A DNA stretch of 64,000 bases from an uncultured bacterium. Lineage in GTDB: Bacteria; RBG-13-61-14; CAYWKU01. The DNA lies in the NCBI GenBank assembly GCA_964459325.1, contig CAYWKU010000001.1:158040-222039 (forward strand), written 5' to 3'. This document shows positions 1 to 64,000 of this stretch, in pieces. Position 1 is the first letter of the stretch. Every line of letters starts with the position of its first letter. The notes below the pieces were generated by a model, which saw only the letters and a program-made list of their open reading frames with translations, had not been told where the DNA came from and made no database searches. The position numbers were made by a program, and so were the translations under genes.

Positions 1-125
1 AATGGATGAATCAGGAAGAGAGGGAAGAGGTGAAGAGGGTATTCAACGACTTCGAGTTGGAGCGGGATATTTGACTTAGAAGAAATTTCGGCGGCGTGGG
101 ATATAAACCCACATCTGAATGTGAG

Positions 126-494
126 TTATTCCTCTCCCTCTTTTTCGGAAGTATCCTCGTCGGAAGGGGCTTGTTTTCCGGGAGTCTTCCGACAATACTC
201 TGATTTAAGAGCTTTCATCCGCACATCTTGCCCCGTCTCGTTCCCGACATTTTCGACCCTTATAGCCTCCGACGAGGATTGAGCTTTGACTTCCTTCATG
301 GAAAGGCCGAAATGTGAGCCGATAAGAAACGAGAGCGCTATTATAAGCGCCAGGGCAATAAAGCCGGAACCGATTATGAATCTCTTATGGTGTGTTCCCT
401 CCGCGGCCGGATTGATTGCGCCCGGGAGCGCCCTTCCGACCTTCAAGATTTTTCCGACGCTTTTTCCCGACAGGGAAACTCGCCGATTGTTCAC
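126..494 (-). CDS. hypothetical small membrane protein
   Basis: 122-aa ORF with one hydrophobic helix (GFIALALIIALSFLIG); no recognisable family. Confidence 0.3.
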   Translation of the reverse strand: MNNRRVSLSGKSVGKILKVGRALPGAINPAAEGTHHKRFIIGSGFIALALIIALSFLIGSHFGLSMKEVKAQSSSEAIRVENVGNETGQDVRMKALKSEYCRKTPGKQAPSDEDTSEKEGEE

Positions 495-634
495 TCGATT
501 TATAGCTTCGATGTTTAATCATGATAATGGATAACACAAGTGTCCTTATAGTCTTAATCATGCTTATTTTCCCGGTATTTATCCCGTGATAGCACCGTGC
601 AGCCTCGAGAGGCTCATGTTATCATGAACAAAAA

Positions 635-1648
635 ATGGGCAGTCTACTCAAAATAGGGGACCTGGAGCCGGCTAATAACCTTGTTTCGGCCCCCATGGCC
701 GGGATATCCGACGCCCCGTATCGTTATCTCGCCTCGAAGTGTGGAGCCGGGTTGACTTTCACCGAAATGGCCTCCTCCAGGGGTATGATTCAGGGGGACC
801 CTAAAACCCGGCGCCTGGCGAGTTCGTACCCGGAAGCGAAGCCCTACGCTGTTCAGATTTTCGGAGAAGACCCCGGTATCGTGTCGAGGGCCGCAGGGGT
901 GGCCGCAGCTTTGGGAGCGGACGCAGTGGATTTGAACGCCGCGTGCCCGGTGAAGAAGATAGTCAAAAGCGGAGCGGGCGCGGCGCTTTTGAGGGACCTG
1001 CCGCTTCTGGGACGAATACTTCGAGGGATGAGAAAAGTACTGGATGTGCCCGTGACGGTCAAAATCCGCTCCGGTTGGGACAAGAGCAATCTTTTGGACA
1101 CGCAAGTCGCCCGGTTGGCTCGGGATGAAGGGGCGGATGCGATTTCCCTGCATCCCCGCGCCGCATCTCAGGGGTTTTCAGGAAGCGCGGACTGGGTGCG
1201 TATTGCCGGAGTGGTGCAGGCCGTTCCGGATATACCTGTGATTGCCAGCGGCGATATAACCGGCCCCGCCTCGGCTCTCGATGTTATCAAGAGGACGGGC
1301 GCCGCCGGAGTGATGATAGGCCGGGCGGCGATGGGAAATCCCTTTATTTTCCGGGAAACAGCGGCGGCGCTGGAAGGAAAATCGCTTCCCCCTGCACCTG
1401 ATTATGCCGAAAGATGCCGTGTGGCGCTGGAACATTTCGACCTGATGCTCGCCTGGTATGACCGTCGGAACGCCGTGGCCTTGTGGAGGAAGCACCTTTG
1501 CTGGTACGTTAAGGGTGTAGCCGATGCGGCCAGGTTGAGGGAGGAAGTTTTCAGGGTGTGGGACGAGAGCAAGCTGCGCCTGATGACCCTTGATTTTTTC
1601 AATATGAAGGAGGAAGACATCGCTGAAAAAAGGAGTGTGACGGTTTGA
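635..1648 (+). CDS. dusB: tRNA-dihydrouridine synthase (Dus family, DusB-like)
   Basis: N-terminal PMAGISDAPYR motif and TIM-barrel Dus signature (CPVKKIV, KIRSGWD); 337 aa; ATGA overlap with the next gene. Confidence 0.85.
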   Translation: MGSLLKIGDLEPANNLVSAPMAGISDAPYRYLASKCGAGLTFTEMASSRGMIQGDPKTRRLASSYPEAKPYAVQIFGEDPGIVSRAAGVAAALGADAVDLNAACPVKKIVKSGAGAALLRDLPLLGRILRGMRKVLDVPVTVKIRSGWDKSNLLDTQVARLARDEGADAISLHPRAASQGFSGSADWVRIAGVVQAVPDIPVIASGDITGPASALDVIKRTGAAGVMIGRAAMGNPFIFRETAAALEGKSLPPAPDYAERCRVALEHFDLMLAWYDRRNAVALWRKHLCWYVKGVADAARLREEVFRVWDESKLRLMTLDFFNMKEEDIAEKRSVTV

Positions 1649-3030
1649 ACAACGATTCCAAACCCGGGATACTTATAGCCGTGGCCGACAGCGGGATTCG
1701 CGATTCACTGGTGGATTCTTTAGGCGGCGTTTATGATGTGCGTACCGTGGACAACGCGGCTCACATTCTCGACCTGCTGGAGGAAGGCGCCTACGAGATA
1801 GCTTTCCTGGGGTGGGGAATGCCCGGACTCTCCCTCCCGGAGCTTATGGAGATATTGAGCGATAAGCGGCTTCGGGTGAAAGTGGTGATGGTGGCGGGCG
1901 AGGCCGAAAAGCATCTCAGGGCCGATGCAATAGACGCCGGCGCCGAAGCGGTGTTGGTATCGCCCTTCGACCCGCGCGAGGCCGTTGCTGTCGCTCAGAA
2001 GCTCACGCGTCGCGGCGAAGAGCTTGCTTTCGTTAAAAATTACATCGAAAGGGAAAAAGCGCGCCTTCTCGAGTATCTCGGGGTTATTGACCAGCCCGTA
2101 AAAGTGGCCGTTGACAGGGCCATGTCTCTGGTGGAAAAAGAGGCTCCCGTGTTGTTCAGGGGGGAGCCCGGCACGGGTAAAGGAATTCTGGCAAAAGCCA
2201 TGACAATGGCCGGGCCGAACCCGCTGGGGCCGTTTGAAGTATTTTCCGCAAGGGGTAAGGAGGAACGGGAGATTGAAAATGCCCTTTTCGGGGGCGGAAG
2301 CGACGCCGGTCATATAGCTAGGGCCAAGGGTGGTGCGATTCTGTTGCACGGTGTAGGGGAGTTGTCCCGGCGACTCCAGGACAGAGTTTACAGGTCAATG
2401 GACTTTTTATGGGGAGAGTTGAGGTTTCTTTTTGCCACCCGTCTTGACCTGCACGGCGCGGTTTTGAGGGACGAGTTTCACGAGGAGTTGTGGAAGGCGG
2501 TGGAAAATAACGTAGTCTCCCTGCCGCCCCTTCGGGAAAGGCCCGGAGCGGTGGAGGAGCTTGCGGTGCGCATTGTAGAGAGGTATTCCGAAAGGATGGG
2601 CTCCGCCGTAACGGAAATACACCCCTCCGCCATGCGGCTATTGGAAGATTACCCGTGGCCGGGAAACCTGGAGGAGTTGGAAAAGGTTTTGGCCCTGGCG
2701 GTAAGCCGTGCTACCGACTCGGTACTTCTTCCCGATGACCTCCCGTTTGTTTCCGCCTCCCGCTCGGCGGGGGAGTTGAGGGACGTTTCGCTGGAGGAGG
2801 CGGTGGCGGCCAAACTGGCGCCACTGGTGGACACGCTGGACGACCTGCCCGAAGGGGAACTTTACCGGCTTATCCAGTCCAAGATGGAGCGCCCCCTTTT
2901 CCAGCTTGTGCTCAAAAAGCTCGGAGGCAACCAGGTAAAGGCCGCCAAGGCTATGGGCATTCACCGGAACACCTTGCGCAAAAAGCTCAGAGAATTGGGC
3001 ATAACTCCGAAGTCCCCGGTTCTCAAGTAA
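1645..3030 (+). CDS. NtrC-family (sigma-54 activator-like) DNA-binding protein with pseudo-receiver and degenerate AAA+ domain plus Fis-type HTH
   Basis: Walker A GEPGTGKG is present. GAFTGA is replaced by SDAGHIA. Walker B DE is replaced by HG (ILLHGVGEL). The receiver phospho-Asp position is Gly (FLGWGMPG). The C-terminal GNQVKAAKAMGIHRNTLRKKLRELGI matches a Fis/NtrC HTH. LPPLRER and WPGN motifs are retained. Confidence 0.75.
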   Translation: MNNDSKPGILIAVADSGIRDSLVDSLGGVYDVRTVDNAAHILDLLEEGAYEIAFLGWGMPGLSLPELMEILSDKRLRVKVVMVAGEAEKHLRADAIDAGAEAVLVSPFDPREAVAVAQKLTRRGEELAFVKNYIEREKARLLEYLGVIDQPVKVAVDRAMSLVEKEAPVLFRGEPGTGKGILAKAMTMAGPNPLGPFEVFSARGKEEREIENALFGGGSDAGHIARAKGGAILLHGVGELSRRLQDRVYRSMDFLWGELRFLFATRLDLHGAVLRDEFHEELWKAVENNVVSLPPLRERPGAVEELAVRIVERYSERMGSAVTEIHPSAMRLLEDYPWPGNLEELEKVLALAVSRATDSVLLPDDLPFVSASRSAGELRDVSLEEAVAAKLAPLVDTLDDLPEGELYRLIQSKMERPLFQLVLKKLGGNQVKAAKAMGIHRNTLRKKLRELGITPKSPVLK

Positions 3031-3082
3031 AATTTTCCGGCTTTGTCTCCGCCGGGGGCGGGGGTGATATGACAGCAGTGGA

Positions 3083-4399
3083 ATGACCGGTTATAAGAAA
3101 TATAAGAGCGCCGAATCCGGTGATTCCTCCCACAGCGGAGGGATTGTGTACGGGGGGTTCGATACAGGGACAGGCCGGTACGACCTTGGAGTGCCCGGGT
3201 TGGTGGCCGAGTGCATAGAGGAGATGTACCACTCCACCGGGGTTGAAGTGGCGCAGCGGGACAGATTGCTCCCGGCGGGGATAATAGCCGGAATAATCCT
3301 GGGCTTCGGTTTCGGTTTTCATCCCGCCGGCATAATTTACGGGCCTATCGGAGCTGCGTTGGGAGTGATATTCGGTGCTGCAGGCGGTTTTGTGGTTGGA
3401 TTGGCGCTTACTACGCTCGGAGAGCCGTGGTTGAAGCCACGGGCGCAGATGCTGCGGCAGGTGAAAAAGGGTAACTTCCGGAGCGCTTTAATGTCCCTCG
3501 GGCGCGCCGGGTTCTGGATATTTCGCGACCGCAATCCTTTCGAAAGGCTGACCCGCCTGCTGGTTTCCCCCCTCGGGTTGGGAAGTCCTGATTTGCCGCC
3601 GGACATAGCCGCCGCAAACCTGGTGGCGGTTGAGGGAGTGTTGGCGGAAAGCGTGGGCGACGTCGAAGAGGCCGTGAATTCATACCTGGCGGCTCTACAT
3701 TTATGGCCTCGACACACCTTTGTACTGGCCAGCGTAATGGAGTTGCTCATAAGGGAGGAAATTTACGACAGGTTGCAGGAGGTAGTCGAGGCCGCACACC
3801 GCTACCTGGACAGGGCAAGAGACCCCAGGTTGGTCAGGGCGGTGAACGACCACCTGGATTCTCTCAAGGACTCCTTTCAAAAGAGGGAAAAGCGCTCCGA
3901 GTTTAAAATGCATGAGCCGGAAATGGCTTATTTAAAGGAAAGGGTGGAAAGGGAGCAACCCTCATGCAACTTGGTTGAAAACCCCGGCAGCCAGATAACC
4001 AACGGCCTTTTGATAGTTGGAAGCTCCGGCGAGGAAAAAACCCTCAAGCTGGCGGCCATGCCGTTTCACCTGCTTCTTTTCCTGGCTGAGGCGATGAAGG
4101 AAAGCGCTCACCGGTATGGGGAAGACTCCTCCCAGGCGGGGTGGGTGAGCATACAGGAGTTGCTGGAAAAACTGCCATGGACCACGCCTAACGTAACCAA
4201 CTCTAACGTTCACAAACTGGTGTACAAAGTGAGAAATCAGATCGAGGACGCGGGTTTGGACAGGAATCTGGTGGAGGAGAACCTCAACGGCTGCTATCGT
4301 TTGAGTACGCCGTCTGAAAAAATCGAAATCCGCAGGTTTGACTCCGGGGTCGATGGCGCCAAACCGGAAGCGGTGACCGAATATGGGTTGAGGAAATGA
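3083..4399 (+). CDS. membrane-anchored protein with glycine-zipper TM segment and C-terminal OmpR/PhoB-type winged-helix DNA-binding domain
   Basis: Gly-rich hydrophobic region AGIIAGIILGFGFGF...GAAGGFVVGLAL. The C-terminus VHKLVYKVRNQIEDAGLD...NGCYRLS resembles the trans_reg_C wing. A 4-bp overlap with the downstream Memo gene. Confidence 0.5.
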   Translation: MTGYKKYKSAESGDSSHSGGIVYGGFDTGTGRYDLGVPGLVAECIEEMYHSTGVEVAQRDRLLPAGIIAGIILGFGFGFHPAGIIYGPIGAALGVIFGAAGGFVVGLALTTLGEPWLKPRAQMLRQVKKGNFRSALMSLGRAGFWIFRDRNPFERLTRLLVSPLGLGSPDLPPDIAAANLVAVEGVLAESVGDVEEAVNSYLAALHLWPRHTFVLASVMELLIREEIYDRLQEVVEAAHRYLDRARDPRLVRAVNDHLDSLKDSFQKREKRSEFKMHEPEMAYLKERVEREQPSCNLVENPGSQITNGLLIVGSSGEEKTLKLAAMPFHLLLFLAEAMKESAHRYGEDSSQAGWVSIQELLEKLPWTTPNVTNSNVHKLVYKVRNQIEDAGLDRNLVEENLNGCYRLSTPSEKIEIRRFDSGVDGAKPEAVTEYGLRK

Positions 4400-5619
4400 G
4401 CGAGGAAGAAAACCCCCGGCTCAGGCCGATTCTGTTTATGAAAACCAAGATGGAGGGCAAGGACTATATCCTCGCTCAGGACCGGACGCGCCAGGCTCAG
4501 CCGGTGTTGTTGCCCTCGGCACTGGAGCCGATTTTACGGCTACTGGACGGAAATCATTCACTCCGGGATATCCAGATGGAGCTTACCCGCGCACAGGGAG
4601 GGCAACTGGTTTCTTTCGACGAAGTAAAAAATATCGTGGAGCAGCTGGACAGCCACATGCTCCTGGACAGCGAGCGTTTCAGGGAGACTCAGGAGCTGGA
4701 GCGAAGGTTCTGGGAAGGGTGCAGGTTGAGGAAACCCTTTCATTCGGGACAGGCGTATCCGGATGACCCGGATGAATTGATGAAGATGCTCGACGGTTTT
4801 TACTCCGGTCTCGACTCCGACCCTGTTATCCGGGAGGGTGAGTTTGTAAGGGGCCTGCTGGCTCCACATATTGACATAAGGAGTGGCGGACCGACGTTCG
4901 CGCGAGCTTACCGGGAGCTTTCGGGCGAGCCGCGCGCCGGGCTTTACGTGATACTGGGAACGGCCCACGATTATACTCCCGGGCCGGTGAGCATAAGCCC
5001 CAAGGATTACCTTACCCCTCTTGGCGTGGCAAGGACGGACAATGATTTCATAGACAGGCTGGCTTGTAAGTATAATCCGGACTGGCTTATGGACGATACT
5101 TCCCATAAGACCGAGCACAGCATAGAATTTCAATTGATTTTCCTCCAGCACCTGTTGGGTTCAGGAGACATGCCGCCGGTTGTGCCGGTGCTGGCGGGAG
5201 GATTTTCCGAGTATGTAGAAGGCGGCTCGAGCCCGGCCGATGACGAGAGAGTCGCTCGCTTCATAGAAGCATTCAAGGAAACTGCCGAAGAAGACGGGCG
5301 GAAGATTACTTACATAGTGGGAGGCGACCTGGCTCACATAGGTCCCCGTTACGGCGATTCACACAAGGTGTTGCCCGATGACATCAAAACGTGTTCGGAA
5401 AAAGACATGCAAATGCTCGAAAAAGCGTGCGAAGGGGCCGAGGAGTTTTTCGAGTGCGTCGCCGGGGAAGGTGACCGACGCAATATATGCGGAATGCCGC
5501 CGCTTTATCTTATGCTAAAGCTGATTGACGGGGCAAAAGGCGAAATCATCAGCAATTCCCACTGGTTCGACGAATCCACCGGGAGCGCCGTTACTTTCGC
5601 CGCCATGGTATATAAATAA
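4396..5619 (+). CDS. MEMO1-family protein (AmmeMemoRadiSam system protein B-like) with an N-terminal extension of about 130 aa
   Basis: Motifs GLLAPHIDIRSGG, VILGTAHD and GGDLAHIGPRYGD are typical of Memo/LigB-type dioxygenase-fold proteins; 407 aa versus about 270 for typical Memo. Confidence 0.7.
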   Translation: MSEEENPRLRPILFMKTKMEGKDYILAQDRTRQAQPVLLPSALEPILRLLDGNHSLRDIQMELTRAQGGQLVSFDEVKNIVEQLDSHMLLDSERFRETQELERRFWEGCRLRKPFHSGQAYPDDPDELMKMLDGFYSGLDSDPVIREGEFVRGLLAPHIDIRSGGPTFARAYRELSGEPRAGLYVILGTAHDYTPGPVSISPKDYLTPLGVARTDNDFIDRLACKYNPDWLMDDTSHKTEHSIEFQLIFLQHLLGSGDMPPVVPVLAGGFSEYVEGGSSPADDERVARFIEAFKETAEEDGRKITYIVGGDLAHIGPRYGDSHKVLPDDIKTCSEKDMQMLEKACEGAEEFFECVAGEGDRRNICGMPPLYLMLKLIDGAKGEIISNSHWFDESTGSAVTFAAMVYK

Positions 5620-5633
5620 AACGGGGCGGGAGT

Positions 5634-6434
5634 TCAGTCCCTGATAATTCTTACCAACTCCTGGGTAAATTCGGGTCTCCCGGGGGTAAGTGCCCCGAAT
5701 TCGGCGATAATTCTGACCGGTCGGTGGGGGGCGGACTTTTGGTACCACACGGTAAACTCCGGCAGCACCCGAGTCAGGAGTTGCCCCAGCATTCCCCTTG
5801 GCTTGACCATGTTTTCCTTATCCACCGCCACCTTTACCTTCCAGGTTTCCAGTTCCTTCCACGGTACTTTCAGGCGTTCCTCTTTTTCCACCTTCACCTT
5901 CACCGCCGTGGGCGTTCCTTCCTGGGTGTAAATATGCAGCGAAGTCTTTTTGCCTTTGGCGAAATTGAAACCGGTTAAAGCAAACGGCACGCTGACCAGG
6001 TGAATAGTATCGGGAGGAAGTTGATAGAAGGAATCACCAAACCACGATTCTTCGTGGTAGTATTTCTTCCCCATAGGCGTATATTTGTCCAGTGTGTAGC
6101 CGAGATGTCGCACAGCTTGGGAGTTTCGGCGGTACTTAAATACCCATACCTGCTTGGCGCCGTCCGAACGGATTTCCCGGCAGGTGTGGATTATTCTCTT
6201 TTCGTCATTCCCGTTTTCTTCGATGGAGAATGAGTGTTCGGAATGAATCAGTTTTGAGGGGGTCAGAAAGCTTTTGCCGTGTATTTTTTCCTTTACCCGG
6301 TAGACATAAGTCTCGTCCGGCGACAGGATAGGTGGAGTCAACGTTTTGACGGAAGTTTCGGGATAAGCGGGGGAAAAAGCGAAAGTAAGGGCCATGACGG
6401 CGGTTATGATTATGCATGCCTGTAGTTTGCTCAT
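5634..6434 (-). CDS. secreted hypothetical protein
   Basis: Start placed at MSKLQACIIITAVMALTFA (signal peptide) with ATGA overlap to the upstream SCP2 gene. The longer ORF to 6596 is a basic-residue artefact. Confidence 0.45.
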   Translation of the reverse strand: MSKLQACIIITAVMALTFAFSPAYPETSVKTLTPPILSPDETYVYRVKEKIHGKSFLTPSKLIHSEHSFSIEENGNDEKRIIHTCREIRSDGAKQVWVFKYRRNSQAVRHLGYTLDKYTPMGKKYYHEESWFGDSFYQLPPDTIHLVSVPFALTGFNFAKGKKTSLHIYTQEGTPTAVKVKVEKEERLKVPWKELETWKVKVAVDKENMVKPRGMLGQLLTRVLPEFTVWYQKSAPHRPVRIIAEFGALTPGRPEFTQELVRIIRD

Positions 6435-7051
6435 GAAGCCCGGTGCGTCCAGTCGCCGATAAGTATACTGCCGATTTCCATTGCGAATCTTATGTCGCCC
6501 ACCATGTTGATTTTTCCGGACATGAAAGCGCTCTGAGGGTTGAGCTCCCCTTTTCTCATGGCGGAAGCGTCTTCTTCGTTTATGGAAATGACGCAATCAG
6601 GCTCGGTATGGACTTGTTCCCCGAAAACAGCCGTAATGCCCCAGTCGCCCTTGTCGGGATTTGTCAGCACAAATTTTATGGAGCCGTTTTTGGTTTTCAG
6701 TTTCTCCACGGTTTCCTGGGAGATAAACTCGGTCACCCCCTCGTCGGTATCACCCGGCAGGCGGAATTTAAATCCCCTTTCACCGGTTATAGAACTTCGC
6801 CAGTCTTTTGTGTCCTGCACGATTTTTACGACGCAGTCCGGATTTTCACCCGGTGTACATTTCATCTCATCTCCGTTGAAAGCGATACTCCAGGCGCCAC
6901 CTTCTTCCCCTTCCAGCCTGAAGGTTATACAGGTTTTGATTGGTTTTGTGCCGGCGGGCAGGTTGGCCTTGTTTTCGCGGAAAGTTTCCGGCAATAGCTC
7001 GGTAAAAAAATGCTCCGGCGTTATATCCGGTGGTATCGTTTTGTCATTCAT
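6431..7051 (-). CDS. SCP2 sterol-carrier-like domain protein
   Basis: 206 aa; the C-terminus MSGKINMVGDIRFAMEIG resembles the SCP2 fold. Confidence 0.4.
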   Translation of the reverse strand: MNDKTIPPDITPEHFFTELLPETFRENKANLPAGTKPIKTCITFRLEGEEGGAWSIAFNGDEMKCTPGENPDCVVKIVQDTKDWRSSITGERGFKFRLPGDTDEGVTEFISQETVEKLKTKNGSIKFVLTNPDKGDWGITAVFGEQVHTEPDCVISINEEDASAMRKGELNPQSAFMSGKINMVGDIRFAMEIGSILIGDWTHRAS

Positions 7052-7090
7052 TAGATTTGCTCCGATTAAACGCGGCGCCGAGCGCCCGGT

Positions 7091-8032
7091 TCACGTTCCC
7101 CATTTTTCGTTGAGATATTTTTCGGCGGCCAGGGCCGCCCGGGCTCCTTCTCCCGCCGCTATTACTATCTGGCGGTACTTGGGATTAATCACGTCCCCAG
7201 CGGCGAAAATGCCCGGCACGTTGGTTTGCAAGTCTCCGTCCACTTTGATGAATCCCTTCGAGTCCTTGTCCACGGTGAATCCCAGCCATTCGGATATCGG
7301 CCTGTGTCCAATGTAGATGAAAACGCCTTCGACGGCAAGGTTTCTGGTCTCATGGGTCAGCACATCCTCCAGCTCGATGCCCTCTACCGTCTCGGAACCG
7401 TATATGCTTTTCACAATAGAGTTCCACTGGAAGGAGATTTTTGAATTGGCGAAGGCCTTTTCCTGGTATATTTTCACCGCCCTCAGTTGTTCCCGGCGGT
7501 GGATGATGCAGACTTCCTTCGCGAATTTAGTCAGGTAGAGTGCTTCTTCAATGGCGGAGTTTCCGCCTCCCACGACCGCCACTTTCGCATCCTTGTAGAA
7601 AGGGCCGTCGCAGGTGGCGCAGGCGCTTACCCCGCGCCCCCAGAACTCGTCCTCCCCCGGCACTCCCAGCTTAATCGGAGCCAGGCCGGGCGCCGCTATC
7701 AGCGTCTTACCCCTGATTTCTCCGGCGTCGGTTTCGAGTATTTTCATGCCACCTTCCACCCGAACGCCTTTGACATCGGCGTTTTTTATCTGGCCGCCGA
7801 ACTCGGTCGCCTGGTCCCTGAATCGCGTGGAGAGCTCGAATGCTTCCACTCCGCCGGGAAAGCCCGGGTAATTTTCAACCCGCTCGGTATAAGCCACGTT
7901 GCCGCCCATCATGCCCTTTTCAATAATCAAAGATTTGAGGAGCGACCTCGAGTTGTAAATTGAAGCAGTCACGCCGGCGGGACCGCCGCCCACTATCATT
8001 ACATCCCATATGGTTTCCGTCGCATCGCTCAT
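7091..8032 (-). CDS. trxB: thioredoxin-disulfide reductase
   Basis: FAD site GGGPAGVTASIY, redox CATCDG motif and NADPH site VVGGGNSAIEEALYL. Confidence 0.9.
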   Translation of the reverse strand: MSDATETIWDVMIVGGGPAGVTASIYNSRSLLKSLIIEKGMMGGNVAYTERVENYPGFPGGVEAFELSTRFRDQATEFGGQIKNADVKGVRVEGGMKILETDAGEIRGKTLIAAPGLAPIKLGVPGEDEFWGRGVSACATCDGPFYKDAKVAVVGGGNSAIEEALYLTKFAKEVCIIHRREQLRAVKIYQEKAFANSKISFQWNSIVKSIYGSETVEGIELEDVLTHETRNLAVEGVFIYIGHRPISEWLGFTVDKDSKGFIKVDGDLQTNVPGIFAAGDVINPKYRQIVIAAGEGARAALAAEKYLNEKWGT

Positions 8033-8071
8033 TTTCCTTACGCTCCTATTGATAGAGATTTAACCCGCGTT

Positions 8072-8671
8072 TCAGGCGGTTTCTAAATTTTCGAGCATGG
8101 ATTGAGCTTTCCGATAGGCCGACTCGAGCGCTTCCGGATGCTTTTTCACCGCACCTTTTTCATCGAGGCGGTTGTAGAAAATTTCGTCGGTGTTATCGAT
8201 TTCCAGGACATCGTAAAAGTATCTCATGGTCAGCCTTATGGAATCGAACATCTTATCGCTGCGCGAGCCTCCCACTGCTATGCAGATTCCCGCGCTGTTT
8301 TGTTTGCCTTTAGGCCTGTTGGTCAGGTTGAGCACGTATTTGCGTGCCCACAGGGTCTGGCAGCGGTCTATGACCATTTTAGCCCATGCGGATACACTCA
8401 TAAAATATATGGGCGTGGCGAAAATGAGCAAGTCGGAGTCGAGCATTTTTTCCATGAGCGGCGGGAAGTCGTCGTTTATCGCGCAAACCCCCTTCTTCTC
8501 GCAATAACCGCATGCCCGACACGGGGATATGTTCCGCTCGTACACCCTCACGTACTCCACTCCCGCCCCGGACTTACGTGCTCCCTGCATGGCCTGCTTT
8601 GCCAAGAGGTCGGAGTTTCCGTCCTTGCGGGGACTCGAGCTTATCACCAGGGTTTTCAAATGATAAACCAT
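8072..8671 (-). CDS. iron-sulfur flavoprotein / NADPH-dependent FMN reductase family
   Basis: Flavodoxin-like N-terminus LVISSSPRKDGNS with a Cys cluster CRACGYCEKKGVC. Confidence 0.65.
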   Translation of the reverse strand: MVYHLKTLVISSSPRKDGNSDLLAKQAMQGARKSGAGVEYVRVYERNISPCRACGYCEKKGVCAINDDFPPLMEKMLDSDLLIFATPIYFMSVSAWAKMVIDRCQTLWARKYVLNLTNRPKGKQNSAGICIAVGGSRSDKMFDSIRLTMRYFYDVLEIDNTDEIFYNRLDEKGAVKKHPEALESAYRKAQSMLENLETA

Positions 8672-8679
8672 GTCGTTCC

Positions 8680-11262
8680 TTATAATTGAGAAATTTCTTC
8701 CTCTACCTTCGCTGAAGGGGTAACGCTTACCACCCCGGCGCCACCATTAACAGTTATGATGTCACCGGTCCTTATACAGTTGCAAGCACCCTGTACGCAA
8801 GCTACGCAAGGCAGACCGAAAGCTCTGGAAATGAGACCGATTCCGGATACGAAGCTGCCGGTTTCCGACACCATGGCTCCCGCCACGCCCGCCAGGGGAT
8901 ACATGGCGGAGTTCATCCCGGGAAGGACGGCGACCTGCCCTTGCCCGAGATTCCGAATATCCTCCGGTTTCCGGATTACGCGGGCGGAACCGGTGTATTC
9001 CCCGGAGCATACCCCAATGCCGTGAAGAGTGATTTCAGCCGGGCGAGTCGTTTCCGGCTCCCGAAGCCGTTGGTTTTCGTTAATATCGACCTGGCGCAGG
9101 TTGTTGAATTCTTCCCTTCTCCGGTTTACAAGCTCCTCAGGCGCTGTGCTCAACACCTCCAGGGAAAGCAGCTTTTTAATCTCTTCCAGGCGGAGAAAAA
9201 ATACGTCGCTATCGGAAGCGATTTCGTTCCTCGCCCGGAATCTTCTGCCGGTTTCCAGCAGCATTTTTCGGAGGGTTAAAGCAGCTTCGGCGATGCTTTT
9301 GTCGAGCTTTTGTGTCGAGCTTTCGGAAGCTCGGGCTTTTTCCAGGCAGTGCTTCAGTCCTTTGCTTGCGAAAAACCCCGTACTTTTGGTTGTTTCCCGG
9401 TAATTTTCGGCGGCCCGTGCCGAAGCGGTGTTCATCCTGGTTGTGGGGTCGGTTATTTCTCCGTTTTTCGCCATCATGACAATCATGGCCGCCGGCTCTT
9501 GCGATTGCTCCTTCCACCCGCCACGAGCGCATTCAAGTATTCCCGAAGATAAGTAGCCGTACTTATTGAGAAATTCTACGAGCCGCCTGTTGAAAAGCTC
9601 GCCTCCTTCCACTCGTAGCGCAAACAACTGGATTTCCTGCCAACCGGTAAGTTCTTCCATTTTTTCCGGAATTCGTCCTATTGATTCCGCCAGCCTTCCC
9701 AGCTTCCACGTATCCCTTGTCAGGGCTTTTCCCAGAGGCGAAGGGGGCAGGGCGGCATGAATTTCAGCAGCGCGGTCGGGGATTTTCGATTCCAGGAGGT
9801 TTCTGAGGGTGGAATGAAGGAGAATCAGGCAAAGCCGGAGTTCGGTGCGGGCGGTTATGAGGGGTTCGATTACGTCTTCTATAACCTCCTCCGTCAGTAA
9901 ATACAGGGCCGCGTCGCTTTTGCCTCTCAAGTCCGTGCGCTCGAGCCGCTTTTTCCGTTGAAGAAGCGCGGGGAGCGTTTTTTCCAACCTTTTGTTGATT
10001 TTACGCGCTGCTTTTCCCGCCCGGAATATCGTCATGAGGTTGCCGATTGTCCCTTTCGGCTTTGCAGGTGCAAGGACATCGTCTTTGAGAGTGGTCTCGG
10101 GCGCGATTTCCGGGTAGATGTTCATCAACTGCGCCAGGTGGTCGGTAAGCTCGGCGGAATTAACGTGCAGCCTGCCGTATAGGTCGGTGAAAAGTTTCAT
10201 GTCGTCGGCAATACGGATACCGGCGTTTTTCATTGCCGAGTGAGCGGCTTTTTCCACAAGGGGCATCATTATGCTTTTAGTGCATGGCGTCATGGGTTCA
10301 TCGGTCATAAATTCCGCCGCCCAATCCAGGCGGGACCATTTCCGCCCGGCATCGTGCTCGCGTGTTTCCGTCATGGGTTTGGCGCCCACTATGTGGAAGT
10401 TGCCTCCCACGGCGCACCAGTTCACGGCCTGAGGCGCTCCCATTTGCTCTTCCACCCGGCCCCCGAACTTTGCTAATGCGCACGCCAGCTCCTCGGTCAG
10501 GCCGGAAGGCCGGGGGCCGGTCAATCGCCTTTCTTCGAGCTGCCAATCGGCACGCGCCACGTGGAATATCTCCGGCTGAGGCCTTTTTCCCGGCGAATTA
10601 TCCGTAACGCCGCCGGTGGCTTCCAGGACAAGAACGTCGGGATTTCCGGTGGCCGGGTCGGAGGTGTATAACGTGCCGGAAACATCGGCGGGAACCATCC
10701 TTTGCACGATAACAGCCATTCGCGGAGGGCGGTGCAATGCACCCACCCGGGCGAGATACCTCAATGCTTTCGGATTGAACGCCTCCGACCAGATTTTCCT
10801 TATCCCATCGAAGAGGGCATCGTAGCCCTGTATCCCGGGCCGGCATTCGTAAAGGCCGGAGGGGGGAGGCGGTTCGTTTTGATGAAATACCGGGTCGGTG
10901 CGAACTATCACCTCCACGTACGGGTTCCCCTCCCCAAGGTTGGAATAGGCCTGCCGGATATCCTGCTCGATGGGTTCGTTTATTTGAACGGCATTTATGA
11001 GGTCGCTAATTTCGGAGGCAGATTTCGACAGAGAATCTTCATCCAGCGATTCGATTTTCGGGAGTAATTCTTTAACCTTTTCCCAAAATTCGGAGCTTTC
11101 CACGCACCTTTCCCAGGCTGTTGATGTAACCGCGAACCCCTCGGGCACGGGGAATCCGGCTTTTATCAGTGCTCCCAGGGAAGCCGTCTTGCGGCCTGAA
11201 ACGCGGGTGTAGTCGCCGGTCGAAATGTTTTCCAGCGGGACGGTTATGGGCGGCGTTACCAT
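8680..11262 (-). CDS. PEP-utilising-enzyme family protein (rifampin phosphotransferase / PEP synthase-like architecture); swivel-domain His apparently replaced
   Basis: N-terminal PPDK-type ATP-grasp (SLGALIKAGFPVPEGFAVT). 860 aa. The C-terminal mobile domain aligns with GGRTSHAAIIARELGIP as TGSFVSGIGLISRAFGLP, which places His at a Gly. Confidence 0.6.
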   Translation of the reverse strand: MVTPPITVPLENISTGDYTRVSGRKTASLGALIKAGFPVPEGFAVTSTAWERCVESSEFWEKVKELLPKIESLDEDSLSKSASEISDLINAVQINEPIEQDIRQAYSNLGEGNPYVEVIVRTDPVFHQNEPPPPSGLYECRPGIQGYDALFDGIRKIWSEAFNPKALRYLARVGALHRPPRMAVIVQRMVPADVSGTLYTSDPATGNPDVLVLEATGGVTDNSPGKRPQPEIFHVARADWQLEERRLTGPRPSGLTEELACALAKFGGRVEEQMGAPQAVNWCAVGGNFHIVGAKPMTETREHDAGRKWSRLDWAAEFMTDEPMTPCTKSIMMPLVEKAAHSAMKNAGIRIADDMKLFTDLYGRLHVNSAELTDHLAQLMNIYPEIAPETTLKDDVLAPAKPKGTIGNLMTIFRAGKAARKINKRLEKTLPALLQRKKRLERTDLRGKSDAALYLLTEEVIEDVIEPLITARTELRLCLILLHSTLRNLLESKIPDRAAEIHAALPPSPLGKALTRDTWKLGRLAESIGRIPEKMEELTGWQEIQLFALRVEGGELFNRRLVEFLNKYGYLSSGILECARGGWKEQSQEPAAMIVMMAKNGEITDPTTRMNTASARAAENYRETTKSTGFFASKGLKHCLEKARASESSTQKLDKSIAEAALTLRKMLLETGRRFRARNEIASDSDVFFLRLEEIKKLLSLEVLSTAPEELVNRRREEFNNLRQVDINENQRLREPETTRPAEITLHGIGVCSGEYTGSARVIRKPEDIRNLGQGQVAVLPGMNSAMYPLAGVAGAMVSETGSFVSGIGLISRAFGLPCVACVQGACNCIRTGDIITVNGGAGVVSVTPSAKVEEEISQL

Positions 11263-12077
11263 TTATTCCGGAGTTCTCTGAGCGCCAGGAACACGCTTTT
11301 ATCGTCGTCGAATGAGCGGTTGAATTTATCGGAAAGCAACCCCCGTATTTCAGCGGAATCCAGGCGGAAGAACGGGCTGTGCTCGCGCTCGTCGGCCAGG
11401 GAGGTTTCCAGTATTTCTTCGCCGGAAGCCAGAAATTTCGCCTCCTCGAGCTTGCGCTTGGCAGCCGCGTTGCCCGGCTCCACCGAGAGAGCGAATTCCA
11501 GGTTTCTTTTGGCATAATCATGACCCGGGTGGAGCACGGTATCGCCGGGGAGTGTATGTATCTTGTTTTTGAAGCTTTCGTACAATTGCTCGGGGTTGCC
11601 GCCGAAGCGGGGGTTGCCGCAGCCGGCGACGAAAACGGTGTCTCCCGAGAACAGATGGGGTTGCCCGTCGGAGGGCTTGAACAGAAGGCATATGCTGCCC
11701 TGGGTATGGCCCGGAGTGTGTATTACCTGGACGGACATGCCGTCCACGTTGATGTTGCGGCCTTCGGAAAGCGGCTTCGGTTCTCCGTGTATGGTCACCC
11801 GGTCGGGGTCGTGGGCATAGAGCTTCGCCCCGGTTCGCCTGACCAGTTCCGAGTTTCCGCCGGTGTGGTCGGGATGGCCGTGGGTGTTGATGAGGGCGGC
11901 TATTTTTCCCAGACCGGCTTCGGAAACGGCTTCCATGATGTCGCCGGCGTCGACGGGGTCAATCGCCGCACACTGCTTGCCTTCTCCCGCTGAAAGAACA
12001 TAGCTCTGGTTGTCCGACCCCGCCGGTATTCTCAAAACAATCATTTCTTCTCCTCCTGAATCATTAGAAAGTATCAC
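11256..12077 (-). CDS. MBL-fold metallo-hydrolase (hydroxyacylglutathione hydrolase-like)
   Basis: HxHxDH motif INTHGHPDHTGGN; 7-bp overlap with the downstream PEP-utilising gene. Confidence 0.8.
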   Translation of the reverse strand: MILSNDSGGEEMIVLRIPAGSDNQSYVLSAGEGKQCAAIDPVDAGDIMEAVSEAGLGKIAALINTHGHPDHTGGNSELVRRTGAKLYAHDPDRVTIHGEPKPLSEGRNINVDGMSVQVIHTPGHTQGSICLLFKPSDGQPHLFSGDTVFVAGCGNPRFGGNPEQLYESFKNKIHTLPGDTVLHPGHDYAKRNLEFALSVEPGNAAAKRKLEEAKFLASGEEILETSLADEREHSPFFRLDSAEIRGLLSDKFNRSFDDDKSVFLALRELRNKW

Positions 12078-12149
12078 GATGAAGGCTTCTTTTCAATTTT
12101 CTTAAGTGTGGAGGGTCAGCTTTAAAGGCCGCTGCAGAATTGATTATGC

Positions 12150-12244
12150 CGTAACGCCCGGACGGGCAAATAGGGGTTGCTTAAAATCAAGCACTTACAA
12201 GATGCCACCGAGCCATACGGCCTGTCAGGGACGGTGGCGTTACG
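12150..12244. repeat. Repeat B copy 1 (CGTAACGCC...GGCGTTACG element, 95 bp) nested inside a longer inverted repeat (12127-12270)
   Basis: Shares the CGTAACGCCCGGACGGGCAAA 5' end, the CTTACAAG core and the GGCGTTACG 3' end with the copy at 20366-20441. Internal stem CCACCG/CGGTGG. Confidence 0.7.
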
Positions 12245-12449
12245 TTCTTTATATTCTGCAACGGCCTCTGGTCCTTTAAATCCCGGTTTTCTCAGCGGCA
12301 GTTGTCAACATGTGCATAATTCGCGACGGTTAATTATGAGATAATAGCACCCTAATGCGATTTTAAGCATCTTACTTATGTTATTGTCCGTTGACGGAAC
12401 GGTGATGCGTTAATAAGTTTATTTTAAACGCTTTTTGGGGAGTTGAATA

Positions 12450-12920
12450 ATGTCGGAGGTACGAAAGAGGCTTGAGTCTATGGGGATTGAGTTACCGGAG
12501 ATGAGCGCTCCGGTGGCTTCATACGCCCCGTATGCCGTGGTCGGCAATATGGTATTTATAAGCGGAGTGCTTCCGTTCAAGGAGGGGAAATTGCTCCATA
12601 TCGGAAAAGTAGGGGCAAGGGCAGGGGATGCCGTTTCCTTCGAGCAGGCTCAATCCGCCGCCCGCCAATGTACGATAAACGCGCTCGCTTCGCTGGAAGC
12701 TGCCGTCGGGGACCTGGATAAGGTCAAGCGCATAGTCCGGCTGGAGGGGTACGTGGCTTCGGAGCCGGGGTTCACCGACCAGCACAAGGTCATGAACGCC
12801 GCAAGTGAGCTTGTGGCCGGGGTTTTCGGGGAAAAGGGGGTGCATTCCCGGATAGCGGTCGGGGTGGCCGCGCTTCCGTTGGGCGCTCCCGTGGAGATTG
12901 CCGTAATTGCCGAAATCTGA
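12450..12920 (+). CDS. ridA: RidA/YjgF family enamine-imine deaminase
   Basis: 156 aa with a typical YjgF fold sequence (VFISGVLPF...RIAVGVAALPLGAPVEIAVIA). Confidence 0.7.
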   Translation: MSEVRKRLESMGIELPEMSAPVASYAPYAVVGNMVFISGVLPFKEGKLLHIGKVGARAGDAVSFEQAQSAARQCTINALASLEAAVGDLDKVKRIVRLEGYVASEPGFTDQHKVMNAASELVAGVFGEKGVHSRIAVGVAALPLGAPVEIAVIAEI

Positions 12921-13024
12921 ATGAAATTTTACCGAATTCTTTACATTCAGTATTTATATTGAAGAATCGGTAAGTATTGTGTATGATATTGAGGAGTCCT
13001 CGTGTGAGTTCCAGTATAGAAAAA

Positions 13025-14164
13025 ATGAATAAAGAATTTGATGTTATGGAGATGTATTCGTCCGAATTCAAGGAAAAATGCGAGGCCGTCGCAAGCGCAC
13101 CCGGCAGGGTAAATCTTATCGGGGAACATACCGACTACAACAAGGGTTTTGTCCTCCCCATGGCGGTGGAGCGGAGGGTATGGGCGGCGGGCAAGCCGGC
13201 TTCGGGTGATGTTGTCGAGGTGGCAAGCGCCGATATGCCGGGGCATTTCATGGCCGAAAAAGGGCTCAAACGCACCCGGACGTGGGCCGATTATCCCCTC
13301 GGGGTGATATGGGCGCTCAGGGAGGAAGGCTGGAAAATCCCGGGCGTGAAAATTTACTACCGGGGAAACGTGCCCCTCGGCGGGGGTCTGTCAAGCTCCG
13401 CGGCCATTGAGGTCGCTACCGCTCAACTGCTGAAGGGGCTTTTCAACCTGCCCATATCGGCCCGGCAAATGGCTCTGACCTGCCAGTTGGCCGAAAACCA
13501 GTTCGTGGGCATGAAATGCGGCGCCATGGACCAGATGGCCTCGGCTCTCGGAGAAAAGGACAGGGCACTGCATATCGATTGCAGGGACTTGAAATTCCAA
13601 ACGGTGCCGCTGAAAATCGACGACCACAAGGTGGTGATAATCAACAGCGGCGTTAAAAGAGAGCTTGCCGCAAGCGAGTACAACAAGCGCCGAAACGAAT
13701 GCGAAGAGGCCGCGAAAAAACTCGGGGTCAAAAGCCTGCGGCGTGTTTCATCAAAAGATATGGATAAAATCGAGGCCCTGCCGGAGCCTCTGAGCCGGCG
13801 CGCACGGCACGTGGTGACGGAAAATGAAAGGGTCGGGCGGGCCGTGGATTGCGTTTCCGGTGGCGACCTCGAGGAGTTCGGCGAACTGATGAACGCGAGC
13901 CACTCAAGCTTGAGGGACGATTATGAAGTCAGCGTCCCGGAGCTGGATTTCCTGGTGGATGAGTGCAATAAAGTCAAAGGGGTGCTGGGAGCGAGGCTTA
14001 CCGGAGCGGGCTTCGGAGGATGTATAGTAGTGCTGGCTCACAAGGACTCGATACCGACGATAGAAAAGAAAATCCTTGGCGGCTACAGGAAAAAGTTCCC
14101 GAGCGAGCCTTCCCTCATGACCACCAACCCGGCCGACGGGGCCAGGGTCGAAGAGTTGATGTGA
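13025..14164 (+). CDS. galK: galactokinase
   Basis: GHMP kinase motifs APGRVNLIGEHTDYNKGFVLPMA and PLGGGLSSSAA. Start chosen at MNKEF; the upstream in-frame codons are not conserved. Confidence 0.85.
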   Translation: MNKEFDVMEMYSSEFKEKCEAVASAPGRVNLIGEHTDYNKGFVLPMAVERRVWAAGKPASGDVVEVASADMPGHFMAEKGLKRTRTWADYPLGVIWALREEGWKIPGVKIYYRGNVPLGGGLSSSAAIEVATAQLLKGLFNLPISARQMALTCQLAENQFVGMKCGAMDQMASALGEKDRALHIDCRDLKFQTVPLKIDDHKVVIINSGVKRELAASEYNKRRNECEEAAKKLGVKSLRRVSSKDMDKIEALPEPLSRRARHVVTENERVGRAVDCVSGGDLEEFGELMNASHSSLRDDYEVSVPELDFLVDECNKVKGVLGARLTGAGFGGCIVVLAHKDSIPTIEKKILGGYRKKFPSEPSLMTTNPADGARVEELM

Positions 14165-14182
14165 AGGGGAGCGTTGTCCCCG

Positions 14183-14200
14183 CCTACTGCTGCCTACCCC
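14183..14200. repeat. left direct repeat (CCTACTGCTGCCTACCCC) flanking the cassette island
   Basis: Matches 16089-16106 (CCTTACTGCTGTCTACCC), which forms the 3' end of the CDS 16091-16669. Confidence 0.6.
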
Positions 14201-14201
14201 C

Positions 14202-14317
14202 GGGTGGCCCGGACGTTATACGTCCGGGTTGTCCGGCAGGACAACAAGAAATAATGATGTACTAAGTCCGAGGGTATCAAATTTCCGACCCTACACGGGT
14301 GTTTACCCGTGCCATCC
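14202..14317. repeat. Repeat A copy 1 (GGGTGGC - hairpin ... hairpin - GCCATCC)
   Basis: Perfect palindrome CCCGGACGT-TAT-ACGTCCGGG at 14208-14228; terminal hairpin CACGGGTGTTTACCCGTG. Confidence 0.7.
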
Positions 14318-14445
14318 TAATGGTATCCAAACATCACAGAGCTGACATTCTGTTTAACGGATTTGCTCTTGACAATCATTCTTGTGCTGTGATAAGTTCA
14401 CAAAAATTTAAATAAAGAACAGATAGCCGCCAATAGGAGGGGGAA

Positions 14446-14676
14446 ATGAAAGAAATAAAAGTTATATTGAGCTTTCTGCTAATCTTGGCTATTTGTGGTT
14501 GCGCTTCCAAGGCTTATCAATCCGCCAGAAACAAAGACACGGTGGAAGCCTATAAAGAATTCCTCGAAAAATATCCCGACTCAAAGTTTACCTCAGAAGC
14601 AAAAGCCAGACGTGAAGAACTATACTTTCAAAAACCCTATGGGAAAGGGAACTATTGTAATTGCCAAAAATTTTAG
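14446..14676 (+). CDS. small lipoprotein with TPR-like motif (possibly the N-terminal part of a frameshifted gene)
   Basis: Signal peptide plus lipobox LAICGC. AYKEFLEKYPDSKFTSEAKA resembles a YbgF/CpoB-type TPR. Ends in an A5T4 homopolymer tract. Confidence 0.4.
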   Translation: MKEIKVILSFLLILAICGCASKAYQSARNKDTVEAYKEFLEKYPDSKFTSEAKARREELYFQKPYGKGNYCNCQKF

Positions 14677-15088
14677 CTTAAACAAAGTGAATTTTGGTTT
14701 TCCGTATCATGGATATCAAAGAGCTGAACTTTGGTTAAGGAATCACCCAAGATGGGGAACAGATGTTATGCTGCTCGTAAAAAGAGGTCAATATGATTGT
14801 GACATAATAAATGGATGTTCGTTGGCGGTTCGGTTTGATGAGGAAAATATATGGTGGTGTGAAGCACAGCAGCCGAAATCGGGAAGTAGTAATGTTTTAT
14901 TTTTGTCTCGGCCTGTTGCCTTCCTTTCAAGCCTACCGGCCCATAAAAAACTGCGTATTGAAGCCGCTTTCTATCAAGAAGGAAATCGTACTTTCGAATT
15001 TAATATACATGGTTTTGACCTATTCCGGTTGTGCTTGGGGGAAAAGAACGCTCAGCTCGTAAGGGAGCTTATTATAGACAAAAAGTAG
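14495..15088 (+). CDS. hypothetical protein (a +1 frame relative to 14446-14676; possibly the downstream part of the same gene)
   Basis: 197-aa ORF with AT-rich codon usage and no family recognised. Overlaps the lipoprotein ORF. Confidence 0.35.
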   Translation: MVALPRLINPPETKTRWKPIKNSSKNIPTQSLPQKQKPDVKNYTFKNPMGKGTIVIAKNFSLNKVNFGFPYHGYQRAELWLRNHPRWGTDVMLLVKRGQYDCDIINGCSLAVRFDEENIWWCEAQQPKSGSSNVLFLSRPVAFLSSLPAHKKLRIEAAFYQEGNRTFEFNIHGFDLFRLCLGEKNAQLVRELIIDKK

Positions 15089-15097
15089 GCGAGGGCG

Positions 15098-15250
15098 GGG
15101 TGGCCCGGACGTTATACGTCCGGGTCCGAAGGACAAGAAACGTTGCAGACAACCGGGGGTTTCTCAACGACCTTCCTCTAAGCTTGAAACTACGGTGGAG
15201 ATGTTTCTTGTTGCAGGCGCAACACAGACGCAGTGGCGTCTGTGCCACCC
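15098..15250. repeat. Repeat A copy 2 (153 bp)
   Basis: GGGTGGC + CCCGGACGTTATACGTCCGGG + TCCGAAGG ... TTTCTTGTTGCAGGCGCAAC + hairpin CAGACGCAGTGGCGTCTG + GCCACCC. Confidence 0.7.
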
Positions 15251-15342
15251 GCCCAAGCGGAGATTTGTTGCAGTTTGCAGCATAACAACAACAGTTAATC
15301 TAAAATATTTGAGTGTTTCTGCAAAACGGTAAGGAGGAATTT

Positions 15343-15891
15343 ATGAGTATTCCATTGGATATAGTTAGATTTTTATTTGATATTATAAAAAATCATTACC
15401 ATAAACCCAAATTGGAGTTGGAAGGGGATGAAGCAGCCACTGGCTCCAAAGTTTATGCGCACGTTGTCAAGGTAAGAAACAAAGGCAGAAGTATTGCGAA
15501 AAATTGTGTGGGGGAACTTACGATAGATATATATAAAAATGATATTGCACATATCCCTCAAAATGTTTTAAATGCCAATGGCTATTGTATTCATCAGAAC
15601 AATTTTAGAGCGATAAAAGATGAGGGATTATGCTGGTCTTTCGGCAATAATCCTGACAAAATAATGATAAATCCGCGTACCTATAAGAAACTTGATTTTT
15701 ATCAAGTATATATTGGTAGCCGAGAAATTGATATCCCGAGCGAAAAGGGATTTAAAAAAAAGAGGGTAAAACTGAAGCCCAAGGACTACATGGGTACAAT
15801 AACGGTAAGCGCTGAAAATGCAGAGCCAGTTACAAGAAGCTTCAAAATGATAGTTAAGAAAAACGATGTAGACTATGAATGGATAGATTGA
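15343..15891 (+). CDS. hypothetical protein (cassette ORF, low GC)
   Basis: Strong RBS AAGGAGG 6 nt upstream of the ATG at 15343. Lys/Asn/Ile-rich composition unlike neighbouring genes. Confidence 0.5.
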   Translation: MSIPLDIVRFLFDIIKNHYHKPKLELEGDEAATGSKVYAHVVKVRNKGRSIAKNCVGELTIDIYKNDIAHIPQNVLNANGYCIHQNNFRAIKDEGLCWSFGNNPDKIMINPRTYKKLDFYQVYIGSREIDIPSEKGFKKKRVKLKPKDYMGTITVSAENAEPVTRSFKMIVKKNDVDYEWID

Positions 15892-15907
15892 GCAGATTGA
15901 TAATGGT

Positions 15908-16049
15908 GGGTGGCACGGACAGTATTGTCCGTGTTCCGAAGGGGCAAGAGGATTAATCGTATTGTGTGAGGGGAAGGCGGGGACTCGTCAGCGCCGATAA
16001 TTAGGGAAAAAGATTTCTTGTTGCTTGCGCAACCCGGACGTATAACGTC
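15908..16049. repeat. Repeat A copy 3 (142 bp) with a diverged left hairpin and an inverted right-end palindrome
   Basis: GGGTGGC + CACGGACA-GTAT-TGTCCGTG + TTCCGAAGG ... TTTCTTGTTGCTTGCGCAAC + CCCGGACGTATAACGTCCGGG + GCCACCC. The right end is the exact reverse complement of the copy 1 left end (27 bp). Confidence 0.75.
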
Positions 16050-16090
16050 CGGGCCACCCTGGGCGTTTTATTGTGGTATTTGTACCCCCC

Positions 16091-16669
16091 TTACTGCTGT
16101 CTACCCTCTATCCCGGTTATAAGTACCGACGAGGCTATTGCGAGCCGGCGGTCGAAGAGGTTCTGCATGTCCTGTGAGAAGTCGAGGTTGAGTTTGAGGA
16201 CGAAGGGGTTGAAGTTCTGCTTGAATACGGCCACCGGCCGGGAGTTAATCGTGACCTGGAACTTTTGAGGTATCAGGTTGCTCAAAAACCGCCTGAGAAG
16301 TGCGAGGAACAGGCTGTCTTCGACGATTTTCCCTACTTCCCGGTCATTGTTGTCCAGTATGAGCCATTCGTCCCGGAAGATGGCTTTCAGGCCGCTTCTT
16401 CTCAATGCGCCGACTTTTTCTCCGGTGGTGTTGTCCACCACGTCGTAAGTGGCGGAGATGTCAAGCATTTTGCGCGCCTTTATGGAGAGTATCCGCTCCT
16501 GCTTGCTCTTGTCTCCGAACACCCCGATGTCTTCCTTAAGCTTGAAAGCCTTCAACTCCGAGAAAAACACCAGGTTGCCCTGCGGGTCGTAAATGTGGTA
16601 CGAGCCGCCGAAGATTTTGAATATGGTCCTTCTGACCATGTAGTGGGAATGCCGGAACCTTTCATCCAT
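16091..16669 (-). CDS. hypothetical protein (possible LURP1/Tubby-like fold, DUF567-like)
   Basis: 192 aa; weak resemblance (FKIFGGSYHIYDPQGNLVF). Its last 6 codons lie inside the right direct repeat. Confidence 0.35.
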   Translation of the reverse strand: MDERFRHSHYMVRRTIFKIFGGSYHIYDPQGNLVFFSELKAFKLKEDIGVFGDKSKQERILSIKARKMLDISATYDVVDNTTGEKVGALRRSGLKAIFRDEWLILDNNDREVGKIVEDSLFLALLRRFLSNLIPQKFQVTINSRPVAVFKQNFNPFVLKLNLDFSQDMQNLFDRRLAIASSVLITGIEGRQQ

Positions 16670-17001
16670 TTTCAGCTCCTTTCAATAACCCAATAGTAAT
16701 CGCCCGGTTTTGGTATATGGCCCTTATATCTCAAGGCGGTACTAAAAATACCGCATTCTGGAATTGACATTTTCGGCAAGACAGTAAGCGCACCGGATTG
16801 AAATTAAACACGTGGCGGTACGGATATTTTTTATTTTATGTAACTCTTCCAGGGTTTTATTAAAACCAAACCACCCGGCATTATGATAATTATGGGAACA
16901 CATGAAAATAATTGTTTGTTACTCTACTGCTTATAATTGCCAGAAATCAGTAGACTTTCCGGCATATTGTAAAATTCCATAAGCGTCATCTTTAACCATA
17001 T

Positions 17002-17778
17002 TTATCGCCCATCGACGTAATTCCGGCTCCCATTCAATATTTTTTTTGTCGGGAGAGGAGTGCTTAGATGATGCTTAATCTTATTTTTTATATTTTTTGG
17101 GATAATTGGTTTAATATAATTAATAATTTTTATTCTTTTTAACTTGCGCAAGGAACTAGTAGATTGCCTCCTGCCATCCGATGCATTCTTACGCTTAAAA
17201 ATGTCGGTAAAGTTAAATTCATAATCAACATTTAAAAAACGACAAATATCCGATAATACTGCATGAGGGGCTGCTATAAAATCTTCAAAGAATAGGATTT
17301 TAATTTGTTCATCGGTAAAGTATTTCCTATATTCTGAAATTATATTATAATAAAGACATGATTGAATTAATGATTTGTATTCCGTTACAGCTTTTGAAAA
17401 AACTTTAGGCATTTGTGAATATCCTACAGTTGTGTTTCTAAAATTATGTAAGAAACTGGACTCAATCTTATCAAGTGGATGCCTGACTATGTAAATTAAT
17501 TTCGCATTTGGAAGGTCATTCTTCAATCTTTGTGCAGCCTTTGAATAATACTGTCCAGTGTAACATGTAGATGCGTCGCCTATACATATTTCATTAGAAT
17601 GGTGTTTAAAAAATGATTCGTACCAACTCCATCCCTTGCTGTAATTATAGTCCCTTGAGAAAAAATTTGGCTCTTTTGGCTTGGACATACATACATCGGG
17701 ATGTTGTTGTAATAGACTCCAAATGCTGGTAGTCCCGGCTTTTGCGGCACCTATTATCAAAAAATTTGGCTTTATCAT
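17002..17778 (-). CDS. sulfotransferase family protein
   Basis: PAPS-binding P-loop IIGAAKAGTTS followed by a sulfotransferase-like body. Low GC, AT-rich codons. Start placed at MIKPNF. Confidence 0.7.
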   Translation of the reverse strand: MIKPNFLIIGAAKAGTTSIWSLLQQHPDVCMSKPKEPNFFSRDYNYSKGWSWYESFFKHHSNEICIGDASTCYTGQYYSKAAQRLKNDLPNAKLIYIVRHPLDKIESSFLHNFRNTTVGYSQMPKVFSKAVTEYKSLIQSCLYYNIISEYRKYFTDEQIKILFFEDFIAAPHAVLSDICRFLNVDYEFNFTDIFKRKNASDGRRQSTSSLRKLKRIKIINYIKPIIPKNIKNKIKHHLSTPLPTKKILNGSRNYVDGR

Positions 17779-17895
17779 GGATAGAATTATAACACACATA
17801 GCATGAATTCAGCAAAAGCGAGTCTGGTACTGAAGTCTTTCTTTGAGGGGCTATACCTTATTACCCGTTGGTTGGTGGAAAATAATCGGTGTAGG

Positions 17896-18762
17896 TTATG
17901 GAGAAGACTTGAACTTTTCATCCAGCTCGTACTTTTCCTTAACGCTAATCATCCGGGTGAAATCGTCGAACGTCATCATCTTGTGCTGTATGTCGAAAGT
18001 GTACCCGTGCTCCGGCAGGTGCTCGTAAGTATCGGATAATGCTTTCGGCGCCGCAAACAGGCCTGAGAGGACGTAACCGACGCTGATGAATCCGAATTGG
18101 CGGACTTCTTCGAGTGGCAAGAGAGGCGTTTTGCCGCCCTCTATCATGTTCACCACCAGCGGCCCGGGCACTTCGGCGGCAATCCTTTTCATCACGTCCA
18201 CGCTCTTGGGAGCTTCGATGAAAATCAGGTTCGCTCCCGCTTCCTTGTAGGCGTTGCCTCAGCGGATGGCTTCGTCCAGCCCAAGCGGCTCGCGGCCGTC
18301 TGTGCGGGCGGTGATGGCGACCTGAGCGTCCCCCTTTGCCTCGACGGCGGCCCGTATTTTGGCGATGTGCTCTTCGGCGGGAACCACCGATTTGCCGCGC
18401 ATGTGGCCGCACCTTTTGGGCCAGGTCTGGTCTTCGAGTAGCACGCCCCTCACGCCCATCCGTATAGCTTCTTTGACCATGCGCATAACGTTGAGTGCGC
18501 CGCCGTAGCCGGTGTCGCCGTCCATTACCACCGGGATGTTTACCGCGTTCACCACCCTCCAGGCGGTATCGAGTATTTGCGTCTGGGACATTATGCCGAA
18601 CTCCCGTTCTCCAAGCAGGGAGGCGGCCACTCCGAAGCCGGTCAGCACTACCGACCTGAACCCCGCCCGCTCGGCCAGTTTTGCGCTCAGGGCATCGTAA
18701 ACCCCCGCCACCAGGATAACCTGGTTGTCGCGCACCAAGGGGTGCATTTTCGGCTCAGTCAT
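17896..18762 (-). pseudogene. isocitrate lyase/PEP mutase family (2-methylisocitrate lyase PrpB-like) gene interrupted by an in-frame TGA
   Basis: N-terminal part 18259-18762 and C-terminal part 17896-18201 are in the same frame. A TGA at 18259-18261 sits where PrpB has AIERAQAYVEAGAD (here AIR*GNAYKEAGAN). Confidence 0.65.
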
Positions 18763-18862
18763 CGATTTTCTCCTTCTTTAACCGTCGCTTTACTTTCGGC
18801 CAAGCATATTTTAATTTTCAATGTAACATAAAAGGCACAAAAAATCAGGAGGAAAATAGCGT

Positions 18863-20104
18863 ATGCGGGACGTTTATATTATCGGTGTGGGCATGATTCG
18901 TTTCGGCAAGTACCTGGAGCGGAACATGAAATCGCTGGCCGGGGATGCCGTCGACGCGGCCTTGGAGCATGCCGGCGTGGAGAAAAAGGATATTCAGGTG
19001 GCCGCGGTGGGGAACGCTTACCAGGGTCTGGTGACCGGGCAGGAGTCCATCCGCGGGCAGGTGGTGTTGAGGAGCATGGGGATAGGCGACATCCCGGTCA
19101 CAAACGTGGAAAACGCCTGCGCCTCCAGCTCCACCGCAATGCAGGTGACGTGGATGGACATCGCCCTGGGCCTTCACGACGTCGGCCTGGCTTTGGGGAT
19201 GGAAAAGATGTACATGGAAGACCGCGAAAAGCGCCTGTCGCTGTTCGGCTCCTCCATGGACGTGGAAGTCATGGAAAAAGTTATGGAAATGATAAGAAAG
19301 GCCTCCGGCGGGGGCAAGGATAAATCCTCCGGGGACGACGACCCGAAGAAGCCGAAGAAGCGCTCGGCCTTCATGGACGTTTACGCGGCGGGCGCCAGAA
19401 GCTGGATGGAGCAGTACGGGCTTACACAGCGCCATTTCGCTATGGTGGCTTCCAAGAACCACACCAACGGCTCGCTGAACCCTTACTCGCAGTATCAGAA
19501 GCCCATGACGGTGGAGGATATTCTGGCCGAGCCGGAGGTTTCGTACCCTCTGACGCGGCCAATGTGCTCGCCCATCGGGGACGGCGCGGCGGCGGCCATT
19601 TTGTGCTCCGGCGATTTCCTGAAGAAAATCGGCGCCGAAAAGCCCGTAAAAATTCGTGCGATTACGCTGGGCAGCGGCATGGACAGGCCGCTCGAAGACC
19701 CGGATTTGGGGGTGAGGCTGTCGAAGAGGGCTTACGAGCAGGCGGGGGTCGGGCCGGAAGACGTCGACGTGGCGGAAGTGCACGACGCCAGCGCCTGGAG
19801 CGAGATACGGGCTTATCAGCAGATGGGATTCTGCGAAGAGGGCGAGGGCGGTAAGTTCATCGAAGAAGGCCATTCCTATATCGGGGGCAAGCTGCCGGTC
19901 AACCCCTCGGGCGGGCTGGAATCCAAGGGCCATCCGGTGGGGGCTACGGGAGTGGCGCAGGTTGCCGAGATTGTGTGGCAGCTACGGGGAGAGGCCGGCA
20001 AGCGGCAGGTGGACAACCCGAGGATTGGTATGACCGAAAACGGCGGAGGAAATATCGGAGTGGAAGAGGCCAGCATGGTGATAACCATTCTGGAGAAGGT
20101 TTAG
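18863..20104 (+). CDS. thiolase-domain protein (archaeal/SCP-x type acetyl-CoA acetyltransferase-like)
   Basis: IIGVGMIRFGK start, active-site Cys context NVENACASSSTAMQ and a C-terminal GATG motif. Confidence 0.75.
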   Translation: MRDVYIIGVGMIRFGKYLERNMKSLAGDAVDAALEHAGVEKKDIQVAAVGNAYQGLVTGQESIRGQVVLRSMGIGDIPVTNVENACASSSTAMQVTWMDIALGLHDVGLALGMEKMYMEDREKRLSLFGSSMDVEVMEKVMEMIRKASGGGKDKSSGDDDPKKPKKRSAFMDVYAAGARSWMEQYGLTQRHFAMVASKNHTNGSLNPYSQYQKPMTVEDILAEPEVSYPLTRPMCSPIGDGAAAAILCSGDFLKKIGAEKPVKIRAITLGSGMDRPLEDPDLGVRLSKRAYEQAGVGPEDVDVAEVHDASAWSEIRAYQQMGFCEEGEGGKFIEEGHSYIGGKLPVNPSGGLESKGHPVGATGVAQVAEIVWQLRGEAGKRQVDNPRIGMTENGGGNIGVEEASMVITILEKV

Positions 20105-20221
20105 CCTGCCCCTTAAAATAGATTATGAGAGAGACTAATAGAGGCCGTTGCAAAACAGGCTTCAGGGGGAGAAAAGGCTTTTTTTCTGTAGCTTCCCGAG
20201 AATGTCTTTTCCAGACAAGGG

Positions 20222-20270
20222 GTTTTAACCCCTTGAAATTCAAGGGGCTGAAGCCCCTTGTCCATTCGAG
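20222..20270. repeat. Repeat C copy 1 (GACAAGGGG..CCCCTTGTC palindromic element, two nested hairpins)
   Basis: GACAAGGGGTTTTAACCCCTTG + CAAGGGGCTGAAGCCCCTTGTC, between convergent genes. Confidence 0.6.
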
Positions 20271-20365
20271 GTTCTTTTTCGGCGCGATGAAGGTCGACAC
20301 ATCCCAAACGAAAAAACATAATTCTGCAACAGCCTCTATCAGGGTGTTGAAAAATGCTATTTTTC

Positions 20366-20441
20366 GTAACGCCCGGACGGGCAAAAGGCGCCTTAATAAA
20401 ATCAGCTACTTACAAGTGCCGCCAAGGATGGCGGCGTTACG
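20366..20441. repeat. Repeat B copy 2 (76 bp) nested in the inverted repeat GGGTGTTGAAAAATG...CTTTTTCAACACCC (20342-20463)
   Basis: Same termini and CTTACAAG core as copy 1. The internal stem is GCCGCC/GGCGGC instead of CCACCG/CGGTGG, which is a compensatory change. Confidence 0.7.
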
Positions 20442-20453
20442 TTTCTGACTTTT

Positions 20454-21797
20454 TCAACACCCTGTTAGGGGCACGGCTTCCAGGTCGTAAACGAAGGCGT
20501 CGGTAATTTCGACGGTAAGTCTTTCCCCCGGTTCAAAGTAGTTGTCCGGCAAGTAAATTTCCCCGTCCACTTCCGGAGCGTGGAACACGGAGCGGGCCGC
20601 AATCCGGCCTTCGGCCTCTTCGGAAGGCCCGTCCACCAGCGCCTCGACTCTCTTGCCTACCCAGTCCCGGTTTATTTCCCAGCTTATCTCTTGTTGGAGC
20701 CTCATAATTATGTCGAGTCTTTCGGCTTTTATCCTTTCGGGCACTTGTCCCGGCATGTTGTAAGCGGGAGTGTTTTCTTCCCTGGAGTAAGCGAACGCCC
20801 CCAGCCGCTCCAGCCTCCGGGTGCGCACGAAATCCGCGAGTTGCTCGAATTCGCTTTCGGTTTCACCGGGAAATCCCACCATGACCGTAGTCCTGATGAC
20901 GGCGCCGGGGATTATTCGCCTGATTGTATTTATCGTGTTTTCGAGTTCAACTCGCGAGCCCGGCCTTCCCATTCTTTTAAGCACCGAATCTGCGGCGTGT
21001 TGAACGGGGATATCCACGTAAGGGCAAATGTTCGGGAAGGAGGCGATAGTTTCCAACACATCCTCCTTCAGGTGAGCCGGATGAGAATACATGACCCGTA
21101 TCCATGTGTCGGGTAAGGCGTTTGCCGTTTTTTTCAGCAGGTGCGCCAGTTTTTGTTTTCCATAACGGTCGATGCCGTACATTGCAGTGTCCTGACCGAC
21201 CAGGACTATCTCTTTTGCTCCCATCTCGACCATTTCGGTGGCCTCGGCTATGATGTGGGAGGTGGGTCGGGAGCGGAAGTCGCCTTTTATGGCGGGAATT
21301 GTGCAGTATGCGCAACGATTTTTGCATCCTTCGCTTATTTTTACATAAGAAAACGGTTCGTCCCCCAGACTGCGCCGGGGTTCCTTTCGGGGGAGAAAGC
21401 CTTTTCGGGGCGGTAAAGTGAATCTCCTCTTGTGTTGCAGCGCATTCTCTATTATTCGAGGTAGTTTGCGATAATCGGTGGCCGAAACCCATGCGTCTAC
21501 CCCGGGAAGGGCTTCGCCGATGTCTGTTTCCCCGCGATGCCTTTCGGGCATGCAGCCCGCCACCACCAGGGCTTTAACCTCCCCCCCGTATTTGTGCTCC
21601 TGGAGTTCCACCAGGGTTTCCGCGCTTTCCTCCTCTGCGTCGCGCACAAAGGCGCAGGTAAACAGAAGGGCGACATCGGCGGGGCCGTCGGAGTCGACTA
21701 TGCCGTAGCCTTCCTTTTCCAGCAGGCCGGCTACGGTTTCGGCGTCCGCGCGGTTCTTGGCGCATCCGAGGATGAGAATTTTTACGCTTGCCGCCAT
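20454..21797 (-). CDS. rimO: ribosomal protein S12 methylthiotransferase (MiaB/RimO family radical SAM)
   Basis: N-terminal MTTase domain, radical SAM CKNRCAYC and a C-terminal TRAM-like domain. Confidence 0.8.
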   Translation of the reverse strand: MAASVKILILGCAKNRADAETVAGLLEKEGYGIVDSDGPADVALLFTCAFVRDAEEESAETLVELQEHKYGGEVKALVVAGCMPERHRGETDIGEALPGVDAWVSATDYRKLPRIIENALQHKRRFTLPPRKGFLPRKEPRRSLGDEPFSYVKISEGCKNRCAYCTIPAIKGDFRSRPTSHIIAEATEMVEMGAKEIVLVGQDTAMYGIDRYGKQKLAHLLKKTANALPDTWIRVMYSHPAHLKEDVLETIASFPNICPYVDIPVQHAADSVLKRMGRPGSRVELENTINTIRRIIPGAVIRTTVMVGFPGETESEFEQLADFVRTRRLERLGAFAYSREENTPAYNMPGQVPERIKAERLDIIMRLQQEISWEINRDWVGKRVEALVDGPSEEAEGRIAARSVFHAPEVDGEIYLPDNYFEPGERLTVEITDAFVYDLEAVPLTGC

Positions 21798-21842
21798 AAA
21801 GTTTATTTATAAGGTTTCCGGAAAAGTTTTTCCAGGGGCCGC

Positions 21843-22490
21843 CTAGACGCCCGTTTGGTCTCCGCTGATTCCGTTATGGATTATATGATATAGATGCTCG
21901 GTAATCGGTTCGCTGTTATCGAAATTTACAAAGGGAACTACGTTGGTTTTTTTGAGTATTTTGTACACAACAAAGTATGAGTTGATGGCCCCGAAAACGA
22001 AATATGCGACGTGAATAGGCGAGTTTGCTCTGTCAAACAATCCCGTGTCAATGCCCTCCTGTACGACATCCGTAATTATAGCCATGACCTGAATGAAATA
22101 CCGCTCCAGAACATCCCCCACGTGTGCGAAATTGGAACCCAGCTCCCTCACTATAATTTCGGTAACCTCGGGCTCGGAAATGTAGAATTCTACCGTATAC
22201 TTGACGAATGCCCTGAGCCTTTTATCCGCTCCCTTTTCGTTATACACCCCTTCGCGGAGACGGTTGAGAAATCTTATGTTTGAAATCTCGATAATTTCCT
22301 GAAAAAGGGCCAGCTTTCCGCCGTAGTAATAGCTCACCATTGCCCGGTTGACGCCCGCTTGCTTACAGATAAGGGAGACCGTAGTGCGCTCATAGCCAAA
22401 CTCGGCGAACAGCTTGCGGCTGGCATCCAGTATTCTCGAACGGGGATGCTCCGCTTCTATCGAGTAATCCATATCGGCCATATTTCCCAC
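21843..22490 (-). CDS. TetR family transcriptional regulator
   Basis: HTH TTVSLICKQAGVNRAMVSYYYGGK. Confidence 0.8.
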   Translation of the reverse strand: MGNMADMDYSIEAEHPRSRILDASRKLFAEFGYERTTVSLICKQAGVNRAMVSYYYGGKLALFQEIIEISNIRFLNRLREGVYNEKGADKRLRAFVKYTVEFYISEPEVTEIIVRELGSNFAHVGDVLERYFIQVMAIITDVVQEGIDTGLFDRANSPIHVAYFVFGAINSYFVVYKILKKTNVVPFVNFDNSEPITEHLYHIIHNGISGDQTGV

Positions 22491-23066
22491 TTTAATAGAG
22501 TATTAACATCTCTTTGACCTAAAAGCAATTAAATTTTGTCATTTGACCGATGGTAAAAAAGGAAAAATCGGAAGTACCCCCTATCCCGAACTCCTGGTTA
22601 AAACGCCCAATCAATTCTCCGGCTAGAATAACCCTATTTTACCACAAATGCTACCTTTGGGCTTATAATATGCCGCTTAAGCCGTTGAATTTTTCATCGG
22701 TTTTAGCTCCGGAGGCACAAAAAACCGTTTATTTTTGAAGTGTTAACTATATTTTATTGACATTCGGCTATATCGAAGTTACTCTATAAGAAAATGATAA
22801 ACAAGGTCTTTCAGCCTCGGAGGCCGATGGAAACCATTTAATTTCTGGGAGTTCAGAGAGAAAATTTTTCCTGTTTCAAACCAAGGTGAGCCTGTTGTGC
22901 TCTTGTAACTATTCCGGCAAGGGCGTGGAGTTCCTGTAATTTCGCTCACTTATATATTCCCCTTGCAGGAAGGGCTGAAGATTAAATCCGGTAGGCGCCC
23001 GGATAAGGCTATTAGTGAGTTAATGCAAAGTTTATCGAAGGAGAACAATTTAAACTGGTGAGTAAA

Positions 23067-23720
23067 ATGTCTTCCAACAAGTCCGCTCAAGCAGTCGAGA
23101 AAAAAACACAAAGCTACAACTGGTACAACGAGATAAATCAGGAAATCAACGAGTTTTTAAGGCTGGTCATCAGGCACAAGCGTCGGGGCGCCGTGCTGGA
23201 TATAGGCGAGGGCGAAGGCAAGTACGCCATCTATTTCGCCAGGCACGGATTTGAAGGCCACGGCATACACAACTCCTCGGAGGCTATAAAGAGGGCGCGC
23301 GCTTTCGCTTCCAAAACAGGAGTCAACGAAAGCACCCATTTCAGGGTGGGCGATGTTTTCGAATTGCCGTATCCAAGGCGATTTTTCGACGTGGTGGTGG
23401 ATTTCGGATGCCTCCATCACATCAGAAAAGGAGAATGGGACCGCTACTTCGAAAGCGTACTGTCGGTGATGAAAGATGAGGCCCTTTACAGCCTTACCGT
23501 GTATAACCTGAAGGACAGGCACGTGACCGGCCGCAAGCGCAATTACGTGGTGCATCAGGGCCACTACGATTACTTCTTCGGAAAAAAGGAGCTGCGCGAG
23601 TTATTGGAGCCTTTCTTCGAGATATTCAAAATCAGCGAAGAGTCGGTGTCAACCCCGGATGGCGAGAGCCATTGCTATTATCACGTCCACATGAAAAGGT
23701 TGCCGCCCGAGGAAGATTAG
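23067..23720 (+). CDS. class I SAM-dependent methyltransferase
   Basis: Motif I VLDIGEGEGKYAIYFARHG. RBS GGTGAG upstream of the ATG at 23067. Confidence 0.7.
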   Translation: MSSNKSAQAVEKKTQSYNWYNEINQEINEFLRLVIRHKRRGAVLDIGEGEGKYAIYFARHGFEGHGIHNSSEAIKRARAFASKTGVNESTHFRVGDVFELPYPRRFFDVVVDFGCLHHIRKGEWDRYFESVLSVMKDEALYSLTVYNLKDRHVTGRKRNYVVHQGHYDYFFGKKELRELLEPFFEIFKISEESVSTPDGESHCYYHVHMKRLPPEED

Positions 23721-23789
23721 CCTTCGGAAAACACCTATACATAGCGAAATAAATTCATGCGTATGGAGCATCCGGAAACCGAGATTTTC

Positions 23790-23940
23790 CCCGGGCTGAA
23801 ACCCGGGGCTTAAATATACATTTGACTGCTTCCTGCACTGAAGTGCAGGGTTTCCGGTTCCCGGGAAACCCCGGCTTTTAAGCCGGGGAGTTTCACATTT
23901 ACCTTTAAGCCCCGGATTTTAATCCGGGGTGTTGTGCGCT
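23790..23940. repeat. cluster of five stem-loops; three share the CCCCGG-N8-CCGGGG form
   Basis: 23790-23809, 23845-23860, 23859-23882, 23880-23899 and 23921-23940, between convergent genes. Confidence 0.6.
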
Positions 23941-23977
23941 TATTGCGCCGTGTATAAAAGCCCCGAAATTCGTGTAC

Positions 23978-25426
23978 TTAACGCCCGGGACGGTAAAGCC
24001 TGCGCCACACGACCGCCAGGAATGGAACAAGCAAAACGAGTATTATATCGGCGCCCGGTATCTCGGCCTCCCGGTAATTGCCGACTGCGCAGCCTCCGCT
24101 CAAACCCTCTTCACCGCCTACCGTGGGGAATCGGTTTACCGTAACCAGTGAAGCGGCGGTATAGCCGGAAACCAGCCCGTCCGAGGGGGTGACCTCCAGC
24201 AGGTAATATCCCGGCAAATCGGGAGTAAACGATGTGCATTCGCCGGAGGTCGAATCCAATACGGCAGAAGAACTCTCAGGTTTAACTTTAAGCTCCCATG
24301 AGTAGGTAATTTGGTCGCCGTCCGAGTCGCGGCCTTGTGCGCAGACGGTCTTTTTTCTCAGAGCCGTCGCCGACGATGAGTCTACGCTTACGTTAGGGGC
24401 CGTATTTGCAGGGTCATTCACTTGAATGGCCCCGTAGGCCATACCCGCCTTGTTGTCGGGATTGATAACCATCAGGTCGTAGCCCCCGACGCTTCCCGTG
24501 AGGTCCAGCTTCATTCCGAACTGCGAGTAATCGGCGAACGAAGTCACGCCGGCCGCAGGGTCGGCCACGGGGGCGTCGTTTTGGTACACGTCAACCTCGA
24601 TGTTATTAACGCCGTCGGTTTCGATGAATCCGTGCCCTTCGACCTGAATTCCGTTCATAACCGACCCCTGGCTTCCTATGACTTTGTCCCTGAATTGTGA
24701 GTCCCCCGAAACTTTAAAACCCGTCACTTGCGGCGCTGGAATGTCGGAGGCGGTTTCCGGGTACAAAAATCTCAACCCGTCAATATCGTCCCGGTGCAGG
24801 GTCGCCGCTCGAACCGTGCCCGGTCTTATAATGCCGAACATGGTTGAGTGGGAGTAAGTTTCGTCATAAAGGTCGTGCAGCATGCACACGTGCCCCAGCT
24901 CGTGAACGAGCACGCTCAAAAGGTCGATTTCCGCGGTGGTCGGAAAACCTTCCAGGCTCCAGTTGAAATTCACACCGTTTATCTGCACGTCGGTTTCCGT
25001 CACTTCGCCGGTATAGCTGTCGAAATTCGGGCTGACCCAGTATGTTATCGCCAGCGCGTATTCGGTCCAATGCCAGTGATTGCTGTCCGATATCCATATA
25101 ACGGAATTGTATCCGTCGTTTTTACATGATATGCCGCCGTTGCACGAAGTGCTCCCGGCGTTCTGAAAACCGATTGCGGCGCCCTCCACCGAGCTCCAGA
25201 TTTCCATGGCTTCGTTCAGAAGAACATCTGTGCCGGCGGGCGCCGATTGTAAGTCGTGGTTTATTTCCAATGGCGCCGGCGGGTCGCCGGGGGAGGGCTT
25301 CAGCCCTCCCGCCGTGGGTCTCCATGCGGGCACGTCCTCGCCGGTTCTCCATATTTGCCAGGCCGATGCCTGGGAATATATCAGCGTAATGCACAACGCT
25401 ATTGCGGCGATACGGAGCGTCTTCAT
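23978..25426 (-). CDS. secreted zinc metalloprotease (HExxH metzincin-like) with PKD-like domain and a C-terminal hydrophobic anchor plus basic tail
   Basis: Signal peptide. VHELGHVCMLHD plus an STMF Met-turn-like segment. ITYSWELKV is PKD-like. C-terminus ADIILVLLVPFLAVVWRRLYRPGR. Confidence 0.65.
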   Translation of the reverse strand: MKTLRIAAIALCITLIYSQASAWQIWRTGEDVPAWRPTAGGLKPSPGDPPAPLEINHDLQSAPAGTDVLLNEAMEIWSSVEGAAIGFQNAGSTSCNGGISCKNDGYNSVIWISDSNHWHWTEYALAITYWVSPNFDSYTGEVTETDVQINGVNFNWSLEGFPTTAEIDLLSVLVHELGHVCMLHDLYDETYSHSTMFGIIRPGTVRAATLHRDDIDGLRFLYPETASDIPAPQVTGFKVSGDSQFRDKVIGSQGSVMNGIQVEGHGFIETDGVNNIEVDVYQNDAPVADPAAGVTSFADYSQFGMKLDLTGSVGGYDLMVINPDNKAGMAYGAIQVNDPANTAPNVSVDSSSATALRKKTVCAQGRDSDGDQITYSWELKVKPESSSAVLDSTSGECTSFTPDLPGYYLLEVTPSDGLVSGYTAASLVTVNRFPTVGGEEGLSGGCAVGNYREAEIPGADIILVLLVPFLAVVWRRLYRPGR

Positions 25427-25947
25427 TCCGTTTCTCCGTTGCCGGGAGCGTTTTTGCGCACGGCGATAATGCGTTTGCGGGCGGCATCGAAGGTCATGCC
25501 GGGAGATTTTCCCCCGCCCGGCTTGTGCGATATGACCCTCCTGCCGGTGTCTTTTTCCACACGTGTGGGGTAATAGCCCTGGTTGAATCCCGTCAGGCGG
25601 TAAGTGTGCCCGGATACCTTATCCAGCATAAGAAGGTAGGTTCGGCCGATTTGCAGATGAACCGCACCGGCCACGTGGAGACGCTCGTTGCCCGGTTCGA
25701 GCAGGTAAATCGTCTCCGGCGCCGGGTTCCCCGCTATAAATTTCTCCACCTGCACTTTCAGCAGGGTGTGAGGATAGCCTTTCCAGTTAATATCCGTATC
25801 ATCGAGCGGAGTTGCGATAACAATCAAATCCGCCCGGCGGGCCTGCCGGTTGAAGTCCATCTCCACCACTACGGTGGCAAGCGTTACTGATGCGGACATA
25901 AGCACAAAAAGTAAAATCGAAAGTAAATACCTGGCCATTTTTCGCAT
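25423..25947 (-). CDS. secreted hypothetical protein (co-operonic with the metalloprotease)
   Basis: Signal peptide LLSILLFVLMSASVTLA; 4-bp overlap with the downstream gene. Confidence 0.45.
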   Translation of the reverse strand: MRKMARYLLSILLFVLMSASVTLATVVVEMDFNRQARRADLIVIATPLDDTDINWKGYPHTLLKVQVEKFIAGNPAPETIYLLEPGNERLHVAGAVHLQIGRTYLLMLDKVSGHTYRLTGFNQGYYPTRVEKDTGRRVISHKPGGGKSPGMTFDAARKRIIAVRKNAPGNGETE

Positions 25948-25999
25948 CCTTTCATTAAAAAAGTAGCATCGCGGCCCTCCGGGCGCAATTTAAGGCATA

Positions 26000-26824
26000 C
26001 TAAGTATGATTGCCGACGGTATGTTTGGCTATTATCCGCCTGAACATCTCCACCAGCCCCTGTGCCAGGAGGTAGGCGCCGCGGGCCTCGAGGTTGGATT
26101 CGATGGTGCGGTCGAAAAACAACCTGAATTCGGACTCGAACTTGCCTTCAGCCGGCCAGTAGCAGAAGAGAAAAGGAACTTTTGGGAGAGGATGGAGTAA
26201 GGACATGTGGGGCGCCGTGGGATATTCCGCGTGATACTCGCGACCGAACAGGTCAAGTATGTCGAGAAAAAGCTCCGTATGTTTATCGGCCATATCGTGA
26301 AATGCCTTATGGCAGCGGTGGGCATAGAAGTGGGCCCAGTCCCTTGCTTCCTTTAGTTCTTTGAATACCGTCCATTCCTCGACCGGGTCTTTTCCCGCGC
26401 CGAACAGGACGTATTGCAATAATGACACATGTATCCAGTGGTTGACGTGACATATGGTATGCAGCTCTCCCTCCTTGTCCAGCTCGAAGGGTTTACCCAG
26501 GCACCTTATCATAATCCCGCCATTTTTGATTTCCCCGCCCAATCTTTCGGCGGCTTCGGTGAAATCGACGTTACGTACCTGTCCCTTCAGCTCCTTGACT
26601 AACTGCTCCGCGCTGGTTTCTTCCGAAGCCTTTTCCTCGGCTAATTCGTTATTTATGCGCTCGATTATTTCCTCATCGAGGTACGGGCAGTCGCGGGGGT
26701 CTTTCTGTCCCCGGGAAACCAGTTGAGCGAAAGCCATACACGTGGACACACCGCATTCTCTACAATTAGTCCGGGGAGTGTGTTTCAATATGTACGGTGC
26801 GCTCAGGGTTACTTTCTGTTCCAT
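26000..26824 (-). CDS. Fe-S domain (C-x2-C-x4-C-x16-C, PF04060-like) protein, DUF3786-like
   Basis: N-terminal CRECGVSTCMAFAQLVSRGQKDPRDC matches the RnfB/CFeSP N-terminal Fe-S motif. Confidence 0.55.
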   Translation of the reverse strand: MEQKVTLSAPYILKHTPRTNCRECGVSTCMAFAQLVSRGQKDPRDCPYLDEEIIERINNELAEEKASEETSAEQLVKELKGQVRNVDFTEAAERLGGEIKNGGIMIRCLGKPFELDKEGELHTICHVNHWIHVSLLQYVLFGAGKDPVEEWTVFKELKEARDWAHFYAHRCHKAFHDMADKHTELFLDILDLFGREYHAEYPTAPHMSLLHPLPKVPFLFCYWPAEGKFESEFRLFFDRTIESNLEARGAYLLAQGLVEMFRRIIAKHTVGNHT

Positions 26825-26927
26825 GGTGTCACTCTCGAGTGTTTCAAATTAAATATCCATGTTTCAAGATTTGTATTTTAGACGAAGTTGTCAAGAAAAA
26901 AGATTCGAGTCGGGTTTTTACGAAAGC

Positions 26928-28364
26928 TTAAGGTTTTTCTTCCCGCGCCTGCTGCTTTTTCTTCTTGATGAGGGCTTCGAAAGCCTGCGGAATCCGGGGC
27001 GCCAGTATGAGCAGGTCGGATATATCGGTGGGCGCATCCTGCCCGTCGCCGTTATCGCCGTAAAGAATGTTTACAACCTTGCCCTTGAAAAGGATGGGTA
27101 TAAGGAACGCGCTGCGAGGTTTTTCCCCGCCCGTCAGCTTTAGAAAACGTTCGTTGAGCGGCGTATTCGGTATCGAGCCCAGGTAAAAGGACATGGAATC
27201 GTGCACCGTCTGGAAAATGCCGGGCGAGTTCAGGGGAATCATTATCCCCTGTACCGTCCGGGTGTTAAGCGAGCCTCCCAGTCCGTCCCAGCCCATCGCT
27301 ATACCGCTGCGGGTAATAAACAGCGCCGCTCGCTTGAAGTAACTCAATGCGAACCGCAGCACCACGTTGCTCAACTCCTCCCGGTCGGTAACTTCGTTGA
27401 GCTTTTCCATCGTTTGTGACGGGGAGAGGGCTTCCTGCACTTTCCAGGCTTCCTCTTCCGCCTCCTCTTCAATCTCCTCATCGGAAGGGGCAACCAGCGG
27501 CTCGGAGACTATATCCTCCAAGTCGAGTATTTCCTCCTCCGCCTCGTGAGGAGCGGCTTCCGCTTTTTCAGTCTCTTGAGCCTCCTGCGGCGGAGGTGTA
27601 GCGGCTTTTTCATGAGATTCGGGTGGTGGAGGAGGTTGAGTATCGGGAGCCGGGGGCGGGTGGGCTGGCGCCTGAGGTTGTGCCGGGGTTTCTTGTGCGG
27701 GTGCTGAAGTGGATTCAGCAGCTTCTCCTTCGACCAGCCCCTGCGAGCGGTTGTATTCGTTGAGAAGCTTTTCAAAGTCTTCCTGTGAGGAAAGGTCTTC
27801 CTTGAGCTCGAAATCCAGTCCCTTTATGTCCGGATGCTCCTTCGGGGGCGGTTTTGACCCCTGCTTTTGTGGGGAAGCGCCGGAAGGTTTACGCTTCAAT
27901 ACTTTTGAGGCCAGGTGCTTGTACCGGTGGTCCCGGGGGATGCCGTAGTATTTCTCCCGCAGGGTCTGCACTACTATCTCGGGAGATACGTAAGGCTTGA
28001 TGCGCTTGCCGGTGGCGAATTGTATCTCGTCGAAAGCGTTCACGTCGGCGGGGTCGCTCATGAGCAGACTGATGGAATTGCCGTCCAGCGCCAGGGGCAC
28101 TACTTCGTGTTTGGCCGCCAGTTTCCTTCCGAGCAGCTTGACCACTTCCGGTTGCGGGGGCCTGAGGCGGAACGGGTTGATAGTGGGGCAGTTATGCTTT
28201 TTGGAAAGCGCCTTGCTCAACAGGCCCAGGCTGACGTATCCCAGCTCCAGGAGATTAGTCCCCAGTCTGCCCCCGAAAATAACCTGGTTCTGAACCGCTT
28301 CCTCGAGCTGAGCGGACTTCACCACTCCCGCGGAAAGGAGCATTTTGCCCAGGGTAGCTTTCAT
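26928..28364 (-). CDS. T2SS-E N-terminal (MshEN/GspE_N) domain protein with an acidic, Pro-rich linker and a C-terminal uncharacterised domain
   Basis: LLSAGVVKSAQLEEAVQNQ...LGYVSLGLLSKAL and LPLALDGNSISLLMSDPADVNAFDEIQFATG match GspE_N. Roughly 150 aa of low complexity. Confidence 0.6.
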   Translation of the reverse strand: MKATLGKMLLSAGVVKSAQLEEAVQNQVIFGGRLGTNLLELGYVSLGLLSKALSKKHNCPTINPFRLRPPQPEVVKLLGRKLAAKHEVVPLALDGNSISLLMSDPADVNAFDEIQFATGKRIKPYVSPEIVVQTLREKYYGIPRDHRYKHLASKVLKRKPSGASPQKQGSKPPPKEHPDIKGLDFELKEDLSSQEDFEKLLNEYNRSQGLVEGEAAESTSAPAQETPAQPQAPAHPPPAPDTQPPPPPESHEKAATPPPQEAQETEKAEAAPHEAEEEILDLEDIVSEPLVAPSDEEIEEEAEEEAWKVQEALSPSQTMEKLNEVTDREELSNVVLRFALSYFKRAALFITRSGIAMGWDGLGGSLNTRTVQGIMIPLNSPGIFQTVHDSMSFYLGSIPNTPLNERFLKLTGGEKPRSAFLIPILFKGKVVNILYGDNGDGQDAPTDISDLLILAPRIPQAFEALIKKKKQQAREEKP

Positions 28365-28948
28365 TTTTTCTTCTTGAGGTCTTGTTTGGCTTTCTCGATT
28401 CCTTCATTCACAGCGTCCAGCGGCACGCCGGAGCGCATAGCTTCCCTGTCGATGCCGTCCTCCAAATATTTCCGGGCCTTTTCCAATTCGGACTTGAATC
28501 CCTGCAATTTGTTAAAACACTCTGCGGAGGCTTGCTGGTTTTTGATAGTGGGCATAAGAAGCGATTGCCTCCTCAACTCGTTGCATTTCGGCTCCAGGTC
28601 GGCAATCCGGTTCTCGAGGTCCTGCACCCTCATGTAAGCGCTGTAAGCTTTTTCTTTCCATTCGGTGTAGGTTTTGCTTTTTTGAGGCTTTTGTTCATGA
28701 GGTGGAGGCGGAGGCGTTGCCGCTGCGCCGCCTTCGCCTGTAGCGGTGTCACTTTTGCCCTTTATTACCACTTTTTGAGCCTTGTCTTTGTACTTTGACG
28801 GTACCTGGTTCTTGTATTCCACGTAGTGTATGTTCCCTTTTTCATCCACCCATTTCCAGAGCACCGTTTCGGCCAGCGCCGAGGTGGACAGCACGAGGAA
28901 TACCGCCGCCAGGAATGATATTAATAGAAAACCTGCTTTTCTGTTCAT
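28361..28948 (-). CDS. DUF4124 domain periplasmic protein
   Basis: Signal peptide plus WKWVDEKGNIHY signature and a coiled-coil C-terminus; 4-bp overlap. Confidence 0.6.
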   Translation of the reverse strand: MNRKAGFLLISFLAAVFLVLSTSALAETVLWKWVDEKGNIHYVEYKNQVPSKYKDKAQKVVIKGKSDTATGEGGAAATPPPPPHEQKPQKSKTYTEWKEKAYSAYMRVQDLENRIADLEPKCNELRRQSLLMPTIKNQQASAECFNKLQGFKSELEKARKYLEDGIDREAMRSGVPLDAVNEGIEKAKQDLKKKK

Positions 28949-29092
28949 CGCAATTTCCCCCGCGTCTTGAAATCTCGGATTCTCACGCCTGATGGTAGAT
29001 GTTAGAGGCCAAAAAGCAACCGCGATTTTCGTGTGTTCTTACCTCTGAAGTGGCGGTATTTCCGGAGCGAGCCCTCAGCGCGGCCTCTCGGT

Positions 29093-30259
29093 TCATTTCA
29101 ATTCGCCCGTCGGAGGTCTCATCCTGAATTTCTGCAGTATTTCATGGAACTTGCGCAAATCCAGGGGCCGTTGTCGGCTGAAAAAAAGGTGGCGGGGGCA
29201 TTTGCAATCCGAGGAGCCGAAACCCTCCGGTCCACGGACAAAAGCCTCGGCCAATTCCGACGCGATATTGCATTCCAGCCGCGAAGATGACCGGAGCGGC
29301 AGGGCGGTAACCTCGTCGGATACCGCCCGCAGGGGGTCTATGTGCCAGTGCATGCGTTTGCGAATTCGCACGTGCCTGTTGATGCGGGCGTCGAGGTTTT
29401 TTATGGCCGAGCCGACGTATATGTGCCATCCCTTCTCGAAAGTCACCTTACCGAGGCTCCCGACCTCGATGCTGCGATTTCTTTTGAGGTGTAGCAACAA
29501 AATATATGCTCCGCCGTCGCGGGCTTCGCGGTCAATGTGTTCCCAGGGTATTTTTACCCTTTTTACGTTGGGCTTCAGTTTGAGCGACTGCGTCCACTCC
29601 ACCGATACCGGAAGCGCTCTCACCCTGTGTCGCACGTCCAGCAGCTTTCGGCTGAAAGCGAGGTCGGTGTGAAAGTCCGGCATGAACCATTTTATCCCGG
29701 CGTGGTGAATAACGAACATTACGGCCACTTCAGTACCCTTTTGGGATAATGCCTCCAGCTCAACGAGATGTCGTTTTCCGCGCTCGGTAACCGCGTCGGG
29801 AAACATTGCAACGCCGTTCCCGAACAGGGTGCAGGATTTTACCTCAAGGTACATTTCCTTACCCGCTCTTTCCAACAGGAAGTCGAACCTGCTGCGACCA
29901 TGAGGTATTTCGGCCCTTATAATCCGGGCGCCTTCCATTCCCGGCGCCAGTCCGAGCTCTATAAGTCGCCCGGCGACCCGATTGGTGTAATGAGTGTGCA
30001 GAAAAACGGGCCTGCCGTCGCGCTCGACGGCCATGGCGGTGTAATCGGTGGAGGCGCTTCTTTTGCGGTTGGGCGCCAGATAGAGCTTAGCATCCGGCAA
30101 AAGCAGCTCATGCAGCCGGCCCGGATTGGGTAGGAAAGCCTTTACTTCGCGGCCTTTTCCAAGGGAGGCGTGTACGAGAAAGCGGTTGGGTCTTCTCACA
30201 AACCCGGCGGTAATAATCCGGCCCCAGTCGCCTATGGTCAGCGCTTCTTTATCGGACAA
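29093..30259 (-). CDS. sfsA: SfsA nuclease fused to a C-terminal DUF123 (GIY-YIG-like) domain
   Basis: About 240 aa of SfsA-like sequence, then GAYILLLHL...WHIYVGSA...MHWHIDPL typical of DUF123. Confidence 0.6.
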   Translation of the reverse strand: MSDKEALTIGDWGRIITAGFVRRPNRFLVHASLGKGREVKAFLPNPGRLHELLLPDAKLYLAPNRKRSASTDYTAMAVERDGRPVFLHTHYTNRVAGRLIELGLAPGMEGARIIRAEIPHGRSRFDFLLERAGKEMYLEVKSCTLFGNGVAMFPDAVTERGKRHLVELEALSQKGTEVAVMFVIHHAGIKWFMPDFHTDLAFSRKLLDVRHRVRALPVSVEWTQSLKLKPNVKRVKIPWEHIDREARDGGAYILLLHLKRNRSIEVGSLGKVTFEKGWHIYVGSAIKNLDARINRHVRIRKRMHWHIDPLRAVSDEVTALPLRSSSRLECNIASELAEAFVRGPEGFGSSDCKCPRHLFFSRQRPLDLRKFHEILQKFRMRPPTGELK

Positions 30260-30484
30260 GGTAATGGTAATTGTACATTTTTATGGTTGTTAATGAAACC
30301 GGTGGAGTGTTAATCTGCCGCGGTAAAATGTCTGTCAGGTGGAACGCGCGGCAGGAGTGCCGCGCCTACCATATCAGCAATGGTGGTATCGACATTCCTG
30401 TCGGGCAGGGTGACTTTGATATACACCACCCCTTGAATTATAATCACTATAGGATTAACCTTTCGGCTTTGTGGTCGACACACC

Positions 30485-30558
30485 GGGTGGTTAGCTCAGC
30501 CAGGTAGAGCATCGGACTTTTAATCCGAGGGCCGAGGGTTCGAATCCCTCACCACCCA
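30485..30558 (+). tRNA. tRNA-Lys: tRNA-Lys (anticodon UUU)
   Basis: Cloverleaf with acceptor stem GGGTGGT/ACCACCC, D-arm TAGCTCAGCCAGGTAGAGCA, anticodon loop CTTTTAA and T-arm GGTTCGAATCC. Confidence 0.85.
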
Positions 30559-30645
30559 TCTTTTGAAAAAAAGAAAAGCTTGTTTCACGCCTTGACCTCT
30601 CCCGGCGACGGTGTAACGCAGAGCCCGGATTTTTTCAAGAGGATT

Positions 30646-33561
<2,916 letters not shown>

Positions 33562-33562
<1 letters not shown>

Positions 33563-34701
33563 TATTGACCTCCCGTAAATACCTCGAGCGCTGCTTTCAT
33601 GCCGGCTCCGAGCTCGAACGAATGACCGAACTCGCTCAGGGTTTTTTCCAGCGCGGCGATGGTCATCATTATATTCCAGGAATCGGTGTAACCCATGTGG
33701 GATATACGGAAGATTTTACCCTTGGCCTGAGCCTGCCCGCCGGCGATTGCTATACCCCGCACGTCCCTCATGGTGGAGACTATTTTCTGCCCGTCCATGG
33801 AGCCGCTCTTGACCGCCGTTAATGCGTTCGATGGCGATTCGGGCGCGTAAAGCTCCAGCCCCAGCGCTTTCATGGCCGCGCGGGTTGCGCGGGCGAGCCG
33901 GTCGTGACGGGCGTACATGTTATCGAATCCCTCTTCCTTCATGATTGCCAGCGCTTCCTTCAACCCGATAACCAGGCTTACCGGGGAAGTGTAGGCGCTG
34001 GAGTTGTCCTTAATCTTTTTTACTTCCTTTTTGCAGTCGAAGTAGAACTTGGGGCACTTGCTCTCTTCGGCCATCTTGAGCGCTCTCTCGCTCAGGGCCA
34101 GCATTCCCAGGCCGGGCGGTAGCATGAGGGCCTTCTGGCTGCCGGTAAGCAGCCCGTCTATGCCCCATTCGTCCATGGGAATTTCGAACACGCCCACGCC
34201 GGTAATGCCGTCCACGACGATGGCGGCGTCGTGCTTGTGTGACACTTCCACCAGCTCCTTGACCGGATGCATTACTCCGGTGGAGGTTTCGGTGGCCTGA
34301 GTGTAAACGGCCTTGATGTTCTTTTCTTTGGACAGCACGGAGTCAATCTCTCCGGGGTCCGCCGCTTTGCCCCATTCCACGTCCACGTTAATCGGTTCGA
34401 TACCGTAAGCTTCGCAGATTTCGGCCCATCTTTCTCCGAATTTTCCGCTCCTTATGCACAGCGCCCGGTCGCCGGGGCTGAGCAGGTTGGACACGGAGGC
34501 TTCCATAGCTCCTGTGCCGGTCGAGGCGAAAACCAAAACTTCCTGTTGTGTCTTGAAAAGTTCCTTAAGCCCCGCTCTCACTTCTTCTAGAATCTTTGCG
34601 TATGCGGGGGTTCGATGGTGGATGATAGGCCGGGCCATGGCCAGTTGAACCCGCTCGGGGACCATCGTGGGGCCCGGTGTCATCAGGTAATTTTTTAACA
34701 T
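33562..34701 (-). CDS. class V aminotransferase (phosphoserine / serine-pyruvate aminotransferase-like)
   Basis: Class V fold with PLP-lysine context; adjacent to serA. Confidence 0.7.
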
Positions 34702-34994
34702 TCTTGCCTCCTAAAGCCTCTTTGGGCGCCACTCGAAGGGCACCCTGACAATTTCACAGCAAAACATTTTAATTTTTAATTACGAGTGCGTGAATTGTCA
34801 AGTTGCTGAATTTCACAACAGCGAGGAAAAGCTTTTCTGAATATTTGTTCAGACACGACAAAATCACCGTTTAACCTTACCGTCAAGTTATTTTAGCCGA
34901 TTGATAAAAAATTGCCAGTAAAGTCGGGTTGAACGGAAACTTATCATGTCCGCCGCTGGCGTAAGTTATGAGGGTATAGTATCTTTCGCTTTCG

Positions 34995-36089
34995 ATGTCA
35001 GGGGAAGTGTACAAAAGCGGCAAGTTCTGGCTCGGTATAATCATAAGCGGCGTATTTTTGTACATCGCTTTCCGGGGCATAGATTTCGGGAGGCTGGTTG
35101 AAGTCATCTCGAAGGTCAATCTTTTCTGGGTACTCGCGGGGCTTTTACTGTACCTCATTCACCTGTCGGTCAGGGCATACAGGTGGCGCTACATTTTCCG
35201 GCATGTCAAAAAGGTATCTTTCAGCGGAATGTATCAGGCCACGCTTGTGGGCTATTTTGCCAATAACGTTCTACCCATGCGGCTGGGGGAATTCGGCAGG
35301 GCGGTTTACGTGGGCGAGAAGGAGGGGGTGGATAAGTCCACCGCTCTGGGGACTATCGCCGTGGAGCGGCTTTTCGACGGACTGTCGGCGGTAGGTTTGC
35401 TGGGGGTGACATTTCTGTTGTTTGAATTTCCCCCGGAGCTTGTGGGTAAATGGAGCGGCTACTTTCGCCAGGCGGGAATGGCACTGGGCGGTGTGGGAGT
35501 GTTCGGCCTGCTGGTGATGATTATCATGGTCAGGCGCCGGGAATGGAGCCTGCGCACCCTCGATAAAATACTAGCCTTCCTTCCGGGAAAAATTCGCGAA
35601 AAAATAGGCGGGTTGGCGCATTCGTTCATAGACGGCCTGACTATTCTCTCCAGCCCTCTCGAAGTACTGGTTCTACTGGGATTTTCAGCCGTGGTATGGC
35701 TGACCAATCTATGGCCCGTATGGGCCAGCGGCATGGCGTTCGGAGCGGAGGGGATGCAGTTCACGTTTTCGGACCAGCTTCTTCTGATGAGCGCCGGGGC
35801 GGTGGCGGCTTCCATACCGGCGTCTCCGGGGTTCGTGGGAACTTTCCATTACGCCACAAAGAAGGCGGTGGAAATAGTGCTCATGGTGAAGTTCGCTGAA
35901 GGCGGCTTGGCGGCTACCGGAATCAAGCAAAGCCTCTTTGGCGAATGGGGCCTGAGCTACGCCATACTCATGCACGCGCTATACATAATCACCACCACCA
36001 CCCTCGGCGCGATAATCCTTTCGTGGAGCGGAGTCAAGTTCGGGCGGCTGCAAAAGGAGGCCGCTGAAACCAAAACGGAAGAAGTATAA
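34995..36089 (+). CDS. flippase-like (LPG synthase TM / UPF0104) membrane protein
   Basis: GIDFGRL...RAYRWRYIF...LPMRLGEF motifs; multi-TM. Confidence 0.65.
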   Translation: MSGEVYKSGKFWLGIIISGVFLYIAFRGIDFGRLVEVISKVNLFWVLAGLLLYLIHLSVRAYRWRYIFRHVKKVSFSGMYQATLVGYFANNVLPMRLGEFGRAVYVGEKEGVDKSTALGTIAVERLFDGLSAVGLLGVTFLLFEFPPELVGKWSGYFRQAGMALGGVGVFGLLVMIIMVRRREWSLRTLDKILAFLPGKIREKIGGLAHSFIDGLTILSSPLEVLVLLGFSAVVWLTNLWPVWASGMAFGAEGMQFTFSDQLLLMSAGAVAASIPASPGFVGTFHYATKKAVEIVLMVKFAEGGLAATGIKQSLFGEWGLSYAILMHALYIITTTTLGAIILSWSGVKFGRLQKEAAETKTEEV

Positions 36090-36199
36090 TGTGGCAGGCC
36101 CGGCACCCCTGCCGGGCAAGTAAATCGATGCGCGACGAGAGTGCGCACCTGCCATTTGATTGGTCATTTTGGGACAACAATCCTTAAGGAGGTTTCACA

Positions 36200-37222
36200 A
36201 TGAGCCCGAAATTAAAACCCGGTGATGATGTTCTGGAGTTTCACCGCGAGTGCCTGGTGGCGGACCTTCACGCCGATACGTGGCTGTGGAATTACATATT
36301 CGGTTACAACATCCGCAAAAGGCATCGCTCGTACCTGCCCCGGAATCCATTTTTCAACCACATAGATATTCCCCGGGCCATAGAAGGCGGGCTGAACCTG
36401 ACGGGGCAAGGGGTGGTGGTTCATCCGCGCCGCCCTCACAAGTGCTTTGCCCGGGGCAGCGCCATGATAAACCGAATACTCAAGGGGATTACCCGCAATT
36501 CCGGCAAGCTGGAGCTGGTGCTAACCGAGTGGGAGGCGCGGGATGCCGTAAAGCGGGGTAAAATCGGAGTTTTTATAGGCATAGAAGGCGCTCATATACT
36601 TTCCGGAAAAATGGAGGCGGTGGAGCATTTCCGGGCGAAAGGGGCAAGTTACTTCACATTGGGCCATTTCAGCGAAAATGAAGCAGTCTACAGCTCAAAC
36701 GACACCGCCAACGCCGATAAGCCCCTGAAACCTTTCGGAAAAGAACTGGTAAGGGAGCTGGAAAGAAACCGGATGATGGTGGACATCGCTCACGTGGCGC
36801 CCGGTTGTTTCCGGGATGTTATGAAACTCGTAACCCGGCCCGTAATCGCCAGCCATATCGGTATGAAGGCGGTTCATAATCACTGGAGAAACCTTGACAA
36901 CGAGCAGGTGAAGGCTGTGGCCGAAAGCGGCGGGGTGATAGGCATCATCTTCCAGCCGGCTTTTCTTACCAATCGCCTGTGGAAATGTTCCCTGGATACC
37001 GTGGTGGCGCATATAGAGCATTGCATGGAAGTGGCGGGTGAAGACCACGTGGCCCTGGGCAGCGATTTCGACGGCGCCATAACCACCCCGGAAGGCCTGG
37101 AGGACATAACCGGTCTCCCGAACCTGACTCAGCGACTTATCGACAGGGGACACTCCCGGGAGACTCTGAAGAAACTGTTAGGCGAAAATTTCCTGAGAGT
37201 TTTCGGGGAAGTTTGCGGTTGA
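36200..37222 (+). CDS. membrane dipeptidase (peptidase M19)
   Basis: HADTWLWN, GIEGAHIL and LGSDFDG motifs. Confidence 0.75.
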   Translation: MSPKLKPGDDVLEFHRECLVADLHADTWLWNYIFGYNIRKRHRSYLPRNPFFNHIDIPRAIEGGLNLTGQGVVVHPRRPHKCFARGSAMINRILKGITRNSGKLELVLTEWEARDAVKRGKIGVFIGIEGAHILSGKMEAVEHFRAKGASYFTLGHFSENEAVYSSNDTANADKPLKPFGKELVRELERNRMMVDIAHVAPGCFRDVMKLVTRPVIASHIGMKAVHNHWRNLDNEQVKAVAESGGVIGIIFQPAFLTNRLWKCSLDTVVAHIEHCMEVAGEDHVALGSDFDGAITTPEGLEDITGLPNLTQRLIDRGHSRETLKKLLGENFLRVFGEVCG

Positions 37223-37225
37223 CGG

Positions 37226-39496
37226 TCAGCGCAGCACCGTTGCGGCGCCCGTAGGAATTGTTCGCCATACCCACTTCAAATCCTCCGGGGGCAACTCGAT
37301 GGCCACGTAGTCTATGGCTTTATCCGGCACGAGTGGACTGTGGCGGCCGTGAATCACAAGACCGCCGCCCAGGTAAAGCGCATATTGGCCGATGAGTCCG
37401 TTCTGAACCCTGTCGGCGCCCAGAGGGCCGGGTGCCTCTTTATCCTGCTCGCGATACATCCAGTCCGGTTTGTACCAGGGCGGATTGGTCATCCGCTTTT
37501 TAACCAGCAAAGTGCCCCGGGGCATTTTAAATTTCTCCGCGGCCTCCGGGTACGATTTCGAAAAGCAAGGCCCCACAAGCTTTACATCAAGAGCTCTTAC
37601 AACCTTGTCGCCTCTCTTAATCCAACCTCTTTCGTTCTCCAGGTCGAGAACCAGGTGTTCGGCCCCGAGAGCGGCGGACCTTTTGCGCAGCATAAGGAAC
37701 GACTTCAGGGTCATGAGATTTTTCTTTTTGGGGTTCGGCGCGTTATTGCCGGGGAAGTATGCGCCGCCTTTGAACAGATAAACCCGGGCGCCTTTGGATG
37801 TGTGCCTGTGAAGGGTGTTCATGTCTTTCGCCGACACCCTTATACTTCCCGGCAAGGCCGTTTTTCCGGCCAAATCCGGCGGATGAATACGTATGCCCGC
37901 TCCCAAATCCAGCGTGTTTTCGGTAGCTTCTCCCTTCAGGAAGTTTTTACGCAACTCTCCGAAGGGCTCGGATAGGGACGAACCCAGAAACGCCCATTCC
38001 GGGGGGAACCACGCGGGGGAAACCTTTTTGTCCCTGATTTCAAGGATGCCGCTGGGAACGGAGTAGATAGCATCGAGCCCCTCGGGGCATGAAGGAGCCG
38101 GTTTTCCCTTTTTAATCGTTATTCTTTTCAGTATTATTTTGCCCCGGTTGAGCATCATCGATTCGTTGGCCACGTCCGCCGCGATGTATAAATCGTCGGA
38201 AGTCAACGGTTTCGACACGGCGGCGATGCGGCTCCATCGCTGCTCCAGGCTCAAAACTTCCCGCTCCAGGCTTCTTATTTGATTTTTGAGACCTTCCAGG
38301 CTCGAGAATTCGGTTGTCGGGGAGGCTATCGAGGAATAAGTATGGCCATCCTCTCTCCCGGATGAAAGGCGCGGAATTCCTCTCGATGCGTAAACCTGTT
38401 TCCGTGGCGGGATTATCACCTCGTTGCGCGGCAATTGCAGGAATGCGGATATGTTGCCGATTGCATTGCCGTAGCGGTCTCGCATCCACCGGGCGGGACT
38501 ACCCCTTACGTCCATGTGAATGAACGGGCCGTGCACGGAATTTTGAGGGTATGCGCCGAGCCCTCCCTGAAGGCCGTCATCGAATAAGCCGCTGTTTTTC
38601 ATGTGGTCTATAAGCTTGTATAGCAGCAGCGCATCCCGGAGTTCCTCTTTGCCGTCCCCGTCGAGGTCGTCCATCCAGTTGGGGCTTCCGGTATCGTCCA
38701 CGTACATATCCAGGGCGCATCCGTACTGGTGGCGGCTGAACTCCGCCTGCCCGGCGCCGGTGTTCCGGGCGGGAGGACGGAACGCGCTCAAGAACTTGAG
38801 CCGGGTTTTCATCAGGCCCCTGGCCTTGAGCTCCCTGGTTACGATTTCCAGCTTGAGCGCCAGTTTTTCGTTTACTATAGTGTACTTGGGCCAGCCGGAA
38901 TAGCCGTGTGGCAGAAAATCGCCCAGCCTGTAATTTTCGGTGATGTGGACGTTTTTGTCCTTGCGCGTCACCTTCATGAAGCCCTCCGGGTACTGGTAAT
39001 GAGGGCTGTTGTTCATGGCGGCCGGGTCGGGGTAGGGGCCTATGTAAAAGCCGTTGAGCCTGTAATTTTCCATGCTTTCAAAAGGTTCCAGCACGAATAC
39101 CTGTATCGTGGCTTCATATTTTTTATCATTGTGATATGCTATAACTTCGACAGGGTATCTTCCGGGTTTCCGGGGAGGCGTATACAATCTCTTAAGCCTC
39201 TTAAGCCCCGACCCTGAAAGATGGCCGGAATCGACCGACCAGCGGAGGTTGGTTACCCGGACGTAAGGCGTTATTTTTATCGGAAGAGCTTCGTCGGGTA
39301 ATACCCTGGCAAAGAAAGTATTGGAGGCTACGGTAATGTCCGCTGTTTTTAGGGTACACCAGGAGTTTGCCGGAACCGGGTCGGCGGCGCGGGAGGTAAG
39401 AGCCATGAAAATAAATAGAAATACCACCCCTCCCGCGTATGTGATGCGCGATTTTGACATTACACTTCCCTTAGTATTTCCTAATAAGGATAGCAA
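37226..39496 (-). CDS. secreted peptidoglycan peptidase: M15/DUF882-like domain plus a C-terminal YkuD (L,D-transpeptidase)-like domain lacking the canonical Cys
   Basis: RHQYGCALDM and VHGPFIHMDVRG are DUF882-like. The C-terminal GPLG...LVIHG...IPTGAATVL is YkuD-like, but the SHGC position reads DYVAIEL. Confidence 0.55.
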   Translation of the reverse strand: MLSLLGNTKGSVMSKSRITYAGGVVFLFIFMALTSRAADPVPANSWCTLKTADITVASNTFFARVLPDEALPIKITPYVRVTNLRWSVDSGHLSGSGLKRLKRLYTPPRKPGRYPVEVIAYHNDKKYEATIQVFVLEPFESMENYRLNGFYIGPYPDPAAMNNSPHYQYPEGFMKVTRKDKNVHITENYRLGDFLPHGYSGWPKYTIVNEKLALKLEIVTRELKARGLMKTRLKFLSAFRPPARNTGAGQAEFSRHQYGCALDMYVDDTGSPNWMDDLDGDGKEELRDALLLYKLIDHMKNSGLFDDGLQGGLGAYPQNSVHGPFIHMDVRGSPARWMRDRYGNAIGNISAFLQLPRNEVIIPPRKQVYASRGIPRLSSGREDGHTYSSIASPTTEFSSLEGLKNQIRSLEREVLSLEQRWSRIAAVSKPLTSDDLYIAADVANESMMLNRGKIILKRITIKKGKPAPSCPEGLDAIYSVPSGILEIRDKKVSPAWFPPEWAFLGSSLSEPFGELRKNFLKGEATENTLDLGAGIRIHPPDLAGKTALPGSIRVSAKDMNTLHRHTSKGARVYLFKGGAYFPGNNAPNPKKKNLMTLKSFLMLRKRSAALGAEHLVLDLENERGWIKRGDKVVRALDVKLVGPCFSKSYPEAAEKFKMPRGTLLVKKRMTNPPWYKPDWMYREQDKEAPGPLGADRVQNGLIGQYALYLGGGLVIHGRHSPLVPDKAIDYVAIELPPEDLKWVWRTIPTGAATVLR

Positions 39497-39501
39497 TTTC
39501 T

Positions 39502-41532
39502 ATGCCTGTGTCAATTAAAGCTGGTCAGCAGAAGGGCAAGGAATCCAGGGATTTTGGCCCCGCAGGCCGTGTTTATAAGTTTGCACCGGCCATTGTGTTC
39601 GTTTTGGCCGTGGCGTTGAGGGTGTGGCACGTTTTTTCTATTTCCGGCGATGACCCGGCTTTTTCCTCCCCGATTATGGATTCCCTGTGGCACGTCCAAT
39701 GGGCTCGGGCGGTGGCTCTTGGGCTGTGGGAGCCGGAAGTCTTTTTCCGGGCGCCCCTTTACCCGTTTTTCCTTGCCGGGGCATTCAAAGTTTTCGGTTT
39801 CGGTTACCTGGTTCCTAGGCTCGTGCAGGCTGCAGTCGGCGGCGTGACCTGCGTTTTAATATGGCGGCTGGGCCGGGAGCTTGCGGGCCGTTCCGCAGGG
39901 TTGGCGGCGGGCGTTATAGCGGCGATTTATGCCCCTTTTATATGTTTTGATGCCGAGTTTTTAATCCCGGTCATATTCATTCCGTTGACGGTTGCCTCCC
40001 TGCTTTTGCTGATAAGCGTTACTCGTAAGTGGAGTGAAGGCCGCTCGCCGTGGCTTATGGCGGGTATTGCCGGTTTTGTGGCCGGTTTGGCGTCCATAGC
40101 GCGACCCAACCTTCTGGCTCTGGTTCCCGGGGCGCTTTTGTTTTTCATATGGATGCTTCCCGGGTGGAAGCGGCGTTTAAGCGTCTTTGCCGTCTGGCTC
40201 GCCCTGTTCATGGCGCCGGTGGGAGCGGTTACGGGGTACAACGCGGCCCTCGGGGGCGGTCTGGTGCCGGTAGCCAGCCAGGGCGGCATAAACTTCTGGA
40301 TAGGAAACAACCCCCGCGCCGACGGCAAGACCGCCATGGCGCCGGGTCACATGGGCGGTTCCGGGTCGGCTATGAGCATGTATGAGGACAGCATCCGTAA
40401 AAGCGCAGAAAGGGTGGCCGAAAGGAGGCTGGGAAGGCAACTGAACCCCGCTCAATTGTCGAATTACTGGTTCGGGCAGGGGCTTAAGTTCGTAAAGGAA
40501 AATCCCGTTAAATGGATGAAACTTACTGTTAAAAAAGCTTATTTCCTGATTAACGGCTACGAGTTGCCTTCCAACAGGGATATTTATTCGCTCCGGAAAT
40601 GGTCACCGGTTCTCGGGGTGCTTTTGTGGAAGAGGCCGCTGGGCTTTCCTTTCGGGTTGCTGTTGCCGCTTGCCGTGGCGGGGTTGTTGTACGCCTGGCG
40701 GAATCCGAGCGTCAGCGCGGCCGCTCACCGACTGATGATAATATATGTTGTGATTTACGGCGCCGGGGCGGTAGCCTTTTTTGTCACCGGGCGGCACCGT
40801 TTGCCTATTGTGCCCGCCCTGATACCTCACGCGGCGCTGGCGGTTTCGCTTATCCCGGCGGGTATTTCCACCACCCGGAAGATGCAGATGAAAAGGCCGC
40901 TGGCGGCTTCCGTTGCCATGATAGGCTTCGGTGTCATGCTTGCATTATGCAACGCCGACTACTTCAACGCCCGGGACGTGCCCATGCGCGAGCACCACAT
41001 GAACATGGGCTCGCTCTATACAAACCAGGGGAGGCATGAAGAAGCCCTGGAAGAATACAAGGCGGCGCTGGAGGAGGAGCCGAAGCTTGTGCGCGCCCAA
41101 TTCAACATCGGCGCCGTGAAGTTGCTGATGGGTGACATGGAGGCGGCAAAGCGGGATTTGAGAAAAGCTATCGAGATGAACCCACGATTCGTGGACGCAT
41201 GGGTGCATCTTGGTAACGTCTACTTCCGGCAGAATCGGTTGGAGCGTGCCGAGGCGTTATATCAGAAGGCCCTTTCAATCAACCCGGGGCATCCGCTCGG
41301 CCACTACAACCTCGCGCTTCTTTACAGGCGGATGGGCAAGAGGGAGAAGTATATTAATCACGTGGTGATGGCCAACCGGGCCGACCCCGAGTTCGTGCCC
41401 GCCAACCTGGCGCTGGCTAAGCTTTTGATAGAACGCGGGCGTTACGATGAAGCGAGGGGGCATATAAAAAGGGTGTTGCGTATCGACCCGCAACACCCCG
41501 GTGCTCAAAAACTTCAAGAAATGTTGCCTTAG
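39502..41532 (+). CDS. GT-C fold glycosyltransferase (ArnT/PMT family) with C-terminal TPR repeats
   Basis: Multi-TM N-terminal half with an ArnT-like loop, and a C-terminal TPR (AWVHLGNVYFRQNRLERAEALYQKAL). Confidence 0.7.
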   Translation: MPVSIKAGQQKGKESRDFGPAGRVYKFAPAIVFVLAVALRVWHVFSISGDDPAFSSPIMDSLWHVQWARAVALGLWEPEVFFRAPLYPFFLAGAFKVFGFGYLVPRLVQAAVGGVTCVLIWRLGRELAGRSAGLAAGVIAAIYAPFICFDAEFLIPVIFIPLTVASLLLLISVTRKWSEGRSPWLMAGIAGFVAGLASIARPNLLALVPGALLFFIWMLPGWKRRLSVFAVWLALFMAPVGAVTGYNAALGGGLVPVASQGGINFWIGNNPRADGKTAMAPGHMGGSGSAMSMYEDSIRKSAERVAERRLGRQLNPAQLSNYWFGQGLKFVKENPVKWMKLTVKKAYFLINGYELPSNRDIYSLRKWSPVLGVLLWKRPLGFPFGLLLPLAVAGLLYAWRNPSVSAAAHRLMIIYVVIYGAGAVAFFVTGRHRLPIVPALIPHAALAVSLIPAGISTTRKMQMKRPLAASVAMIGFGVMLALCNADYFNARDVPMREHHMNMGSLYTNQGRHEEALEEYKAALEEEPKLVRAQFNIGAVKLLMGDMEAAKRDLRKAIEMNPRFVDAWVHLGNVYFRQNRLERAEALYQKALSINPGHPLGHYNLALLYRRMGKREKYINHVVMANRADPEFVPANLALAKLLIERGRYDEARGHIKRVLRIDPQHPGAQKLQEMLP

Positions 41533-41544
41533 TAGTAGCCGGGC

Positions 41545-42204
41545 TTACATGAGTATAAGCTTATAAGGGGTAATCTGGACTCCCCCGATGTTTACCGGCT
41601 CCGCCTGCGCGAACTGGAGACTCTCCATGCTTTTGACGGCTTCGTGCGCCTCCGGGGTCAGCCTCACCTCCAGCTCTCCCTCCACGGCCTCTCCCAGCCG
41701 CGAGGCCATGATGGCCTGTTCGCCGAAAACCTGGCTCTCGGTGACTATCATTCTGCCGGTTCCGATGCCGAGGCATACGGCCAGCTTTGTTCCGTCGGAC
41801 TGCTTGCTGTTATGCTCCTCGAAAGCCCGGCTCAAGGCCCTTGCGGCCATCACTGCGTCCATGGTTTTGTCGAATGTGACCACCAGGCTGTCCAGTTCGG
41901 CCCGGAGCACATTTCCGCTCAGGGTGCTCAGGATTGGTTTCGATATTTCGTGAGCTTTTTCCACCATGCTCAGGGCAATGACCGTGCCTTTTTCGCGGGT
42001 CAGTTCCAGGAAGCTGGAAAAATCGCTCACCATGACCGTGCAATCCCTGCCGAACTCGGAGTCTATCCGGCTCGCGGCGCTTTGCGGGTCGGTCTGGCTG
42101 GAAGCGATTTGGTTTAACAGTTCCTTCAGCCGACTGCTCATGATTACATTACCTCCCTTTTTTGCGCCAATACCATGAAAAATATCGTCAAAAACCGATG
42201 GCAT
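41545..42204 (-). CDS. class III nucleotidyl cyclase homology domain protein
   Basis: TVMVSDFSSF...LAVCLGIGTGRMIV resembles the CHD; start may be the internal MSSRLKE. Confidence 0.45.
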   Translation of the reverse strand: MPSVFDDIFHGIGAKKGGNVIMSSRLKELLNQIASSQTDPQSAASRIDSEFGRDCTVMVSDFSSFLELTREKGTVIALSMVEKAHEISKPILSTLSGNVLRAELDSLVVTFDKTMDAVMAARALSRAFEEHNSKQSDGTKLAVCLGIGTGRMIVTESQVFGEQAIMASRLGEAVEGELEVRLTPEAHEAVKSMESLQFAQAEPVNIGGVQITPYKLILM

Positions 42205-42458
42205 AGTACCACAAGGCGGGCGCCCGAGTCAAACGAGCTTGATGCCAAACGGCAGGTGCGGCACTCTTGCCGCGCGTTCCACGGTGTCCCCTGGTTCGTA
42301 CGACAAGAGTGTCGGGCCTACCATGCCTACCTGGCGTCGTGAGCTTGTCCCGGGGTAAGTCGGCTGGTATCATAAATTGAAATGCAGTTTGCCCGGATAA
42401 GATATGCAAGAACGGGAAAAGGGTTTTGTCTGTTTTTACAGGTGAATTCGCTCTTAAG

Positions 42459-42496
42459 CCGCCGGTTGGCTCCTTCTCCCGGCGGTATTTTTTTTG
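42459..42496 (+). terminator. intrinsic-terminator-like hairpin plus U-tract located 22 nt upstream of the 42519 start codon (candidate attenuator or riboswitch expression platform)
   Basis: CCGCCGG-(13-nt loop)-CCGGCGG followed by TATTTTTTTT. Confidence 0.5.
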
Positions 42497-42518
42497 AGCC
42501 GGTGGGGAGCGCGAAAAA

Positions 42519-43262
42519 ATGAACCCCGTCTATCACCTTCAATGGGGATGGGCCGCCGGACATATCGGCAAGCATGACCGCCGCGAGCGCCGCCTGCTGA
42601 TGCTGGCCGCCGTAAGCGCCGACCTGGACGGAATTTTCATCTGGAGCCGCGAGCTTTTTGAGCGGGTGCACCACACCTTCGGCCATAACATTTTCTACGG
42701 CGTAATAATCGGGGTGATTATGGCCGCTTTCGCAAAAAGCGGGCGAAGGGTCAAAATTTTTCTCTTGAGCTACCTGATGGCGCTGCTGGGGCCTGTAACC
42801 GACCTTATAACCGCCCCCGAGTGGCCCATACCGCTTTTCTGGCCGTTCTCGAAAAAGGCTTATTACTTGACGGAAATGCTCAATATCAGCGCCCAGTCGG
42901 TTCCGGCGTGGAACTTTGCCTTGGAGAAGGTGGTGCAGATAGCGCTTATGGTCTTTCTACTGGGGTGCACCGTTTACATATACATTAAATTCCGCAGAAC
43001 CTTCCTGGAGCTTATCAGCGCAAAGCTGGACTGGTTTTTAACGGACTTTGCAATACTGCCGTTCAAGTTCCGGTGCGATGTGGCCGATTGCGACAATCGG
43101 GCCCATTACAGATGTTGGGACACCGATTCGGTGCGGTGCATCGAGCATTGCGTCATAAACCGGGATTTGACCATAACCTGCGGCGGGGAGGGCGCACCTA
43201 CCGCTTCACAAGACCCCTCAGGCTCTTCCGATACGGAGCGCGGGCCACCCCGTTCTCCGTGA
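42519..43262 (+). CDS. membrane-bound metal-dependent hydrolase (DUF457/YdjM-like) with a Cys-rich C-terminus
   Basis: HxxFGH motif [12 protein letters not shown] and several TM helices. The 3' end overlaps mtnA on the opposite strand, so the true end is uncertain. Confidence 0.5.
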
Positions 43263-44238
43263 CGATGGCGGTGACGTATTTGGCGGGAGTAACGTCGAAG
43301 GCCGGGTTCTCCACTTTCACACCGTCCGGCGCTATAACTTTCCCGAAAACCTGGGTTACTTCCTTCGGGTCGCGCTCTTCGATGGGGCATTCGGCTTCAG
43401 ACGGGCATTCCAGGTCTATGGTGCTGGTGGGGGCCGCCACGTAGAAGGGGATGTTGTGCACTTTCGCCAGCACGGCCACTCCGTAAGTGCCGATTTTGTT
43501 GGCCACGTCGCCGTTGGCCATGGTGCGGTCGGTTCCCACCACCACCGCGTCTATAACGCCCTTTTTCATGAAATGAGCCGCCATGTTGTCGGTTATGAGG
43601 GTCACGTCGATGCCGTCTTTCATCAGCTCCCACGTGGTCAACCGTGCTCCCTGCAGAAACGGGCGGGTTTCGTCGGCGAAAACCCTGACGTCCTTGCCGG
43701 CTTCCTTTGCGGCGCGTATCACGCCGAGAGCAGTGCCGTAATCGGCGGTGGCCAGCGCTCCGGCGTTGCAATGGGTGAGCACGGTACATTTTTTCGGCAA
43801 AAGCTTCGCCCCGTGCCGCCCCATGCTCTCGCAGACCTCGACATCTTCGCGGTGGATTTTGCGGGCCTCCTTTTCCATTGCCTCGGCTATTTGTTTCGGC
43901 GTGCGGTCTCCATTTTCGTCCGCGATTTTCATCATCCGCTCCAGCGCCCAGAAGAGATTGACGGCGGTGGGGCGGGTTCCGGCGAGGTGTTTGCGGGCCT
44001 TTTCGAGATTTTTGCGGAATTTTTTCCCGTCCAGACCGGCACAGTTCCTGGCCGTTTGAGCCATGCCGTATGCCGCCGCCACGCCGATGGCCGGAGCGCC
44101 GCGTATTACCATGGTCTTGATGGCGCGGCCCACTTCCCTGTAATTCTTATAGTGGTTGTACACTTCCCGGGCGGGCAGCTTGCGCTGGTCTATCATAATC
44201 ACTTCACCGTTTTTGTAATCGATGGTTCTGAAACTCAA
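43198..44238 (-). CDS. mtnA: S-methyl-5-thioribose-1-phosphate isomerase
   Basis: eIF-2B/MtnA family: [15 protein letters not shown] and CNAGALAT. Confidence 0.85.
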
Positions 44239-44354
44239 TTGTCCCCTCCCTCAGTGGATTTAACTTGAATAAATTAACCCGGATTCGGCATTTTGCAATA
44301 AAAAACCCGCGGGCAGCGCCCACGGGTCAAGCGAGCCTTTTGGGTTAAATGAAA

Positions 44355-44876
44355 CTATTCTACCTCAACAGTAGGACCGGTGCCAAGGATGTAAGTTTCT
44401 TTATACTGTGCGCTACCTTCACCGGAAGTCATCATTTGTAGTTTTCCGCTTCGGTTGGAAAAACCGTAGATTGTGAACTTAAGGCTGCCTTTTTCTGATA
44501 TGGTCATAACGAACGGCGCATCAGTACGGTAAATATCTAGGCCGCCCTCCTCAATCATGACCATAAGTATCATTTCAGCCTTATTTTTATCTATGGTGAG
44601 GAAGCCTCCGTTTTCAAGTACCTTTTTTCCCACAGCAGTTGCAACCAGCCCGCCCTCGGATTCCCTGAGACCTGCACCCACTTCCACGTAAATCGTTTTG
44701 TCTTTTACGTCTGAGAAGTTAGCTCCTTCCAGAGCCCGGTTAACGCTCATGGCAAAGACCATGGAGCCGGTGGCGCTTACAGCCGCGCTTCTTGGTGGCA
44801 CGAAGTATCGCTGTGTGCATGCAGTTGCAAGCAACATGGTAAAGAACATTGCTACAATTAAGGCTTTTTTGGACAT
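44355..44876 (-). CDS. lipoprotein, uncharacterised
   Basis: Signal peptide plus lipobox LLATAC. Confidence 0.5.
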   Translation of the reverse strand: MSKKALIVAMFFTMLLATACTQRYFVPPRSAAVSATGSMVFAMSVNRALEGANFSDVKDKTIYVEVGAGLRESEGGLVATAVGKKVLENGGFLTIDKNKAEMILMVMIEEGGLDIYRTDAPFVMTISEKGSLKFTIYGFSNRSGKLQMMTSGEGSAQYKETYILGTGPTVEVE

Positions 44877-44926
44877 TTCCCCTCCTTTTCATCCAAAGTT
44901 AATTTCGGAAAAGGCCGCTTAACAAA

Positions 44927-45916
44927 CTAAGGAAAAGACTTAAAAATTTTAATAGCCAGATTGTTGACGCAGGAGCGTAACTTCCTGCTATCGTTTACCT
45001 GATCGTTAGTTGTCAGAACTACTTTACCGGAAGATATGTCAATTACCCTTATGTCCATCTCCACAATATTGGACAGCTTGCTTACGCTTCCTGTAACGAT
45101 AAGTTCGGCGTTTAACAACCTGCCCATCTCGATGGCCTTCTTTTCCGAAAACATGCCGTGCTGGCTTAAGGCAAGTTCCTTTATGATTTTATCCAGATGC
45201 TGCCTTTCCACCAGGTCGAAACGTTGAGTGTGAGCCAGAGCGGTGGTTAAGAAAGCAGCGGCAGCTTCGCCGAAGCCTTCTTTGCGTGCCTGGCTGGTTG
45301 CGTCCTGGAAAGGAATTACCGCTGCTGTTATTTTTGGATTTTCTCCGGAATATTGGGGCAGTTGAGTAACCTCGTACGCTTCGGCGCATATGCTTTGCAG
45401 CTTGCTTGATAAAGTTTCAACGCACTTGGTCTGGCTTGTTTTTATTAATCTTTTCTTGGAGCCGGAACTGGCATGGGTAAGGCTGGCCAGTCCGTCTACC
45501 CGTCCTGAAAGCAAGGTGGCGCCGGTTTTTACATTGATCAGGGTTACATTCGCAGTGGTTTTAGTGTACATGGTAACAGGTCCGAAACCACCCTTTGTCT
45601 TACTCATGGACGGCGATACTTGCACGTGCATTTTATAATCCGCATTGGGGTCGCTTTGACGGATTTCTTTAAATATCTGGAAGGCTATCAAGCGTGTCTT
45701 CAGTATTTTCTCAAAGGAGGCCTTTTCGTCGGAATCGCTTCCCGTGACTTCCAATTGTAAAATTTTGTTGGGGAAAATAGTGCCGGAAGTTTTAAGAGAA
45801 GTCTTGTCTGTTCGGACTTCCTCCAAAGAAGCGGCGAATCCGGGCTGGGCGGAAAAGAAAATGACCAGAAAGAGCAGAATTCCACATGAGAAATTGTATT
45901 GCTTTTTATCGACCAT
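44927..45916 (-). CDS. CsgG-like (curli production/assembly family) periplasmic lipoprotein-like protein with a Ser/Thr-rich N-terminal region
   Basis: The C-terminal half IPFQDAT...RFDLVERQHLDKIIKELALSQHG...LLNAELIVTGSVSKL matches the CsgG family. Confidence 0.55.
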   Translation of the reverse strand: MVDKKQYNFSCGILLFLVIFFSAQPGFAASLEEVRTDKTSLKTSGTIFPNKILQLEVTGSDSDEKASFEKILKTRLIAFQIFKEIRQSDPNADYKMHVQVSPSMSKTKGGFGPVTMYTKTTANVTLINVKTGATLLSGRVDGLASLTHASSGSKKRLIKTSQTKCVETLSSKLQSICAEAYEVTQLPQYSGENPKITAAVIPFQDATSQARKEGFGEAAAAFLTTALAHTQRFDLVERQHLDKIIKELALSQHGMFSEKKAIEMGRLLNAELIVTGSVSKLSNIVEMDIRVIDISSGKVVLTTNDQVNDSRKLRSCVNNLAIKIFKSFP

Positions 45917-45970
45917 TTTAAACTTCCTATCTCATTTAATTTGAAAGATCAAAGTAAGTTTGTAGTTGGA

Positions 45971-46567
45971 TTACCAACAAACTCCGGTTTTTATGAGAAA
46001 CATCGGTGAATTGAATTTCACTTCATCCTCATAGTCGCCACCATCAAATTTGGCCCAATGATAGCTTATTTCCGGCCCTATATAAAAATGCTCAACTGGG
46101 TAAATATTCGCTCCTATAGCTCCGCGAATTCCTAATGCAAATGAATCGTTTGGTTCATACTTAAGGTAATAGCTCCCCACGCCCAACTCTCCGTAAGGGT
46201 TAAATTTATTTAAAACTTTCAGGGTATATCGACCGGAAACCACGAGGTAACCTTGTGTCCAGTCGTCAGTTTTGCGGTGGTCCTCTGAAAATGAACCGCG
46301 CGATGCTCCCAGTTGCGCTCCTATACCTGCTTTTACAGGGCCAAAATCAGAATTGTATCCTAGATGCAATATCTCCCAAACAAAGCCCGGGTCAGAGTCG
46401 CCCGGGTCAGAGTCATATTCTTTGCTGTCGAATTTCATGTCCGGCACTTGAATACCAAGGCCAGTACCCATATAGAATTCTCCAGATGCCCTCACATTGT
46501 TGGTTACCAGGAGTACTGAAACGAATACCAAAACAACGGCCGATAACCGTGCTTTTATCATAATCAC
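45971..46567 (-). CDS. outer-membrane beta-barrel protein (OmpA-like small barrel)
   Basis: Signal peptide, alternating hydrophobic strands and a C-terminal aromatic residue. Confidence 0.6.
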   Translation of the reverse strand: MIMIKARLSAVVLVFVSVLLVTNNVRASGEFYMGTGLGIQVPDMKFDSKEYDSDPGDSDPGFVWEILHLGYNSDFGPVKAGIGAQLGASRGSFSEDHRKTDDWTQGYLVVSGRYTLKVLNKFNPYGELGVGSYYLKYEPNDSFALGIRGAIGANIYPVEHFYIGPEISYHWAKFDGGDYEDEVKFNSPMFLIKTGVCW

Positions 46568-46698
46568 TTACCCCTTTCACGTATTAGATTCCTTTATTAA
46601 CACATAAAGTGCTTGATTGTCAATACGTATGGATTTGTTATATTATGCTGACGATATGAGTAATAAAAAATCGACCTGTTTTTCAGGAGGGAAAAGCC

Positions 46699-47235
46699 AT
46701 GGAAATATCGGTCGGCTACTCGAAGATATTCCTGAAGAAGGGCGATATCACCAAAGAGAAGGTCGGTGCGGTGGTGAACGCCGCCAACAAGTCTCTCCTC
46801 GGCGGGGGAGGGGTGGACGGCGCCATCCACAGCGCCGGTGGCTCAGCGATACTTGATGAGTGTCGAAAATTAAACGGCTGCGAAACCGGGGACGCCAAAA
46901 TAACCACCGGCGGCAAATTGCCGGCTAAGCATGTCATACACACCGTAGGCCCGGTGTGGGGCGGAGGTAAAACCGGCGAGGAGGACAAGCTGGCGAGCGC
47001 TTACCGCCGCAGCATGGAGGTGGCAAGCGAAAACGGAGTAAAAACGGTGGCTTTTCCTTCCATTAGCACCGGCGCTTACAGGTTTCCCATCGACAGGGCG
47101 GCAAGGATAGCCCTGAAAACTGTCGCGGATTATCTCGAAAAACATTCCGACATCGGGTCGGTGACTTTCGTCCTCTTTTCCGAGCGGGACTTGGAAGTGT
47201 ACACCCAGGCGGCCAAAGAAGAACTGGGGGCTTGA
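46699..47235 (+). CDS. macro domain protein (O-acetyl-ADP-ribose deacetylase-like)
   Basis: VNAANKSLLGGGGVDGAIH signature. Confidence 0.85.
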   Translation: MEISVGYSKIFLKKGDITKEKVGAVVNAANKSLLGGGGVDGAIHSAGGSAILDECRKLNGCETGDAKITTGGKLPAKHVIHTVGPVWGGGKTGEEDKLASAYRRSMEVASENGVKTVAFPSISTGAYRFPIDRAARIALKTVADYLEKHSDIGSVTFVLFSERDLEVYTQAAKEELGA

Positions 47236-47272
47236 CGCGCCCTTGGTCTCGCGGGGCGCACGCCGTGTACCC

Positions 47273-50167
47273 CTACAAGATTTCGAGTCGCAGTGTGACT
47301 ATTTTCGCCGGAGGCAGCTCCAGAGCGGCTTCGCGGGGGCCGGAGCGCTTCAGGTGATTATCCGGAACCGGGTTGCCCATCAAGTCGGCTTCCGAGAACT
47401 CCCCGAAGCAATCGGCTATCGAAATTCGCGACGTTTGATGCTCGTCGGTTGTGTTGTAAATCCGGACACATAGCGCCTTCGAGCCGTCGGGAGCCGGTTG
47501 CAGGGCCCCTATCTCGACCGCCGGGTTATCCGACGTTACGGGCGATATGCTTAAAGGCGAATCACCGCCACCTGCTATCTTGAAGGTGCGGGGCGGATGT
47601 CTGTATGCGTGAGCTTTGACCGGCAGGTCGGCTTGTTGCCACGTTCCGTTGTAGGTAGTAAAGGCAAACTCGCATACCTGCGGTCCCGGGCATTGAGCCC
47701 CGGGGGTTTCGAGCGGAGGCCCGGCGTGGCCGGTTCTCAGAGTGAGGTCGTCCCGCGATAGCATTCCGGTGCATCTGGCCAAAGTCAGCGCCAGGGCCGT
47801 GCCGCTTTCCCCCGGCACGGCCTCTATTTCCGGCAATCCCCTGTTGAACAGAGCTATCCCGTAATCTTCCGATTCCAGAGCGGCGAACCCCTTGTGAGGG
47901 CCGTAACCGACCTCGGCCTCCGGTCCCACCAGCAGGGATATTATGTCGTTGGGGTCGGGCTTGCGAGGCTCGGGGGTTACGTTGGCTTTCCGCCGGACAA
48001 CCTCGAACGACGACTCGCAAATCAGCTCCTCGGCGGTAAACGGCGCCTCGAAAAGCACGCGGAGCCGATGGTCTTCGGCGGTGTTGTCGAAGCTTGTGCG
48101 GAATTCGACCCACGGAACATGCGCGTACAGAACTATATCGGTGGTCAGGTTCAGATTTACGGTTTTGCGCGAGCGGGAGGCTTTTTTGCGGTCATATTTT
48201 GCGGGTATCCGGTACGCGGATTTTATCCGCATGCACGCCGCGACCGGGCCGCTGTAAAGTGTTCGGCAGCTCGATTTCTGCGGTTTGGTGACGGGAATAT
48301 CGCCGCTTACCGGCTCGAAGTTGTATTCGTCGCCCCGGTCGCCTTCGTCAAAGAACTTGAGGGCCTTGTCCCAAGCGCGTCCGGTTATCGAATCCGTTAT
48401 TTCAACCGAGCCGTCATCTTTTGCGATAACCTTGTAAAATTCGTTACTTATGAAGTTTTCCCCGGCCCCGATTGAATTGTCGGGTTCGGTTTTGTTCTTT
48501 ACTATGCGGAAAGCCTCCATCGAGAAGGGCGCTTGCTCCTCTATCACCGCCGCAGCAATCGTTTTCGGCTCCTTCACGACCTGCACGTTGACCCAGCTGG
48601 CGTCGCTTTTTGCTATGGATTTCTTGAGTTTTTCCTTGGTGTGTTCAATGTCCAAGCCGGCGGGGTAATCTCCTATCCCCACCGTAAGCCTCATTCCGTG
48701 GCCGTGCTTTTTCGTTTCCGCCCGGACGACGTAACCGCCGAGCATTTCTTCCTCCATCAGCACCATGCCCAGGGCCAGGTCGGCGGCGATTGCGGGCACG
48801 TCAACGCTCGCCATCACCCGTCCGGGGTCGGATTTTTCGATAATCTCGAGCGGGTATGTTTTTCCGTCCGGCGTCGTGAGGGCGGCATTTTTCGGAAGTC
48901 GGCTTTCGATTTCGAAGGTCAGCGGGGTCGGAGACGAATCTCCCGCGGGCTTCCAGACGCCCAGCCATTGGCCCCTGCCCGTTTTAAACTTTTTTCCGAT
49001 GTGTTCTGAGGCTTCATTGAATACGCGCTTTGCCACCGTTTCGGCCTTGTTGTAGCGGGTTTCCATCTCGGCGTGCACTTCGTCGACGCTGCAACCGCAT
49101 ATGGAGTCGTGGGGATGGTTTTGCAGCAGCAGCTTCCAGGCGTAATCAAGGAAATCGCGCCAATCGGCCCCGCCGAGCGCCCATGCCCACGCCGCCAGCG
49201 GCTCGGCGAACCTTTCCAGTAATCCGGTGACTGTGAAGTCGCGCTTTTTGAGATACATCCGGGCGGAAGCGACGCCCGGCAGCACCGGCGCGTAGTGAGC
49301 ATCTCTCAGCTCCCCTTCAGCCGTCGGCAGCGCGGAGCTTTCCGCCTTCAACCTCTCGAAGTACTCGCCCAACGTGGACAGGCGGGCTTCCCATCCCTCC
49401 AGCCCCTCGACGGCCTTTTGCAGCCTTTTGTGCAAGCCGGCCTGCGGCTGCTGGTGGTCGGCGCCTGCCATAAGCAGCCACATGGGGCCTTCGGCGAACC
49501 TTGACATAGTGGCGGCGCCGGTGAACACGAGCCGAGCCCGCACCGCTTCCGGCTCGGGGGGAAGGTTGAAACCGCTCGAGTAGCCCAGCGGCAGTAGCCC
49601 GGCGAAGACTTCCGACGAGTCCGGTCCGCGCCATGCAAAGCCGCATTTGTCGATGTGGACCGGGACGCCGCGCCACAGGAGGGCTTCGTTGATGCCCAGC
49701 CCTTTAAGTATTTGCGGCAGTTGCCCTATGTGGCCGAACATGTCCGGCAGGTAAGCCACCGGGGAAGGTTCGCCCCATCGGCTGGCGATTTTCAGGCCGC
49801 GCTGAAAGTTGCGTACAATGGCTTCTCCGCTCGGAAGAAACTCGTCGGGCAGAACGTACCAGGGGCCGACCTGGATTCGGCCCGAGCTTACCAGTTGCCG
49901 CAAACTTTCCGACGGGCCGCGTATTTCCTCGTAATCCTCGATGGCGATTGTCTGGCCGTCCAGGTGGAAGGTGTCGAGGGGGTCGGATTCGAGGTTGCGG
50001 AGTAGAGTGTCCACCAGCTTCACCAGCCTCATCCGAAAGGCTTCGAAGGGCAAATACCATTCCCTGTCCCAGTGGCTGTGGGGAACGACCATCACGATAT
50101 TGGATACATTTTCGTCCATCTCGACGCCTCCGGGGCATATTTTAGAATCCGGGAGGGGGTTTGTCAT
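47273..50167 (-). CDS. glycoside hydrolase family 38 (alpha-mannosidase / mannosylglycerate hydrolase-like)
   Basis: VVPHSHWDREW N-terminal GH38 motif; 964 aa. Confidence 0.8.
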   Translation of the reverse strand: MTNPLPDSKICPGGVEMDENVSNIVMVVPHSHWDREWYLPFEAFRMRLVKLVDTLLRNLESDPLDTFHLDGQTIAIEDYEEIRGPSESLRQLVSSGRIQVGPWYVLPDEFLPSGEAIVRNFQRGLKIASRWGEPSPVAYLPDMFGHIGQLPQILKGLGINEALLWRGVPVHIDKCGFAWRGPDSSEVFAGLLPLGYSSGFNLPPEPEAVRARLVFTGAATMSRFAEGPMWLLMAGADHQQPQAGLHKRLQKAVEGLEGWEARLSTLGEYFERLKAESSALPTAEGELRDAHYAPVLPGVASARMYLKKRDFTVTGLLERFAEPLAAWAWALGGADWRDFLDYAWKLLLQNHPHDSICGCSVDEVHAEMETRYNKAETVAKRVFNEASEHIGKKFKTGRGQWLGVWKPAGDSSPTPLTFEIESRLPKNAALTTPDGKTYPLEIIEKSDPGRVMASVDVPAIAADLALGMVLMEEEMLGGYVVRAETKKHGHGMRLTVGIGDYPAGLDIEHTKEKLKKSIAKSDASWVNVQVVKEPKTIAAAVIEEQAPFSMEAFRIVKNKTEPDNSIGAGENFISNEFYKVIAKDDGSVEITDSITGRAWDKALKFFDEGDRGDEYNFEPVSGDIPVTKPQKSSCRTLYSGPVAACMRIKSAYRIPAKYDRKKASRSRKTVNLNLTTDIVLYAHVPWVEFRTSFDNTAEDHRLRVLFEAPFTAEELICESSFEVVRRKANVTPEPRKPDPNDIISLLVGPEAEVGYGPHKGFAALESEDYGIALFNRGLPEIEAVPGESGTALALTLARCTGMLSRDDLTLRTGHAGPPLETPGAQCPGPQVCEFAFTTYNGTWQQADLPVKAHAYRHPPRTFKIAGGGDSPLSISPVTSDNPAVEIGALQPAPDGSKALCVRIYNTTDEHQTSRISIADCFGEFSEADLMGNPVPDNHLKRSGPREAALELPPAKIVTLRLEIL

Positions 50168-50392
50168 TTTAAGGGATGATAAGTTTATATGCGTGCTTTT
50201 TTGAGGTATGGCCTTTATGAGCTAAATGACCGGAAATAGCGCCTGTGTCTGTCGGGTGAATGAAACTGCCCGAGCCGGGTGAAATTCCGGGGTTAAGTTT
50301 CTCGTTGTCTGCCGCCGGGAGGAGTTACGCGACCCGGACGGGACCGCCGCCGAGACTAGCTTGCAGCGCCCGGGGCGTTGTCGATGAGAAAT

Positions 50393-51955
50393 TTATTTGT
50401 GATTCCGTTGGTTGTTTAATTTGAGTCTACTCTTGAGAGTTCCTGTAGTTTTATGCTCTTGATAGGGCATAATCTTTAGTTGTTTGTTGGAGACTTTTAT
50501 TACTCCGCTTTTCCAATTTTTGAGACTCAACAAGAAAGTTTCGAACGCTGCGCCGATTTTGAAAAAGTGGGTGCTTGACCTGAATATGGCCCGGAAAAAT
50601 TGCTTGTTTTTGGGGTACATTCTGATAATGTTATAAACTCTCCAGGGCCTGAAATAAAATCGCCGGTAAGCGCTCCTGATTACTTTTTTTAAATCTACGA
50701 ATCCGTTGGCGGCCGTTTGGTAGACCGGTTTCCGGTAATGCAAGCTGGGCAGATTTTCTTCGTTAAATTCGTAGTCGGGATAGTTTTGTTTGACGATGTC
50801 GAAGAGCTCCGTTCTCGGGTAAGCCAATACCGAAAAGAACAATGCTCTGAGCGCTTTGCTCTTTATGGCGAATTTTATGGTTTCTTCCATCTCCTCGGGC
50901 GTTTCGGAAGGGAATCCGAGCATGAAAAAAGCAGAGGGAATGATGCCCGCGTTGTATGCTTTTTCCATGTTTTCCCTTACTTTTTCCACATCCAGGTTCT
51001 TTTTCATCATTTTCTGCAGCCTCGGAGTGACCGTTTCCACGGCGAAGACCATACAATAGGTGCCGGCTTGCGCCAGGAGCCGGATAAGCTCGTCGTCCAG
51101 CCTGTCTCCTCTCACCCCGTTGGGAAAGGCCAGCTTTATATCTATGCCGGAGCGAATGATTTCCCTGCAAATCTCTTTGGCCGTGTCCAGGTCGTAGTTG
51201 AAAATATCGTCGAAAAAATGAATTTCTTTTACTCCATAATCCCTGTTTAAAGCCCGGATTTCGTCCACCACGTTTTCAACGCTCCTGGCCCTGAAGCGCT
51301 TTCCGAAAATTTTATGGCAGTAAACGCACTTATAAGGACAGCCCCTGCTGGTCATTATAGGCATGTAAGGAGACTTGGCCAGGAAGGAGTTCATACTTAC
51401 CGTTTTGTCGTATGCCTTGATGTCTATGAGGTCCCATGCGGGATGGGGAATGCTGTCCATATCCGTGATAAAAGGACGGGGAGGATTTATAACATGCTCG
51501 CCATTGCTGCTGTAGGCGAGCCCCCGGATGTCGGTCCAGTCCTTTCCGGATTGAAGGCGGTCTAAAAGTTCGACGAAAGTTTCCTCGCCTTCTCCCACCA
51601 CGACAGCGTCCGGCTCGGGCTTGTTCAGCACATGGTCGGTGAAAAAAGTGGCGTGAGGGCCGCCTACTACTATGAAGGCCGACGGCAAAATACTCTTGGT
51701 CAGGGACATTATATTATACAGTCCGGGCGCTTCGACGGTCAGGACGCTGAAACCTACAACGTCGGGGTTATAGCTTTGGAGTAGCCGCTTATATTGGGCT
51801 ACCGAATGCATGCTGGCGCGCATATGAATGAGCTTCACCTCGGGGGGCGGGCTGACCCATTGACGGGCCGCGGAGGCCAGGTACATGGCTCCGAGAGGAG
51901 GGGTTACGCCAGCAGCCTCAACATACCACAAAGGGCGAACAAGTAATAATTTCAT
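50393..51955 (-). CDS. B12-binding domain radical SAM protein
   Basis: N-terminal B12-binding Rossmann domain plus radical SAM SRGCPYKCVYC. Start set at MKLLLVRP; the ORF extends to 52138, but the upstream codons look non-coding. Confidence 0.75.
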   Translation of the reverse strand: MKLLLVRPLWYVEAAGVTPPLGAMYLASAARQWVSPPPEVKLIHMRASMHSVAQYKRLLQSYNPDVVGFSVLTVEAPGLYNIMSLTKSILPSAFIVVGGPHATFFTDHVLNKPEPDAVVVGEGEETFVELLDRLQSGKDWTDIRGLAYSSNGEHVINPPRPFITDMDSIPHPAWDLIDIKAYDKTVSMNSFLAKSPYMPIMTSRGCPYKCVYCHKIFGKRFRARSVENVVDEIRALNRDYGVKEIHFFDDIFNYDLDTAKEICREIIRSGIDIKLAFPNGVRGDRLDDELIRLLAQAGTYCMVFAVETVTPRLQKMMKKNLDVEKVRENMEKAYNAGIIPSAFFMLGFPSETPEEMEETIKFAIKSKALRALFFSVLAYPRTELFDIVKQNYPDYEFNEENLPSLHYRKPVYQTAANGFVDLKKVIRSAYRRFYFRPWRVYNIIRMYPKNKQFFRAIFRSSTHFFKIGAAFETFLLSLKNWKSGVIKVSNKQLKIMPYQEHKTTGTLKSRLKLNNQRNHK

Positions 51956-52111
51956 GGGACTGAATTTTACCAATTTTACCAACCAAAAGTCAACCCCCTT
52001 TTTCTGATTAAATTTTGTGCAATTCATGTCTGGTTGTCCTTCAAAAATAAGTAATAAGTAACCAAAATGGCTAATTGCACTACCTATTAAAGGTTTACTT
52101 GCGTTCATTAC

Positions 52112-52146
52112 TGTCCAAAATAACCCGAAAATAGCCATTTTGGACG
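52112..52146. promoter_or_regulatory. operator-like inverted repeat TGTCCAAAAT-N15-ATTTTGGACG
   Basis: 10-bp arms. A related site CTGTCCAA-N14-TTGGACAG lies at 52350-52379 and a half-site at 52217-52226, in the divergent region. Confidence 0.5.
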
Positions 52147-52282
52147 GGTTAAGTCCCTGATTTTATTAGAGTATGCAAATAATCCAAAAACCTGGTTCAC
52201 TCTGTGTGGCATATGCTGTCCAAAATAGGAGGTCATAGCAAATTCCTGCGATTTCATTCAAAAAACTTCTCGAAAAGCCCCG

Positions 52283-52306
52283 GACAAGGGGCTTAAGCCC
52301 CTTGTC
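52283..52306. repeat. Repeat C copy 2 (perfect 24-bp palindrome GACAAGGGGCTTAAGCCCCTTGTC)
   Basis: Identical core to the copies at 20222-20270 and 58682-58706. Confidence 0.7.
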
Positions 52307-52645
52307 TGTTCTCCTTGTGAAAAATGCTCATGCTCGAAACAGGGATATGCTGTCCAATTACAAAACCGTTTTTGGACAGGTATGACTTGCGTTGGGGTAT
52401 AATTTATGTGTTAACCGAATATAATACCAATAGTATTTAATCCTCTAAGTTATTGTTTTTATTCGGAGAAACAAAATTTCCGCGCCAATTCCCGGCAGAG
52501 ACGGAGTTTCTAATAATTAATGGGGAGGTGGCAAGGGAGGAAACCGGGGGAGGTCCGGCGGGTTTGTGTACCTTGTTCGGCGGTCACTGCCGTGCTAGCT
52601 TATTTTCGTTGCGAATCAGTGAAAAAACAGGTGGGAGTATAAAGA

Positions 52646-53445
52646 TGAAACGACTGGTGGTTTTCACTTTAGCTTCGGCGGTTATTATGTGTTCCGTTGC
52701 GGCCGACCAGCTTACGGGCCGGGAAATACTTGATAAGGCGATGAAAAGATACCGGGGCGACAACTCCGTGCTCACGGTTTTGCTTTCAAAGGCAAAAATC
52801 GATAACCCCGATGACAAAAAGGAGTTTGAAATAACCACTTACCGACAGGTAAGGCCCGAGGTGTTAAAAGCCCTGATAGCGGTCAGAAGAGCCGAAAAGC
52901 GGGACAAAAAACCCATACTGTTTCTGGTATGGGATTGGAAGAGTTCCGAAAAAAAGGACCGGTTATGGTACTGCCTCCCTTCGCTCGGGAATTACCACAA
53001 GGTATCCATAGAAAAGGGGGAAAAGATGACCGCCCGCTACGGGTTCAGCATCGAGGACATGAAAGTCCGCGACCTGGACAGGGCCGACCACGAATTGAAA
53101 GGTTTGGTCGAATATGAGGGGGAAAAGGTCTACAAGGTTGTAAGCGTTCCTCATCATCCAAAGGAGGAGGGTTTTAAGAAGGTGGTGTCCATGATACGCC
53201 CCGGCAACTGGACCGCCGCTCTCGTCAAGTATATCGACCCGGCAGGCGACCCCTGGAAGATATTGCGCGTACACGAGGTGAAGAAGGTGGACGGAATCTG
53301 GACGGAAATGAGGGGCAGGCACGAGGATTACGAGCACAATTACATGGTGGATTTCGAGGTGCAAAAGGTGAGATACAACCTTACGCTATCCCCGAAGCTT
53401 TTCGTGTTTACCGAACCTCCTTACGGGATTATCGAAGGGAGCTGA
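52646..53445 (+). CDS. LolA-like outer-membrane lipoprotein-sorting family protein
   Basis: Start at MKRLVVF with RBS GGTGGGAG and a signal peptide. The body resembles the LolA-like fold (DUF4292/LolA_like). Confidence 0.5.
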
Positions 53446-53448
53446 CTC

Positions 53449-54261
53449 TTGCGCTCGGATGCCGGACCGGACACGGAGCGGGTCTCTTACAAAAGGCCGG
53501 TGTTGGAGGATTTTATCGAGGAGACCATACCTCCCGTAAACTACCTGGACACCGAGTTTTTCTTCAAAAGGGTGACCAGTGATGTGCTCGGATTCATTCG
53601 CCCCGAGTACGGCCCGGTGGTGTTGGATGTTGCAGCGGGCATGGGTATCGATTCCTCGATATTGAGCGGAAGGGGGTTCAAGGTGATTTCCCTGGAGCCG
53701 ATGCGCTCTCTGGTGCAATACTCGCTCTTTCATCATGCCGAAAAGGGTAATTACTCCTCACACTTGAGGGGCTACGCCGAGGAAATACCGCTTAAAGACC
53801 GCAGTGTTGACCAGGTTTTGTGCAAGGGCAGCCTGGACCACTTCCTCGACCCCCGGGCATCGTTGATGGAAATGCGCCGGGTGCTCAAGCCGGGGGGCAG
53901 GCTGGTGGCGGCGGTGGCGAACTACGACAGCCTGAGCTGCTATTTGTCCAAGTTCGCATGTTGGGTGAACGAGAAGCGCTACGGTACGCCGCAGGACGGA
54001 GAGGGCCGGGCTCATCACGAAATACCCTCCGACCACGTAACCAGGTTCAACGTAAAAGTGGCCAGGCAACTGGTGGGAGAATTTTACAAAATTGTCAGGG
54101 TGGTGGGCGTAGGTCTGTTATGGGGCACGCCGAAGTTGAATCTGATGTGGGAGAGGGCGCCCCGTAATGTGGCCGAAAAGTTTCTTGAGGTTATTTATTC
54201 CATAGCCCGCCCCTTTCCACAGATGGCGGACATGACCGTGCTCGAGTGTGTAAAAGCGTAG
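53449..54261 (+). CDS. class I SAM-dependent methyltransferase
   Basis: VLDVAAGMGIDSSIL motif I and LKPGGRLV motif; TTG start inferred. Confidence 0.65.
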   Translation: MRSDAGPDTERVSYKRPVLEDFIEETIPPVNYLDTEFFFKRVTSDVLGFIRPEYGPVVLDVAAGMGIDSSILSGRGFKVISLEPMRSLVQYSLFHHAEKGNYSSHLRGYAEEIPLKDRSVDQVLCKGSLDHFLDPRASLMEMRRVLKPGGRLVAAVANYDSLSCYLSKFACWVNEKRYGTPQDGEGRAHHEIPSDHVTRFNVKVARQLVGEFYKIVRVVGVGLLWGTPKLNLMWERAPRNVAEKFLEVIYSIARPFPQMADMTVLECVKA

Positions 54262-54264
54262 CTT

Positions 54265-54984
54265 ATGATAATCCCCTACAAGGATATAAACCCCACCCGG
54301 CGCACGCCCGTGGTTACCGTTACCCTTATAGTGCTCAATGCCCTTGTGTTTCTTTTTATGACCATGGGGGCTGCCGCGAACCCCCATTTTTATCAGCATG
54401 TTATACGCGAGTACGGCCTCATTCCCGCCCACTTTTTTTCCGATAAGCTGTTCGAGCTGGGGGTAGCGCTTCCTGTTGTTTTCAAGCCGTTTACGGCCAT
54501 GTTTCTGCACGGCGGCCTCTTCCATGTGGCGGGCAACATGCTGTACCTGTGGATATTCGGCAACAACGTCGAAGATTACCTCGGCCATTTCAAGTTCATA
54601 CTTTTTTATTTACTTACCGGCATAATAGCGGCGGTTTCTTTCATGGTGATTGAATACGACAGCACGGTGCCCATGGTGGGCGCCAGCGGCGCCGTGGCGG
54701 GAGTTATGGGCGCGTATCTGATGTTGTGGCCCCATGCCCGTGTGAGGACTTTCCTGTTCCTGTTCATCTTCATAACCATCATCGAGATTCCGGCGGTTTT
54801 GCTGTTGGGAGTATGGATTTTCATACAGGTCATGAACGGCATGGCCGCCTGCAGCGCCGGTGGCGGCACGGGAGTGGCGTGGTTCGCTCACGTAGGGGGA
54901 TTTATCGCCGGGTTGGGGATTATCCGGTGGAGCATGAAAAGACGCGGCATGAAAAGAAGCCCCCGGGTGAGAATAATTCGTTGA
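54265..54984 (+). CDS. rhomboid family intramembrane serine protease
   Basis: GASGAVAGVMGAY (catalytic Ser context) and a downstream AHVGGFIAG segment carrying His; 6 TM helices. Confidence 0.8.
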   Translation: MIIPYKDINPTRRTPVVTVTLIVLNALVFLFMTMGAAANPHFYQHVIREYGLIPAHFFSDKLFELGVALPVVFKPFTAMFLHGGLFHVAGNMLYLWIFGNNVEDYLGHFKFILFYLLTGIIAAVSFMVIEYDSTVPMVGASGAVAGVMGAYLMLWPHARVRTFLFLFIFITIIEIPAVLLLGVWIFIQVMNGMAACSAGGGTGVAWFAHVGGFIAGLGIIRWSMKRRGMKRSPRVRIIR

Positions 54985-55029
54985 AAATCCTTGAAAAATC
55001 GCTTGCTTTAGTCTACTTTTACTTCCGAA

Positions 55030-56394
55030 ATGGATAGAATCGCCAGATTCTTCGGCTTCCGCGAGGCGGGTACCACCTTCCGCACCGAAACAGTGGCCGG
55101 GGTTACCACCTTCATGACCATGGCCTACATCATCTTCGTTAATCCCAGCATCCTCGCCAATCCGCAAGGTTCCGGCATGTCCTTCGAGGGGGTGCTCATT
55201 GCCACCTGTGTCGCCAGCTTCCTCGCTACCCTGCTTATCGGCCTTTATGCCAACTATCCCATAGCCGCCGCGCCGGGCATGGGGCTTAACGCTTTCTTGA
55301 GTTTTGTTATATGCGGCTCTATGGGGGTGCCGTGGCAGGCGGCGCTGGGCATGGTCTTGATAAGTGGAGCTATTTTCGCGGTTCTCACCGTAGCGGGCGT
55401 GTGGGAGAAGGTCATAGACGCGGTGCCCCAGTCCCTGAAATATGCCACCGCATGTGGAATCGGCGCTTTCATCGCCTTCATCGGCTTCCAGCACGCGGGC
55501 CTGGTTGAAAAGGACCCGGTCACTTTCGTAACCTTCGGCGATTTGACCTCACTCCGTACCCTGCTTTCCATAGGCGGCCTGGTGCTTACAGTGGCCCTGA
55601 TAGCGAGGAATATTAAAGGAGCCATACTGATAGGGGTGATTGTCACCGGCATTGCCGGTTTCGCGATGGGTACAATCGAGCTGGTTCAGCCGGAAGCCGC
55701 GAAACAGGGCACATTCTTCCGGGTGGAAATTCTGGAGACTCTCAAAATCTGGAAGCATCCGAATTTCATAGCCCCCATACTTATACTTCTGTTTTTCGAC
55801 ATGTTCGATACGGTGGGAACTCTCATCGGTGTCGGCGAACAGGCGGGCCTGATGGTGGATGGCCGCCTCCCGCGCGGTCGCCAGGCGCTTTTGAGTGACG
55901 CCCTGGGCACTTGCGTGGGCGCCGCTCTGGGCACCAGCACGGTTACAAGTTACATCGAAAGCGCCAGCGGAGTGAGCGAAGGCGGGCGGACGGGGTTTTC
56001 CAACGTGATAACCGCCCTTTTGTTCCTGGCGGTGCTCGGACTGTTCCTTCTGGCGAGGGCTATGGGGATGGGAACTCTGGCGGAGGGGGGAGCGGAGCTG
56101 GCGCCGATAACCGCTCCGGCCCTGATAGTCGTGGGCACACTGATGATGGCCAACATCGCCAGAATACCGTGGGATGATTTCACCGAGGCGTTTCCGGCGT
56201 TCCTGGTCATTATCCTGATGCCGCTCACCTACAATATCTCCACCGGCCTGGCCGCCGGCTTTATCACCTATCCGTTGCTCAAACTCTTCCGGGGCGAGGG
56301 CAGTAAGGTACATGTTCTGATGTATGTGCTGGGCGGGCTTATATTGGCCGGATATATTTTCGTAAGCGTCTATCGAGCGATTGCAGGCTCATAG
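55030..56394 (+). CDS. NCS2 family purine permease (AzgA/PbuG-like)
   Basis: Typical N-terminus TEVVAGVTTFMTMAYIIFVNP. Confidence 0.8.
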   Translation: MDRIARFFGFREAGTTFRTETVAGVTTFMTMAYIIFVNPSILANPQGSGMSFEGVLIATCVASFLATLLIGLYANYPIAAAPGMGLNAFLSFVICGSMGVPWQAALGMVLISGAIFAVLTVAGVWEKVIDAVPQSLKYATACGIGAFIAFIGFQHAGLVEKDPVTFVTFGDLTSLRTLLSIGGLVLTVALIARNIKGAILIGVIVTGIAGFAMGTIELVQPEAAKQGTFFRVEILETLKIWKHPNFIAPILILLFFDMFDTVGTLIGVGEQAGLMVDGRLPRGRQALLSDALGTCVGAALGTSTVTSYIESASGVSEGGRTGFSNVITALLFLAVLGLFLLARAMGMGTLAEGGAELAPITAPALIVVGTLMMANIARIPWDDFTEAFPAFLVIILMPLTYNISTGLAAGFITYPLLKLFRGEGSKVHVLMYVLGGLILAGYIFVSVYRAIAGS

Positions 56395-56411
56395 GGGAAG
56401 GATTCACAACC

Positions 56412-56942
56412 ATGGAAGAGAACTCCCGCAGAGACAGGTTGCCCCTGCGGTTGAGAATCAAATATGTGACGGTGGACCAGTTTTTGATTGATTACACCGA
56501 GAACATACGAAAAGGTGGGAGCTTTGTCCGCACCGGCAAGCCTTTGCCTCCCGGCACACGGCTGCACCTGGAGCTGGAAGTGGCGGGGGTGCCGGTATTT
56601 ATAAAGTTGAGAGGGCGGGTGGCATGGATTAACCACCCGAGGGGAGAATGGCACCGCCCCAACCTTCCGCCCGGCATGGGAATTCTTTTCTTTTTTGCCG
56701 ACGAATCGTCGAAAAACCTGCTGGAAAACCTGGTTACCCGTCTTGAAAAAGCGCCAGAATCGCGGGAAAAGAGAATAAGCCCCGAGTATCTGGCGGAGTT
56801 GATAAGGAAGCTCCGGCCGGATATCCGCCAACTGGTAAAAGAAAAAGGCGACGAAAGCGACTTGCTTGGACACCAGATTCGTCATATACTTAATGACGAG
56901 GAGAGTGATGACTCTCCAGAGGTGAAGGATGAGCAAGGGTAA
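56412..56942 (+). CDS. PilZ domain protein
   Basis: RxxxR (RRDRLPLRLR) and D/N-x-S-x-x-G (TENIRKGGSF) c-di-GMP-binding motifs. Confidence 0.7.
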   Translation: MEENSRRDRLPLRLRIKYVTVDQFLIDYTENIRKGGSFVRTGKPLPPGTRLHLELEVAGVPVFIKLRGRVAWINHPRGEWHRPNLPPGMGILFFFADESSKNLLENLVTRLEKAPESREKRISPEYLAELIRKLRPDIRQLVKEKGDESDLLGHQIRHILNDEESDDSPEVKDEQG

Positions 56943-57666
56943 AGTGCTTATAGTGGACGATACCGCCACTTATCGGCAGATGCTGGGCGACGCGCTGGTA
57001 GAAGCCGATTACGAGGTGGATTACGCTAAAGACGGACTGGAGGCGTTGGACAAGCTCAAAGAACAACTCGCCTCTATCGACCTGGTAGTGCTTGACCTTC
57101 TAATGCCCAAGATGCTCGGGTTCGACGTGCTCAAGGAAGTGCGTCGGATGGAGGGCGGCGACAACCTGGCGGTAATGGTTATCTCCGGCCTCTTCAAAAG
57201 CATGGATGATTTGAAACAGGTCAGGAACCTGGGCGCTGTGGGGTTTATAGACAAGGATTGGAGCCTCGAGGACGTGGTGGCCCGGATTGATAATTACCTG
57301 CATCCCCAGTGGGAGGACAAGTTTGTAAATCAGGCCAAGGCCTCCTATCTGGTTTCTTACAAAGTCGGCGAAAAGCCCTACTCGGCGTATACGCACAGCA
57401 TCGGCCCGGACGGAATTTACATCAACACAACGGAAGTAGGCCCGCCCGGCGCGGAGGTAAAGGTCAGGTTCAGGCTGGATGAGCAGGGCGAAACCATCGA
57501 GGCCCAAGGCAGAATATCACTGGTGGTCACCGAGACGGAAACCTCCGGCAAATGGAAACTTCCCCCCGGTATTGCCGTCGAGTTTACCGAGATAACCCCC
57601 GAGCACAAAACTGCGATTGAAGAGTGTATGAAGAAGCTCTCCGGCGATTCGGCGGGCACAGCCTGA
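56929..57666 (+). CDS. response-regulator receiver domain protein with a C-terminal PilZ-like domain
   Basis: REC: VLIVDDTATYR...VLDLLMPKMLG...GFIDK. The C-terminal beta-rich region IGPDGIYINTTE..VEF is PilZ-like; 14-bp overlap. Confidence 0.65.
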   Translation: MSKGKVLIVDDTATYRQMLGDALVEADYEVDYAKDGLEALDKLKEQLASIDLVVLDLLMPKMLGFDVLKEVRRMEGGDNLAVMVISGLFKSMDDLKQVRNLGAVGFIDKDWSLEDVVARIDNYLHPQWEDKFVNQAKASYLVSYKVGEKPYSAYTHSIGPDGIYINTTEVGPPGAEVKVRFRLDEQGETIEAQGRISLVVTETETSGKWKLPPGIAVEFTEITPEHKTAIEECMKKLSGDSAGTA

Positions 57667-57723
57667 ACACATCCCGATAAAATATCCCGGAAATTTTGAT
57701 GTAAAAGGCGGGCGCCCCGGACG

Positions 57724-58497
57724 CTAGAGTTTTTCTTTCACCAGGTCCGCAATCGGCGGAAGCACTTCCGACGCCTCCCCATGTATTACTACGTCGGCGA
57801 ACTGGTCCATCATGGTGGGAGCGAGGTTGATTATTACCAGCGAAGCTCCCGCGTGCTTTGCGTAAACCGGCATGGAAGCCGCCGGTTGCACCACCAGGCT
57901 CGAGCCTACCACGATAAACAAATCCGATGCCCGGCTTTTCTCGAAAGCCTCGCGGGTTTCCTTCTCCGGCATGGGCTCTCCGAACAGGACAGAGGCGCTT
58001 TTGAGCATGCCGCCGCATACGGAGCACTCGGGTATTTCCTCCCCCGCCTCCAACCTTTGCTGTATTTCGTCGCGACTGAACCTGGCGTTACACTCCATGC
58101 ACAACACCCACTGAGCGTTACCGTGTAGCTCGATGACCTTGGCGCTGCCCGCCGCCTGGTGAAGGTTGTCCACGTTCTGGGTGATTACACAGTCCACCTT
58201 TCCCAGTTTTCCCAGCTCGCTCATGGCCAGGTGAGCGGGATTGGGCAAGGCATTGAACATTCCGGTGGTTTCCTTGAACATGCGCCATCTTTTGCGGCGG
58301 TTTTCTTCGCTGGAAATGAATTTCTGGTAAGTAAAATCCTCCGGATTATACCGGCTCCATATACCCCCCGGGCTTCGAAAATCCGGTATCCCGCTGGCCA
58401 CGCTCACTCCGGCCCCCGTAAAAAATAAGCAAGCTTCGCTTTTCACTATGAGGTCGGAAACAAACTCGGAAGGGTCATCTGTCTTCTCATAGGACAT
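57724..58497 (-). CDS. NAD-dependent protein deacylase (Sir2 family)
   Basis: GAGVSVASGIPDFR, a CxxC...CxxC zinc ribbon and QNVDNLH. Confidence 0.85.
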   Translation of the reverse strand: MSYEKTDDPSEFVSDLIVKSEACLFFTGAGVSVASGIPDFRSPGGIWSRYNPEDFTYQKFISSEENRRKRWRMFKETTGMFNALPNPAHLAMSELGKLGKVDCVITQNVDNLHQAAGSAKVIELHGNAQWVLCMECNARFSRDEIQQRLEAGEEIPECSVCGGMLKSASVLFGEPMPEKETREAFEKSRASDLFIVVGSSLVVQPAASMPVYAKHAGASLVIINLAPTMMDQFADVVIHGEASEVLPPIADLVKEKL

Positions 58498-58552
58498 TTC
58501 AATCCCCCACATCCTCAATCATATAAGATGGTGATGATTTGTTCAACAGCGG

Positions 58553-58616
58553 GAAGGGACTTCGTCCCTTCACTCTTCACTGCGGCAGGAGCTTCGCTCC
58601 TGCACCTTTCACTGCG
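58553..58616. repeat. two tandem 32-bp units, each an 8-bp-stem/TTC-loop hairpin followed by ACYYTTCACTGCG
   Basis: GAAGGGAC-TTC-GTCCCTTC + ACTCTTCACTGCG, then GCAGGAGC-TTC-GCTCCTGC + ACCTTTCACTGCG. The stems differ in sequence but the structure is conserved. Confidence 0.65.
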
Positions 58617-58681
58617 CTCACGCTTGGCCTTGCGGATACTCCACTTCCTCGTTTGTTCGCGCAGTAGCATGAGTGAAAAAA

Positions 58682-58706
58682 GACAAGGGGGCTTAAGCCC
58701 CTTATC
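58682..58706. repeat. Repeat C copy 3 (imperfect)
   Basis: GACAAGGGGGCTTAAGCCCCTTATC. Confidence 0.55.
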
Positions 58707-58865
58707 CCATTGCTCGCGCAGATACATTGGTGACAGAGAGAAGAAAAATTTCCTGTACCTTGCGCGGCAATTCGCGGTTAAATCCCATGCGCCCGATGTT
58801 TGACGCTCCCTCCGAAAGTGCAGGCATGTGGACTGCTCCGGGGCGAAGGATTATAATTAACTCCA

Positions 58866-59558
58866 ATGGTTATTGACGGAGCGAGAAACGCAGTAAAACC
58901 CGCACTGGTGCCGGTGGCCTTCTTTGACCTCGACGACACCATCATCGACACCAAGTCCGACTGGTTATGGGCCAAGTGGCGAGCTACACGCGGTCTGAAG
59001 GGCTGGGTGGAAATGGCCTTACTTATAATGATGTACAGGGATTACAATCATGGCAGGTTGAAAGTAGAAAGGCTGATACGGTACCAGTTGTATCGCGTCG
59101 GCAAGAAAAGTCCGATAGCTTTCAGAGCGCTCGCTCTCAAGTTCTTCATAGAAAAAGGGGAAGCGCACATTTACAAGGACGCCATCAGGATAATTCAGGC
59201 TCAAAAGGAAGCGGGGAGCAGGGTGGTAATGATTACCGCTCAGCACGACATAATAGCTACTCATTTCGCTCAAAGGTTGGGCATGGACGACCTCATCGCC
59301 AACCACGTCCTGGTGAAAAACAACAGGTTCACAGATACCGTAAAGCCTTATTGCTACCGCGAGGGAAAGGTTCACTGGGCCAAAAGGTATGCCCGGACCG
59401 TCGGTGTGAACCTTTCCGAATGCGCCTTCTACTCCGATAGCATCAACGATGTTCCTCTCCTGGAAGAAGTGGGTAAACCGGTTGCGGTTAACCCCGATGC
59501 CATGCTGGAAACTTACGCCCGCCAGAGGGAGTGGTTGGCAGTATCATTTGGGGAATAG
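58866..59558 (+). CDS. HAD-IB family hydrolase
   Basis: DxD motif AFFDLDDTII; about 230 aa. Confidence 0.7.
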   Translation: MVIDGARNAVKPALVPVAFFDLDDTIIDTKSDWLWAKWRATRGLKGWVEMALLIMMYRDYNHGRLKVERLIRYQLYRVGKKSPIAFRALALKFFIEKGEAHIYKDAIRIIQAQKEAGSRVVMITAQHDIIATHFAQRLGMDDLIANHVLVKNNRFTDTVKPYCYREGKVHWAKRYARTVGVNLSECAFYSDSINDVPLLEEVGKPVAVNPDAMLETYARQREWLAVSFGE

Positions 59559-59579
59559 AACGGCGCCCCCGCCTCGGAT

Positions 59580-60773
59580 TCAGTCCACGTATTTGTAGCG
59601 GTTCAACTTATCCAGCAGTTTCGGCGGCACTTCCCGGGTGTCGGGTCTCCAGGTGATTTCAGGCAGACCGCCCCGCAATTTCGCAGCCGCCGACATGGTC
59701 GGGTCGGTCGGAACCTTTTTTATGTCTACCTCGGGGAAGTCCTGGGCCTTCTCCGCCTGTTCCTTTCCCCAACCGGTCTTGACTACGAACTTGTTCACCC
59801 GGGTGGCCGGCAGTTTTCGCGGGTCTTTGAGCCGGGCGAACGTCGAGGTTTCGTTCTCGTAGTTGTACAGGTACCACGCAGTGGCGGCCACGTCATGAGC
59901 GGTCAGATTCTCGCTCGCGATAACCAGTCCCGGGTCGGGCTTGGTAACGTAACCCTTGTCCGGGCCGTAAGTGGAAAGCACTTGATTGGCCACCGAAAGC
60001 GTCAGCCTCAGCTTCTTGTCGAATACCGGCGACGAATGAACTTCCACTACCTTCTCGAAAAAAGTCGCCGCGTCGCGATGAAGCTCGAGGCGGCTGTCGT
60101 GCCGCAGCCACCCGACGGCGGCCTTGTAACCGAGGGTTAGCCCGGCTATGGCATGGCTTCCGACGCGTGGAAGCAGCACCACGTGGTCGGCTTCCTTCAG
60201 GATGTTCGGCAGCATGAAGCCGTCCTTCCAGTGCCCGCCCGAGCCGATGCTCTCGGAGAAGTAATCATTGTAAGGCCCTTCTTCGGGGTAAAAGACTTCA
60301 GCGCCGCCGTCAATGGCTGCCTGGTATAAGTGATTGTTTTTCATGAGCTTTCGGGTGGAGCCTTCCAGTCCTTCGGATGACCGGCGTATATGTTCCACCC
60401 CCGCCTGGTCAACCACCACCACCCGGCCCGCTCCTTTTTCCTTCAATAGGGAGGCCATCGCTTTTAGGCCGGCGGGGTGAGTGACGGCGGGATAGGGTTG
60501 CCCCGAGTTGCAAACGGGTTTGATTACCACCGTGTCGCCTTTCCCGAGCCATCCGAAATCGGTAGTCGCCAGCGCCACCCGCCTTACGGCTTCCTCCACT
60601 GCGGAATCGTCGGCTTTCGGGCCCAGCGCCGTAACGTGCACCGGGTAGTTGGCCGGACTTTGCTTCGCGAACAGCTTGGCGCCCGGCAGAAGCGACAGCG
60701 CCAGGGTCGCCGTGGCGCCCGTTCCGATGAAATCCCTGCGGGACAGGCGGTACCGTATTTTATCGTCGCTCAT
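59580..60773 (-). CDS. DUF362 domain protein with twin-arginine signal
   Basis: RRDFIGTGATATLAL Tat motif, plus GDTVVIKPVCN and VVVDQAG typical of DUF362. Confidence 0.6.
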   Translation of the reverse strand: MSDDKIRYRLSRRDFIGTGATATLALSLLPGAKLFAKQSPANYPVHVTALGPKADDSAVEEAVRRVALATTDFGWLGKGDTVVIKPVCNSGQPYPAVTHPAGLKAMASLLKEKGAGRVVVVDQAGVEHIRRSSEGLEGSTRKLMKNNHLYQAAIDGGAEVFYPEEGPYNDYFSESIGSGGHWKDGFMLPNILKEADHVVLLPRVGSHAIAGLTLGYKAAVGWLRHDSRLELHRDAATFFEKVVEVHSSPVFDKKLRLTLSVANQVLSTYGPDKGYVTKPDPGLVIASENLTAHDVAATAWYLYNYENETSTFARLKDPRKLPATRVNKFVVKTGWGKEQAEKAQDFPEVDIKKVPTDPTMSAAAKLRGGLPEITWRPDTREVPPKLLDKLNRYKYVD

Positions 60774-60870
60774 AAAGTGCCCCCTTATTAAGGTTAGTGA
60801 CCACTAAGCAGGATAAACCAGAATATGGAAATATTCAATGTTTTCGATGCGGAAGCCGGGGTGAACGGTT

Positions 60871-63090
60871 TTACTTTCCAATCGCTCCCCTTTTCGCTTC
60901 CTTTCGTATGTACAACACTCCGGCGGTCCCCAGGGCCACTACCAGCAGGGCGGTGATGTGCATGGAAGTAGTAACGCCCCACAACGGTATTAACAGTGTC
61001 GGGATAAAAAGGGCCGCCAGCGCGCCGCCTGCCAGGTCGGCGAAATTGAGAAGTCCTCCCAGTTTACCCGCTTCATGCTGGACATTTTCGCGGGATAAGG
61101 CGCCCAAACCAAAAAAGATACCGGCGGCAAAGGAAATAACAAATAGGTCAAGAACTAAAAGTGAAATCTCCAAAAAGGAATCGGGATTTTCCGCATAATT
61201 TACCAAAAAAACTAATCCGAGAAAGAGAAGTAAGAGCATTCGGCGCATTTCGATATTTTTCATTCGGTAGCTTACGGTGGTACCCAAGCTTACCCCGACC
61301 ATGTATAAAGTCACCAACAGGCCGATGTAGCCGTATAAAGCGCCGAGGCCGACTTGCACCAGGTATATGGCTGCCATCTCGAAGGCCATTCCCGCGAAGC
61401 CGACAATCATCACCATGGGAATTACGGCCCAAGGCCGGGTGCCTTTTCTGAAGGCGGTGAACTGTGCCGCAAGGAGGAGGACCAGAATTCCCATAAGGGG
61501 TAGCGGCTTCAACGCCCCCCTGATGCTCTCCAGGCCGCCTCCTCCCGCGTAAAACCGGCTCAGCCAAACACCCGTCAGGTAGGCGTATCCCGCCGGGCGG
61601 TTATCGGTGTTGACCGTTCCTCCGGGGGTTTCTTTGATTGCCCGGCGGTATGAGCTGAAGCGGTGCTCGGTGAGGTCGTAGCGCAGCTTTTCGGGCCTGA
61701 AATACTCACCTTTCAGGCCGAGAGAGTTCATATTTTGGATTATTTCCCCGGCGTCTTGCGGAAGCTCGTTGAAAATGGACGCCGCGTGGTAAAACCTGCC
61801 CAGTGGATACACTTCGATTCGCGGGAAGTGGCTCTTCAGCGCCTTCCTTATCGATTTTAAAAACAGCGCCTGCTTGTCGCTTATGTAGTTGGCATACTCC
61901 CCGACGGCGAAAATCAGGGTACCGTTGTCGGAAATCAGGCGGCTGGTTTCCTTGAAAAACTCGCGGGTATAATACCGGTTCTGTGCCAGTGTTTGAGGGT
62001 CTCCCACCTCCAGCACCACCAGGTCGAACGATTTCGGCTCCGCGTTGCGAATGAACCTCCTGCCGTCCACTACATGAAGCCTTACCCGGTCGTCATTCCA
62101 CACATCGGACGGTATGCGCTTTTCCATTTCGATGGCCTTGGGGTCTATCTGGCAGTAGTCCAGCCTTTCGACGGGGCCGTCCAGGAGCTTGGCGCCGACG
62201 GTAGTCAGTCCGCCTCCTACCAGAAGCACATCTTCCGCATCCGGGGTAGTGGAAAGGGCGAGGTAGGCCATTGTTTCATCCGAAGGGCCGCCCGGCCAGG
62301 TCAGGGCGGGGGAGCCGTTGATGAACAGGTTATATTCATTATCCCTTTCGGTCATCATCAGGTGTGAGTAGCGGGAATCTTCTTCCGCCACCGACGGATA
62401 CCCGGGCCACGCCAGTCGGTGGGAAAGCCGGGTCGAGTAGGGGGTGAATATTAGTGCCAAAGCGGCAACCGCCAGGGCCGCCCAGCCGGCGCTTCTTCGG
62501 AAGTCTTTGCCCGAATCCAGGGCCAACCCGGCGGCGGCGATGGCGGGTATCACGAATATGGCCCGGTCGGCGCTGAGCACCGGCAGCAGCAATCCTCCGG
62601 CCACAAGACCTCCCAGGCCCGCTCCGAGGGCGTCCCACAGGTAAGTCCGGGCCACCGCCGTGCCGGGGCTTTCCTGCCCCAGCCGGCATCCCACTGCGAA
62701 AGCGGCTCCCGTGCACAGGCAGATGGGCGCCAGCGCCGGCACTAAAAACAGAAAGGACTTGCCCGGGCTTACCAGCACGGCGGGGGCGACGCCGAGGATT
62801 TGTTTTGCGCCGCTGATGATGTAATGGGTCACCGGCAAAAGCACCGCTCCCGCCCCGAGAAGCAGCTTCATCCGGCCCCGGGCTTCGCCACGTATGTAGC
62901 CTCCCGCCAGCGAGCCGACGCCCATCCAAGCGGTCCACGAAAACAGAATCGGGCCTACGACCATTTCGTTGCCCGAGAATATCACCATCCCGGAGCGCAG
63001 GATGACCACCTGGGAGCCGATGGCGATGAATCCCATTAAAAACCACAGGTGAGCTACAATTTCCGACGGCTTTTTCGCTGTGTCGCTCAT
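60871..63090 (-). CDS. membrane-embedded spermidine synthase-like (polyamine aminopropyltransferase) fusion protein
   Basis: Central VLLVGGGLTTVG...DYCQIDP...VVDGRRF...DLVVLEVGDP SpeE-like domain flanked by multi-TM regions; first ATG at 63090. Confidence 0.65.
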   Translation of the reverse strand: MSDTAKKPSEIVAHLWFLMGFIAIGSQVVILRSGMVIFSGNEMVVGPILFSWTAWMGVGSLAGGYIRGEARGRMKLLLGAGAVLLPVTHYIISGAKQILGVAPAVLVSPGKSFLFLVPALAPICLCTGAAFAVGCRLGQESPGTAVARTYLWDALGAGLGGLVAGGLLLPVLSADRAIFVIPAIAAAGLALDSGKDFRRSAGWAALAVAALALIFTPYSTRLSHRLAWPGYPSVAEEDSRYSHLMMTERDNEYNLFINGSPALTWPGGPSDETMAYLALSTTPDAEDVLLVGGGLTTVGAKLLDGPVERLDYCQIDPKAIEMEKRIPSDVWNDDRVRLHVVDGRRFIRNAEPKSFDLVVLEVGDPQTLAQNRYYTREFFKETSRLISDNGTLIFAVGEYANYISDKQALFLKSIRKALKSHFPRIEVYPLGRFYHAASIFNELPQDAGEIIQNMNSLGLKGEYFRPEKLRYDLTEHRFSSYRRAIKETPGGTVNTDNRPAGYAYLTGVWLSRFYAGGGGLESIRGALKPLPLMGILVLLLAAQFTAFRKGTRPWAVIPMVMIVGFAGMAFEMAAIYLVQVGLGALYGYIGLLVTLYMVGVSLGTTVSYRMKNIEMRRMLLLLFLGLVFLVNYAENPDSFLEISLLVLDLFVISFAAGIFFGLGALSRENVQHEAGKLGGLLNFADLAGGALAALFIPTLLIPLWGVTTSMHITALLVVALGTAGVLYIRKEAKRGAIGK

Positions 63091-63234
63091 ACCCGGCAAA
63101 TTAAAACATTTTCTGTGCAAATAACAACCGCAAACCCCCGGCGGGAAAACGGTAAATGGCCTTTTGGAAAAGCCCTTTAAAATGGGTTACGATTTAGTCA
63201 CTTTTACCGATTAAGAGGTAAGCGGGAAAAGGAA

Positions 63235-64000
63235 TGATGAATAACGGCCTGAAAGACGCAGGCGGGGATCGGTCATGGTTGCTGTGCGCGGCATTCTGCG
63301 CGTTCTACCTTGCCCTTGCAATCTACACGTCCCCTCATTACGGAATTACCTGGGACCAGGCGCTGCAGGATTGGTACTTTGCCGAAAGAAACCTGCGGTA
63401 CCTGTTGACTTTCAACAAAGCCTGGCTCGATTTCAGCCGGGAAGTATCTTTCGCCATGGGCGGCTCACATCCGATTTTGTCTCACAACGATTCTCCTTAC
63501 ATAACCATGCACTTTGGTAACCTCCTGTCATCGGCGGGATGCTACCTGTTTTTCGTCAAGCTGGATATGCTGGGGGCAATTGAAGCTCACCAGGTACCCA
63601 ACTTTCTGCTCATGGCGGCGGCGCTCGCCGTCATGTTCGTCTTTGTCCGGAAAAACTTCGGGACGGCGGCGGCATTAATATCGTTGTTCGCAATAGCCTT
63701 TCAGCCCCGTTTCTGGGCTCATGCACATTTCAACACTAAGGATTTTCCTTACGCCTGCATGATGGTCTTTACCATGCTGGCCGTCCGGAGAGCCATACCG
63801 GACCGCAGGGCCTTATGGATGATTTCGGGGGCGATTCTGCTGGGTTTGGCCGGAGCCACCAAGCCCAACGCGGCGCTTATTCCGGCGATAGTTTTTGTCT
63901 GGTTTCTACTGGCCCGGAAGGATGAGACTTATCGCTCGCGCGTGAAAGACTCAAAGCAAGGCAGTGGCAGCGGGCGGGGTTTTGTGGGTGCGCTGATGGT
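63235..64000 (+). CDS. polytopic membrane protein, partial (runs off the window end); possibly an ArnT/PMT-like glycosyltransferase
   Basis: Open frame from the ATG at 63235 with RBS AAGAGG, no stop to the end of the window, several hydrophobic helices. Not in the ORF track because it is unterminated. Confidence 0.4.

Follow-up and report, generated by a model that had tools for sequence, protein, structure and literature searches.

The locus lies in a 64-kb stretch of DNA from an uncultured bacterium, which was analyzed at its full length and is called the window here. All features described are on the plus strand, and coordinates are counted from the first nucleotide of the window. The upstream gene is dusB (nifR3; 635 to 1648), which encodes a 337-aa tRNA dihydrouridine synthase B. 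In profile searches, its product scored 256 bits against Pfam Dus and 325.9 bits against TIGR00737 (DusB), for which the cutoff is 293.3 bits. Its nearest named relatives, at about 45% identity, are from the Desulfuromonadales and Syntrophus. The next gene (1645 to 3030) has a TTG start and encodes a protein of 461 aa. The ORF and the profile and multiple alignments identify it as an NtrC-derived regulator that is predicted to be catalytically dead. As the first-pass annotation had reported, this NtrC-family ORF overlaps the end of dusB by 4 bp (GTTTGA). The sequence AGGAG at 1631 to 1635 is located 9 nt 5' of the TTG. Because the overlap includes the dusB stop codon, translation of the NtrC-like gene is probably coupled to that of dusB.

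Two same-strand genes follow (3083 to 5619), and their conservation is limited to the closer orthologues. The first gene encodes an orphan protein of about 417 to 438 aa (from 3083 or 3146 to 4399), and the second encodes a Memo/AmmeMemoRadiSam-B protein (4396 to 5619). They may belong to one transcription unit with the dusB-NtrC-like pair. They are outside the conserved core, because they are absent at loci L007, L090, and L091. The 64-kb window contains no rpoN, no kinase gene, no second enhancer-binding protein (EBP) or NtrC-like paralogue, and no rRNA; its other genes are ordinary housekeeping genes.

Upstream of dusB, we identified a candidate promoter/operator at 592 to 625. It has an extended -10 element, with TG at 617 to 618 and TATCAT at 620 to 625, and a GC-rich block at the -35 position. 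Because just some 10 nt separate the -10 element from the ATG, the dusB transcript would be nearly leaderless. Inside the GC-rich block is the palindrome GCACCGTGC (592 to 600). The candidate operator is based on four orthologous promoters: the GC-rich block is conserved in position at loci L002, L004, and L090, and the remaining intergenic region is not alignable. The palindrome occurs just twice in the window, a frequency that is not significant alone (11 of 100 shuffles). AT-rich repeats (TTAATCATG..) at 515 to 528, 554 to 567, and 619 to 632 were set aside as operator evidence; they are not conserved at L002. Its sequence gives the dusB promoter the appearance of a housekeeping promoter of the extended -10 type. 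Matches to the sigma-54 -24/-12 consensus TGGCAC-N5-TTGC were not enriched in the window (4 found versus 4.3 expected).

The linkage of dusB to an NtrC gene is ordinary as such. The genes dusB and nifR3 are the same, and nifR3 heads the classical nifR3-ntrB-ntrC operon known in Alphaproteobacteria. The parallel between dusB-fis and nifR3-ntrBC goes back to Morett and Bork (1998), as cited in PMC2831072 and PMC7482072. We found an intact dusB-kinase-NtrC operon in Desulfuromonas versatilis (L093) and in 13 Deferrimicrobium-type or "delta-proteobacterial" genomes. The pairing should therefore not be seen as an unexpected substitute for Fis. The closest intact sequence relatives of the NtrC-like protein are likewise NtrB-NtrC pairs, and the kinase gene is present at the loci of the intact relatives (L093, L094, and L095). 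At the loci of the dead clade, no NtrB kinase gene adjoins the NtrC-like gene, which dusB overlaps directly. In every relative examined (L001 to L010, L090, L091, and L097), dusB was immediately upstream and the junction was kinase free. What is new is the loss of ntrB combined with total catalytic degeneration of the regulator. The literature that we searched contained no description of dusB-linked dead EBP-like proteins.

The NtrC-like protein begins with a pseudo-receiver (aa 1 to 125; 1645 to 2019), which was delimited with the Response_reg profile, alignments, and an AlphaFold model. It scored 38.5 bits against PF00072 (cutoff, 30.2), compared with 104.5 bits for the intact D. versatilis NtrC. 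All five receiver signature residues are lost. The DD pair is replaced by V13 and A14, the phospho-acceptor Asp by G55, the Thr by A85, and the Lys by S106. G55 sits in the motif FLGWGMPG (1801 to 1824), in which the first-pass annotation had correctly noted the missing Asp, as it had the missing Lys. The CheY-like fold is kept, with (βα)5 secondary structure predicted at a pLDDT of >90. A continuous long helix (aa 110 to 144; 1972 to 2076), modeled at a pLDDT of >90, connects the receiver and AAA+ domains; like the comparable linkers in NtrC1 and NtrX, it may serve in dimerization.

The AAA+ domain matched PF00158 (Sigma54_activat) weakly, at 43.7 bits (cutoff, 20.2) versus 252.7 bits for the intact NtrC at L093, and the protein scored 53.7 bits against AAA_lid_14. 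In the AlphaFold model, the AAA+ core superposes on PspF at 2.1 to 2.6 Å, and superposition on the PspF and NtrC1 AAA+ domains gave rmsd values of 2.1 to 4 Å. Alignments show that two motifs are kept. The first is the Walker A motif, or P-loop, GEPGTGKG (aa 173 to 180; 2161 to 2184), in which G173, G176, G178, and K179 are invariant across the aligned clade and the intact relatives. The second is sensor II, PPLRER (2524 to 2541). One clade member, P0245, does not have even the P-loop, and given this loss, any nucleotide binding may be dispensable.

The remaining catalytic elements of the AAA+ domain are gone. The Walker B motif LFLDEIGD is replaced by a degenerate ILLHGVGE (2338 to 2361), in which the Asp-Glu pair has become H235-G236; within the clade, H235 is nearly invariant and G236 is invariant. 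The GAFTGA motif has been removed by a 9-residue deletion that leaves the loop L1 remnant FGGGSDAGH (2287 to 2313), as seen in HMMER alignments to ZraR, LuxO, and NtrC1 and in MAFFT alignments. Loop L2 and the pre-sensor I region are shortened by an 11-residue deletion (2392 to 2442), and sensor I has changed from ATN to ATR. Both arginine fingers are lost as well: FREDLxYRLN has become FHEELWKAVE (2476 to 2505), so that FHEELWKA stands opposite the consensus FRxDLxxR. Regular-expression searches found no hidden GAFTGA-like or DE motif anywhere in the AAA+ domain. From its sequence, the protein is predicted to be incapable of three activities: phosphorylation, because the receiver signature is lost; ATP hydrolysis, because Walker B, sensor I, and both trans-acting arginine fingers are lost; and contact with sigma-54, which is made by the GAFTGA loop, because L1 and L2 are deleted. 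The first-pass annotation had anticipated the last two of these, having recognized by eye the kept Walker A, the HG in place of the Walker B DE, and the missing GAFTGA.

We cross-checked the residue losses with HMMER alignments to the ZraR, LuxO, and NtrC1 structures, with MAFFT alignments, and with the AlphaFold model. The model of the 461-aa protein has a pLDDT of 91.6, with all three domains folded, and its top structural matches were NtrC1, NtrX, LuxO, and VpsR; over the full length, the best were NtrC1 and the atypical EBPs NtrX and VpsR. With HMMER, MAFFT, and the model alike, HG fell at the Walker B position and GAFTGA was opposite a gap, which rules out a shifted alignment. Against the NtrC equivalog TIGR01818, the protein scored 150.4 bits, far below the cutoff of 558.6. 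Nine orthologues with 56 to 89% identity carry identical substitutions, and the losses are common to all members (37 to 89% identity) of a small clade from uncultured bacteria. This clade, family A, was monophyletic in 200 of 200 neighbor-joining (NJ) bootstraps.

The NtrC-like gene is under purifying selection in every domain. Its dN/dS is 0.14 overall and 0.10 to 0.18 by domain, with 0.125 for the pseudo-receiver, 0.17 for the AAA+ domain, and 0.10 for the Fis-type domain; the value for dusB, in comparison with L002, is 0.13. The HTH is thus no more constrained than the pseudo-receiver and the dead AAA+ domain, which argues that the protein is more than a DNA-binding tail. A pseudogene is ruled out by the overall dN/dS, by the frame that is intact in all orthologues, and by the conservation of the substituted residues (FLGWGMPG and H235-G236). 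The Pfam domain matches do exceed their gathering thresholds, as they would if the protein were a working sigma-54 activator or response regulator with misaligned motifs, or a decaying pseudogene. However, such explanations are already contradicted by the concordant alignments, the model, the dN/dS values, and the conserved substitutions, and we regard them as highly improbable.

The C terminus is a complete Fis-type four-helix DNA-binding domain (aa 376 to 461; 2770 to 3027), supported by an HTH_8 score of 36.3 bits, the AlphaFold model, and alignment to Fis. The predicted helices span aa 383 to 396, 405 to 425, 430 to 437, and 441 to 450. In the alignments, the HTH GNQVKAAKAMGIHRNTLRKKL (2926 to 2988) is intact, in agreement with the first-pass annotation. 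Residues 9 to 97 of Escherichia coli Fis align to the domain without gaps (E value, 8e-11; 35% identity over 89 aa). The Asn-Gln of helix C and the Arg, Thr, Arg, and Lys of helix D, which are known to contact DNA in Fis, are conserved. The N-terminal β-hairpin arm of Fis activates invertases. The segment opposite this arm (aa 365 to 382) aligns with little similarity and was modeled at low confidence (pLDDT, 56 to 80), and an equivalent of the arm is not evident.

The first-pass annotation had proposed that the protein may act as a Fis-like DNA-binding or architectural protein. In this scenario, an abundant nucleoid-associated or architectural protein would be expressed together with dusB, as Fis is, and would use its Fis-type domain to bind and bend DNA without much specificity. 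The dead domains would then either be carried along as passengers or form a scaffold for oligomerization. The complete domain with its conserved DNA-contact residues fits this idea, as does a dusB promoter that looks like the housekeeping extended -10 type. The operon position also equals that of fis (PMC7482072), which lies downstream of dusB in Gamma- and Betaproteobacteria. However, the C terminus is no more Fis-like than those of ordinary NtrCs: against E. coli Fis it scored 41 bits and ranked 130th among 326 related proteins, and an intact Desulfuromonas NtrC scored 62 bits. The protein also fell below the cutoff of the Fis equivalog NF001659 (58.9 versus 99 bits), and with 461 aa, compared with about 98 aa for Fis, it carries two extra conserved domains. 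The constraint on the pseudo-receiver and the dead AAA+ domain, which is like that on the HTH, argues for a specific role other than bending DNA. The lack of a clearly modeled β-hairpin arm would also count against a Fis-like protein. An architectural role is not specifically indicated, and we consider it doubtful.

The comparison with Fis also bears on the origin of the protein, for which the first-pass annotation had offered two possibilities, an evolutionary intermediate and an independent degeneration. The rank of the C terminus among related proteins speaks against an intermediate toward Fis, and in NJ trees Fis grouped with the dead NtrC-like clade in none of 200 bootstraps. Of the two possibilities, we prefer degeneration that took place independently within the dusB-ntrBC lineage. 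The protein shares with the NtrC of the dusB-ntrB-ntrC operon its three-domain architecture, its Fis-type C terminus, and its same-strand place downstream of dusB. It differs in the absence of ntrB and in the loss of the five receiver residues, Walker B, the arginine fingers, sensor I, GAFTGA, and L2.

Other EBPs have departed from the canonical type. The atypical EBPs, which include Brucella NtrX, Vibrio VpsR, Rhodobacter and Caulobacter NtrC, HupR, and TyrR, have no GAFTGA, like the protein described here, which has the architecture of the atypical category as defined in PMC6158489. VpsR has a nonconsensus Walker B in which DE has become ND (PMC6158489), and in our alignment NtrX (P0064 and L089) shows a similar shortening of L1 and L2. 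However, in EBPs of the NtrX/VpsR type, the phospho-acceptor Asp is still present, and in most of them so are Walker B and the arginine fingers; our protein has none of these. Caulobacter NtrC requires both Walker motifs (bioRxiv 10.1101/2023.06.06.543975). Unlike the atypical EBPs, the protein has lost the catalytic elements of both domains at once and has no linked kinase. The dead NtrC-like protein is thus an extreme case among atypical EBPs, and the idea that it is a direct forerunner of Fis is not supported.

An AAA+ fold and lid that are selectively conserved without catalysis would also be expected of an anti-activator. Such a protein would co-assemble with or cap the rings of an active paralogue, or compete for the DNA sites of that paralogue. 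Mixed or paired EBPs are known, for example, RedR1/RedR2 (PMC10084136). However, there is no paralogue nearby in the 64-kb window, and the coupling is invariably to dusB and not to another EBP. In addition, the protein has lost the arginine fingers and loops, which contribute a large part of the ring interface and of the working surface. We regard an anti-activator as quite unlikely.

We suggest instead, with reasonable though limited confidence, that the protein is a regulator that works independently of sigma-54 and binds specific DNA sequences, probably as a dimer. It would be an orphan descendant of NtrC and an extreme atypical EBP. Its ancestor would be the NtrC of an ancient dusB(nifR3)-ntrB-ntrC operon. 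This lineage would have lost the kinase gene, and the regulator would have become translationally coupled to dusB, keeping the three-domain NtrC fold as the chemistry of all three disappeared. Selection has preserved the P-loop and sensor II, the long helix between receiver and AAA+ domain, and the entire Fis-type domain. The retained P-loop and sensor II may permit nucleotide binding without turnover. A dimer carrying the Fis-type domain would act at sigma-70-type promoters. Sigma-70 promoters are where atypical EBPs without GAFTGA and with a nonconsensus Walker B do work (PMC6158489; bioRxiv 10.1101/2023.06.06.543975); the analogy is imperfect, because the known ones keep some catalytic or phospho-acceptor residues. 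One target would probably be the dusB promoter itself, through feedback at the candidate operator, as with NtrC in rhizobia and Fis in enterobacteria. In Sinorhizobium meliloti, PdusB is autorepressed by NtrC (PMC10746234), and the dusB-fis promoter is autorepressed by Fis (PMC7482072).

A second family of dead EBP-like proteins, family B, is also coupled to dusB. These proteins of 325 to 373 aa, from Kofleriaceae (Myxococcota) and soil metagenomes, lie directly downstream of dusB at all 56 testable loci and also at L096. Like family A, they have no GAFTGA, Walker B (KD in its place), loop L2, or arginine fingers and keep sensor II and the Fis-type domain. Unlike the protein in the window, they have no receiver, and the Walker A Lys has become Arg (GEHGTGRE). 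In NJ trees, family B is the sister group of family A, and the two together were monophyletic in 196 of 200 bootstraps, a grouping to which long-branch attraction may have contributed. Descent from NtrX is not supported, as P0064 and L089 lie elsewhere in the tree. Family B is far more abundant than family A and is the most Fis-like: its member P0095 has 54% identity to Fis (77 bits), compared with 35% (57 bits) for the protein in the window.

One speculative and rather improbable reading is that families A and B are surviving stages in a stepwise reduction of a dusB-linked NtrC and that Fis arose from a family-B-like protein. The order would be from an intact NtrB-NtrC pair to a kinase-less protein with a pseudo-receiver and a dead AAA+ domain. 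The receiver and the P-loop would have disappeared next, and a Fis domain alone would be left at the end. Fis would then have arisen by deletion of the AAA+ remnant from a dead, dusB-coupled protein and not directly from an alphaproteobacterial NtrC.

The dead NtrC-like proteins are automatically annotated as "GlnG" or "sigma-54-dependent regulator," and such annotations would inflate predicted sigma-54 regulons. The proteins offer a natural case for studying noncatalytic roles of EBP domains, such as dimerization, nucleotide or ligand sensing, and RNA polymerase contacts. The Morett-Bork scenario for the origin of Fis implies intermediates, and both dead families provide living analogues of them. 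The coupling of dusB now extends over four architectures: dusB-ntrBC, dusB-fis, dusB with a full-length dead NtrC-like protein, and dusB with a receiver-less dead EBP-like protein. Because it persists over all four, we argue that it has a functional reason and is not a historical accident. If the stepwise reduction did take place, the unbroken coupling would point to a never-explained link in function between DusB and the DNA-binding protein encoded beside it.

The dusB gene (635 to 1648; 337 aa) is followed on the same strand by an open reading frame (ORF) of 461 aa (1645 to 3030). The ORF starts with a TTG inside the dusB stop-codon overlap (GTTTGA), and an AGGAG lies 9 nt ahead of that TTG. 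Judging from this sequence, the layout is that of a translationally coupled pair. The first product is a bona fide DusB (TIGR00737, 325.9 bits; cutoff, 293.3). The second has the NtrC domain order Response_reg/Sigma54_activat/AAA_lid_14/HTH_8, with strikingly low scores (38.5, 43.7, 53.7, and 36.3 bits, respectively). The intact NtrC of Desulfuromonas versatilis, our control, reached 104.5 (Response_reg) and 252.7 bits (Sigma54_activat). The NtrC equivalog model gave the window protein 150 bits, below its cutoff of 558.6.

We placed the motifs with HMMER alignments to the solved ZraR, LuxO, and NtrC1 structures, with MAFFT alignments to intact relatives, and with an AlphaFold model. The three lines are independent, and each assigns the motif positions identically. 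The receiver has V13/A14 for the acidic pair; the phospho-acceptor Asp is G55 (FLGWGMPG), the switch Thr is A85, and the switch Lys is S106. The AAA+ domain retains Walker A (GEPGTGKG) and sensor II (PPLRER) and has lost every other element needed for catalysis or sigma-54 contact. A 9-residue deletion removes the GAFTGA loop, and an 11-residue deletion removes loop 2. Walker B reads ILLHGVGE, with HG where DE is expected; the sensor I Asn is Arg, and the arginine-finger motif FRxDLxxR has become FHEELWKA. The HTH (GNQVKAAKAMGIHRNTLRKKL) is intact. Because the three lines agree, the degenerate receiver and AAA+ domain and the intact HTH that the first-pass annotation had read by eye are fully borne out. 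The degeneration is wider than it had listed, and the residue losses support its view that function in the sigma-54 sense is probably gone.

Far from being debris, the ORF is a functional gene. In a database of 5.8 billion proteins, we found an identical protein, eight orthologues at 56 to 89% identity, and a more distant pair at 37 to 39%; the next hits, at 34% identity or below, were ordinary NtrCs. When 1.84 billion cluster representatives were searched exhaustively with a profile, the matches above the NtrC background were limited to two full-length clusters, a single relative of 341 aa, and two fragments. With so few matches above that background, the window clade is small, and its members come from uncultured organisms. 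All of them have the same losses and deletions, and the replacement residues are themselves conserved: FLGWGMPG is kept, H235 is nearly invariant, and G236 is invariant. Against one 81%-identical orthologue, dN/dS was 0.125 for the receiver, 0.174 for the AAA+ core, 0.18 for the lid, and 0.10 for the HTH, compared with 0.13 for dusB. AlphaFold gave a confident model (mean pLDDT, 91.6; pTM, 0.73) with a receiver fold, a connecting helix of 35 residues, an AAA+ core with its lid, and four helices forming the C-terminal domain. The model's best full-length Foldseek matches were NtrC1, Brucella NtrX, LuxO, and VpsR, and the PspF AAA+ domain superposes on it at 2.1 to 2.6 Å. Three full-length NtrX-like proteins of 457 to 459 aa (P0041, P0046, and P0071) have lost Walker B (LHLAGVAD or LHLSEVTE) and retain LRRDLHDRL. 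Their ATPase-site erosion is another independent case within the NtrC/NtrX group.

In every window-clade locus with sequence available (L001 to L010, L090, L091, and L097), the gene directly 5' of the regulator is dusB, on the same strand, and no kinase gene intervenes. The two genes overlap by 4 to 14 bp in L001 to L006 and L010 where genes were called (L010 by tblastn position) and are separated by 22 to 48 bp in L007 to L009, L090, and L091. In L097, the 4-bp overlap is with an upstream fragment that is a DusB C terminus (E, 4e-14). The linkage as such is not novel. The nifR3 gene of the nifR3-ntrB-ntrC operon is dusB under another name. S. meliloti transcribes dusB-ntrBC as a single mRNA, which NtrC autorepresses at PdusB (PMC10746234). 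The intact arrangement also occurs outside Alphaproteobacteria: in D. versatilis, dusB is followed by a PAS-HisKA-HATPase kinase gene and then by an NtrC with all motifs, and 13 Deferrimicrobium-type or "delta-proteobacterial" genomes have an intact NtrC about 1.1 kb downstream of dusB. The closest intact relatives of the window protein belong to NtrB-NtrC pairs, and the closest named DusB relatives, at about 45% identity, are from Desulfuromonadales and Syntrophus. The simplest history would be a dusB-ntrB-ntrC operon that lost ntrB, after which ntrC lost all of its signaling and motor chemistry.

Several neighboring features were also seen. An orphan protein of about 417 to 438 aa, matching no Pfam or NCBIfam family, is encoded right after the regulator on the same strand (3083 to 4399); by eye, its C terminus resembles a winged-helix DNA-binding domain. 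A same-strand gene for a Memo/AmmeMemoRadiSam-system protein B (4396 to 5619) overlaps it by 4 bp. This gene pair is kept in orthologous loci L002 to L006 (down to 63% identity) and absent from more distant clade members. In two of the latter (L090:3253-5000 and L091:3251-5000), hfq-hflX is divergent from the dusB-regulator pair across an intergenic region common to both. In L007 to L009, a xanthine/uracil permease gene is directly 3' of the dead regulator (L007:9362-10789); the window has a homologue from that family 52 kb away (55030 to 56394), probably a coincidence. In an alphaproteobacterial MAG (OZ241357.1; L081:4934-6969), dusB is directly followed by a receiver-less enhancer-binding protein (EBP) with a degenerate GAFTGA (GALADA), a GPAGAGKG Walker A, and intact Walker B and arginine fingers, a different, partial degeneration adjoining dusB.

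Morett and Bork (1998), as cited in PMC2831072 and PMC7482072, proposed both the parallel between the nifR3-ntrB-ntrC and dusB-fis operons and the derivation of Fis from NtrC, and the first-pass annotation had offered the window protein as a possible intermediate toward Fis. A gapless alignment pairs the 89 C-terminal residues of the protein with residues 9 to 97 of E. coli Fis (E, 8e-11; 35% identity). This likeness is not special: among 326 related proteins scored against Fis, the window protein ranked 130th with 41 bits, and the intact Desulfuromonas NtrC reached 62 bits. In neighbor-joining trees of the C-terminal domain, Fis joined the window clade in 0 of 200 bootstraps, and the Fis equivalog model gave 58.9 bits, below the cutoff of 99. 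The intermediate reading is therefore unsupported for this protein; lineage-specific degeneration, the other option raised, is the better reading. A Fis-like architectural role is also unsupported.

The window protein most likely fits the known class of atypical, sigma-54-independent EBPs. It would be incapable of being phosphorylated, hydrolyzing ATP, or contacting sigma-54, but its scaffold is conserved and its DNA-binding domain fully so. The class includes TyrR, HupR, HsfA, PhhR, NtrX, and VpsR (PMC6158489) and the Rhodobacter and Caulobacter NtrCs (bioRxiv 10.1101/2023.06.06.543975), which repress or activate transcription from sigma-70 promoters. The window protein has lost more than any of these and is a new, extreme variant. 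With the P-loop and sensor II kept, the protein could still bind nucleotide without hydrolyzing it, and the long helix running from the receiver to the AAA+ domain suggests a fixed dimer, as in NtrC1 and NtrX.

A possible target lies upstream of dusB. A conserved extended -10 element (TGTTATCAT; 617 to 625) ends about 10 nt before the dusB ATG. The palindrome GCACCGTGC (592 to 600), by itself not statistically rare, sits inside a GC-rich block at the -35 position. This block keeps its position in four orthologous promoters, the rest of whose intergenic sequence is unalignable. The precedents of NtrC at PdusB and Fis at Pfis make the block a candidate operator for autoregulation. No Shine-Dalgarno sequence precedes the ATG within 617 to 637 (GAACAAAAAATG), and orthologous loci L002 and L004 show the same layout, so spaced and without a Shine-Dalgarno sequence; the dusB transcript may have little or no leader. 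An AT-rich near-palindrome also occurs here in three copies (TTAATCATGATAAT, 515 to 528; TTAATCATGCTTAT, 554 to 567; TTATCATGAACAAA, 619 to 632), the third of which overlaps the -10 element; none is conserved in L002.

The 5.8-billion-protein search also matched about 58 dead proteins of 325 to 373 aa, which belong to a large family (family B; proteins P0026-P0099 and P0385; loci L096:3921-6026 and L098-L177 [metagenome]). They come from Kofleriaceae (Myxococcota) and soil metagenomes and are named "sigma 54-interacting regulator [Kofleriaceae]" or "GlnG." They lack the receiver, GAFTGA, and arginine fingers, have Walker A GEHGTGRE (Lys to Arg) and Walker B LLVKDVSD, and still carry a Fis-type domain and sensor II. 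The gene of one Kofleriaceae genome begins one base past the dusB end. A metagenome scan found 80 loci, and all 56 with enough upstream sequence have dusB directly upstream on the same strand. Family B was sister to the window clade in 196 of 200 neighbor-joining bootstraps, a grouping that long-branch attraction between two relaxed lineages could have produced. Its C terminus is the most Fis-like in the data set (62 to 70 bits by phmmer); one member, P0095, is 54% identical to E. coli Fis over 71 residues (77 bits by BLASTP). Fis grouped with family B in 73 of 200 bootstraps, which is suggestive only. On the window-clade branch, the 341-aa P0245 (L097:198-1223) has also lost the receiver and the P-loop, including the Walker A Lys (GEGGLRKP), and represents a further stage of reduction. 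Stages of reduction thus exist side by side, all attached to dusB. The wider pattern, in which two NtrC-derived families are dead and always sit next to dusB, seems to have no description in the searched literature and makes the more interesting lead.

Follow-up and report, generated by a model that had tools for sequence, protein, structure and literature searches.

In ToxR-like proteins (ToxR, CadC and TcpP) the winged helix-turn-helix (wHTH) is N-terminal, one helix crosses the membrane and a C-terminal sensor domain lies in the periplasm. The SARP/AfsR/EmbR proteins join an OmpR-type wHTH to a TPR-like domain, the BTAD, and the SARPs are soluble. These groups, together with the OmpR/PhoB effector domains of ArlR, SaeR and CadC, are the described proteins with which the first of two adjacent genes analysed here, ORF A, can be compared; the second, ORF B, belongs to the Memo family (PF01875). 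Canonical bacterial Memo, a protein of ~270 aa, is the B component of the AmmeMemoRadiSam system, whose other members are AMMECR1 and a radical SAM protein. Our search of the literature on AmmeMemoRadiSam and on Memo-AMMECR1 function found nothing on mechanism; the key comparative paper here is reportedly that of Burroughs et al. 2019 (JBC). What Memo proteins do biochemically is unsettled from bacteria to humans. MEMO1 binds Fe and Cu, with H49, H81 and C244 as its metal ligands, and no activity is known for it (PMC11081632).

Both genes lie in a 64 kb stretch of bacterial DNA, referred to below as the window. The initial annotation proposed that they encode a membrane-tethered transcription factor coupled to a Memo-type enzyme. 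The domains and the co-transcription layout of that proposal hold up, whereas the coupling does not extend beyond one lineage. We consider it likely, on balance, that these are two separable proteins, a rare membrane one-component regulator and a stand-alone long Memo, that share a lineage-specific adjacency. Each may be of interest in its own right: ORF A represents a rare, unannotated membrane-tethered OmpR-type design with inverted domain order, a hairpin anchor and no periplasmic sensor, one clade of which supplies a testable candidate operator, while ORF B represents a very large bacterial Memo subfamily that stands alone and whose N-terminus bears a conserved winged-helix/RRE-like domain.

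The gene pair and its upstream neighbours

ORF A occupies 3083..4399 on the plus strand (438 aa), and ORF B, a long-form Memo of the MEMO1 family identified by Memo HMMs, occupies 4396..5619 on the same strand (407 aa). The ORF list confirmed these previously reported coordinates, and direct reading of the sequence confirmed the ATGA stop/start overlap of the two genes at 4396..4399 (+). The public gene call (NCBI/Logan) places the start of ORF A at GTG 3146, for a product of 417 aa; the Shine-Dalgarno sequence of this GTG, GGAGG, is better than that of ATG 3083. Both genes are real, judging from the length and motifs kept in homologues at 24-84% identity.

The pair does lie downstream of the dusB and pseudo-bEBP genes, as first described. 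The dusB gene (635-1648, +; Dus E=6e-76; TIGR00737 325.9 bits) overlaps by 4 nt a gene for a degenerate bEBP-like response regulator (1645-3030, +; REC, Sigma54_activat at only 43.7 bits, and HTH_8), after which a 52-nt gap leads to the co-directional ORF A; no terminator-like site was found on the plus strand from 635 to 5619. From this lack of a terminator and the ATGA overlap we infer that ORF A and ORF B are probably co-transcribed in the window's lineage, and the dusB and bEBP-like genes probably belong to the same transcription unit, of which ORF A and Memo would form the tail. We also considered that the adjacent bEBP might drive the pair from a σ54 promoter, and found no support for this: the bEBP-like protein has neither GAFTGA nor the Walker B DE, and a σ54 promoter scan of the window gave fewer matches than shuffled controls, with none upstream of ORF A or dusB. 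PADLOC returned no defence-system match for ORF A or ORF B, and for the bEBP-like protein only generic RtcR/PspF AAA+HTH models.

The long-form Memo protein

The Memo catalytic/metal-binding domain of ORF B (residues 114-404, 4735..5607, +), delimited by Pfam and by profile alignment to MEMO1, bears out the Memo assignment: PF01875 scores 120.8 bits (cutoff 27; E=7.7e-35), with positions 2-268 of the 269 in the model aligned. A profile of the long Memo proteins matches human MEMO1 (7kq8) with E=1.9e-25, aligning H49, H81 and C244 with the invariant H158, H191 and C365. ORF B thus resembles MEMO1 in its domain and in its conserved metal ligands; the 2-His-1-Cys site is intact, and the protein is predicted to be of the non-haem Fe/Cu-binding type.

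Unlike MEMO1 and the canonical bacterial Memo, ORF B has a conserved N-terminal β3-α3(+α4) winged-helix/RRE-like domain of ~112 aa (residues 1-112, 4396..4731, +), delimited by AlphaFold and alignment; the extra domain of the initial annotation is therefore upheld, at about 112-113 aa rather than ~130 aa. AlphaFold models it at pLDDT 87, with strands at 12-19, 22-29 and 37-40 and helices at 41-49, 56-66, 74-86 and 93-108, and it is conserved in 40/40 aligned long-Memo proteins. In having three β-strands followed by three helices in this model, the domain is like the PqqD-like RRE (PF05402, PaaA-like_N), and it may recruit to Memo a substrate or partner that is a peptide or a protein; more broadly, it points to a macromolecular (peptide/protein) substrate or partner for the long-form proteins. 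Unlike RRE systems, ORF B has no precursor peptide or RiPP enzymes nearby. Counting against the RRE-like reading, searches gave no significant match in sequence or fold. Sequence matches to PqqD, PaaA-like_N, PKMT_2nd and HTH_47 were all weak; in comparison with RREs, neither TIGR03859 (E=0.2) nor PaaA 5ff5 (E=0.71) was significant, and PF05402 matched 2 of 28 members, with a best E of 0.014. Foldseek against the PDB gave no significant match (best E=0.075) and no known RRE, its best weak matches being the winged-helix domains of PKMT1/2, Rv2067c and NO66. Troponin C EF-hands, the top profile matches of this domain in the PDB (E about 0.06), were dismissed as spurious, being compositional and of another fold.

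Long Memo proteins, of ~406 aa, form a subfamily with at least 3,541 matches; the best 120 of these span 374-443 aa with at least 89% query coverage. Source records name several ORF B homologues ‘AmmeMemoRadiSam system protein B’, and ORF B itself scores 96.7 bits with TIGR04336 (AmmeMemoSam_B; cutoff 26). These observations would fit a canonical AmmeMemoRadiSam system with AMMECR1 and the radical SAM gene elsewhere in the genome, outside the window, which reaches only 3 kb upstream of the pair. We nonetheless judge this very improbable, for several reasons. ORF B falls far under the cutoff of the stricter equivalog NF001987 (103.8 vs 295 bits), and the long form has its additional conserved domain and shares just some 23-28% identity with a canonical short bacterial Memo. 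The AMMECR1 signature RGC[IVL]G is absent from all window ORFs of at least 80 aa. Just two window ORFs carry CX3CX2C, lying 15 kb and 45 kb from the pair: one is RimO (TIGR01125, 443 bits), the other a radical SAM enzyme of the B12-binding kind that resembles BchE/HpnJ, and neither is of the AmmeMemo type. Moreover, the gene tables of eight related and distant long-Memo loci (L002-L009; 8-10 kb on each side) list no AMMECR1 family member and no AmmeMemo-type radical SAM gene.

The reported lack of AMMECR1 and radical SAM partners is thus correct for the window and for every related locus examined, but it is not the anomaly that it was taken for: the distant members examined, from a subfamily of at least 3,541, likewise lack them. 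Since long Memo occurs without those partners in every context examined, their absence is normal, and a stand-alone existence is, as far as gene content indicates, the norm for the subfamily. This context and the N-terminal domain set long Memo apart from its current AmmeMemoRadiSam annotation.

Architecture of ORF A

ORF A begins with a conserved motif and helix (DLGVPGLVAECIEEMYHSTG; residues ~30-55, 3170..3247, +), defined by alignment and AlphaFold and predicted to be cytoplasmic. In the family alignment, invariant columns run from D34 to G53, and the helix at 38-51 is modelled at pLDDT 76-93 (mean for the whole ORF A model, 80). A glycine-zipper membrane hairpin follows (residues 62-113, 3266..3421, +), recognized from hydropathy, AlphaFold and alignment. 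The initial annotation was right about a glycine-zipper anchor, though in place of one transmembrane segment there are two adjacent hydrophobic helices, at ~62-80 and 87-113, with the 4-residue loop HPAG between them (62-78 and 81-112 in AlphaFold). Kyte-Doolittle windows here reach 2.16, and the GxxxG zippers are unbroken from G66 to G78 and from G90 to G106, with glycines that are invariant across the family; the family profile also matches a Gly-zipper_Omp protein (P0160). The 39 residues past the second helix contain 9 K+R vs 2 D+E, and we therefore predict an N-in/C-in topology, membrane insertion being predicted solely from hydropathy.

The helical middle region reported earlier is borne out as a helical-repeat (TPR-like) domain (residues 119-276, 3437..3910, +), seen by AlphaFold, Foldseek and profile comparison. 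AlphaFold builds it from helix pairs, mostly at pLDDT 88-96; among the Foldseek matches are TPR proteins, at probabilities reaching 1.00; and multi-TPR proteins are matched by the family profile over positions 167-258. The Pfam scan of the window's ORF A gave no TPR match, and homologues including P0129 and P0135 gave weak, sub-threshold matches to TPR_2/TPR_11. We discarded a zf-HC2 (anti-sigma) match in ORF A (E=0.28), which has no Cys/His pattern and is not conserved.

At the C-terminus, AlphaFold, Foldseek and profile evidence point to an OmpR/PhoB-type wHTH (residues 294-417, 3962..4333, +). The AlphaFold model has strands at 294-299, 308-314 and 317-323, helices at 325-345, 357-363 and 373-389, and wing-side strands at 397-399, 405-407 and 414-417, all at pLDDT about 85-95, and so shows the N-terminal β-sheet, α1-α3 and β-hairpin wing characteristic of the OmpR/PhoB fold. 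Its best structural matches in Foldseek are OmpR-family DNA-binding domains, those of CadC (5ju7), ArlR (6is4) and SaeR (4u88), all three at probability 1.00, with target-normalised TM values between 0.62 and 0.65. The OmpR-type winged helix of the initial annotation is thus supported by modelled structure, but not by Pfam: Trans_reg_C (PF00486), set beforehand as a refutation test, formally failed, matching residues 354-400 below threshold (E=0.27; 11.8 bits vs a cutoff of 26.2). A transitive route does lead to this family. In 1.84 billion sequences the ORF A family profile matches the C-terminal regions of FHA-domain proteins (E=1e-6 to 1e-3), regions which Pfam Trans_reg_C scores at 23.7-28.6 bits, at or near the 26.2-bit cutoff, and through these FHA+Trans_reg_C proteins the ORF A winged helix appears related to recognised Trans_reg_C members.

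ORF A therefore resembles the OmpR/PhoB effector domains in predicted topology, and differs from them in falling below the Pfam gathering score, in having its own conserved motifs (VENPGSQISNG, GWVSIQELL and NSNVHKLVYK) and in lacking a receiver domain. As in ToxR, CadC and TcpP, an OmpR-type winged helix would be fixed to the cytoplasmic membrane, no separate kinase being involved, but the order is inverted relative to the ToxR-like proteins, running from the N-terminal motif through the two-helix hairpin and the cytoplasmic TPR domain to the C-terminal wHTH. Also unlike them, ORF A has essentially no periplasmic loop (HPAG) and no extracytoplasmic domain, so any sensing would be intramembrane or cytoplasmic. 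With SARP/AfsR/EmbR it shares the joining of an OmpR-type wHTH to a TPR-like domain, and the EmbR wHTH is itself a marginal sequence match; in contrast to these proteins, its helical domain precedes the wHTH and gives no BTAD HMM match, and unlike the soluble SARPs it is membrane-anchored.

Would this winged helix bind DNA? The recognition helix (NSNVHKLVYKVR), bearing H377, K378, K382 and R384, is near-invariant, and no other segment of the family is as well conserved. Further support comes from a distant clade, in which a conserved tandem repeat of 12-nt period, with copies GGTGATTTTAAG and GTGATTTTAAAG, lies upstream of the ORF A homologues (L015, L016, L020, L021 and L028), just upstream of a promoter-like TTGCAA-17-TTTGAT. 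In one of these loci (L028) both copies share a single T-to-A change. We count this repeat, which has the architecture of an OmpR site, as a candidate operator. It lends support to DNA binding in the ORF A family, and ORF A may bind tandem direct repeats as an oligomer.

Several features count against a regulator, and would suit an alternative in which the winged helix binds protein or RNA and ORF A serves as a scaffold or adaptor at the membrane, perhaps for machinery of the envelope or of glycosylation. Besides scoring below the Pfam threshold, the wHTH domain has a net excess of acidic residues (16 D+E vs 12 K+R). Its C-terminal profile finds nothing significant among PDB sequences, with AdeR (E=0.23) and EmbR (E=0.25) marginal and the winged helix of Tpt1/KptA, which binds RNA, equally so. 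A scan of the window for the candidate operator (GWGATTTTNARGWGATTTT) gave a sole match with 3 mismatches, at chance level and inside the Memo coding sequence. Finally, in two loci (L010 and L012) the ORF A homologue directly follows genes for PMT_2/TPR membrane glycosyltransferases, and a third (L011) has a weak PMT_2 match in that place. We nevertheless hold the scaffold alternative to be very unlikely, given that the closest structures are bona fide OmpR-family DNA-binding domains matched over the full topology of β-sheet, α1-α3 and wing, that the profile matches fall on the Trans_reg_C domains of other proteins, that the putative recognition helix is the family's best-conserved segment and that one clade has the tandem repeat upstream of its genes. 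On the preferred reading as a one-component regulator, ORF A would be held in the inner membrane by its glycine-zipper hairpin with both ends in the cytoplasm; the TPR-like domain after the hairpin would probably bind a partner or ligand, a disordered linker would connect it to the winged helix, and the membrane zipper and TPR domain may together govern oligomerisation.

Distribution and gene neighbourhoods

ORF A is a very rare, unannotated membrane-anchored protein with TPR and winged-helix domains: its family yields 8 matches in 5.8 billion clusters, 45 in 1.84 billion representatives and 3 in 185,579 species genomes. We looked for a common partner and rejected the notion, as the neighbours are clade-specific (dusB-bEBP-Memo; PMT_2 glycosyltransferases; RNase R/PlsY/PilZ; unknowns). 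ORF A adjoins long Memo in L001-L005, L014, L018 and L026, across ORF A identities of 50-100%, but the pair is retained only in close relatives in which the whole neighbourhood is syntenic. Within these, the ATGA overlap is kept in L002, while L003 and L018 have gaps of about 35-56 nt instead. At least four further ORF A lineages, at 24-49% identity, have no Memo within 5-8 kb; none was found in the available flanks of the homologue in L010, L011, L012/13, L019, L017, L027 or L029. In a distant clade (L015, L016 and L021) a canonical short Memo follows the ORF A homologue at a distance of two genes, with plsY and a PilZ gene between them and his genes after the short Memo.

These distributions bear on whether the two genes form a genuine module, in which the regulator would respond to Memo activity or to metal or redox state, or Memo would modify or bind the regulator, for example by contact of the TPR domain with the N-terminal recognition domain of Memo. 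We regard such a module as possible but doubtful. The translational coupling seen in L002 as well as in the window, the adjacency kept down to 50% identity, the separate proximity of the distant ORF A clade to the other, short Memo subfamily and the presence in both proteins of likely protein- or peptide-binding domains (TPR; β3-α3) are what it would lead one to expect. Against it stand the lineages without Memo and the disparity in numbers: there are at least 3,541 long Memo proteins vs 8 to 45 ORF A relatives, so nearly all long Memo proteins have no ORF A partner, and in the distant long-Memo loci examined ORF A is absent and the neighbours vary. In clade I, the synteny extends to everything that surrounds the pair, and the adjacency there is therefore not independent evidence; in addition, the coupling overlap is lost in L003 and L018, and the distant clade's intervening plsY and PilZ and following his genes look like a housekeeping stretch.

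We accordingly favour the two-protein account, with the adjacency of ORF A and Memo being a lineage-specific arrangement rather than a conserved system of two components; in the window's lineage the two may be linked physically or by regulation, but need not be. Were the association true, it would offer the first regulatory and physiological handle on what bacterial Memo does and an experimental entry point into Memo biology; if it is not real, the locus shows an ordinary gene order peculiar to one lineage.

The juxtaposition in L015, L016 and L021 counts against the two-protein account, being apparently a second, independent meeting of ORF A with the Memo family. At its fullest it would imply that the two families are true partners joined at least twice, with the regulator reading out, or being modified by, an Fe/Cu redox Memo whose RRE-like domain docks a peptide or protein, which we consider unlikely. 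By a rough post-hoc estimate that assumes 1-2 Memo genes per genome of ~3,500 genes and about 6-7 lineages, two independent meetings would arise by chance with a probability of ~1e-4.

Architecture and rarity of the predicted winged-helix protein

The initial annotation placed two co-directional genes here, and its coordinates prove exact: ORF A, for a predicted membrane-anchored protein with a C-terminal winged helix (3083..4399, +; 438 aa), is followed by ORF B, for a long-form Memo protein (4396..5619, +; 407 aa), and the two have bases 4396-4399 in common, bearing out the ATGA coupling. On sequence grounds, both are conserved protein-coding genes. In public gene calls ORF A begins at GTG 3146 and has 417 aa; a GGAGG Shine-Dalgarno sequence lies 4 nt before this codon, that of ATG 3083 is weak, and we list ORF A with both starts.

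Where one glycine-zipper transmembrane segment had been proposed, hydropathy gives two adjoining hydrophobic helices, at residues ∼62-80 and ∼87-113 with HPAG alone between them; the predicted zipper itself stands, as continuous GxxxG repeats run through both helices (G66-G78 and G90-G106). The first helix has Arg residues ahead of it, and the second is followed by nine Lys or Arg as compared to two Asp or Glu. The anchor is predicted to be an N-in/C-in hairpin, so that the glycine zipper would hold ORF A in the membrane with the soluble parts at both ends in the cytoplasm and no periplasmic domain. In the AlphaFold model (16 sequences, mean pLDDT 80) the N-terminal half consists of a short conserved helix, the membrane hairpin, helical repeats at 119-276 and a disordered linker at 274-289; the repeats, which Foldseek matches to TPR proteins, agree with the helical middle region first described.

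The modeled C-terminal domain has three beta-strands, helices at 325-345, 357-363, and 373-389, and a beta-hairpin. Its Foldseek matches include the DNA-binding domains from CadC (5ju7), ArlR (6is4), and SaeR (4u88), all at probability 1.00 with a target-normalised TM in the range 0.62-0.65; the superposition on ArlR 6is4 has an rmsd of 3.3 Å over 97 columns. The direct Pfam Trans_reg_C match has E=0.27, and a C-terminal profile run against PDB sequences finds the Tpt1 winged helix, AdeR, and EmbR, all marginally (E ∼0.2). Among 1.84 billion representative sequences, the ORF A family profile matches FHA-domain proteins in C-terminal regions assigned by Pfam to Trans_reg_C. The OmpR-type winged helix claimed for this end is thus borne out by fold and transitive homology, though not by the Trans_reg_C HMM itself, and from these two lines taken together we accept the C-terminus as a predicted OmpR/PhoB-type winged helix. 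Its closest recognisable relatives are the C-terminal domains of FHA + Trans_reg_C proteins (P0143, P0148, P0153, P0157, P0163, and P0145), an architecture distinct from that of EmbR; in P0145 there are two stretches of FHA and two regions resembling a wHTH.

What is new at this locus is mainly the rare architecture of ORF A. The full-length family accounts for 8 clusters out of 5.8 billion and a handful of representatives out of 1.84 billion, and is present in 3 of 185,579 species genomes, every one an uncultured MAG, and at 11 metagenome loci. In P0140, P0141, and P0146, proteins matched by the family profile, its N-terminal module (motif, glycine-zipper hairpin, and first helical repeats) carries different C-terminal regions, a pattern suggestive of a reusable membrane-anchor/sensor module whose outputs can be exchanged. 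Of these three proteins with unrelated C-terminal regions, one is coiled-coil-rich (599 aa), one has 638 aa, and one gives a weak DUF4145 match. By analogy, ORF A would work like a membrane-tethered one-component OmpR-type regulator. Unlike ToxR/CadC, it has an inverted domain order, a hairpin as anchor, and no periplasmic sensor; unlike SARP regulators, it has the reversed order, lacks a BTAD match, and is predicted to be membrane-bound. PADLOC defence models gave no match to ORF A.

The long-form Memo protein and its missing partners

ORF B is a Memo homolog, as first annotated: Pfam Memo covers residues 114-404 (E=7.7e-35), and TIGR04336 (AmmeMemoSam_B) scores 96.7 bits over a cutoff of 26, with the score for the stricter equivalog NF001987 under cutoff. 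A long-Memo profile of 40 homologues aligns to human MEMO1 structures (E=1.9e-25). The Fe/Cu ligands of MEMO1 are H49, H81, and C244 (PMC11081632). In the profile alignment these positions are taken by H158, H191, and C365 of ORF B, which are invariant among the 40 homologues along with D311 and H314 (MEMO1 D189 and H192); because the ligand positions are conserved in this way, the metal site looks intact.

The additional N-terminal domain is present, at ∼112 aa rather than the ∼130 aa first estimated. It is no peculiarity of ORF B by homology, since the best 120 of at least 3,541 matches are of like length (374-443 aa), with query coverage of at least 89% and identity of 35-84%. Modeled alone (28 sequences, pLDDT 87), the extension forms three beta-strands, three helices, and then a fourth helix, following the order of secondary structure seen in PqqD-type RiPP recognition elements (RREs). 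Every sequence match to PqqD, PaaA-like_N, PKMT_2nd, and HTH_47 is sub-threshold, and Foldseek against the PDB found no significant match; its best non-significant ones are winged-helix domains from protein-modifying enzymes, namely PKMT1/2, Rv2067c, and NO66 (query-normalised TM 0.42-0.49). We term the extension winged-helix/RRE-like, with weak support other than topology. It probably serves to recognise a macromolecular substrate or partner, and ORF B would be an Fe/Cu protein that engages a peptide or protein through it. The second novel point is that long Memo proteins make up a large subfamily that stands alone and has an RRE-like N-domain.

The reported absence of the usual AmmeMemoRadiSam partners is upheld: no AMMECR1 signature was found in the 64 kb window, and its only two radical SAM ORFs, RimO (20457-21806, -; TIGR01125, 443 bits) and a 589-aa B12-binding enzyme of BchE/HpnJ type (50396-52162, -; below all equivalog cutoffs), lie far from ORF A and ORF B. 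A single tRNA (30485-30558, +) was noted during this screen. With two of the three defining components of that system looked for and not found, ORF B, though of the Memo family, is not to be filed under AmmeMemoRadiSam. The absence is not unusual, as had been supposed, but the norm in the long-Memo subfamily: long-Memo genes at 40-51% identity neighbor an ECF sigma factor and unknown genes, Lar_N, or Peptidase_M49, and no AMMECR1 or radical SAM gene was found near those examined. In L007 a Lar_N (LarA-like)/DUF362 gene (6670-7983) lies directly upstream of the long Memo; L010 has a similar gene (10286-11596) ∼1 kb away from its ORF A homologue, possibly by coincidence.

Transcription unit and linkage across loci

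ORF A comes, as described, after dusB (635-1648, +) and a gene for a degenerate bEBP-like (NtrC-like) response regulator (1645-3030, +). No terminator-like site was found on the + strand between 635 and 5619, and no σ54-type promoter near the cluster; ORF A and ORF B would be co-transcribed, and we infer that a four-gene transcription unit of dusB, bEBP, ORF A, and memo is plausible. The dusB and bEBP genes overlap by 4 nt, an arrangement that recalls the gammaproteobacterial dusB-fis operon, and the pair is kept in L002-L005. The bEBP protein has REC, AAA+, and Fis-type HTH_8 domains but neither GAFTGA nor the Walker B DE (LLHGVGEL in place of hhhhDE); Sigma54_activat scores just 43.7 bits, and the C-terminus 58.9 bits against the Fis model. 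Within the 140-nt region upstream of dusB, a direct repeat with 39-nt spacing, TTAATCATGATAAT / TTAATCATGCTTAT (515-567, +), overlaps a promoter-like TTTATA-18-GATAAT at 499-528. A minus-strand gene string (5634-7051, -) converges on the Memo 3' end across a 14-nt gap, in the order DUF3108, duplicated SCP2, thioredoxin-reductase-like, FMN reductase, and PEP-utilising enzyme (PPDK_N/Rph-like), and is syntenic in L002-L005.

The proposed coupling of a regulator to a Memo enzyme fares unevenly. ORF A adjoins a long Memo in L001-L005, L014, L018, and L026 (50-100% identity to the window protein), with a gap of ∼35-56 nt in L003 and L018 where the window has the ATGA overlap. L002-L005, the pair-bearing loci long enough to show it, keep the whole order Dus, bEBP, ORF A, Memo, DUF3108, SCP2, thioredoxin-reductase-like, FMN_red, and PPDK-like. 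In other lineages the genes are apart: within the available flanks, no Memo was found for ORF A homologues at 24-49% identity (L010, L011, L012/13, L019, L017, and L027) or for a shorter relative in L029, so that the majority pattern is one of independence. Yet the most distant well-sampled clade (L015/L016/L021; 33-38% identity) has the order ORF A-like, plsY, PilZ, canonical 268-aa Memo, hisB, hisH, hisA (L015 9233-11217; L016 9253-11237); this Memo (Pfam E=7.7e-78) shares ∼23-28% identity with the long form. In a family of such rarity, chance is unlikely to have placed members beside Memo-family genes twice, in what look like independent events (∼1e-4 by a rough post-hoc estimate), and we therefore keep functional coupling as a reading, albeit a doubtful one; a genuine partnership put together twice seems to us less probable still. 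In L010 and L011, too, the ORF A homologues have PilZ genes at a distance of 1-6 kb. A separate association, specific to the middle ORF A clade, is with co-directional genes directly upstream for PMT_2 (ArnT-like) membrane glycosyltransferases with TPR (L010 5958-7931; L012 1653-3626; L011 4706-6421, a weak match).

A candidate operator in the distant clade

Upstream of the distant-clade ORF A homologues lies a tandem direct repeat of 12-nt period (GWGATTTTNARGWGATTTT; for the L016 clade, GGTGATTTTAAGGTGATTTTAAAG), at 7832-7850 in L015, 7811-7829 in L016, 40-58 in L020, 17-35 in L021, and 5612-5630 in L028. The copies read GGTGATTTTAAG and GTGATTTTAAAG in L016, L020, and L021, AGAGATTTTTAG and GTGATTTTAAAG in L015, and GGAGATTTTCAG and GAGATTTTGAAG in L028, where both bear the same T-to-A change. 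Together with the adjoining TATTGCAAAA, the repeat is the best-conserved block of the intergenic region, and a promoter-like TTGCAA/TTGAAA-17-TTTGAT follows ∼15 nt downstream. Sites for OmpR/PhoB-type activators classically have such tandem-repeat architecture in such a position relative to the promoter, which suggests positive autoregulation of the homologue through this candidate operator. Oligomerisation through the zipper or the TPR region might control tandem binding of the winged helices to direct repeats. The window lacks the motif except for one chance-level match within a coding region, and an intergenic region belonging to ORF A alone is missing there; thus, the repeat is a lead in favor of DNA binding by the family and yields no target in the window. 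In L028 the homologue (5748-7004) is split into two ORFs (137 aa and 186 aa) and is either misassembled or a pseudogene with a frameshift.

Follow-up and report, generated by a model that had tools for sequence, protein, structure and literature searches.

Two copies of one small palindromic element, referred to below as A and B, are present in the same orientation in the 64-kb stretch of DNA that was analysed (the window), and they probably belong to a family, specific to this lineage, of small palindromic repeats that lie between genes, do not code for protein and are of the REP-doublet (REPIN/BIME) or MITE type, the family being an extrapolation from the two copies known, both intergenic, in 64 kb of the source genome. 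The first-pass annotation, which placed the start of copy B at 20366 instead of 20365, had offered three readings of the element, viz. a MITE/REP-like repeat, att-like boundaries of a larger island, and a small structured RNA. The MITE/REP-like reading is the best supported of the three, based on the architecture of the element, its intergenic sites, its absence from the corresponding spacer of a relative, and its nesting within longer palindromes. The parts of the two copies are as follows.

12150-12244, + strand: copy A (95 nt), in the divergent spacer between a gloB-like gene (start 12077, - strand) and ridA (start 12450, + strand); 90.1 bits
12150-12158: left terminal inverted repeat of A, CGTAACGCC, consisting of the tag CGTAAC and the foot of hairpin 1; pairs with GGCGTTACG at 12236-12244
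12156-12167: hairpin 1 of A, GCCC-GGAC-GGGC; same sequence in B at 20371-20382
12185-12197, + strand: IHF-consensus match of A, AATCAAGCACTTA against WATCARNNNNTTR, behind an A/T-rich run; distance to the left terminal repeat 26 nt
12204-12238: hairpin 2 of A, GCCACCG, a 21-nt loop and CGGTGGC
20365-20441, + strand: copy B (77 nt), in the convergent spacer between a thiolase gene (ends 20104) and rimO (- strand, stop codon 20454-20456); 100.2 bits
20365-20373: left terminal inverted repeat of B, CGTAACGCC; pairs with GGCGTTACG at 20433-20441
20400-20412, + strand: IHF-consensus match of B, AATCAGCTACTTA against WATCARNNNNTTR; distance to the left terminal repeat likewise 26 nt
20418-20435: hairpin 2 of B, GCCGCCA-AGGA-TGGCGGC, which differs from A at two stem positions on both sides

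In each copy the parts follow the same order, viz. CGTAAC, hairpin 1, a 36-nt spacer, a hairpin 2 that is unlike hairpin 1, and GTTACG, so that both copies have a conserved centre, rich in A/T, between two GC hairpins, and the 9-bp terminal inverted repeats reported earlier (CGTAACGCC/GGCGTTACG) are common to both of them. The 5' block, the 21-mer CGTAACGCCCGGACGGGCAAA, is identical in A and B and it occurs at exactly two sites in the window when up to three mismatches are allowed (0 expected); the other blocks in common are AAAATCA, ACTTACAAG and GGCGTTACGTT. When the window is compared with itself by BLAST, A pairs with B (E=4.5e-6), and a covariance model built from the two copies scores 90 and 100 bits on these copies and 15 bits on the next independent site. 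Both copies are intergenic, the sequences flanking them are unrelated, and no consistent target-site duplication is seen at either one (flanks GC/TT for A and TT/TT for B).

The conserved spacer contains, at the same offset in both copies, a match to the IHF consensus WATCARNNNNTTR (taken from PMC9820253). The three differences between AATCAAGCACTTA and AATCAGCTACTTA all fall at degenerate positions of this consensus, which is matched 9 times in the window where 3.7 matches are expected, a number reached in none of 100 shuffles. By analogy with the L linker of the E. coli BIME-1 and the core of the Neisseria Correia elements, the spacer may bind an IHF-like DNA-bending protein, although this is a consensus match only and the IHF of the host may differ in specificity.

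Further, the longer inverted repeat that had been described around each copy is real in both cases, and its arms, together with a related pair nearby, are as follows.

12124-12140, - strand: motif X, the left outer arm of A, reading AAAGGCCGCTGCAGAAT on the + strand; its partner X', ATTCTGCAACGGCCTCT, is at 12253-12269
12253-12269, + strand: motif X', the right outer arm of A, ATTCTGCAACGGCCTCT; its counterpart in the orthologous spacer of the relative is GTCAATCGCCTCT
20135-20342: second X...X' pair, arms 20135-20155 and 20322-20342, around a different insert of 166 nt
20332-20354: left outer arm of B, GCCTCTATCAGGGTGTTGAAAAA, overlapping the end of the second X' copy (20321-20337)
20450-20472: right outer arm of B, TTTTTCAACACCCTGTTAGGGGC, including the 3' end of rimO (its final six codons and the stop)

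The outer inverted repeat of A (12127-12140/12253-12266) is complementary at 13 of 14 bases and that of B (20332-20354/20450-20472) over 23 nt at 91%, and each copy is placed centrally in a 17-18-nt loop of its outer stem (14 bp for A, 23 bp for B). The second X...X' pair, whose 166-nt insert carries two CAAGGGG..CCCCTTG hairpins, demonstrates that X/X' constitutes a separate palindromic module which is itself repeated.

The nature of the DNA lying between the two copies is clarified by a related metagenomic genome, L090, whose proteins are 62-77% identical to those of the window. Between the copies lie ridA, galK, two orphan ORFs, a LOR-like gene, a sulfotransferase gene, a thiolase gene and a prpB-like gene interrupted by a single in-frame TGA, in agreement with the gene content given earlier. 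However, the earlier description of an 8.2-kb accessory patch with a copy at either end is not supported, as L090 has the genes PPDK-gloB-ridA-galK-LOR-prpB in the same order as the window, and most of the supposed patch is therefore conserved chromosome. The extra DNA of low GC content is limited to 14.2-16.1 kb and 17.0-17.8 kb (the sulfotransferase gene, 30% GC), well inside the bracket, and these segments have their own junctions, including a direct repeat of 19-20 nt at 14181/16088. Copy A is absent from the gloB-ridA spacer of L090, and when its 95 nt are left out, the window spacer (277 nt) aligns from end to end with that of L090 (264 nt), the anchors common to both being TCTTTTCAATTTT, TTGATTATG and CAAnnGCCTCT; this comparison with an 'empty site' rests on short anchors and on a distant relative.

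If A and B were the attL and attR of an 8.2-kb island that had integrated site-specifically, then their direct orientation, the perfect identity of the 21-nt block and the low-GC DNA between them would all be accounted for. However, ridA, galK, LOR and prpB lie between the copies and are nevertheless syntenic with PPDK-gloB in L090, the low-GC segments are internal and separately bounded, and none of the 56 ORFs of the 64-kb window encodes an integrase, recombinase, transposase, RAYT or Y1_Tnp domain. Further, both copies are complete palindromic elements that are similar on both sides of the identical block, whereas an att core has unrelated arms. The island-boundary reading is already largely refuted by the synteny, and we regard site-specific integration as very improbable; the direct orientation of A and B at a distance of 8.2 kb would then be a coincidence. 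Even less credence can be given to the suggestion that A and B are integron attC sites, or an attC cluster lacking its integrase, related to the adjacent cassette-like ORFs. The ends of the element (...TAAC at 5' and GTTA... at 3', in R''/R' order), its size of 77-95 nt, which fits the attC range, a centre that varies while its pairing is kept, and the presence of cassette-like orphan ORFs with palindromes at 14.2-16.1 kb all recall such sites, but CCGTAAC and TCGTAAC depart from RYYYAAC and GTTACGT from GTTRRRY. Beyond the 9-bp terminal stem the arms do not pair and instead form two hairpins and an unpaired centre of 36 nt, so that there is neither an L''/L' box nor one imperfect hairpin in which R and L boxes are combined. 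The copies are moreover separated by at least eight genes on both strands, which show no cassette organisation, and no IntI is encoded in the window.

Two further explanations remain. In one of them the element is a structured RNA, encoded as a small RNA gene or acting in cis within a UTR (e.g. as a 3' stabiliser or terminator for rimO, or a 5' leader near gloB or ridA), whose hairpins and closing stem are RNA helices. The predicted folds form a three-way junction with the 9-bp terminal stem, two separate hairpins and the unpaired 36-nt centre, whose sequence is conserved; the cores alone fold better as RNA than their shuffles (z = -2.5 to -2.7) and with the outer stems the values reach -3.6 to -7.3 (as DNA, -3.9 and -5.6). 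All 16 modelled pairs are standard in both copies, one or two of them being changed on both sides, and copy B is located directly 3' of rimO. The compensatory changes noted in the first-pass annotation do exist in the 3' hairpin (GCCACCG/CGGTGGC in A vs GCCGCCA/TGGCGGC in B; two pairs by eye, one in the MAFFT register), but they carry no statistical weight as covariation, since 270 of 500 shuffles do equally well when only two sequences are available. The Rfam/Infernal covariance-model search proposed at that time matched neither element to a family: in a scan of the window with Rfam 15 only a tRNA (30485-30558) passes the gathering threshold, and at E up to 10 the elements are overlapped only by noise (12.7-20.6 bits against thresholds of 34.7-81), the best sub-threshold matches in the spacer of B falling on the adjacent CAAGGGG hairpin pair and not on the element. 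There is no promoter-like site ahead of copy A, the sole such site near B (20294-20322) is outside the element, and terminator-like sites flank neither copy. For B, the wobbles and mismatches of the outer stem favour the + strand, and for A the - strand (C.A on +, G.T on -), a pattern that is more in keeping with a palindrome in DNA than with an RNA read from one particular strand. With two contexts so unlike each other (a divergent promoter region for A, a convergent 3' region for B), and with the element missing from the orthologous spacer and from the contigs of relatives that were searched (~70 kb of the 87 kb referred to below), we consider an RNA function unlikely.

The other explanation, to which we also assign a low probability, is that a regulatory or architectural protein-binding module (an IHF-type site with hairpins) was copied once by ordinary recombination or gene conversion, and is neither mobile nor part of a large family. 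In its favour are the number of known copies, which is only two, the constant offset of their protein-binding-like core, the lack of a transposase nearby and the absence of another copy from public collections. However, terminal inverted repeats, sharp boundaries and a position inside two different host palindromes typify insertion and not ectopic duplication, and a promoter region and a 3' end have no obvious regulatory logic in common. Concerning the number of copies, searches of the window, of 87 kb of contigs from relatives and from the same organism, and of public collections revealed no third one. The 21-mer CGTAACGCCCGGACGGGCAAA has no match in 596 Gb of genomes, in 241 million metagenome records or in viral contigs, and a gapped pattern combining the terminal repeats with the IHF core gave only two matches (~1.4 expected by chance, by our own estimate), neither of which has the hairpins of the element or the CTTACAAG block. 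Assemblies of the same organism from two sequencing runs break inside the elements or at their edge, as is expected if more copies or variants exist.

Based on the reading that we favour, that of a lineage-specific palindromic repeat, the element would have spread, or may still be spreading, as a non-autonomous unit. The mobilising enzyme would be encoded elsewhere in the genome and would most plausibly be a HUH/Y1 enzyme of the RAYT/IS200 type acting on single-stranded DNA; such an enzyme would recognise a tag with its hairpin and leave no target duplication, and its preferred landing sites may be extruded or single-stranded hairpin loops. There is a lesser chance, and in our view a small one, that A and B belong to a previously undescribed class of tagged palindromic repeats, or to a new class of structured RNA with the gene inside a larger hairpin. 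A repeat class of this kind would be marked by its (C)GTAAC tag, heterodimeric hairpins and built-in IHF-type bending site in a deep-branching uncultured lineage, and it would insert specifically, without target duplication, into the loops of existing chromosomal hairpins, mobilised by a so far unrecognised single-strand DNA enzyme.

These results correct the map of the region: the 8.2 kb that separate A from B do not form one accessory island but consist of conserved chromosome, into which two small segments with boundaries of their own have been inserted. They also provide, from bacteria of which few have been sampled, a lineage-specific case of a small palindromic repeat between genes, which is nested in host hairpins and has an IHF-like site. 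If counts across the genome were to establish a family whose tag is not GTAG and which prefers hairpin loops, it would modestly extend the known diversity and target choice of REPs and REPINs, while opening no new field.

Among known systems, the miniature elements derived from IS200/IS605, known as palindrome-associated transposable elements and linked to single-strand Y1/HUH transposition (PMC6006769, PMC3333891), share with the element a subterminal hairpin at either end and the lack of a target duplication, and single-stranded or hairpin DNA is a plausible preferred target in both cases. However, members of the IS200/IS605 family have no terminal inverted repeats and their insertion takes place 3' of a constant motif of four or five nucleotides, whereas our element has a 9-bp terminal inverted repeat and its two sites have no common left-flank motif, their bottom-strand flanks sharing AGAA only. 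The Neisseria Correia/NEMIS MITEs (PMC2229807, PMC2649163) are likewise intergenic, with terminal inverted repeats and a conserved core containing a functional IHF-binding site (in our element, a consensus match), and they are of comparable size (100-155 bp for Correia) and form a long hairpin when transcribed. In this case the differences lie in the 26-bp terminal repeats and TA target duplication of Correia elements, as against 9-bp repeats, no duplication and internal subterminal hairpins here; in terms of a MITE derived from a DDE transposase, the terminal repeats are thus present and a consistent target-site duplication is not. The BIME-1/RIB/RIP units of E. coli (Boccard & Prentki 1993, cited in PMC3733652; PMC3333891) are also ~100 bp long, consist of two different inverted REPs with a well-conserved linker carrying an IHF consensus (in our element, again, a consensus match), and are found singly and in many cases, like copy B, where a transcription unit ends. 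However, they have no sequence similarity to the element, and the E. coli IHF-binding dimers are tail-to-tail with their GTAG tags inside (PMC3733652), whereas the tags of the element are outside.

A further architectural parallel is with REP doublets or REPINs (PMC2817692, PMC3116915, PMC3733652). A REP is defined by a tetranucleotide tag with an imperfect palindrome, and an IHF site is known from the BIME-1 linker (PMC3333891); specifically, the palindrome is 20-40 nt long with the tag GTAG, or CGTC in a second superfamily, at its foot (PMC3333891, PMC3733652). Both halves of the element consist of a tag and a GC stem-loop, but the tag is CGTAAC (GTAA) and not the canonical GTAG or CGTC, so that the likeness is one of architecture only. 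The element also differs in its hairpin 1 of only 4 bp and in its host from a deep-branching uncultured lineage (the closest named homologue of its RimO is 45% identical). REPs commonly number tens to hundreds per genome, for the most part between genes, and a RAYT (Y1 HUH transposase) gene in the same genome is typically flanked by them; two copies and no RAYT gene were seen in the 64 kb of the window. On the other hand, REP dimers nested in longer palindromes, heterodimers, dimers with tags outside and conserved spacers, and families of 20-100 units have all been documented (PMC3733652). In REP nomenclature the element is a head-to-head heterodimer with tags outside: two tagged GC-rich stem-loops are inverted in the manner of an 'HH' dimer, the partners have different stems and loops, and the conserved 36-nt spacer is inside the reported range of 20-100 bp (PMC3733652). 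Like REP doublets it is intergenic and without target duplication, and it is nested in longer palindromes, as are the families of Anabaena, Thermomicrobium and Halothiobacillus (PMC3733652).

In the window, two palindromic elements are present on the same strand, as described in the first-pass annotation and confirmed here at the level of sequence. Copy A is located in the spacer between the gloB-like gene and ridA, and copy B in that between a thiolase gene and rimO:

Copy A: 12150-12244, + strand, 95 nt
Copy B: 20365-20441, + strand, 77 nt

The 21-mer CGTAACGCCCGGACGGGCAAA is identical in the two copies and occurs exactly twice in the 64 kb when up to 3 mismatches are allowed (0 expected), and the copies also have in common the blocks AAAATCA, ACTTACAAG and GGCGTTACGTT. 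In a self-BLAST of the window, copy A pairs with copy B at E=4.5e-6 and no third copy is found. The perfect 9-bp terminal inverted repeats (CGTAACGCC/GGCGTTACG) reported earlier are seen in both copies, where they form a closing stem. Each copy further has a 5' hairpin (GCCC-GGAC-GGGC) of the same sequence in A and B, an A/T-rich centre of 36 nt between the hairpins, and a 3' hairpin, which consists of GCCACCG, a 21-nt loop and CGGTGGC in copy A, and of GCCGCCA-AGGA-TGGCGGC in copy B. When read from either end, each half shows CGTAAC and then a GC stem-loop beginning with GCC. Between A and B, two positions of the 3' stem are changed on both of its sides, and to this extent the compensatory changes described earlier are present; however, with two sequences, and with 270 of 500 shuffles being equally good, these changes carry no statistical weight. 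A covariance model built from the two copies (R1), for which the long loop of copy A was trimmed to obtain the correct register, gave 100 and 90 bits on the two copies and 15 bits on the next independent site.

The centre of both copies contains a match to the 13-bp IHF consensus WATCARNNNNTTR (PMC9820253), exactly 26 nt from the left repeat:

IHF-consensus match in copy A: 12185, AATCAAGCACTTA
IHF-consensus match in copy B: 20400, AATCAGCTACTTA

The three differences between these sites are all at degenerate positions of the consensus. The entire window contains 9 matches to this consensus versus 3.7 expected, a number reached in 0 of 100 shuffles, and the left outer arm around copy B contains a third match of this kind (TATCAGGGTGTTG, 20337-20349). 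The conserved spacer would probably bind an IHF-like protein. A sigma-70 scan for a promoter in the conserved centre placed nothing inside the elements, and a sigma-54 reading was rejected by eye because the spacing was unfit.

Both copies are nested inside longer inverted repeats, in agreement with the earlier description. A 14-bp inverted repeat (12127-12140/12253-12266) surrounds copy A, which lies in its 17-nt loop, and copy B is found in the 18-nt loop of a 23-bp inverted repeat that is 91% complementary (20332-20354/20450-20472), whose right arm includes the stop codon and the last six codons of rimO. The outer arms of copy A are formed by a 17-nt motif, X (AGAGGCCGTTGCAGAAT), of which there are four copies in the window versus 0.19 expected. 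A second pair of X and its inverted partner (20135-20342) surrounds a different, 166-nt insert with two CAAGGGG..CCCCTTG hairpins, and due to this the convergent thiolase-rimO spacer can be described as a mosaic of palindromic modules. Separately, a GC hairpin (CAAGGGGCTTAAGCCCCTTG), probably of another REP-like or terminator-like family, occurs in three spacers (20214-20262, 52285-52311 and 58685-58711), once as a tandem inverted pair.

The nested structures are more stable than shuffles both as RNA (z -3.6 to -7.3) and as DNA (z -3.9 and -5.6), and the element may, as suggested earlier, have a role as a structured RNA. However, an Rfam covariance check gave no match at gathering thresholds or at E up to 10, and the mismatches in the outer stems show no consistent strand preference, the single mismatch around copy A reading C.A on + and G.T on -, and one mismatch around copy B T.G on + and A.C on -. 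This fits a DNA palindrome better than one transcribed RNA. The other interpretation, that the copies bracket an accessory island of about 8.2 kb or represent its att-like boundaries, can be examined by comparison with related genomes. The source of this DNA is an uncultured, deep-branching bacterium, for whose RimO one relative is found at 77% identity, a few at ~63%, and the closest named homologue at 45%. The 77% relative, from JGI sample 3300033141 (contig L002), shows synteny with the window on the right-hand side of rimO (TetR, methyltransferase, a 483-aa gene etc.). A search of metagenomes for related loci with the gloB-like protein yielded relatives of <=48% identity, which were useless for synteny, and the PPDK-like protein as query identified a further contig from the same sample (L090), whose PPDK-like protein is 62% identical to that of the window. 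In this contig, the genes for Dus, a sigma-54 regulator, Memo, FMN reductase, PPDK, gloB, ridA, galK, LOR and the prpB-like protein follow in the same order as in the window; at the position of the thiolase gene there is a 201-aa gene, after which the contig ends. Thus, ridA, galK, LOR and prpB, located between copies A and B, are part of the conserved chromosome. The extra DNA is internal to the bracket, viz. ~1.9 kb at 14200-16088 in place of a 120-nt galK-LOR spacer and ~1.2 kb carrying a 30%-GC sulfotransferase gene in place of a 140-nt LOR-prpB spacer, and no integrase, transposase or Y1/RAYT domain was found in the 56 ORFs of the window. Hence, the interpretation of the copies as island brackets or att sites is unsupported.

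Within the bracketed region, the ~1.9-kb 'cassette island' (14181-16108) carries composite palindromes (GGGTGGC-hairpin-...ACAAGAAA) in addition to orphan ORFs (14495-15088 and 15313-15891). A direct repeat of 19-20 nt lies on either side of it (GCCTACTGCTGCCTACCCCC, 14181; CCTTACTGCTGTCTACCCTC, 16088), and the copy at 16088 forms the 3' end of the LOR-like gene, including the stop codon. Based on this repeat and the 120-nt spacer in the related contig, the 'cassette island' represents a discrete insertion, accompanied by a duplicated target or an att-like sequence. The segment at 16670-17895, with the sulfotransferase gene (17002-17799, - strand, 30% GC), is a second, separate, recently acquired insertion. 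The prpB-like gene (17896-18762, - strand; PEP mutase/isocitrate lyase family) is of full length except for one in-frame TGA, located where the relative, in which this gene is intact, has Arg (DEAIR*G in the window vs DEAIRRG); the TGA seems to reflect either a nonsense mutation that is very recent, an error of sequencing, or recoding.

In contrast to the window, copy A is absent from the gloB-ridA spacer of the relative (264 nt). After removal of copy A, the spacer in the window is 277 nt long and aligns with that of the relative from end to end, with anchors to the left and right of the insertion point (TCTTTTCAATTTT, TTGATTATG, CAAnnGCCTCT and ridA-proximal blocks). The collinearity of these spacers points to either a clean gain of 95 nt in the lineage of the window or a precise loss in the other lineage. 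No target duplication is seen, the flanks being GC/TT for copy A and TT/TT for copy B.

In regard to wider distribution, the exact 21-mer had 0 matches in genome, metagenome and viral contig collections, from which the source genome is evidently absent. A gapped pattern of the terminal repeats and the IHF core (GTAACGCC-N(16-36)-AATCARNNNNTTA-N(10-40)-GGCGTTAC) had two matches in genome contigs, where by our own estimate about 1.4 are expected by chance; these, in a Flavobacterium MAG and a deltaproteobacterial MAG, were rejected, as neither has the hairpins or motifs of the element. BLASTN against plasmids and phages found nothing, and with R1 the window, ~70 kb of contigs from relatives and ~17 kb of contigs from the same organism (87 kb total for the contigs) gave no additional copy. 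In case spurious ORFs had been called on other copies, protein collections were searched with pseudo-peptides translated across the elements; one search was empty, and the other returned three tandem-repeat proteins, which are not homologues and owe their scores to the summing of weak repeats. An inverted repeat downstream of rimO in contig L002 (GAGCCGCAACG...CGTTACGGCTC) was rejected as a possible distant cousin: it folds no better than shuffled sequences (z -0.2, -1.7), cannot be aligned, and has no R1 match. If the density were uniform, a genome would have tens of copies, by extrapolation from two in 64 kb. In short-read (Logan) assemblies of this organism, contigs break inside the elements or at their edges, at 12163 (L091, ending 14 nt into copy A), 12225 (L008/L009, which come from two independent runs and start at this same base, 20 nt before the end of copy A), 20168 (L007) and 20441 (L001, ending at the outer edge of copy B). 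These breaks suggest, without proving, that there are other copies, or variants of the element's centre within the population.

This lineage appears to be rich in nested palindromic repeats. A 76-nt non-coding block (23736-23811 in the window, 151-226 in L090) is 92% identical between the two genomes, although their proteins are only 62-77% identical, and its positions in them are not orthologous. In each genome CCCCGGG...CCCGGGG hairpins come after it (composite palindrome at 23789-23929 in the window). The block may be a mobile module that is conserved, or a structured non-coding module. Copies of a ~290-nt MITE-like element, with terminal repeats GTGAAAATCCGGACTT and a nested inverted repeat GGGGGAGGGAAAAAGTTG, occur at or near the contig ends in L002 (11520-11810) and L090 (~240-470). 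The RimO of the relative (3' end of the gene at L002 11290-11299) is missing the final ~20 residues of its TRAM domain. It terminates with ...GDRFELYYS*, after which nested hairpins follow, and inserted palindromic DNA seems to have taken the place of the 3' end of this gene.

Of the possibilities raised in the first-pass annotation, a REP/MITE-like repeat is thus the best-supported reading. REPs consist of a tag and an imperfect palindrome and form inverted pairs with a linker; that of E. coli BIME-1 is a conserved one, often with an IHF site (PMC3333891). In dimers with the tags outside ('HH') the spacers tend to be conserved. Heterodimers are common, REP families can be as small as 20-100 units, and in several genomes the dimers lie inside longer palindromes (PMC3733652). 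The architecture of copies A and B fits this description of REP doublets. However, due to their tag, GTAA(C) rather than GTAG or CGTC, they fall outside the strict REP superfamilies, and the lack of target duplication similarly places them outside MITEs in the strict sense; an attC site was rejected because neither the consensus nor the fold agrees. The repeat was probably spread by an enzyme encoded elsewhere in the genome, for which the tag-plus-hairpin ends and the lack of target duplication would suggest an HUH/Y1-type single-strand mechanism. Terminal repeats and a functional IHF site are likewise found together in MITEs such as the Correia elements (PMC2229807, PMC2649163). Based on these parallels with REP doublets and MITEs, copies A and B are read as a lineage-specific small palindromic repeat, which adds to the known repeats of the REP/MITE-like kind.

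Follow-up and report, generated by a model that had tools for sequence, protein, structure and literature searches.

The window analysed here, a 64-kb (64,000-nt) stretch of DNA from an uncultured bacterium, contains an island of ~1.9 kb (14202-16059; 14.2-16.06 kb) between a galactokinase gene and a LOR/YxjI-like gene. Two open reading frames (ORFs) of low GC content (0.40 and 0.36, versus 0.54 across the window) lie within the island, and the three non-coding gaps around them are filled by three structured elements, each a doublet of one module in inverted orientation. The island starts with GGGTGGCCCGGACGTTATACGTCCGGG at 14202-14228 and ends with its exact reverse complement at 16033-16059, 10 nt beyond the end point (16049) given in an earlier note on this DNA, which had already recognized the 27-bp terminal inverted repeats. 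With their flanks, the inverted repeats extend to 34 nt (97%; 14198-14231 and 16030-16063). They correspond to the REP modules on the outer sides of copies 1 and 3 and by themselves do not prove that the island is a single mobile unit. The sequence GGGTGGCNNGGAC is matched eight times at one mismatch or fewer, where 1.56 matches are expected; the matches at 56617 and 62645 are both inside coding sequence and are probably due to chance. A TAATGGT heptamer is found at the inner junctions of copies 1 and 3, and we estimate the probability of a match at those exact junctions at ~6e-5 per comparison.

Table 1 Features of the island and its surroundings (positions in the 64-kb window; REPIN assignments as argued in the text).
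Feature	Position	Strand	Description
Galactokinase gene (galK)	12977-14164	+	Convergent with LOR-like gene; context only
Direct repeat, left copy	14174-14199		23/27 matches to 16080-16106
Copy 1	14202-14317		116 nt; probable REPIN, half degenerate
TAATGGT 7-mer	14318-14324		Immediately after copy 1
ORF1	14446-15088	+	Lipoprotein-like, frameshifted, GC 0.40
Copy 2	15098-15250		153 nt; probable REPIN, complete, variable centre
ORF2	15343-15891	+	Orphan gene, 182 aa, GC 0.36
TAATGGT 7-mer, second occurrence	15901-15907		Immediately before copy 3
Copy 3	15908-16059		152 nt; probable REPIN, complete
Direct repeat, right copy	16080-16106		Native 3' end of LOR-like gene, stop codon 16091-16093, plus 11 nt downstream
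LOR/YxjI-like gene	16091-16669	-	Context only; its 3' end is the target of the duplication

The two low-GC ORFs are probably foreign in origin. Their low GC content had been noted before, but the first of them, taken then for a single ORF, consists of two overlapping frames, 14446-14676 with a lipoprotein signal and 14495-15088 with the body. Its family matches are weak (YfiO/TPR, 0.003; phrog_1848, 7e-4). Homologues of ORF2 fall into only three protein clusters (36-42% identity), located on AT-rich contigs that do not carry the element. ORF2 has no match in Pfam, PADLOC or PHROG, the comparison of both ORFs with PADLOC and PHROGs gave nothing useful, and the AlphaFold model of ORF2 is of too low confidence for use (mean pLDDT 42). 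In a close relative (88% protein identity), the gap between galK and the LOR-like gene measures 120 bp and the island is absent. This is the empty site that had been suggested as a check, found in one relative; compared with the closest relative, the 1.9-kb block as a whole is inserted sequence. Exact look-ups of the window proteins returned only short Logan contigs (SRR7048218, SRR7048220), which break at the repeats. Integrase, resolvase and transposase Pfam families are absent from the 54 large ORFs of the window, bearing out the previous statement that it contains no integrase, and no recombinase is present in the annotated neighbourhood of the relative.

The island is flanked by an imperfect direct repeat. 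Local alignment of 14174-14199 (TTGT-CCCCGCCTACTGCTGCCTACCC) with 16080-16106 (TTGTACCCCCCTTACTGCTGTCTACCC) gives 23 matches in 27 columns, a score reached by none of 2000 shuffles. Within this alignment, 14185-14199 and 16092-16106 are identical at 14 of 15 positions, where 0.13 such matches (two mismatches or fewer) are expected in the 64-kb window. The left copy duplicates the last codons of the LOR-like gene, its stop codon and ~11 nt downstream. The duplication of the neighbouring gene's 3' end proposed in the earlier note is thus real and longer than the 18 nt quoted there, which in fact encode GRQQ-stop rather than IEGRQQ-stop. On the minus strand, the left copy spells GRQQ-stop, as does the right, and LOR-like orthologues terminate in IEGRQQ or IEGRQR. 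The right copy is contiguous with the LOR-like gene and its flank aligns with the galK-LOR spacer of the relative, while the left copy lies at most 2 nt from the island.

This arrangement may indicate that a site-specific recombinase integrated the block whole at the 3' end of the LOR-like gene and that a replacement gene end was carried in with it. The integrase would since have been lost or would act in trans, and the structured elements would be passengers or later colonists. Such an event is suggested by the strength of the direct repeat, the GRQQ-stop shared by both copies, their placement next to gene and island, the empty site and the low-GC ORFs. However, the 54 window ORFs include no recombinase, the block is merely 1.9 kb long, we found no second copy of it or of its ORFs with matching ends, and the 120-nt spacer of the relative is too diverged for the crossover to be placed. 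We regard site-specific integration of the block as possible, if rather unlikely. It is compatible with the explanation of the structured elements developed below, because it concerns the island and not the 150-nt elements.

The module common to the three elements consists of an invariant GGGTGGC head, directly followed by hairpin 1 (7-12 bp), one G, hairpin 2 (4-6 bp, with a G-N-A triloop) and the segment AAGARR. The head contains GTGG, a GT[A/G]G-type tetranucleotide. Within a doublet the two heads are complementary to each other, as are the two AAGARR segments, and the four hairpins fold locally. Hairpin 2 is often exactly GCGAAGC, which forms a very stable DNA mini-hairpin. The presence of three copies agrees with the earlier note, except that copy 3 is 152 and not 142 nt long. 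The left module of copy 1 (14202-14251) is intact; in its right module the head reads GGATGGC and the hairpin ACGGGT/ACCCGT, and hairpin 2 and the AAGARR segment are missing. The modules of copy 2 are located at 15098-15140 (+) and 15204-15250 (-), those of copy 3 at 15908-15951 (+) and 16014-16059 (-). In copies 1 and 3 the inner module is divergent. All three elements (3/3) are extragenic.

A metagenome scan for the two 13-nt ends, using a pattern that did not demand hairpin 2 or AAGARR, returned at least 124 distinct elements, 64 of which carry both modules in the format seen in the window (hairpin 2 plus AAGARR). The doublets are 126-156 nt long with a highly variable centre. A model (R1) made from 31 metagenome modules, with zero window sequence, has five hits in the 64 kb, all of them among the six window modules and scoring 33-49.5 bits: the left module of copy 1 (33 bits, E = 1e-5), both modules of copy 2 (35.7 and 44.9 bits) and both modules of copy 3 (49.5 and 41.4 bits). 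The right module of copy 1 is missed. The copies are confined to 1.9 kb, with none detected by R1 in the other 62 kb of the window or in the syntenic 16.6 kb of the relative, and a large native population would be expected to be spread more evenly.

The hairpins are conserved in structure rather than sequence. Hairpin cells are paired in 93% of cases, compared with 80% in shuffles and at most 54% with partners slid, and 62 are changed on both sides, compared with 20.7 in shuffles, a value reached by none of 500. In 52 of the 64 doublets the AAGARR hexamer is identical in both modules (shuffled pairings: mean 35, maximum 43). Each of the three window copies has a more stable fold than its shuffles (z = -3.8 to -5.3; copy 2, -5.3). 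The covariation of the hairpins claimed in the earlier note holds.

Stable predicted folds and covarying hairpins could also arise from selection at the RNA level, if the elements were structured-RNA genes or cis-elements such as an sRNA, a terminator or an mRNA stabilizer. The end of copy 3 overlaps with a terminator-like site, and effects of REPs on termination and mRNA stability have been reported from other bacteria (PMC3733652, PMC6006769). However, Rfam gives no match in 14100-16150 even at E = 10, and a tRNA at 30485 alone reaches the gathering score in the window. The elements are associated with a DNA transposase, as described below, and the frequent GCGAAGC of hairpin 2 is a structure of DNA. 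Furthermore, in a symmetric pair of inverted modules the two halves differ as RNA and are equivalent as DNA, which argues against the RNA reading. We consider it very improbable, although the elements may have a secondary RNA-level effect.

At five unrelated loci (L069, L042, L097, L163 and L164), a small gene is bracketed by inverted modules. In L069, modules at 136 and 734 enclose an ORF of 163 aa that matches Y1_Tnp in Pfam (3e-10). This ORF, the one scanned, scores 103 bits against the NCBIfam model of the REP-associated tyrosine transposase (RAYT; NF047646, cut-off 80), and 35 bits against the IS200 model NF033573, below the cut-off of 55. Those relatives of the transposase that are named belong to Planctomycetes. 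RAYT units bounded by modules of the family measure ~600-650 nt, and a 147-nt element adjoining the L069 transposase gene retains ~30 nt from the 3' end of that gene. L163 and L164 are NCBI genomes, in which further doublets occupy intergenic gaps. The 64-kb window contains no RAYT gene detectable by tblastn or HMM; weak RAYT HMM matches at 51251-51781 are spurious and lie antisense to a radical-SAM gene.

Because the model recovers the window modules and the modules bracket a RAYT-type gene elsewhere, we interpret the elements as REP doublets (REPINs). The three elements are very probably REPINs around two foreign-looking genes, mobilized by a RAYT that is encoded elsewhere. A REPIN is a known kind of element and not a new cassette system. 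The short elements are internal-deletion forms of a module-bracketed HUH/Y1 transposase unit. By analogy with RAYT and IS200/IS605 enzymes, the modules would fold as hairpins in single-stranded DNA, and a RAYT acting in trans would bind head and hairpin, cut and rejoin the strand and so move the doublet. The terminal inverted repeats of the island are the outer modules of the first and last doublets. An earlier suggestion of a MITE-like non-autonomous element is near the truth for each element of ~150 nt, because REPINs are non-autonomous. We know of no REPIN or Y1 transposition that yields a 27-nt flanking duplication, and the origin of the island therefore lies outside the REPIN explanation. 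The duplication suggests a separate integration, whether site-specific or through microhomology, rather than REPIN transposition.

In other genomes, the elements are mostly single and occupy ordinary intergenic gaps between housekeeping genes. At the two loci with gene calls they are extragenic at all positions, and on several contigs two or three copies are interspersed with ordinary genes, without anomalous GC content. Of the listed elements, about one in ten lies within 50 nt of a contig end. Plasmid sequences yielded no real BLAST match to a window element or to a typical member of the family. The internal motif common to copies 2 and 3, TTTCTTGTTGCNNGCGCAAC, gave chance coding matches only, in two MFS transporter genes among genome contigs and, among viral contigs, in phage genes (28 matches).

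There is no consistent target-site duplication: 77 of the 120 listed elements have none at all, and the sole excess is a 2-nt GC that can equally be read as a palindromic extension of the repeat. Tandem duplications aside, flanking direct repeats in the family are few and non-adjacent. Long terminal inverted repeats and small, multi-copy, non-coding elements are also features of ordinary MITEs that descend from DDE-type insertion sequences, and such MITEs would be expected to show a target-site duplication. Its inconsistency here, together with full-length relatives that encode a Y1/RAYT enzyme and not a DDE transposase, makes this origin extremely improbable. The sequences likewise spoke against Xer/dif-type modules and inverted repeats of the Tn3 type, both of which were dropped.

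The alternation of ORF and structured site, on one strand throughout, had suggested an array of integron-like cassettes whose attC family would be non-canonical. Like attC sites, the elements are imperfect inverted repeats with single-strand folding, a 7-bp outer stem that closes the fold and a variable centre, and they follow short ORFs in one orientation. In contrast to attC, they end in GGGTGGC and GCCACCC and lack R/L boxes (RYYYAAC/GTTRRRY) and the conserved AAC/GTT, an absence of R boxes that had been recognized from the start; the nearest GTT heptamers (GTTATAC, GTTGCAG) are unfitting and not terminal. Each element consists of one module twice over, in inverted orientation and with hairpins in each half, the sites elsewhere are dispersed singly or bracket a RAYT gene, and the associated enzyme is a Y1 transposase instead of IntI. 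The 54 window ORFs include neither IntI nor another recombinase (Phage_integrase included). Cassette arrays without an integrase exist, so the missing integrase alone is not decisive. In ~0.8 Mb of loci, we found no array of many ORFs between these sites beside a recombinase. A cassette array or new recombination-site family is, in our judgement, hardly credible, and the elements come close to the generic REP-like element that the earlier note had named as the case against its proposal. That interpretation is thus partly supported: the direct repeat, the covariation and the empty site stand, and the integron-like cassette does not.

The REPINs of P. fluorescens SBW25 (Bertels and Rainey 2011, PMC3116915; also PMC3337134, PMC5581495) likewise consist of two inverted palindromic REP units and a spacer that together can form one hairpin. 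They are non-coding and multi-copy, occur in tandem and mixed clusters, and have a single cognate Y1 transposase gene flanked by the REP units. In contrast to SBW25, the family described here has a GGGTGGC head with a GTGG core, two hairpins plus AAGARR per unit, doublets of 126-156 nt with a highly variable centre and a transposase related to those of Planctomycetes, not Gammaproteobacteria; the 64-kb window shows three copies only and no RAYT. The REP/BIME system of E. coli shares units in alternating orientation, a hairpin with a conserved guide tetranucleotide at its 5' foot, and an HUH/Y1 enzyme, TnpA-REP, that recognizes both on single-stranded DNA (PMC3479197; described in PMC6006769). 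The present family differs from it in sequence and in having two hairpins per module. IS200/IS605 elements and their miniature derivatives (PATEs) share the enzyme superfamily, subterminal hairpins, a single-strand mechanism and the lack of target duplication, whereas in our family the enzyme scores as RAYT and not IS200 and the ends are inverted copies of one module instead of two like-oriented hairpins.

According to the text of a survey by Di Nocera et al. (2013; PMC3733652), GTAG-tagged REP families include 'TIRYT/TIRtron' units with double-palindromic inverted repeats, REP families occur in the PVC superphylum, and a GTGG variant of the tag is found in Opitutus terrae. The same text describes dimers joined head to head, with spacers of 20-100 bp that in some cases bear small stem-loops at their ends, and genes for tyrosine transposases between inverted repeats, which in part are double palindromes. 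The shared repeat motif given there is GGGGWSAS, not GGGTGGC. We did not find the GGGTGGC two-hairpin family in the REP literature compared, which for this survey comprises its text.

A further question is whether REP modules moved the island itself. The span 14202-16059 could be a REP-bounded cargo transposon, in which a RAYT used the left module of copy 1 and the right module of copy 3 as ends and moved the span whole, much as RAYT genes themselves are placed between two modules. These outer modules form the 34-nt inverted pair, which reaches 4 nt past the head, while the inner modules are divergent; RAYT units bounded by the same modules exist, the site is empty in the relative and the 64 kb contain no other REP module. 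However, the outer pair is not special, because identical 'master' modules are expected among the REPINs of one genome. Y1 transposition does not leave a 27-nt duplication, a second copy of the block is not known, and at other loci doublets alternate with ordinary genes with no sign of joint mobility. We consider such a transposon improbable. In a related and similarly doubtful scenario, REP modules and a RAYT captured cargo, and the 1.9-kb block is a horizontally acquired, REP-bounded cassette that brought its own REPINs.

The main value of our analysis is correct filing, in that an apparent new cassette system turns out to be a cluster of REPINs. Environmental bacteria carry this family very widely (at least 124 distinct elements), and its two-hairpin module, invariant head and clear full-length RAYT units make it a good substrate set for RAYT DNA recognition outside Proteobacteria. 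The copies seen in the source genome, within the 64-kb window, sit exactly around recently acquired low-GC genes; if they are the sole copies in that genome, this would be a rare instance in which foreign DNA brought REPINs along. If the capture of cargo were true, the TAATGGT junctions and the 27-nt flanking repeat would be traces of the chemistry of capture and insertion, and the view of the REPIN-RAYT system as solely vertical and cargo-free would be contradicted.

The island between galK and the LOR-like gene is bounded by an exact inverted repeat, with GGGTGGCCCGGACGTTATACGTCCGGG at 14202-14228 as the earlier note described. The exact reverse complement spans 16033-16059, so that the island ends at 16059 rather than at 16049 as previously given; copy 3 measures 152 nt, not 142 nt. 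Including flanks, the outer inverted repeat extends over 34 nt at 97% identity. Each of the three copies is structured: the predicted fold is a multi-hairpin junction with GGGUGGC/GCCACCC as its closing stem (z = -3.8 to -5.3). The elements have a GC content of 0.53-0.57, and the segments bearing the ORFs are indeed of lower GC (0.40 and 0.36 vs 0.54 for the window). Together with the start of the hairpin, the head motif matches eight times in the window (1.56 expected); two distant matches that we inspected, at 56617 and 62645, lie in coding sequence and are chance-like.

Features of the island, its surroundings and related loci
Feature	Position	Strand	Remarks
galK	12977-14164	+	
Direct repeat, left copy	14174-14199		
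Copy 1	14202-14317		
TAATGGT, first	14318-14324		directly 3' of copy 1
ORF1, first frame	14446-14676		lipoprotein signal
ORF1, second frame	14495-15088		long body
Copy 2	15098-15250		
ORF2	15343-15891		
TAATGGT, second	15901-15907		directly 5' of copy 3
Copy 3	15908-16059		
Direct repeat, right copy	16080-16106		
LOR/YxjI-like gene	16091-16669	-	
Second low-GC insert	16693-17907		GC about 0.30-0.39
Sulfotransferase gene	17002-17799	-	in second insert, between LOR-like and PEP-mutase/ICL genes
PEP-mutase/isocitrate-lyase-family gene	17908-18762	-	
L163 (NCBI genome GCA_942493135.1), module	9914-9963	+	
L163, gene between modules	10001-10513		
L163, module	10515-10564	-	
L136, RAYT homologue	5715-6360		in-frame TAG; identical sequence in L058
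L010, doublet	6963-7289		
L075, doublet	4731-5170		
Sub-family, GC 0.37-0.45 loci			e.g. L050, L070, L084, L133, L141
Sub-family, GCAGACAT type			e.g. L042, L058, L066
Sub-family, GGACAAG type			e.g. L051, L056, L125

Read inward from either end, each element presents the same module: a GGGTGGC head, hairpin 1, a single G, hairpin 2 and an AAGARR segment. The hairpins at the two ends are usually of different sequence, and pairing across the element is possible for the head and AAGARR segment only. Copy 1 combines a good left module with a degenerate right end (GGATGGC head, different hairpin, no hairpin 2). One common 'master' hairpin occurs in three of the six window modules, the pattern of members of one REPIN population. 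Family-wide, hairpin 2 has a G-N-A triloop with a C:G closing pair and is often exactly GCGAAGC (alignment A2, columns 28-40). As DNA, GCGAAGC forms a mini-hairpin of unusual stability, in keeping with a role as single-stranded DNA.

The covariation that had been noticed between hairpins was tested on 31 ungapped 46-nt modules, all from metagenomes, and was borne out: standard pairs occupy 93% of cells, against 80% in shuffles and at most 54% with slid partners. Both sides have changed in 62 cells vs 20.7 in shuffles, and none of 500 shuffles reached the observed value. A covariance model built from those 31 sequences and zero window sequences recovers five of the six modules in the window, with scores of 33-49.5 bits (E = 1e-5 to 1e-9). 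The 64 kb contain no further match, and syntenic loci in the closest relative have none. Both modules of a doublet have the same AAGARR hexamer in 52 of 64 cases; shuffled pairings agree in 35 on average and 43 at most.

Rfam contains no family matching the elements, even at E = 10, and a query with the internal motif common to copies 2 and 3 returned chance coding matches and nothing else. In viral contigs, a left-end query retrieved true relatives that share the architecture of the window elements and whose hairpin 2 differs by compensatory changes. A metagenome pattern of two 13-nt ends with 100-130 nt between them matched at least 120 stretches, and the scan comprises at least 124 distinct elements in loci with GC from 0.37 to 0.71. 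Although the pattern imposed neither hairpin 2 nor AAGARR, at least 64 of the elements carry both modules in the window format; the remaining matches have the ends alone in common and represent other sub-families. The AAGAAA variant of the inner segment seen in window modules appears in no metagenome element among the matches listed. The core conserved over this broad GC range is the head with the first stem bases. Sub-families that share nothing beyond the 13-nt ends (GGGTGGC N Y R GAC) have quite different interiors, and one of them is an AT-rich type of 126 nt. Among the matches listed, several single contigs carry two or three copies, and in about a tenth of loci a contig end lies no more than 50 nt from an element, an expected effect of repeats that break assemblies. 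Short-read Logan contigs from the source sample (L003, L004, L162; SRR7048218, SRR7048220) likewise terminate within REP hairpins, at window positions ~15113, 16032 and 16043; the assembly graph was therefore broken there by the repeats. At L010, the doublet centre holds a second, unrelated palindrome of ~90 nt (GGGTGCCACGGGTTCCGTACTCGGACCCCGTG...), and at L075 one doublet is present in three partly overlapping copies, which suggests insertion into existing copies or recombination between them.

The module also brackets a transposase gene. Modules at 136 and 734 of metagenome locus L069 enclose a 163-aa ORF that is Y1_Tnp by Pfam (3e-10) and scores 103 bits against NCBIfam NF047646 (REP-associated tyrosine transposase, RAYT; cut-off 80), while remaining under the IS200 model's own cut-off. 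Homologues of this gene are bracketed by modules in two further loci (L042, L097) and in two independently fetched NCBI genomes (L163, L164), which have additional doublets in called intergenic gaps. Among homologues of the transposase, the named ones belong to Planctomycetes (Schlesneria, Isosphaeraceae, Thermoguttaceae, Rubinisphaera). A 147-nt element adjoining the L069 gene retains the gene's final ~30 nt, so the short elements are internal-deletion forms of the gene-carrying unit. The RAYT homologue at L136 lies between inverted units with a GGCTGGC head and a GCAGAGC hairpin, which form a different REP class, and GGGTGGC-type doublets are found on the same contig.

It is by such an arrangement, a transposase gene bracketed by modules, that REP sequences, REPINs (their doublets) and RAYTs are defined (PMC3116915, PMC3337134, PMC5581495, PMC6006769). 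The GTGG within the GGGTGGC head fits the GT[A/G]G guide tetranucleotide that REPs are reported to have (PMC6006769) and equals the GTGG variant given for Opitutus terrae (PMC3733652). As far as the text of these papers without figures shows, the head-plus-two-hairpin module has no description there. The elements are thus REPINs of a RAYT-associated REP family. We found no consistent target-site duplication of the elements, which fits a Y1 enzyme and speaks against a DDE-type MITE.

A cassette array resembling an integron, the other reading proposed, fails on every testable feature and is not supported. The element ends are not the R boxes of attC, and other contigs have the elements interspersed with ordinary genes, without compositional anomaly. 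The window was correctly described as free of an integrase: its 54 large ORFs include no member of an integrase, resolvase or transposase family. The 'ORF, site, ORF, site' layout is the appearance of REPINs in successive intergenic gaps, and the outer modules, belonging to copies 1 and 3, make up the 27-bp terminal inverted repeats of the island. The first of the intervening ORFs, previously taken as a single frame at 14446-15088, consists of two overlapping frames, probably switching near an A-run at ~14630; either the gene is frameshifted or the assembly is in error here.

The island block itself is an insertion. An empty site exists in a relative with an 88% identical LOR-like protein and the same gene order, where galK and the LOR gene are convergent, 120 bp apart, and no REP module is present in the locus. 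The flanking direct repeat is real (27 columns, 23 matches; score reached by none of 2000 shuffles). On the right, the repeat copy is the LOR gene's native end: orthologues finish in IEGRQQ or IEGRQR, and this flank can be aligned to the spacer of the relative. The left copy, at most 2 nt from copy 1, reads GRQQ-stop too. Y1 transposition does not produce such a repeat, which suggests integration at the LOR gene 3' end via a recombinase or microhomology; no recombinase is present in the window. The two TAATGGT 7-mers sit just outside module heads, one at the right module in copy 1 and the other at the left module in copy 3; copies 1 and 3 could formerly have been adjacent, with the ORF-bearing segment inserted between them. 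If joined, the two sites give a head-to-head module pair with a 7-nt spacer.

Beyond the LOR-like gene lies a second low-GC insert, flanked by no REP modules; the close relative lacks it, and 139 bp separate the LOR-like and PEP-mutase/ICL genes there. The PEP-mutase/isocitrate-lyase-family gene can be aligned in a single frame to the relative's intact 288-aa protein (285 aa, 86% identity) and has one in-frame TGA near 18256-18258, making it a pseudogene, a sequencing error or a case of recoding.

Every REP module of the 64 kb is located in the island block. The island-level puzzle, which combines foreign ORFs, an empty site, a 27-nt repeat and REPINs found only here, is modestly interesting.
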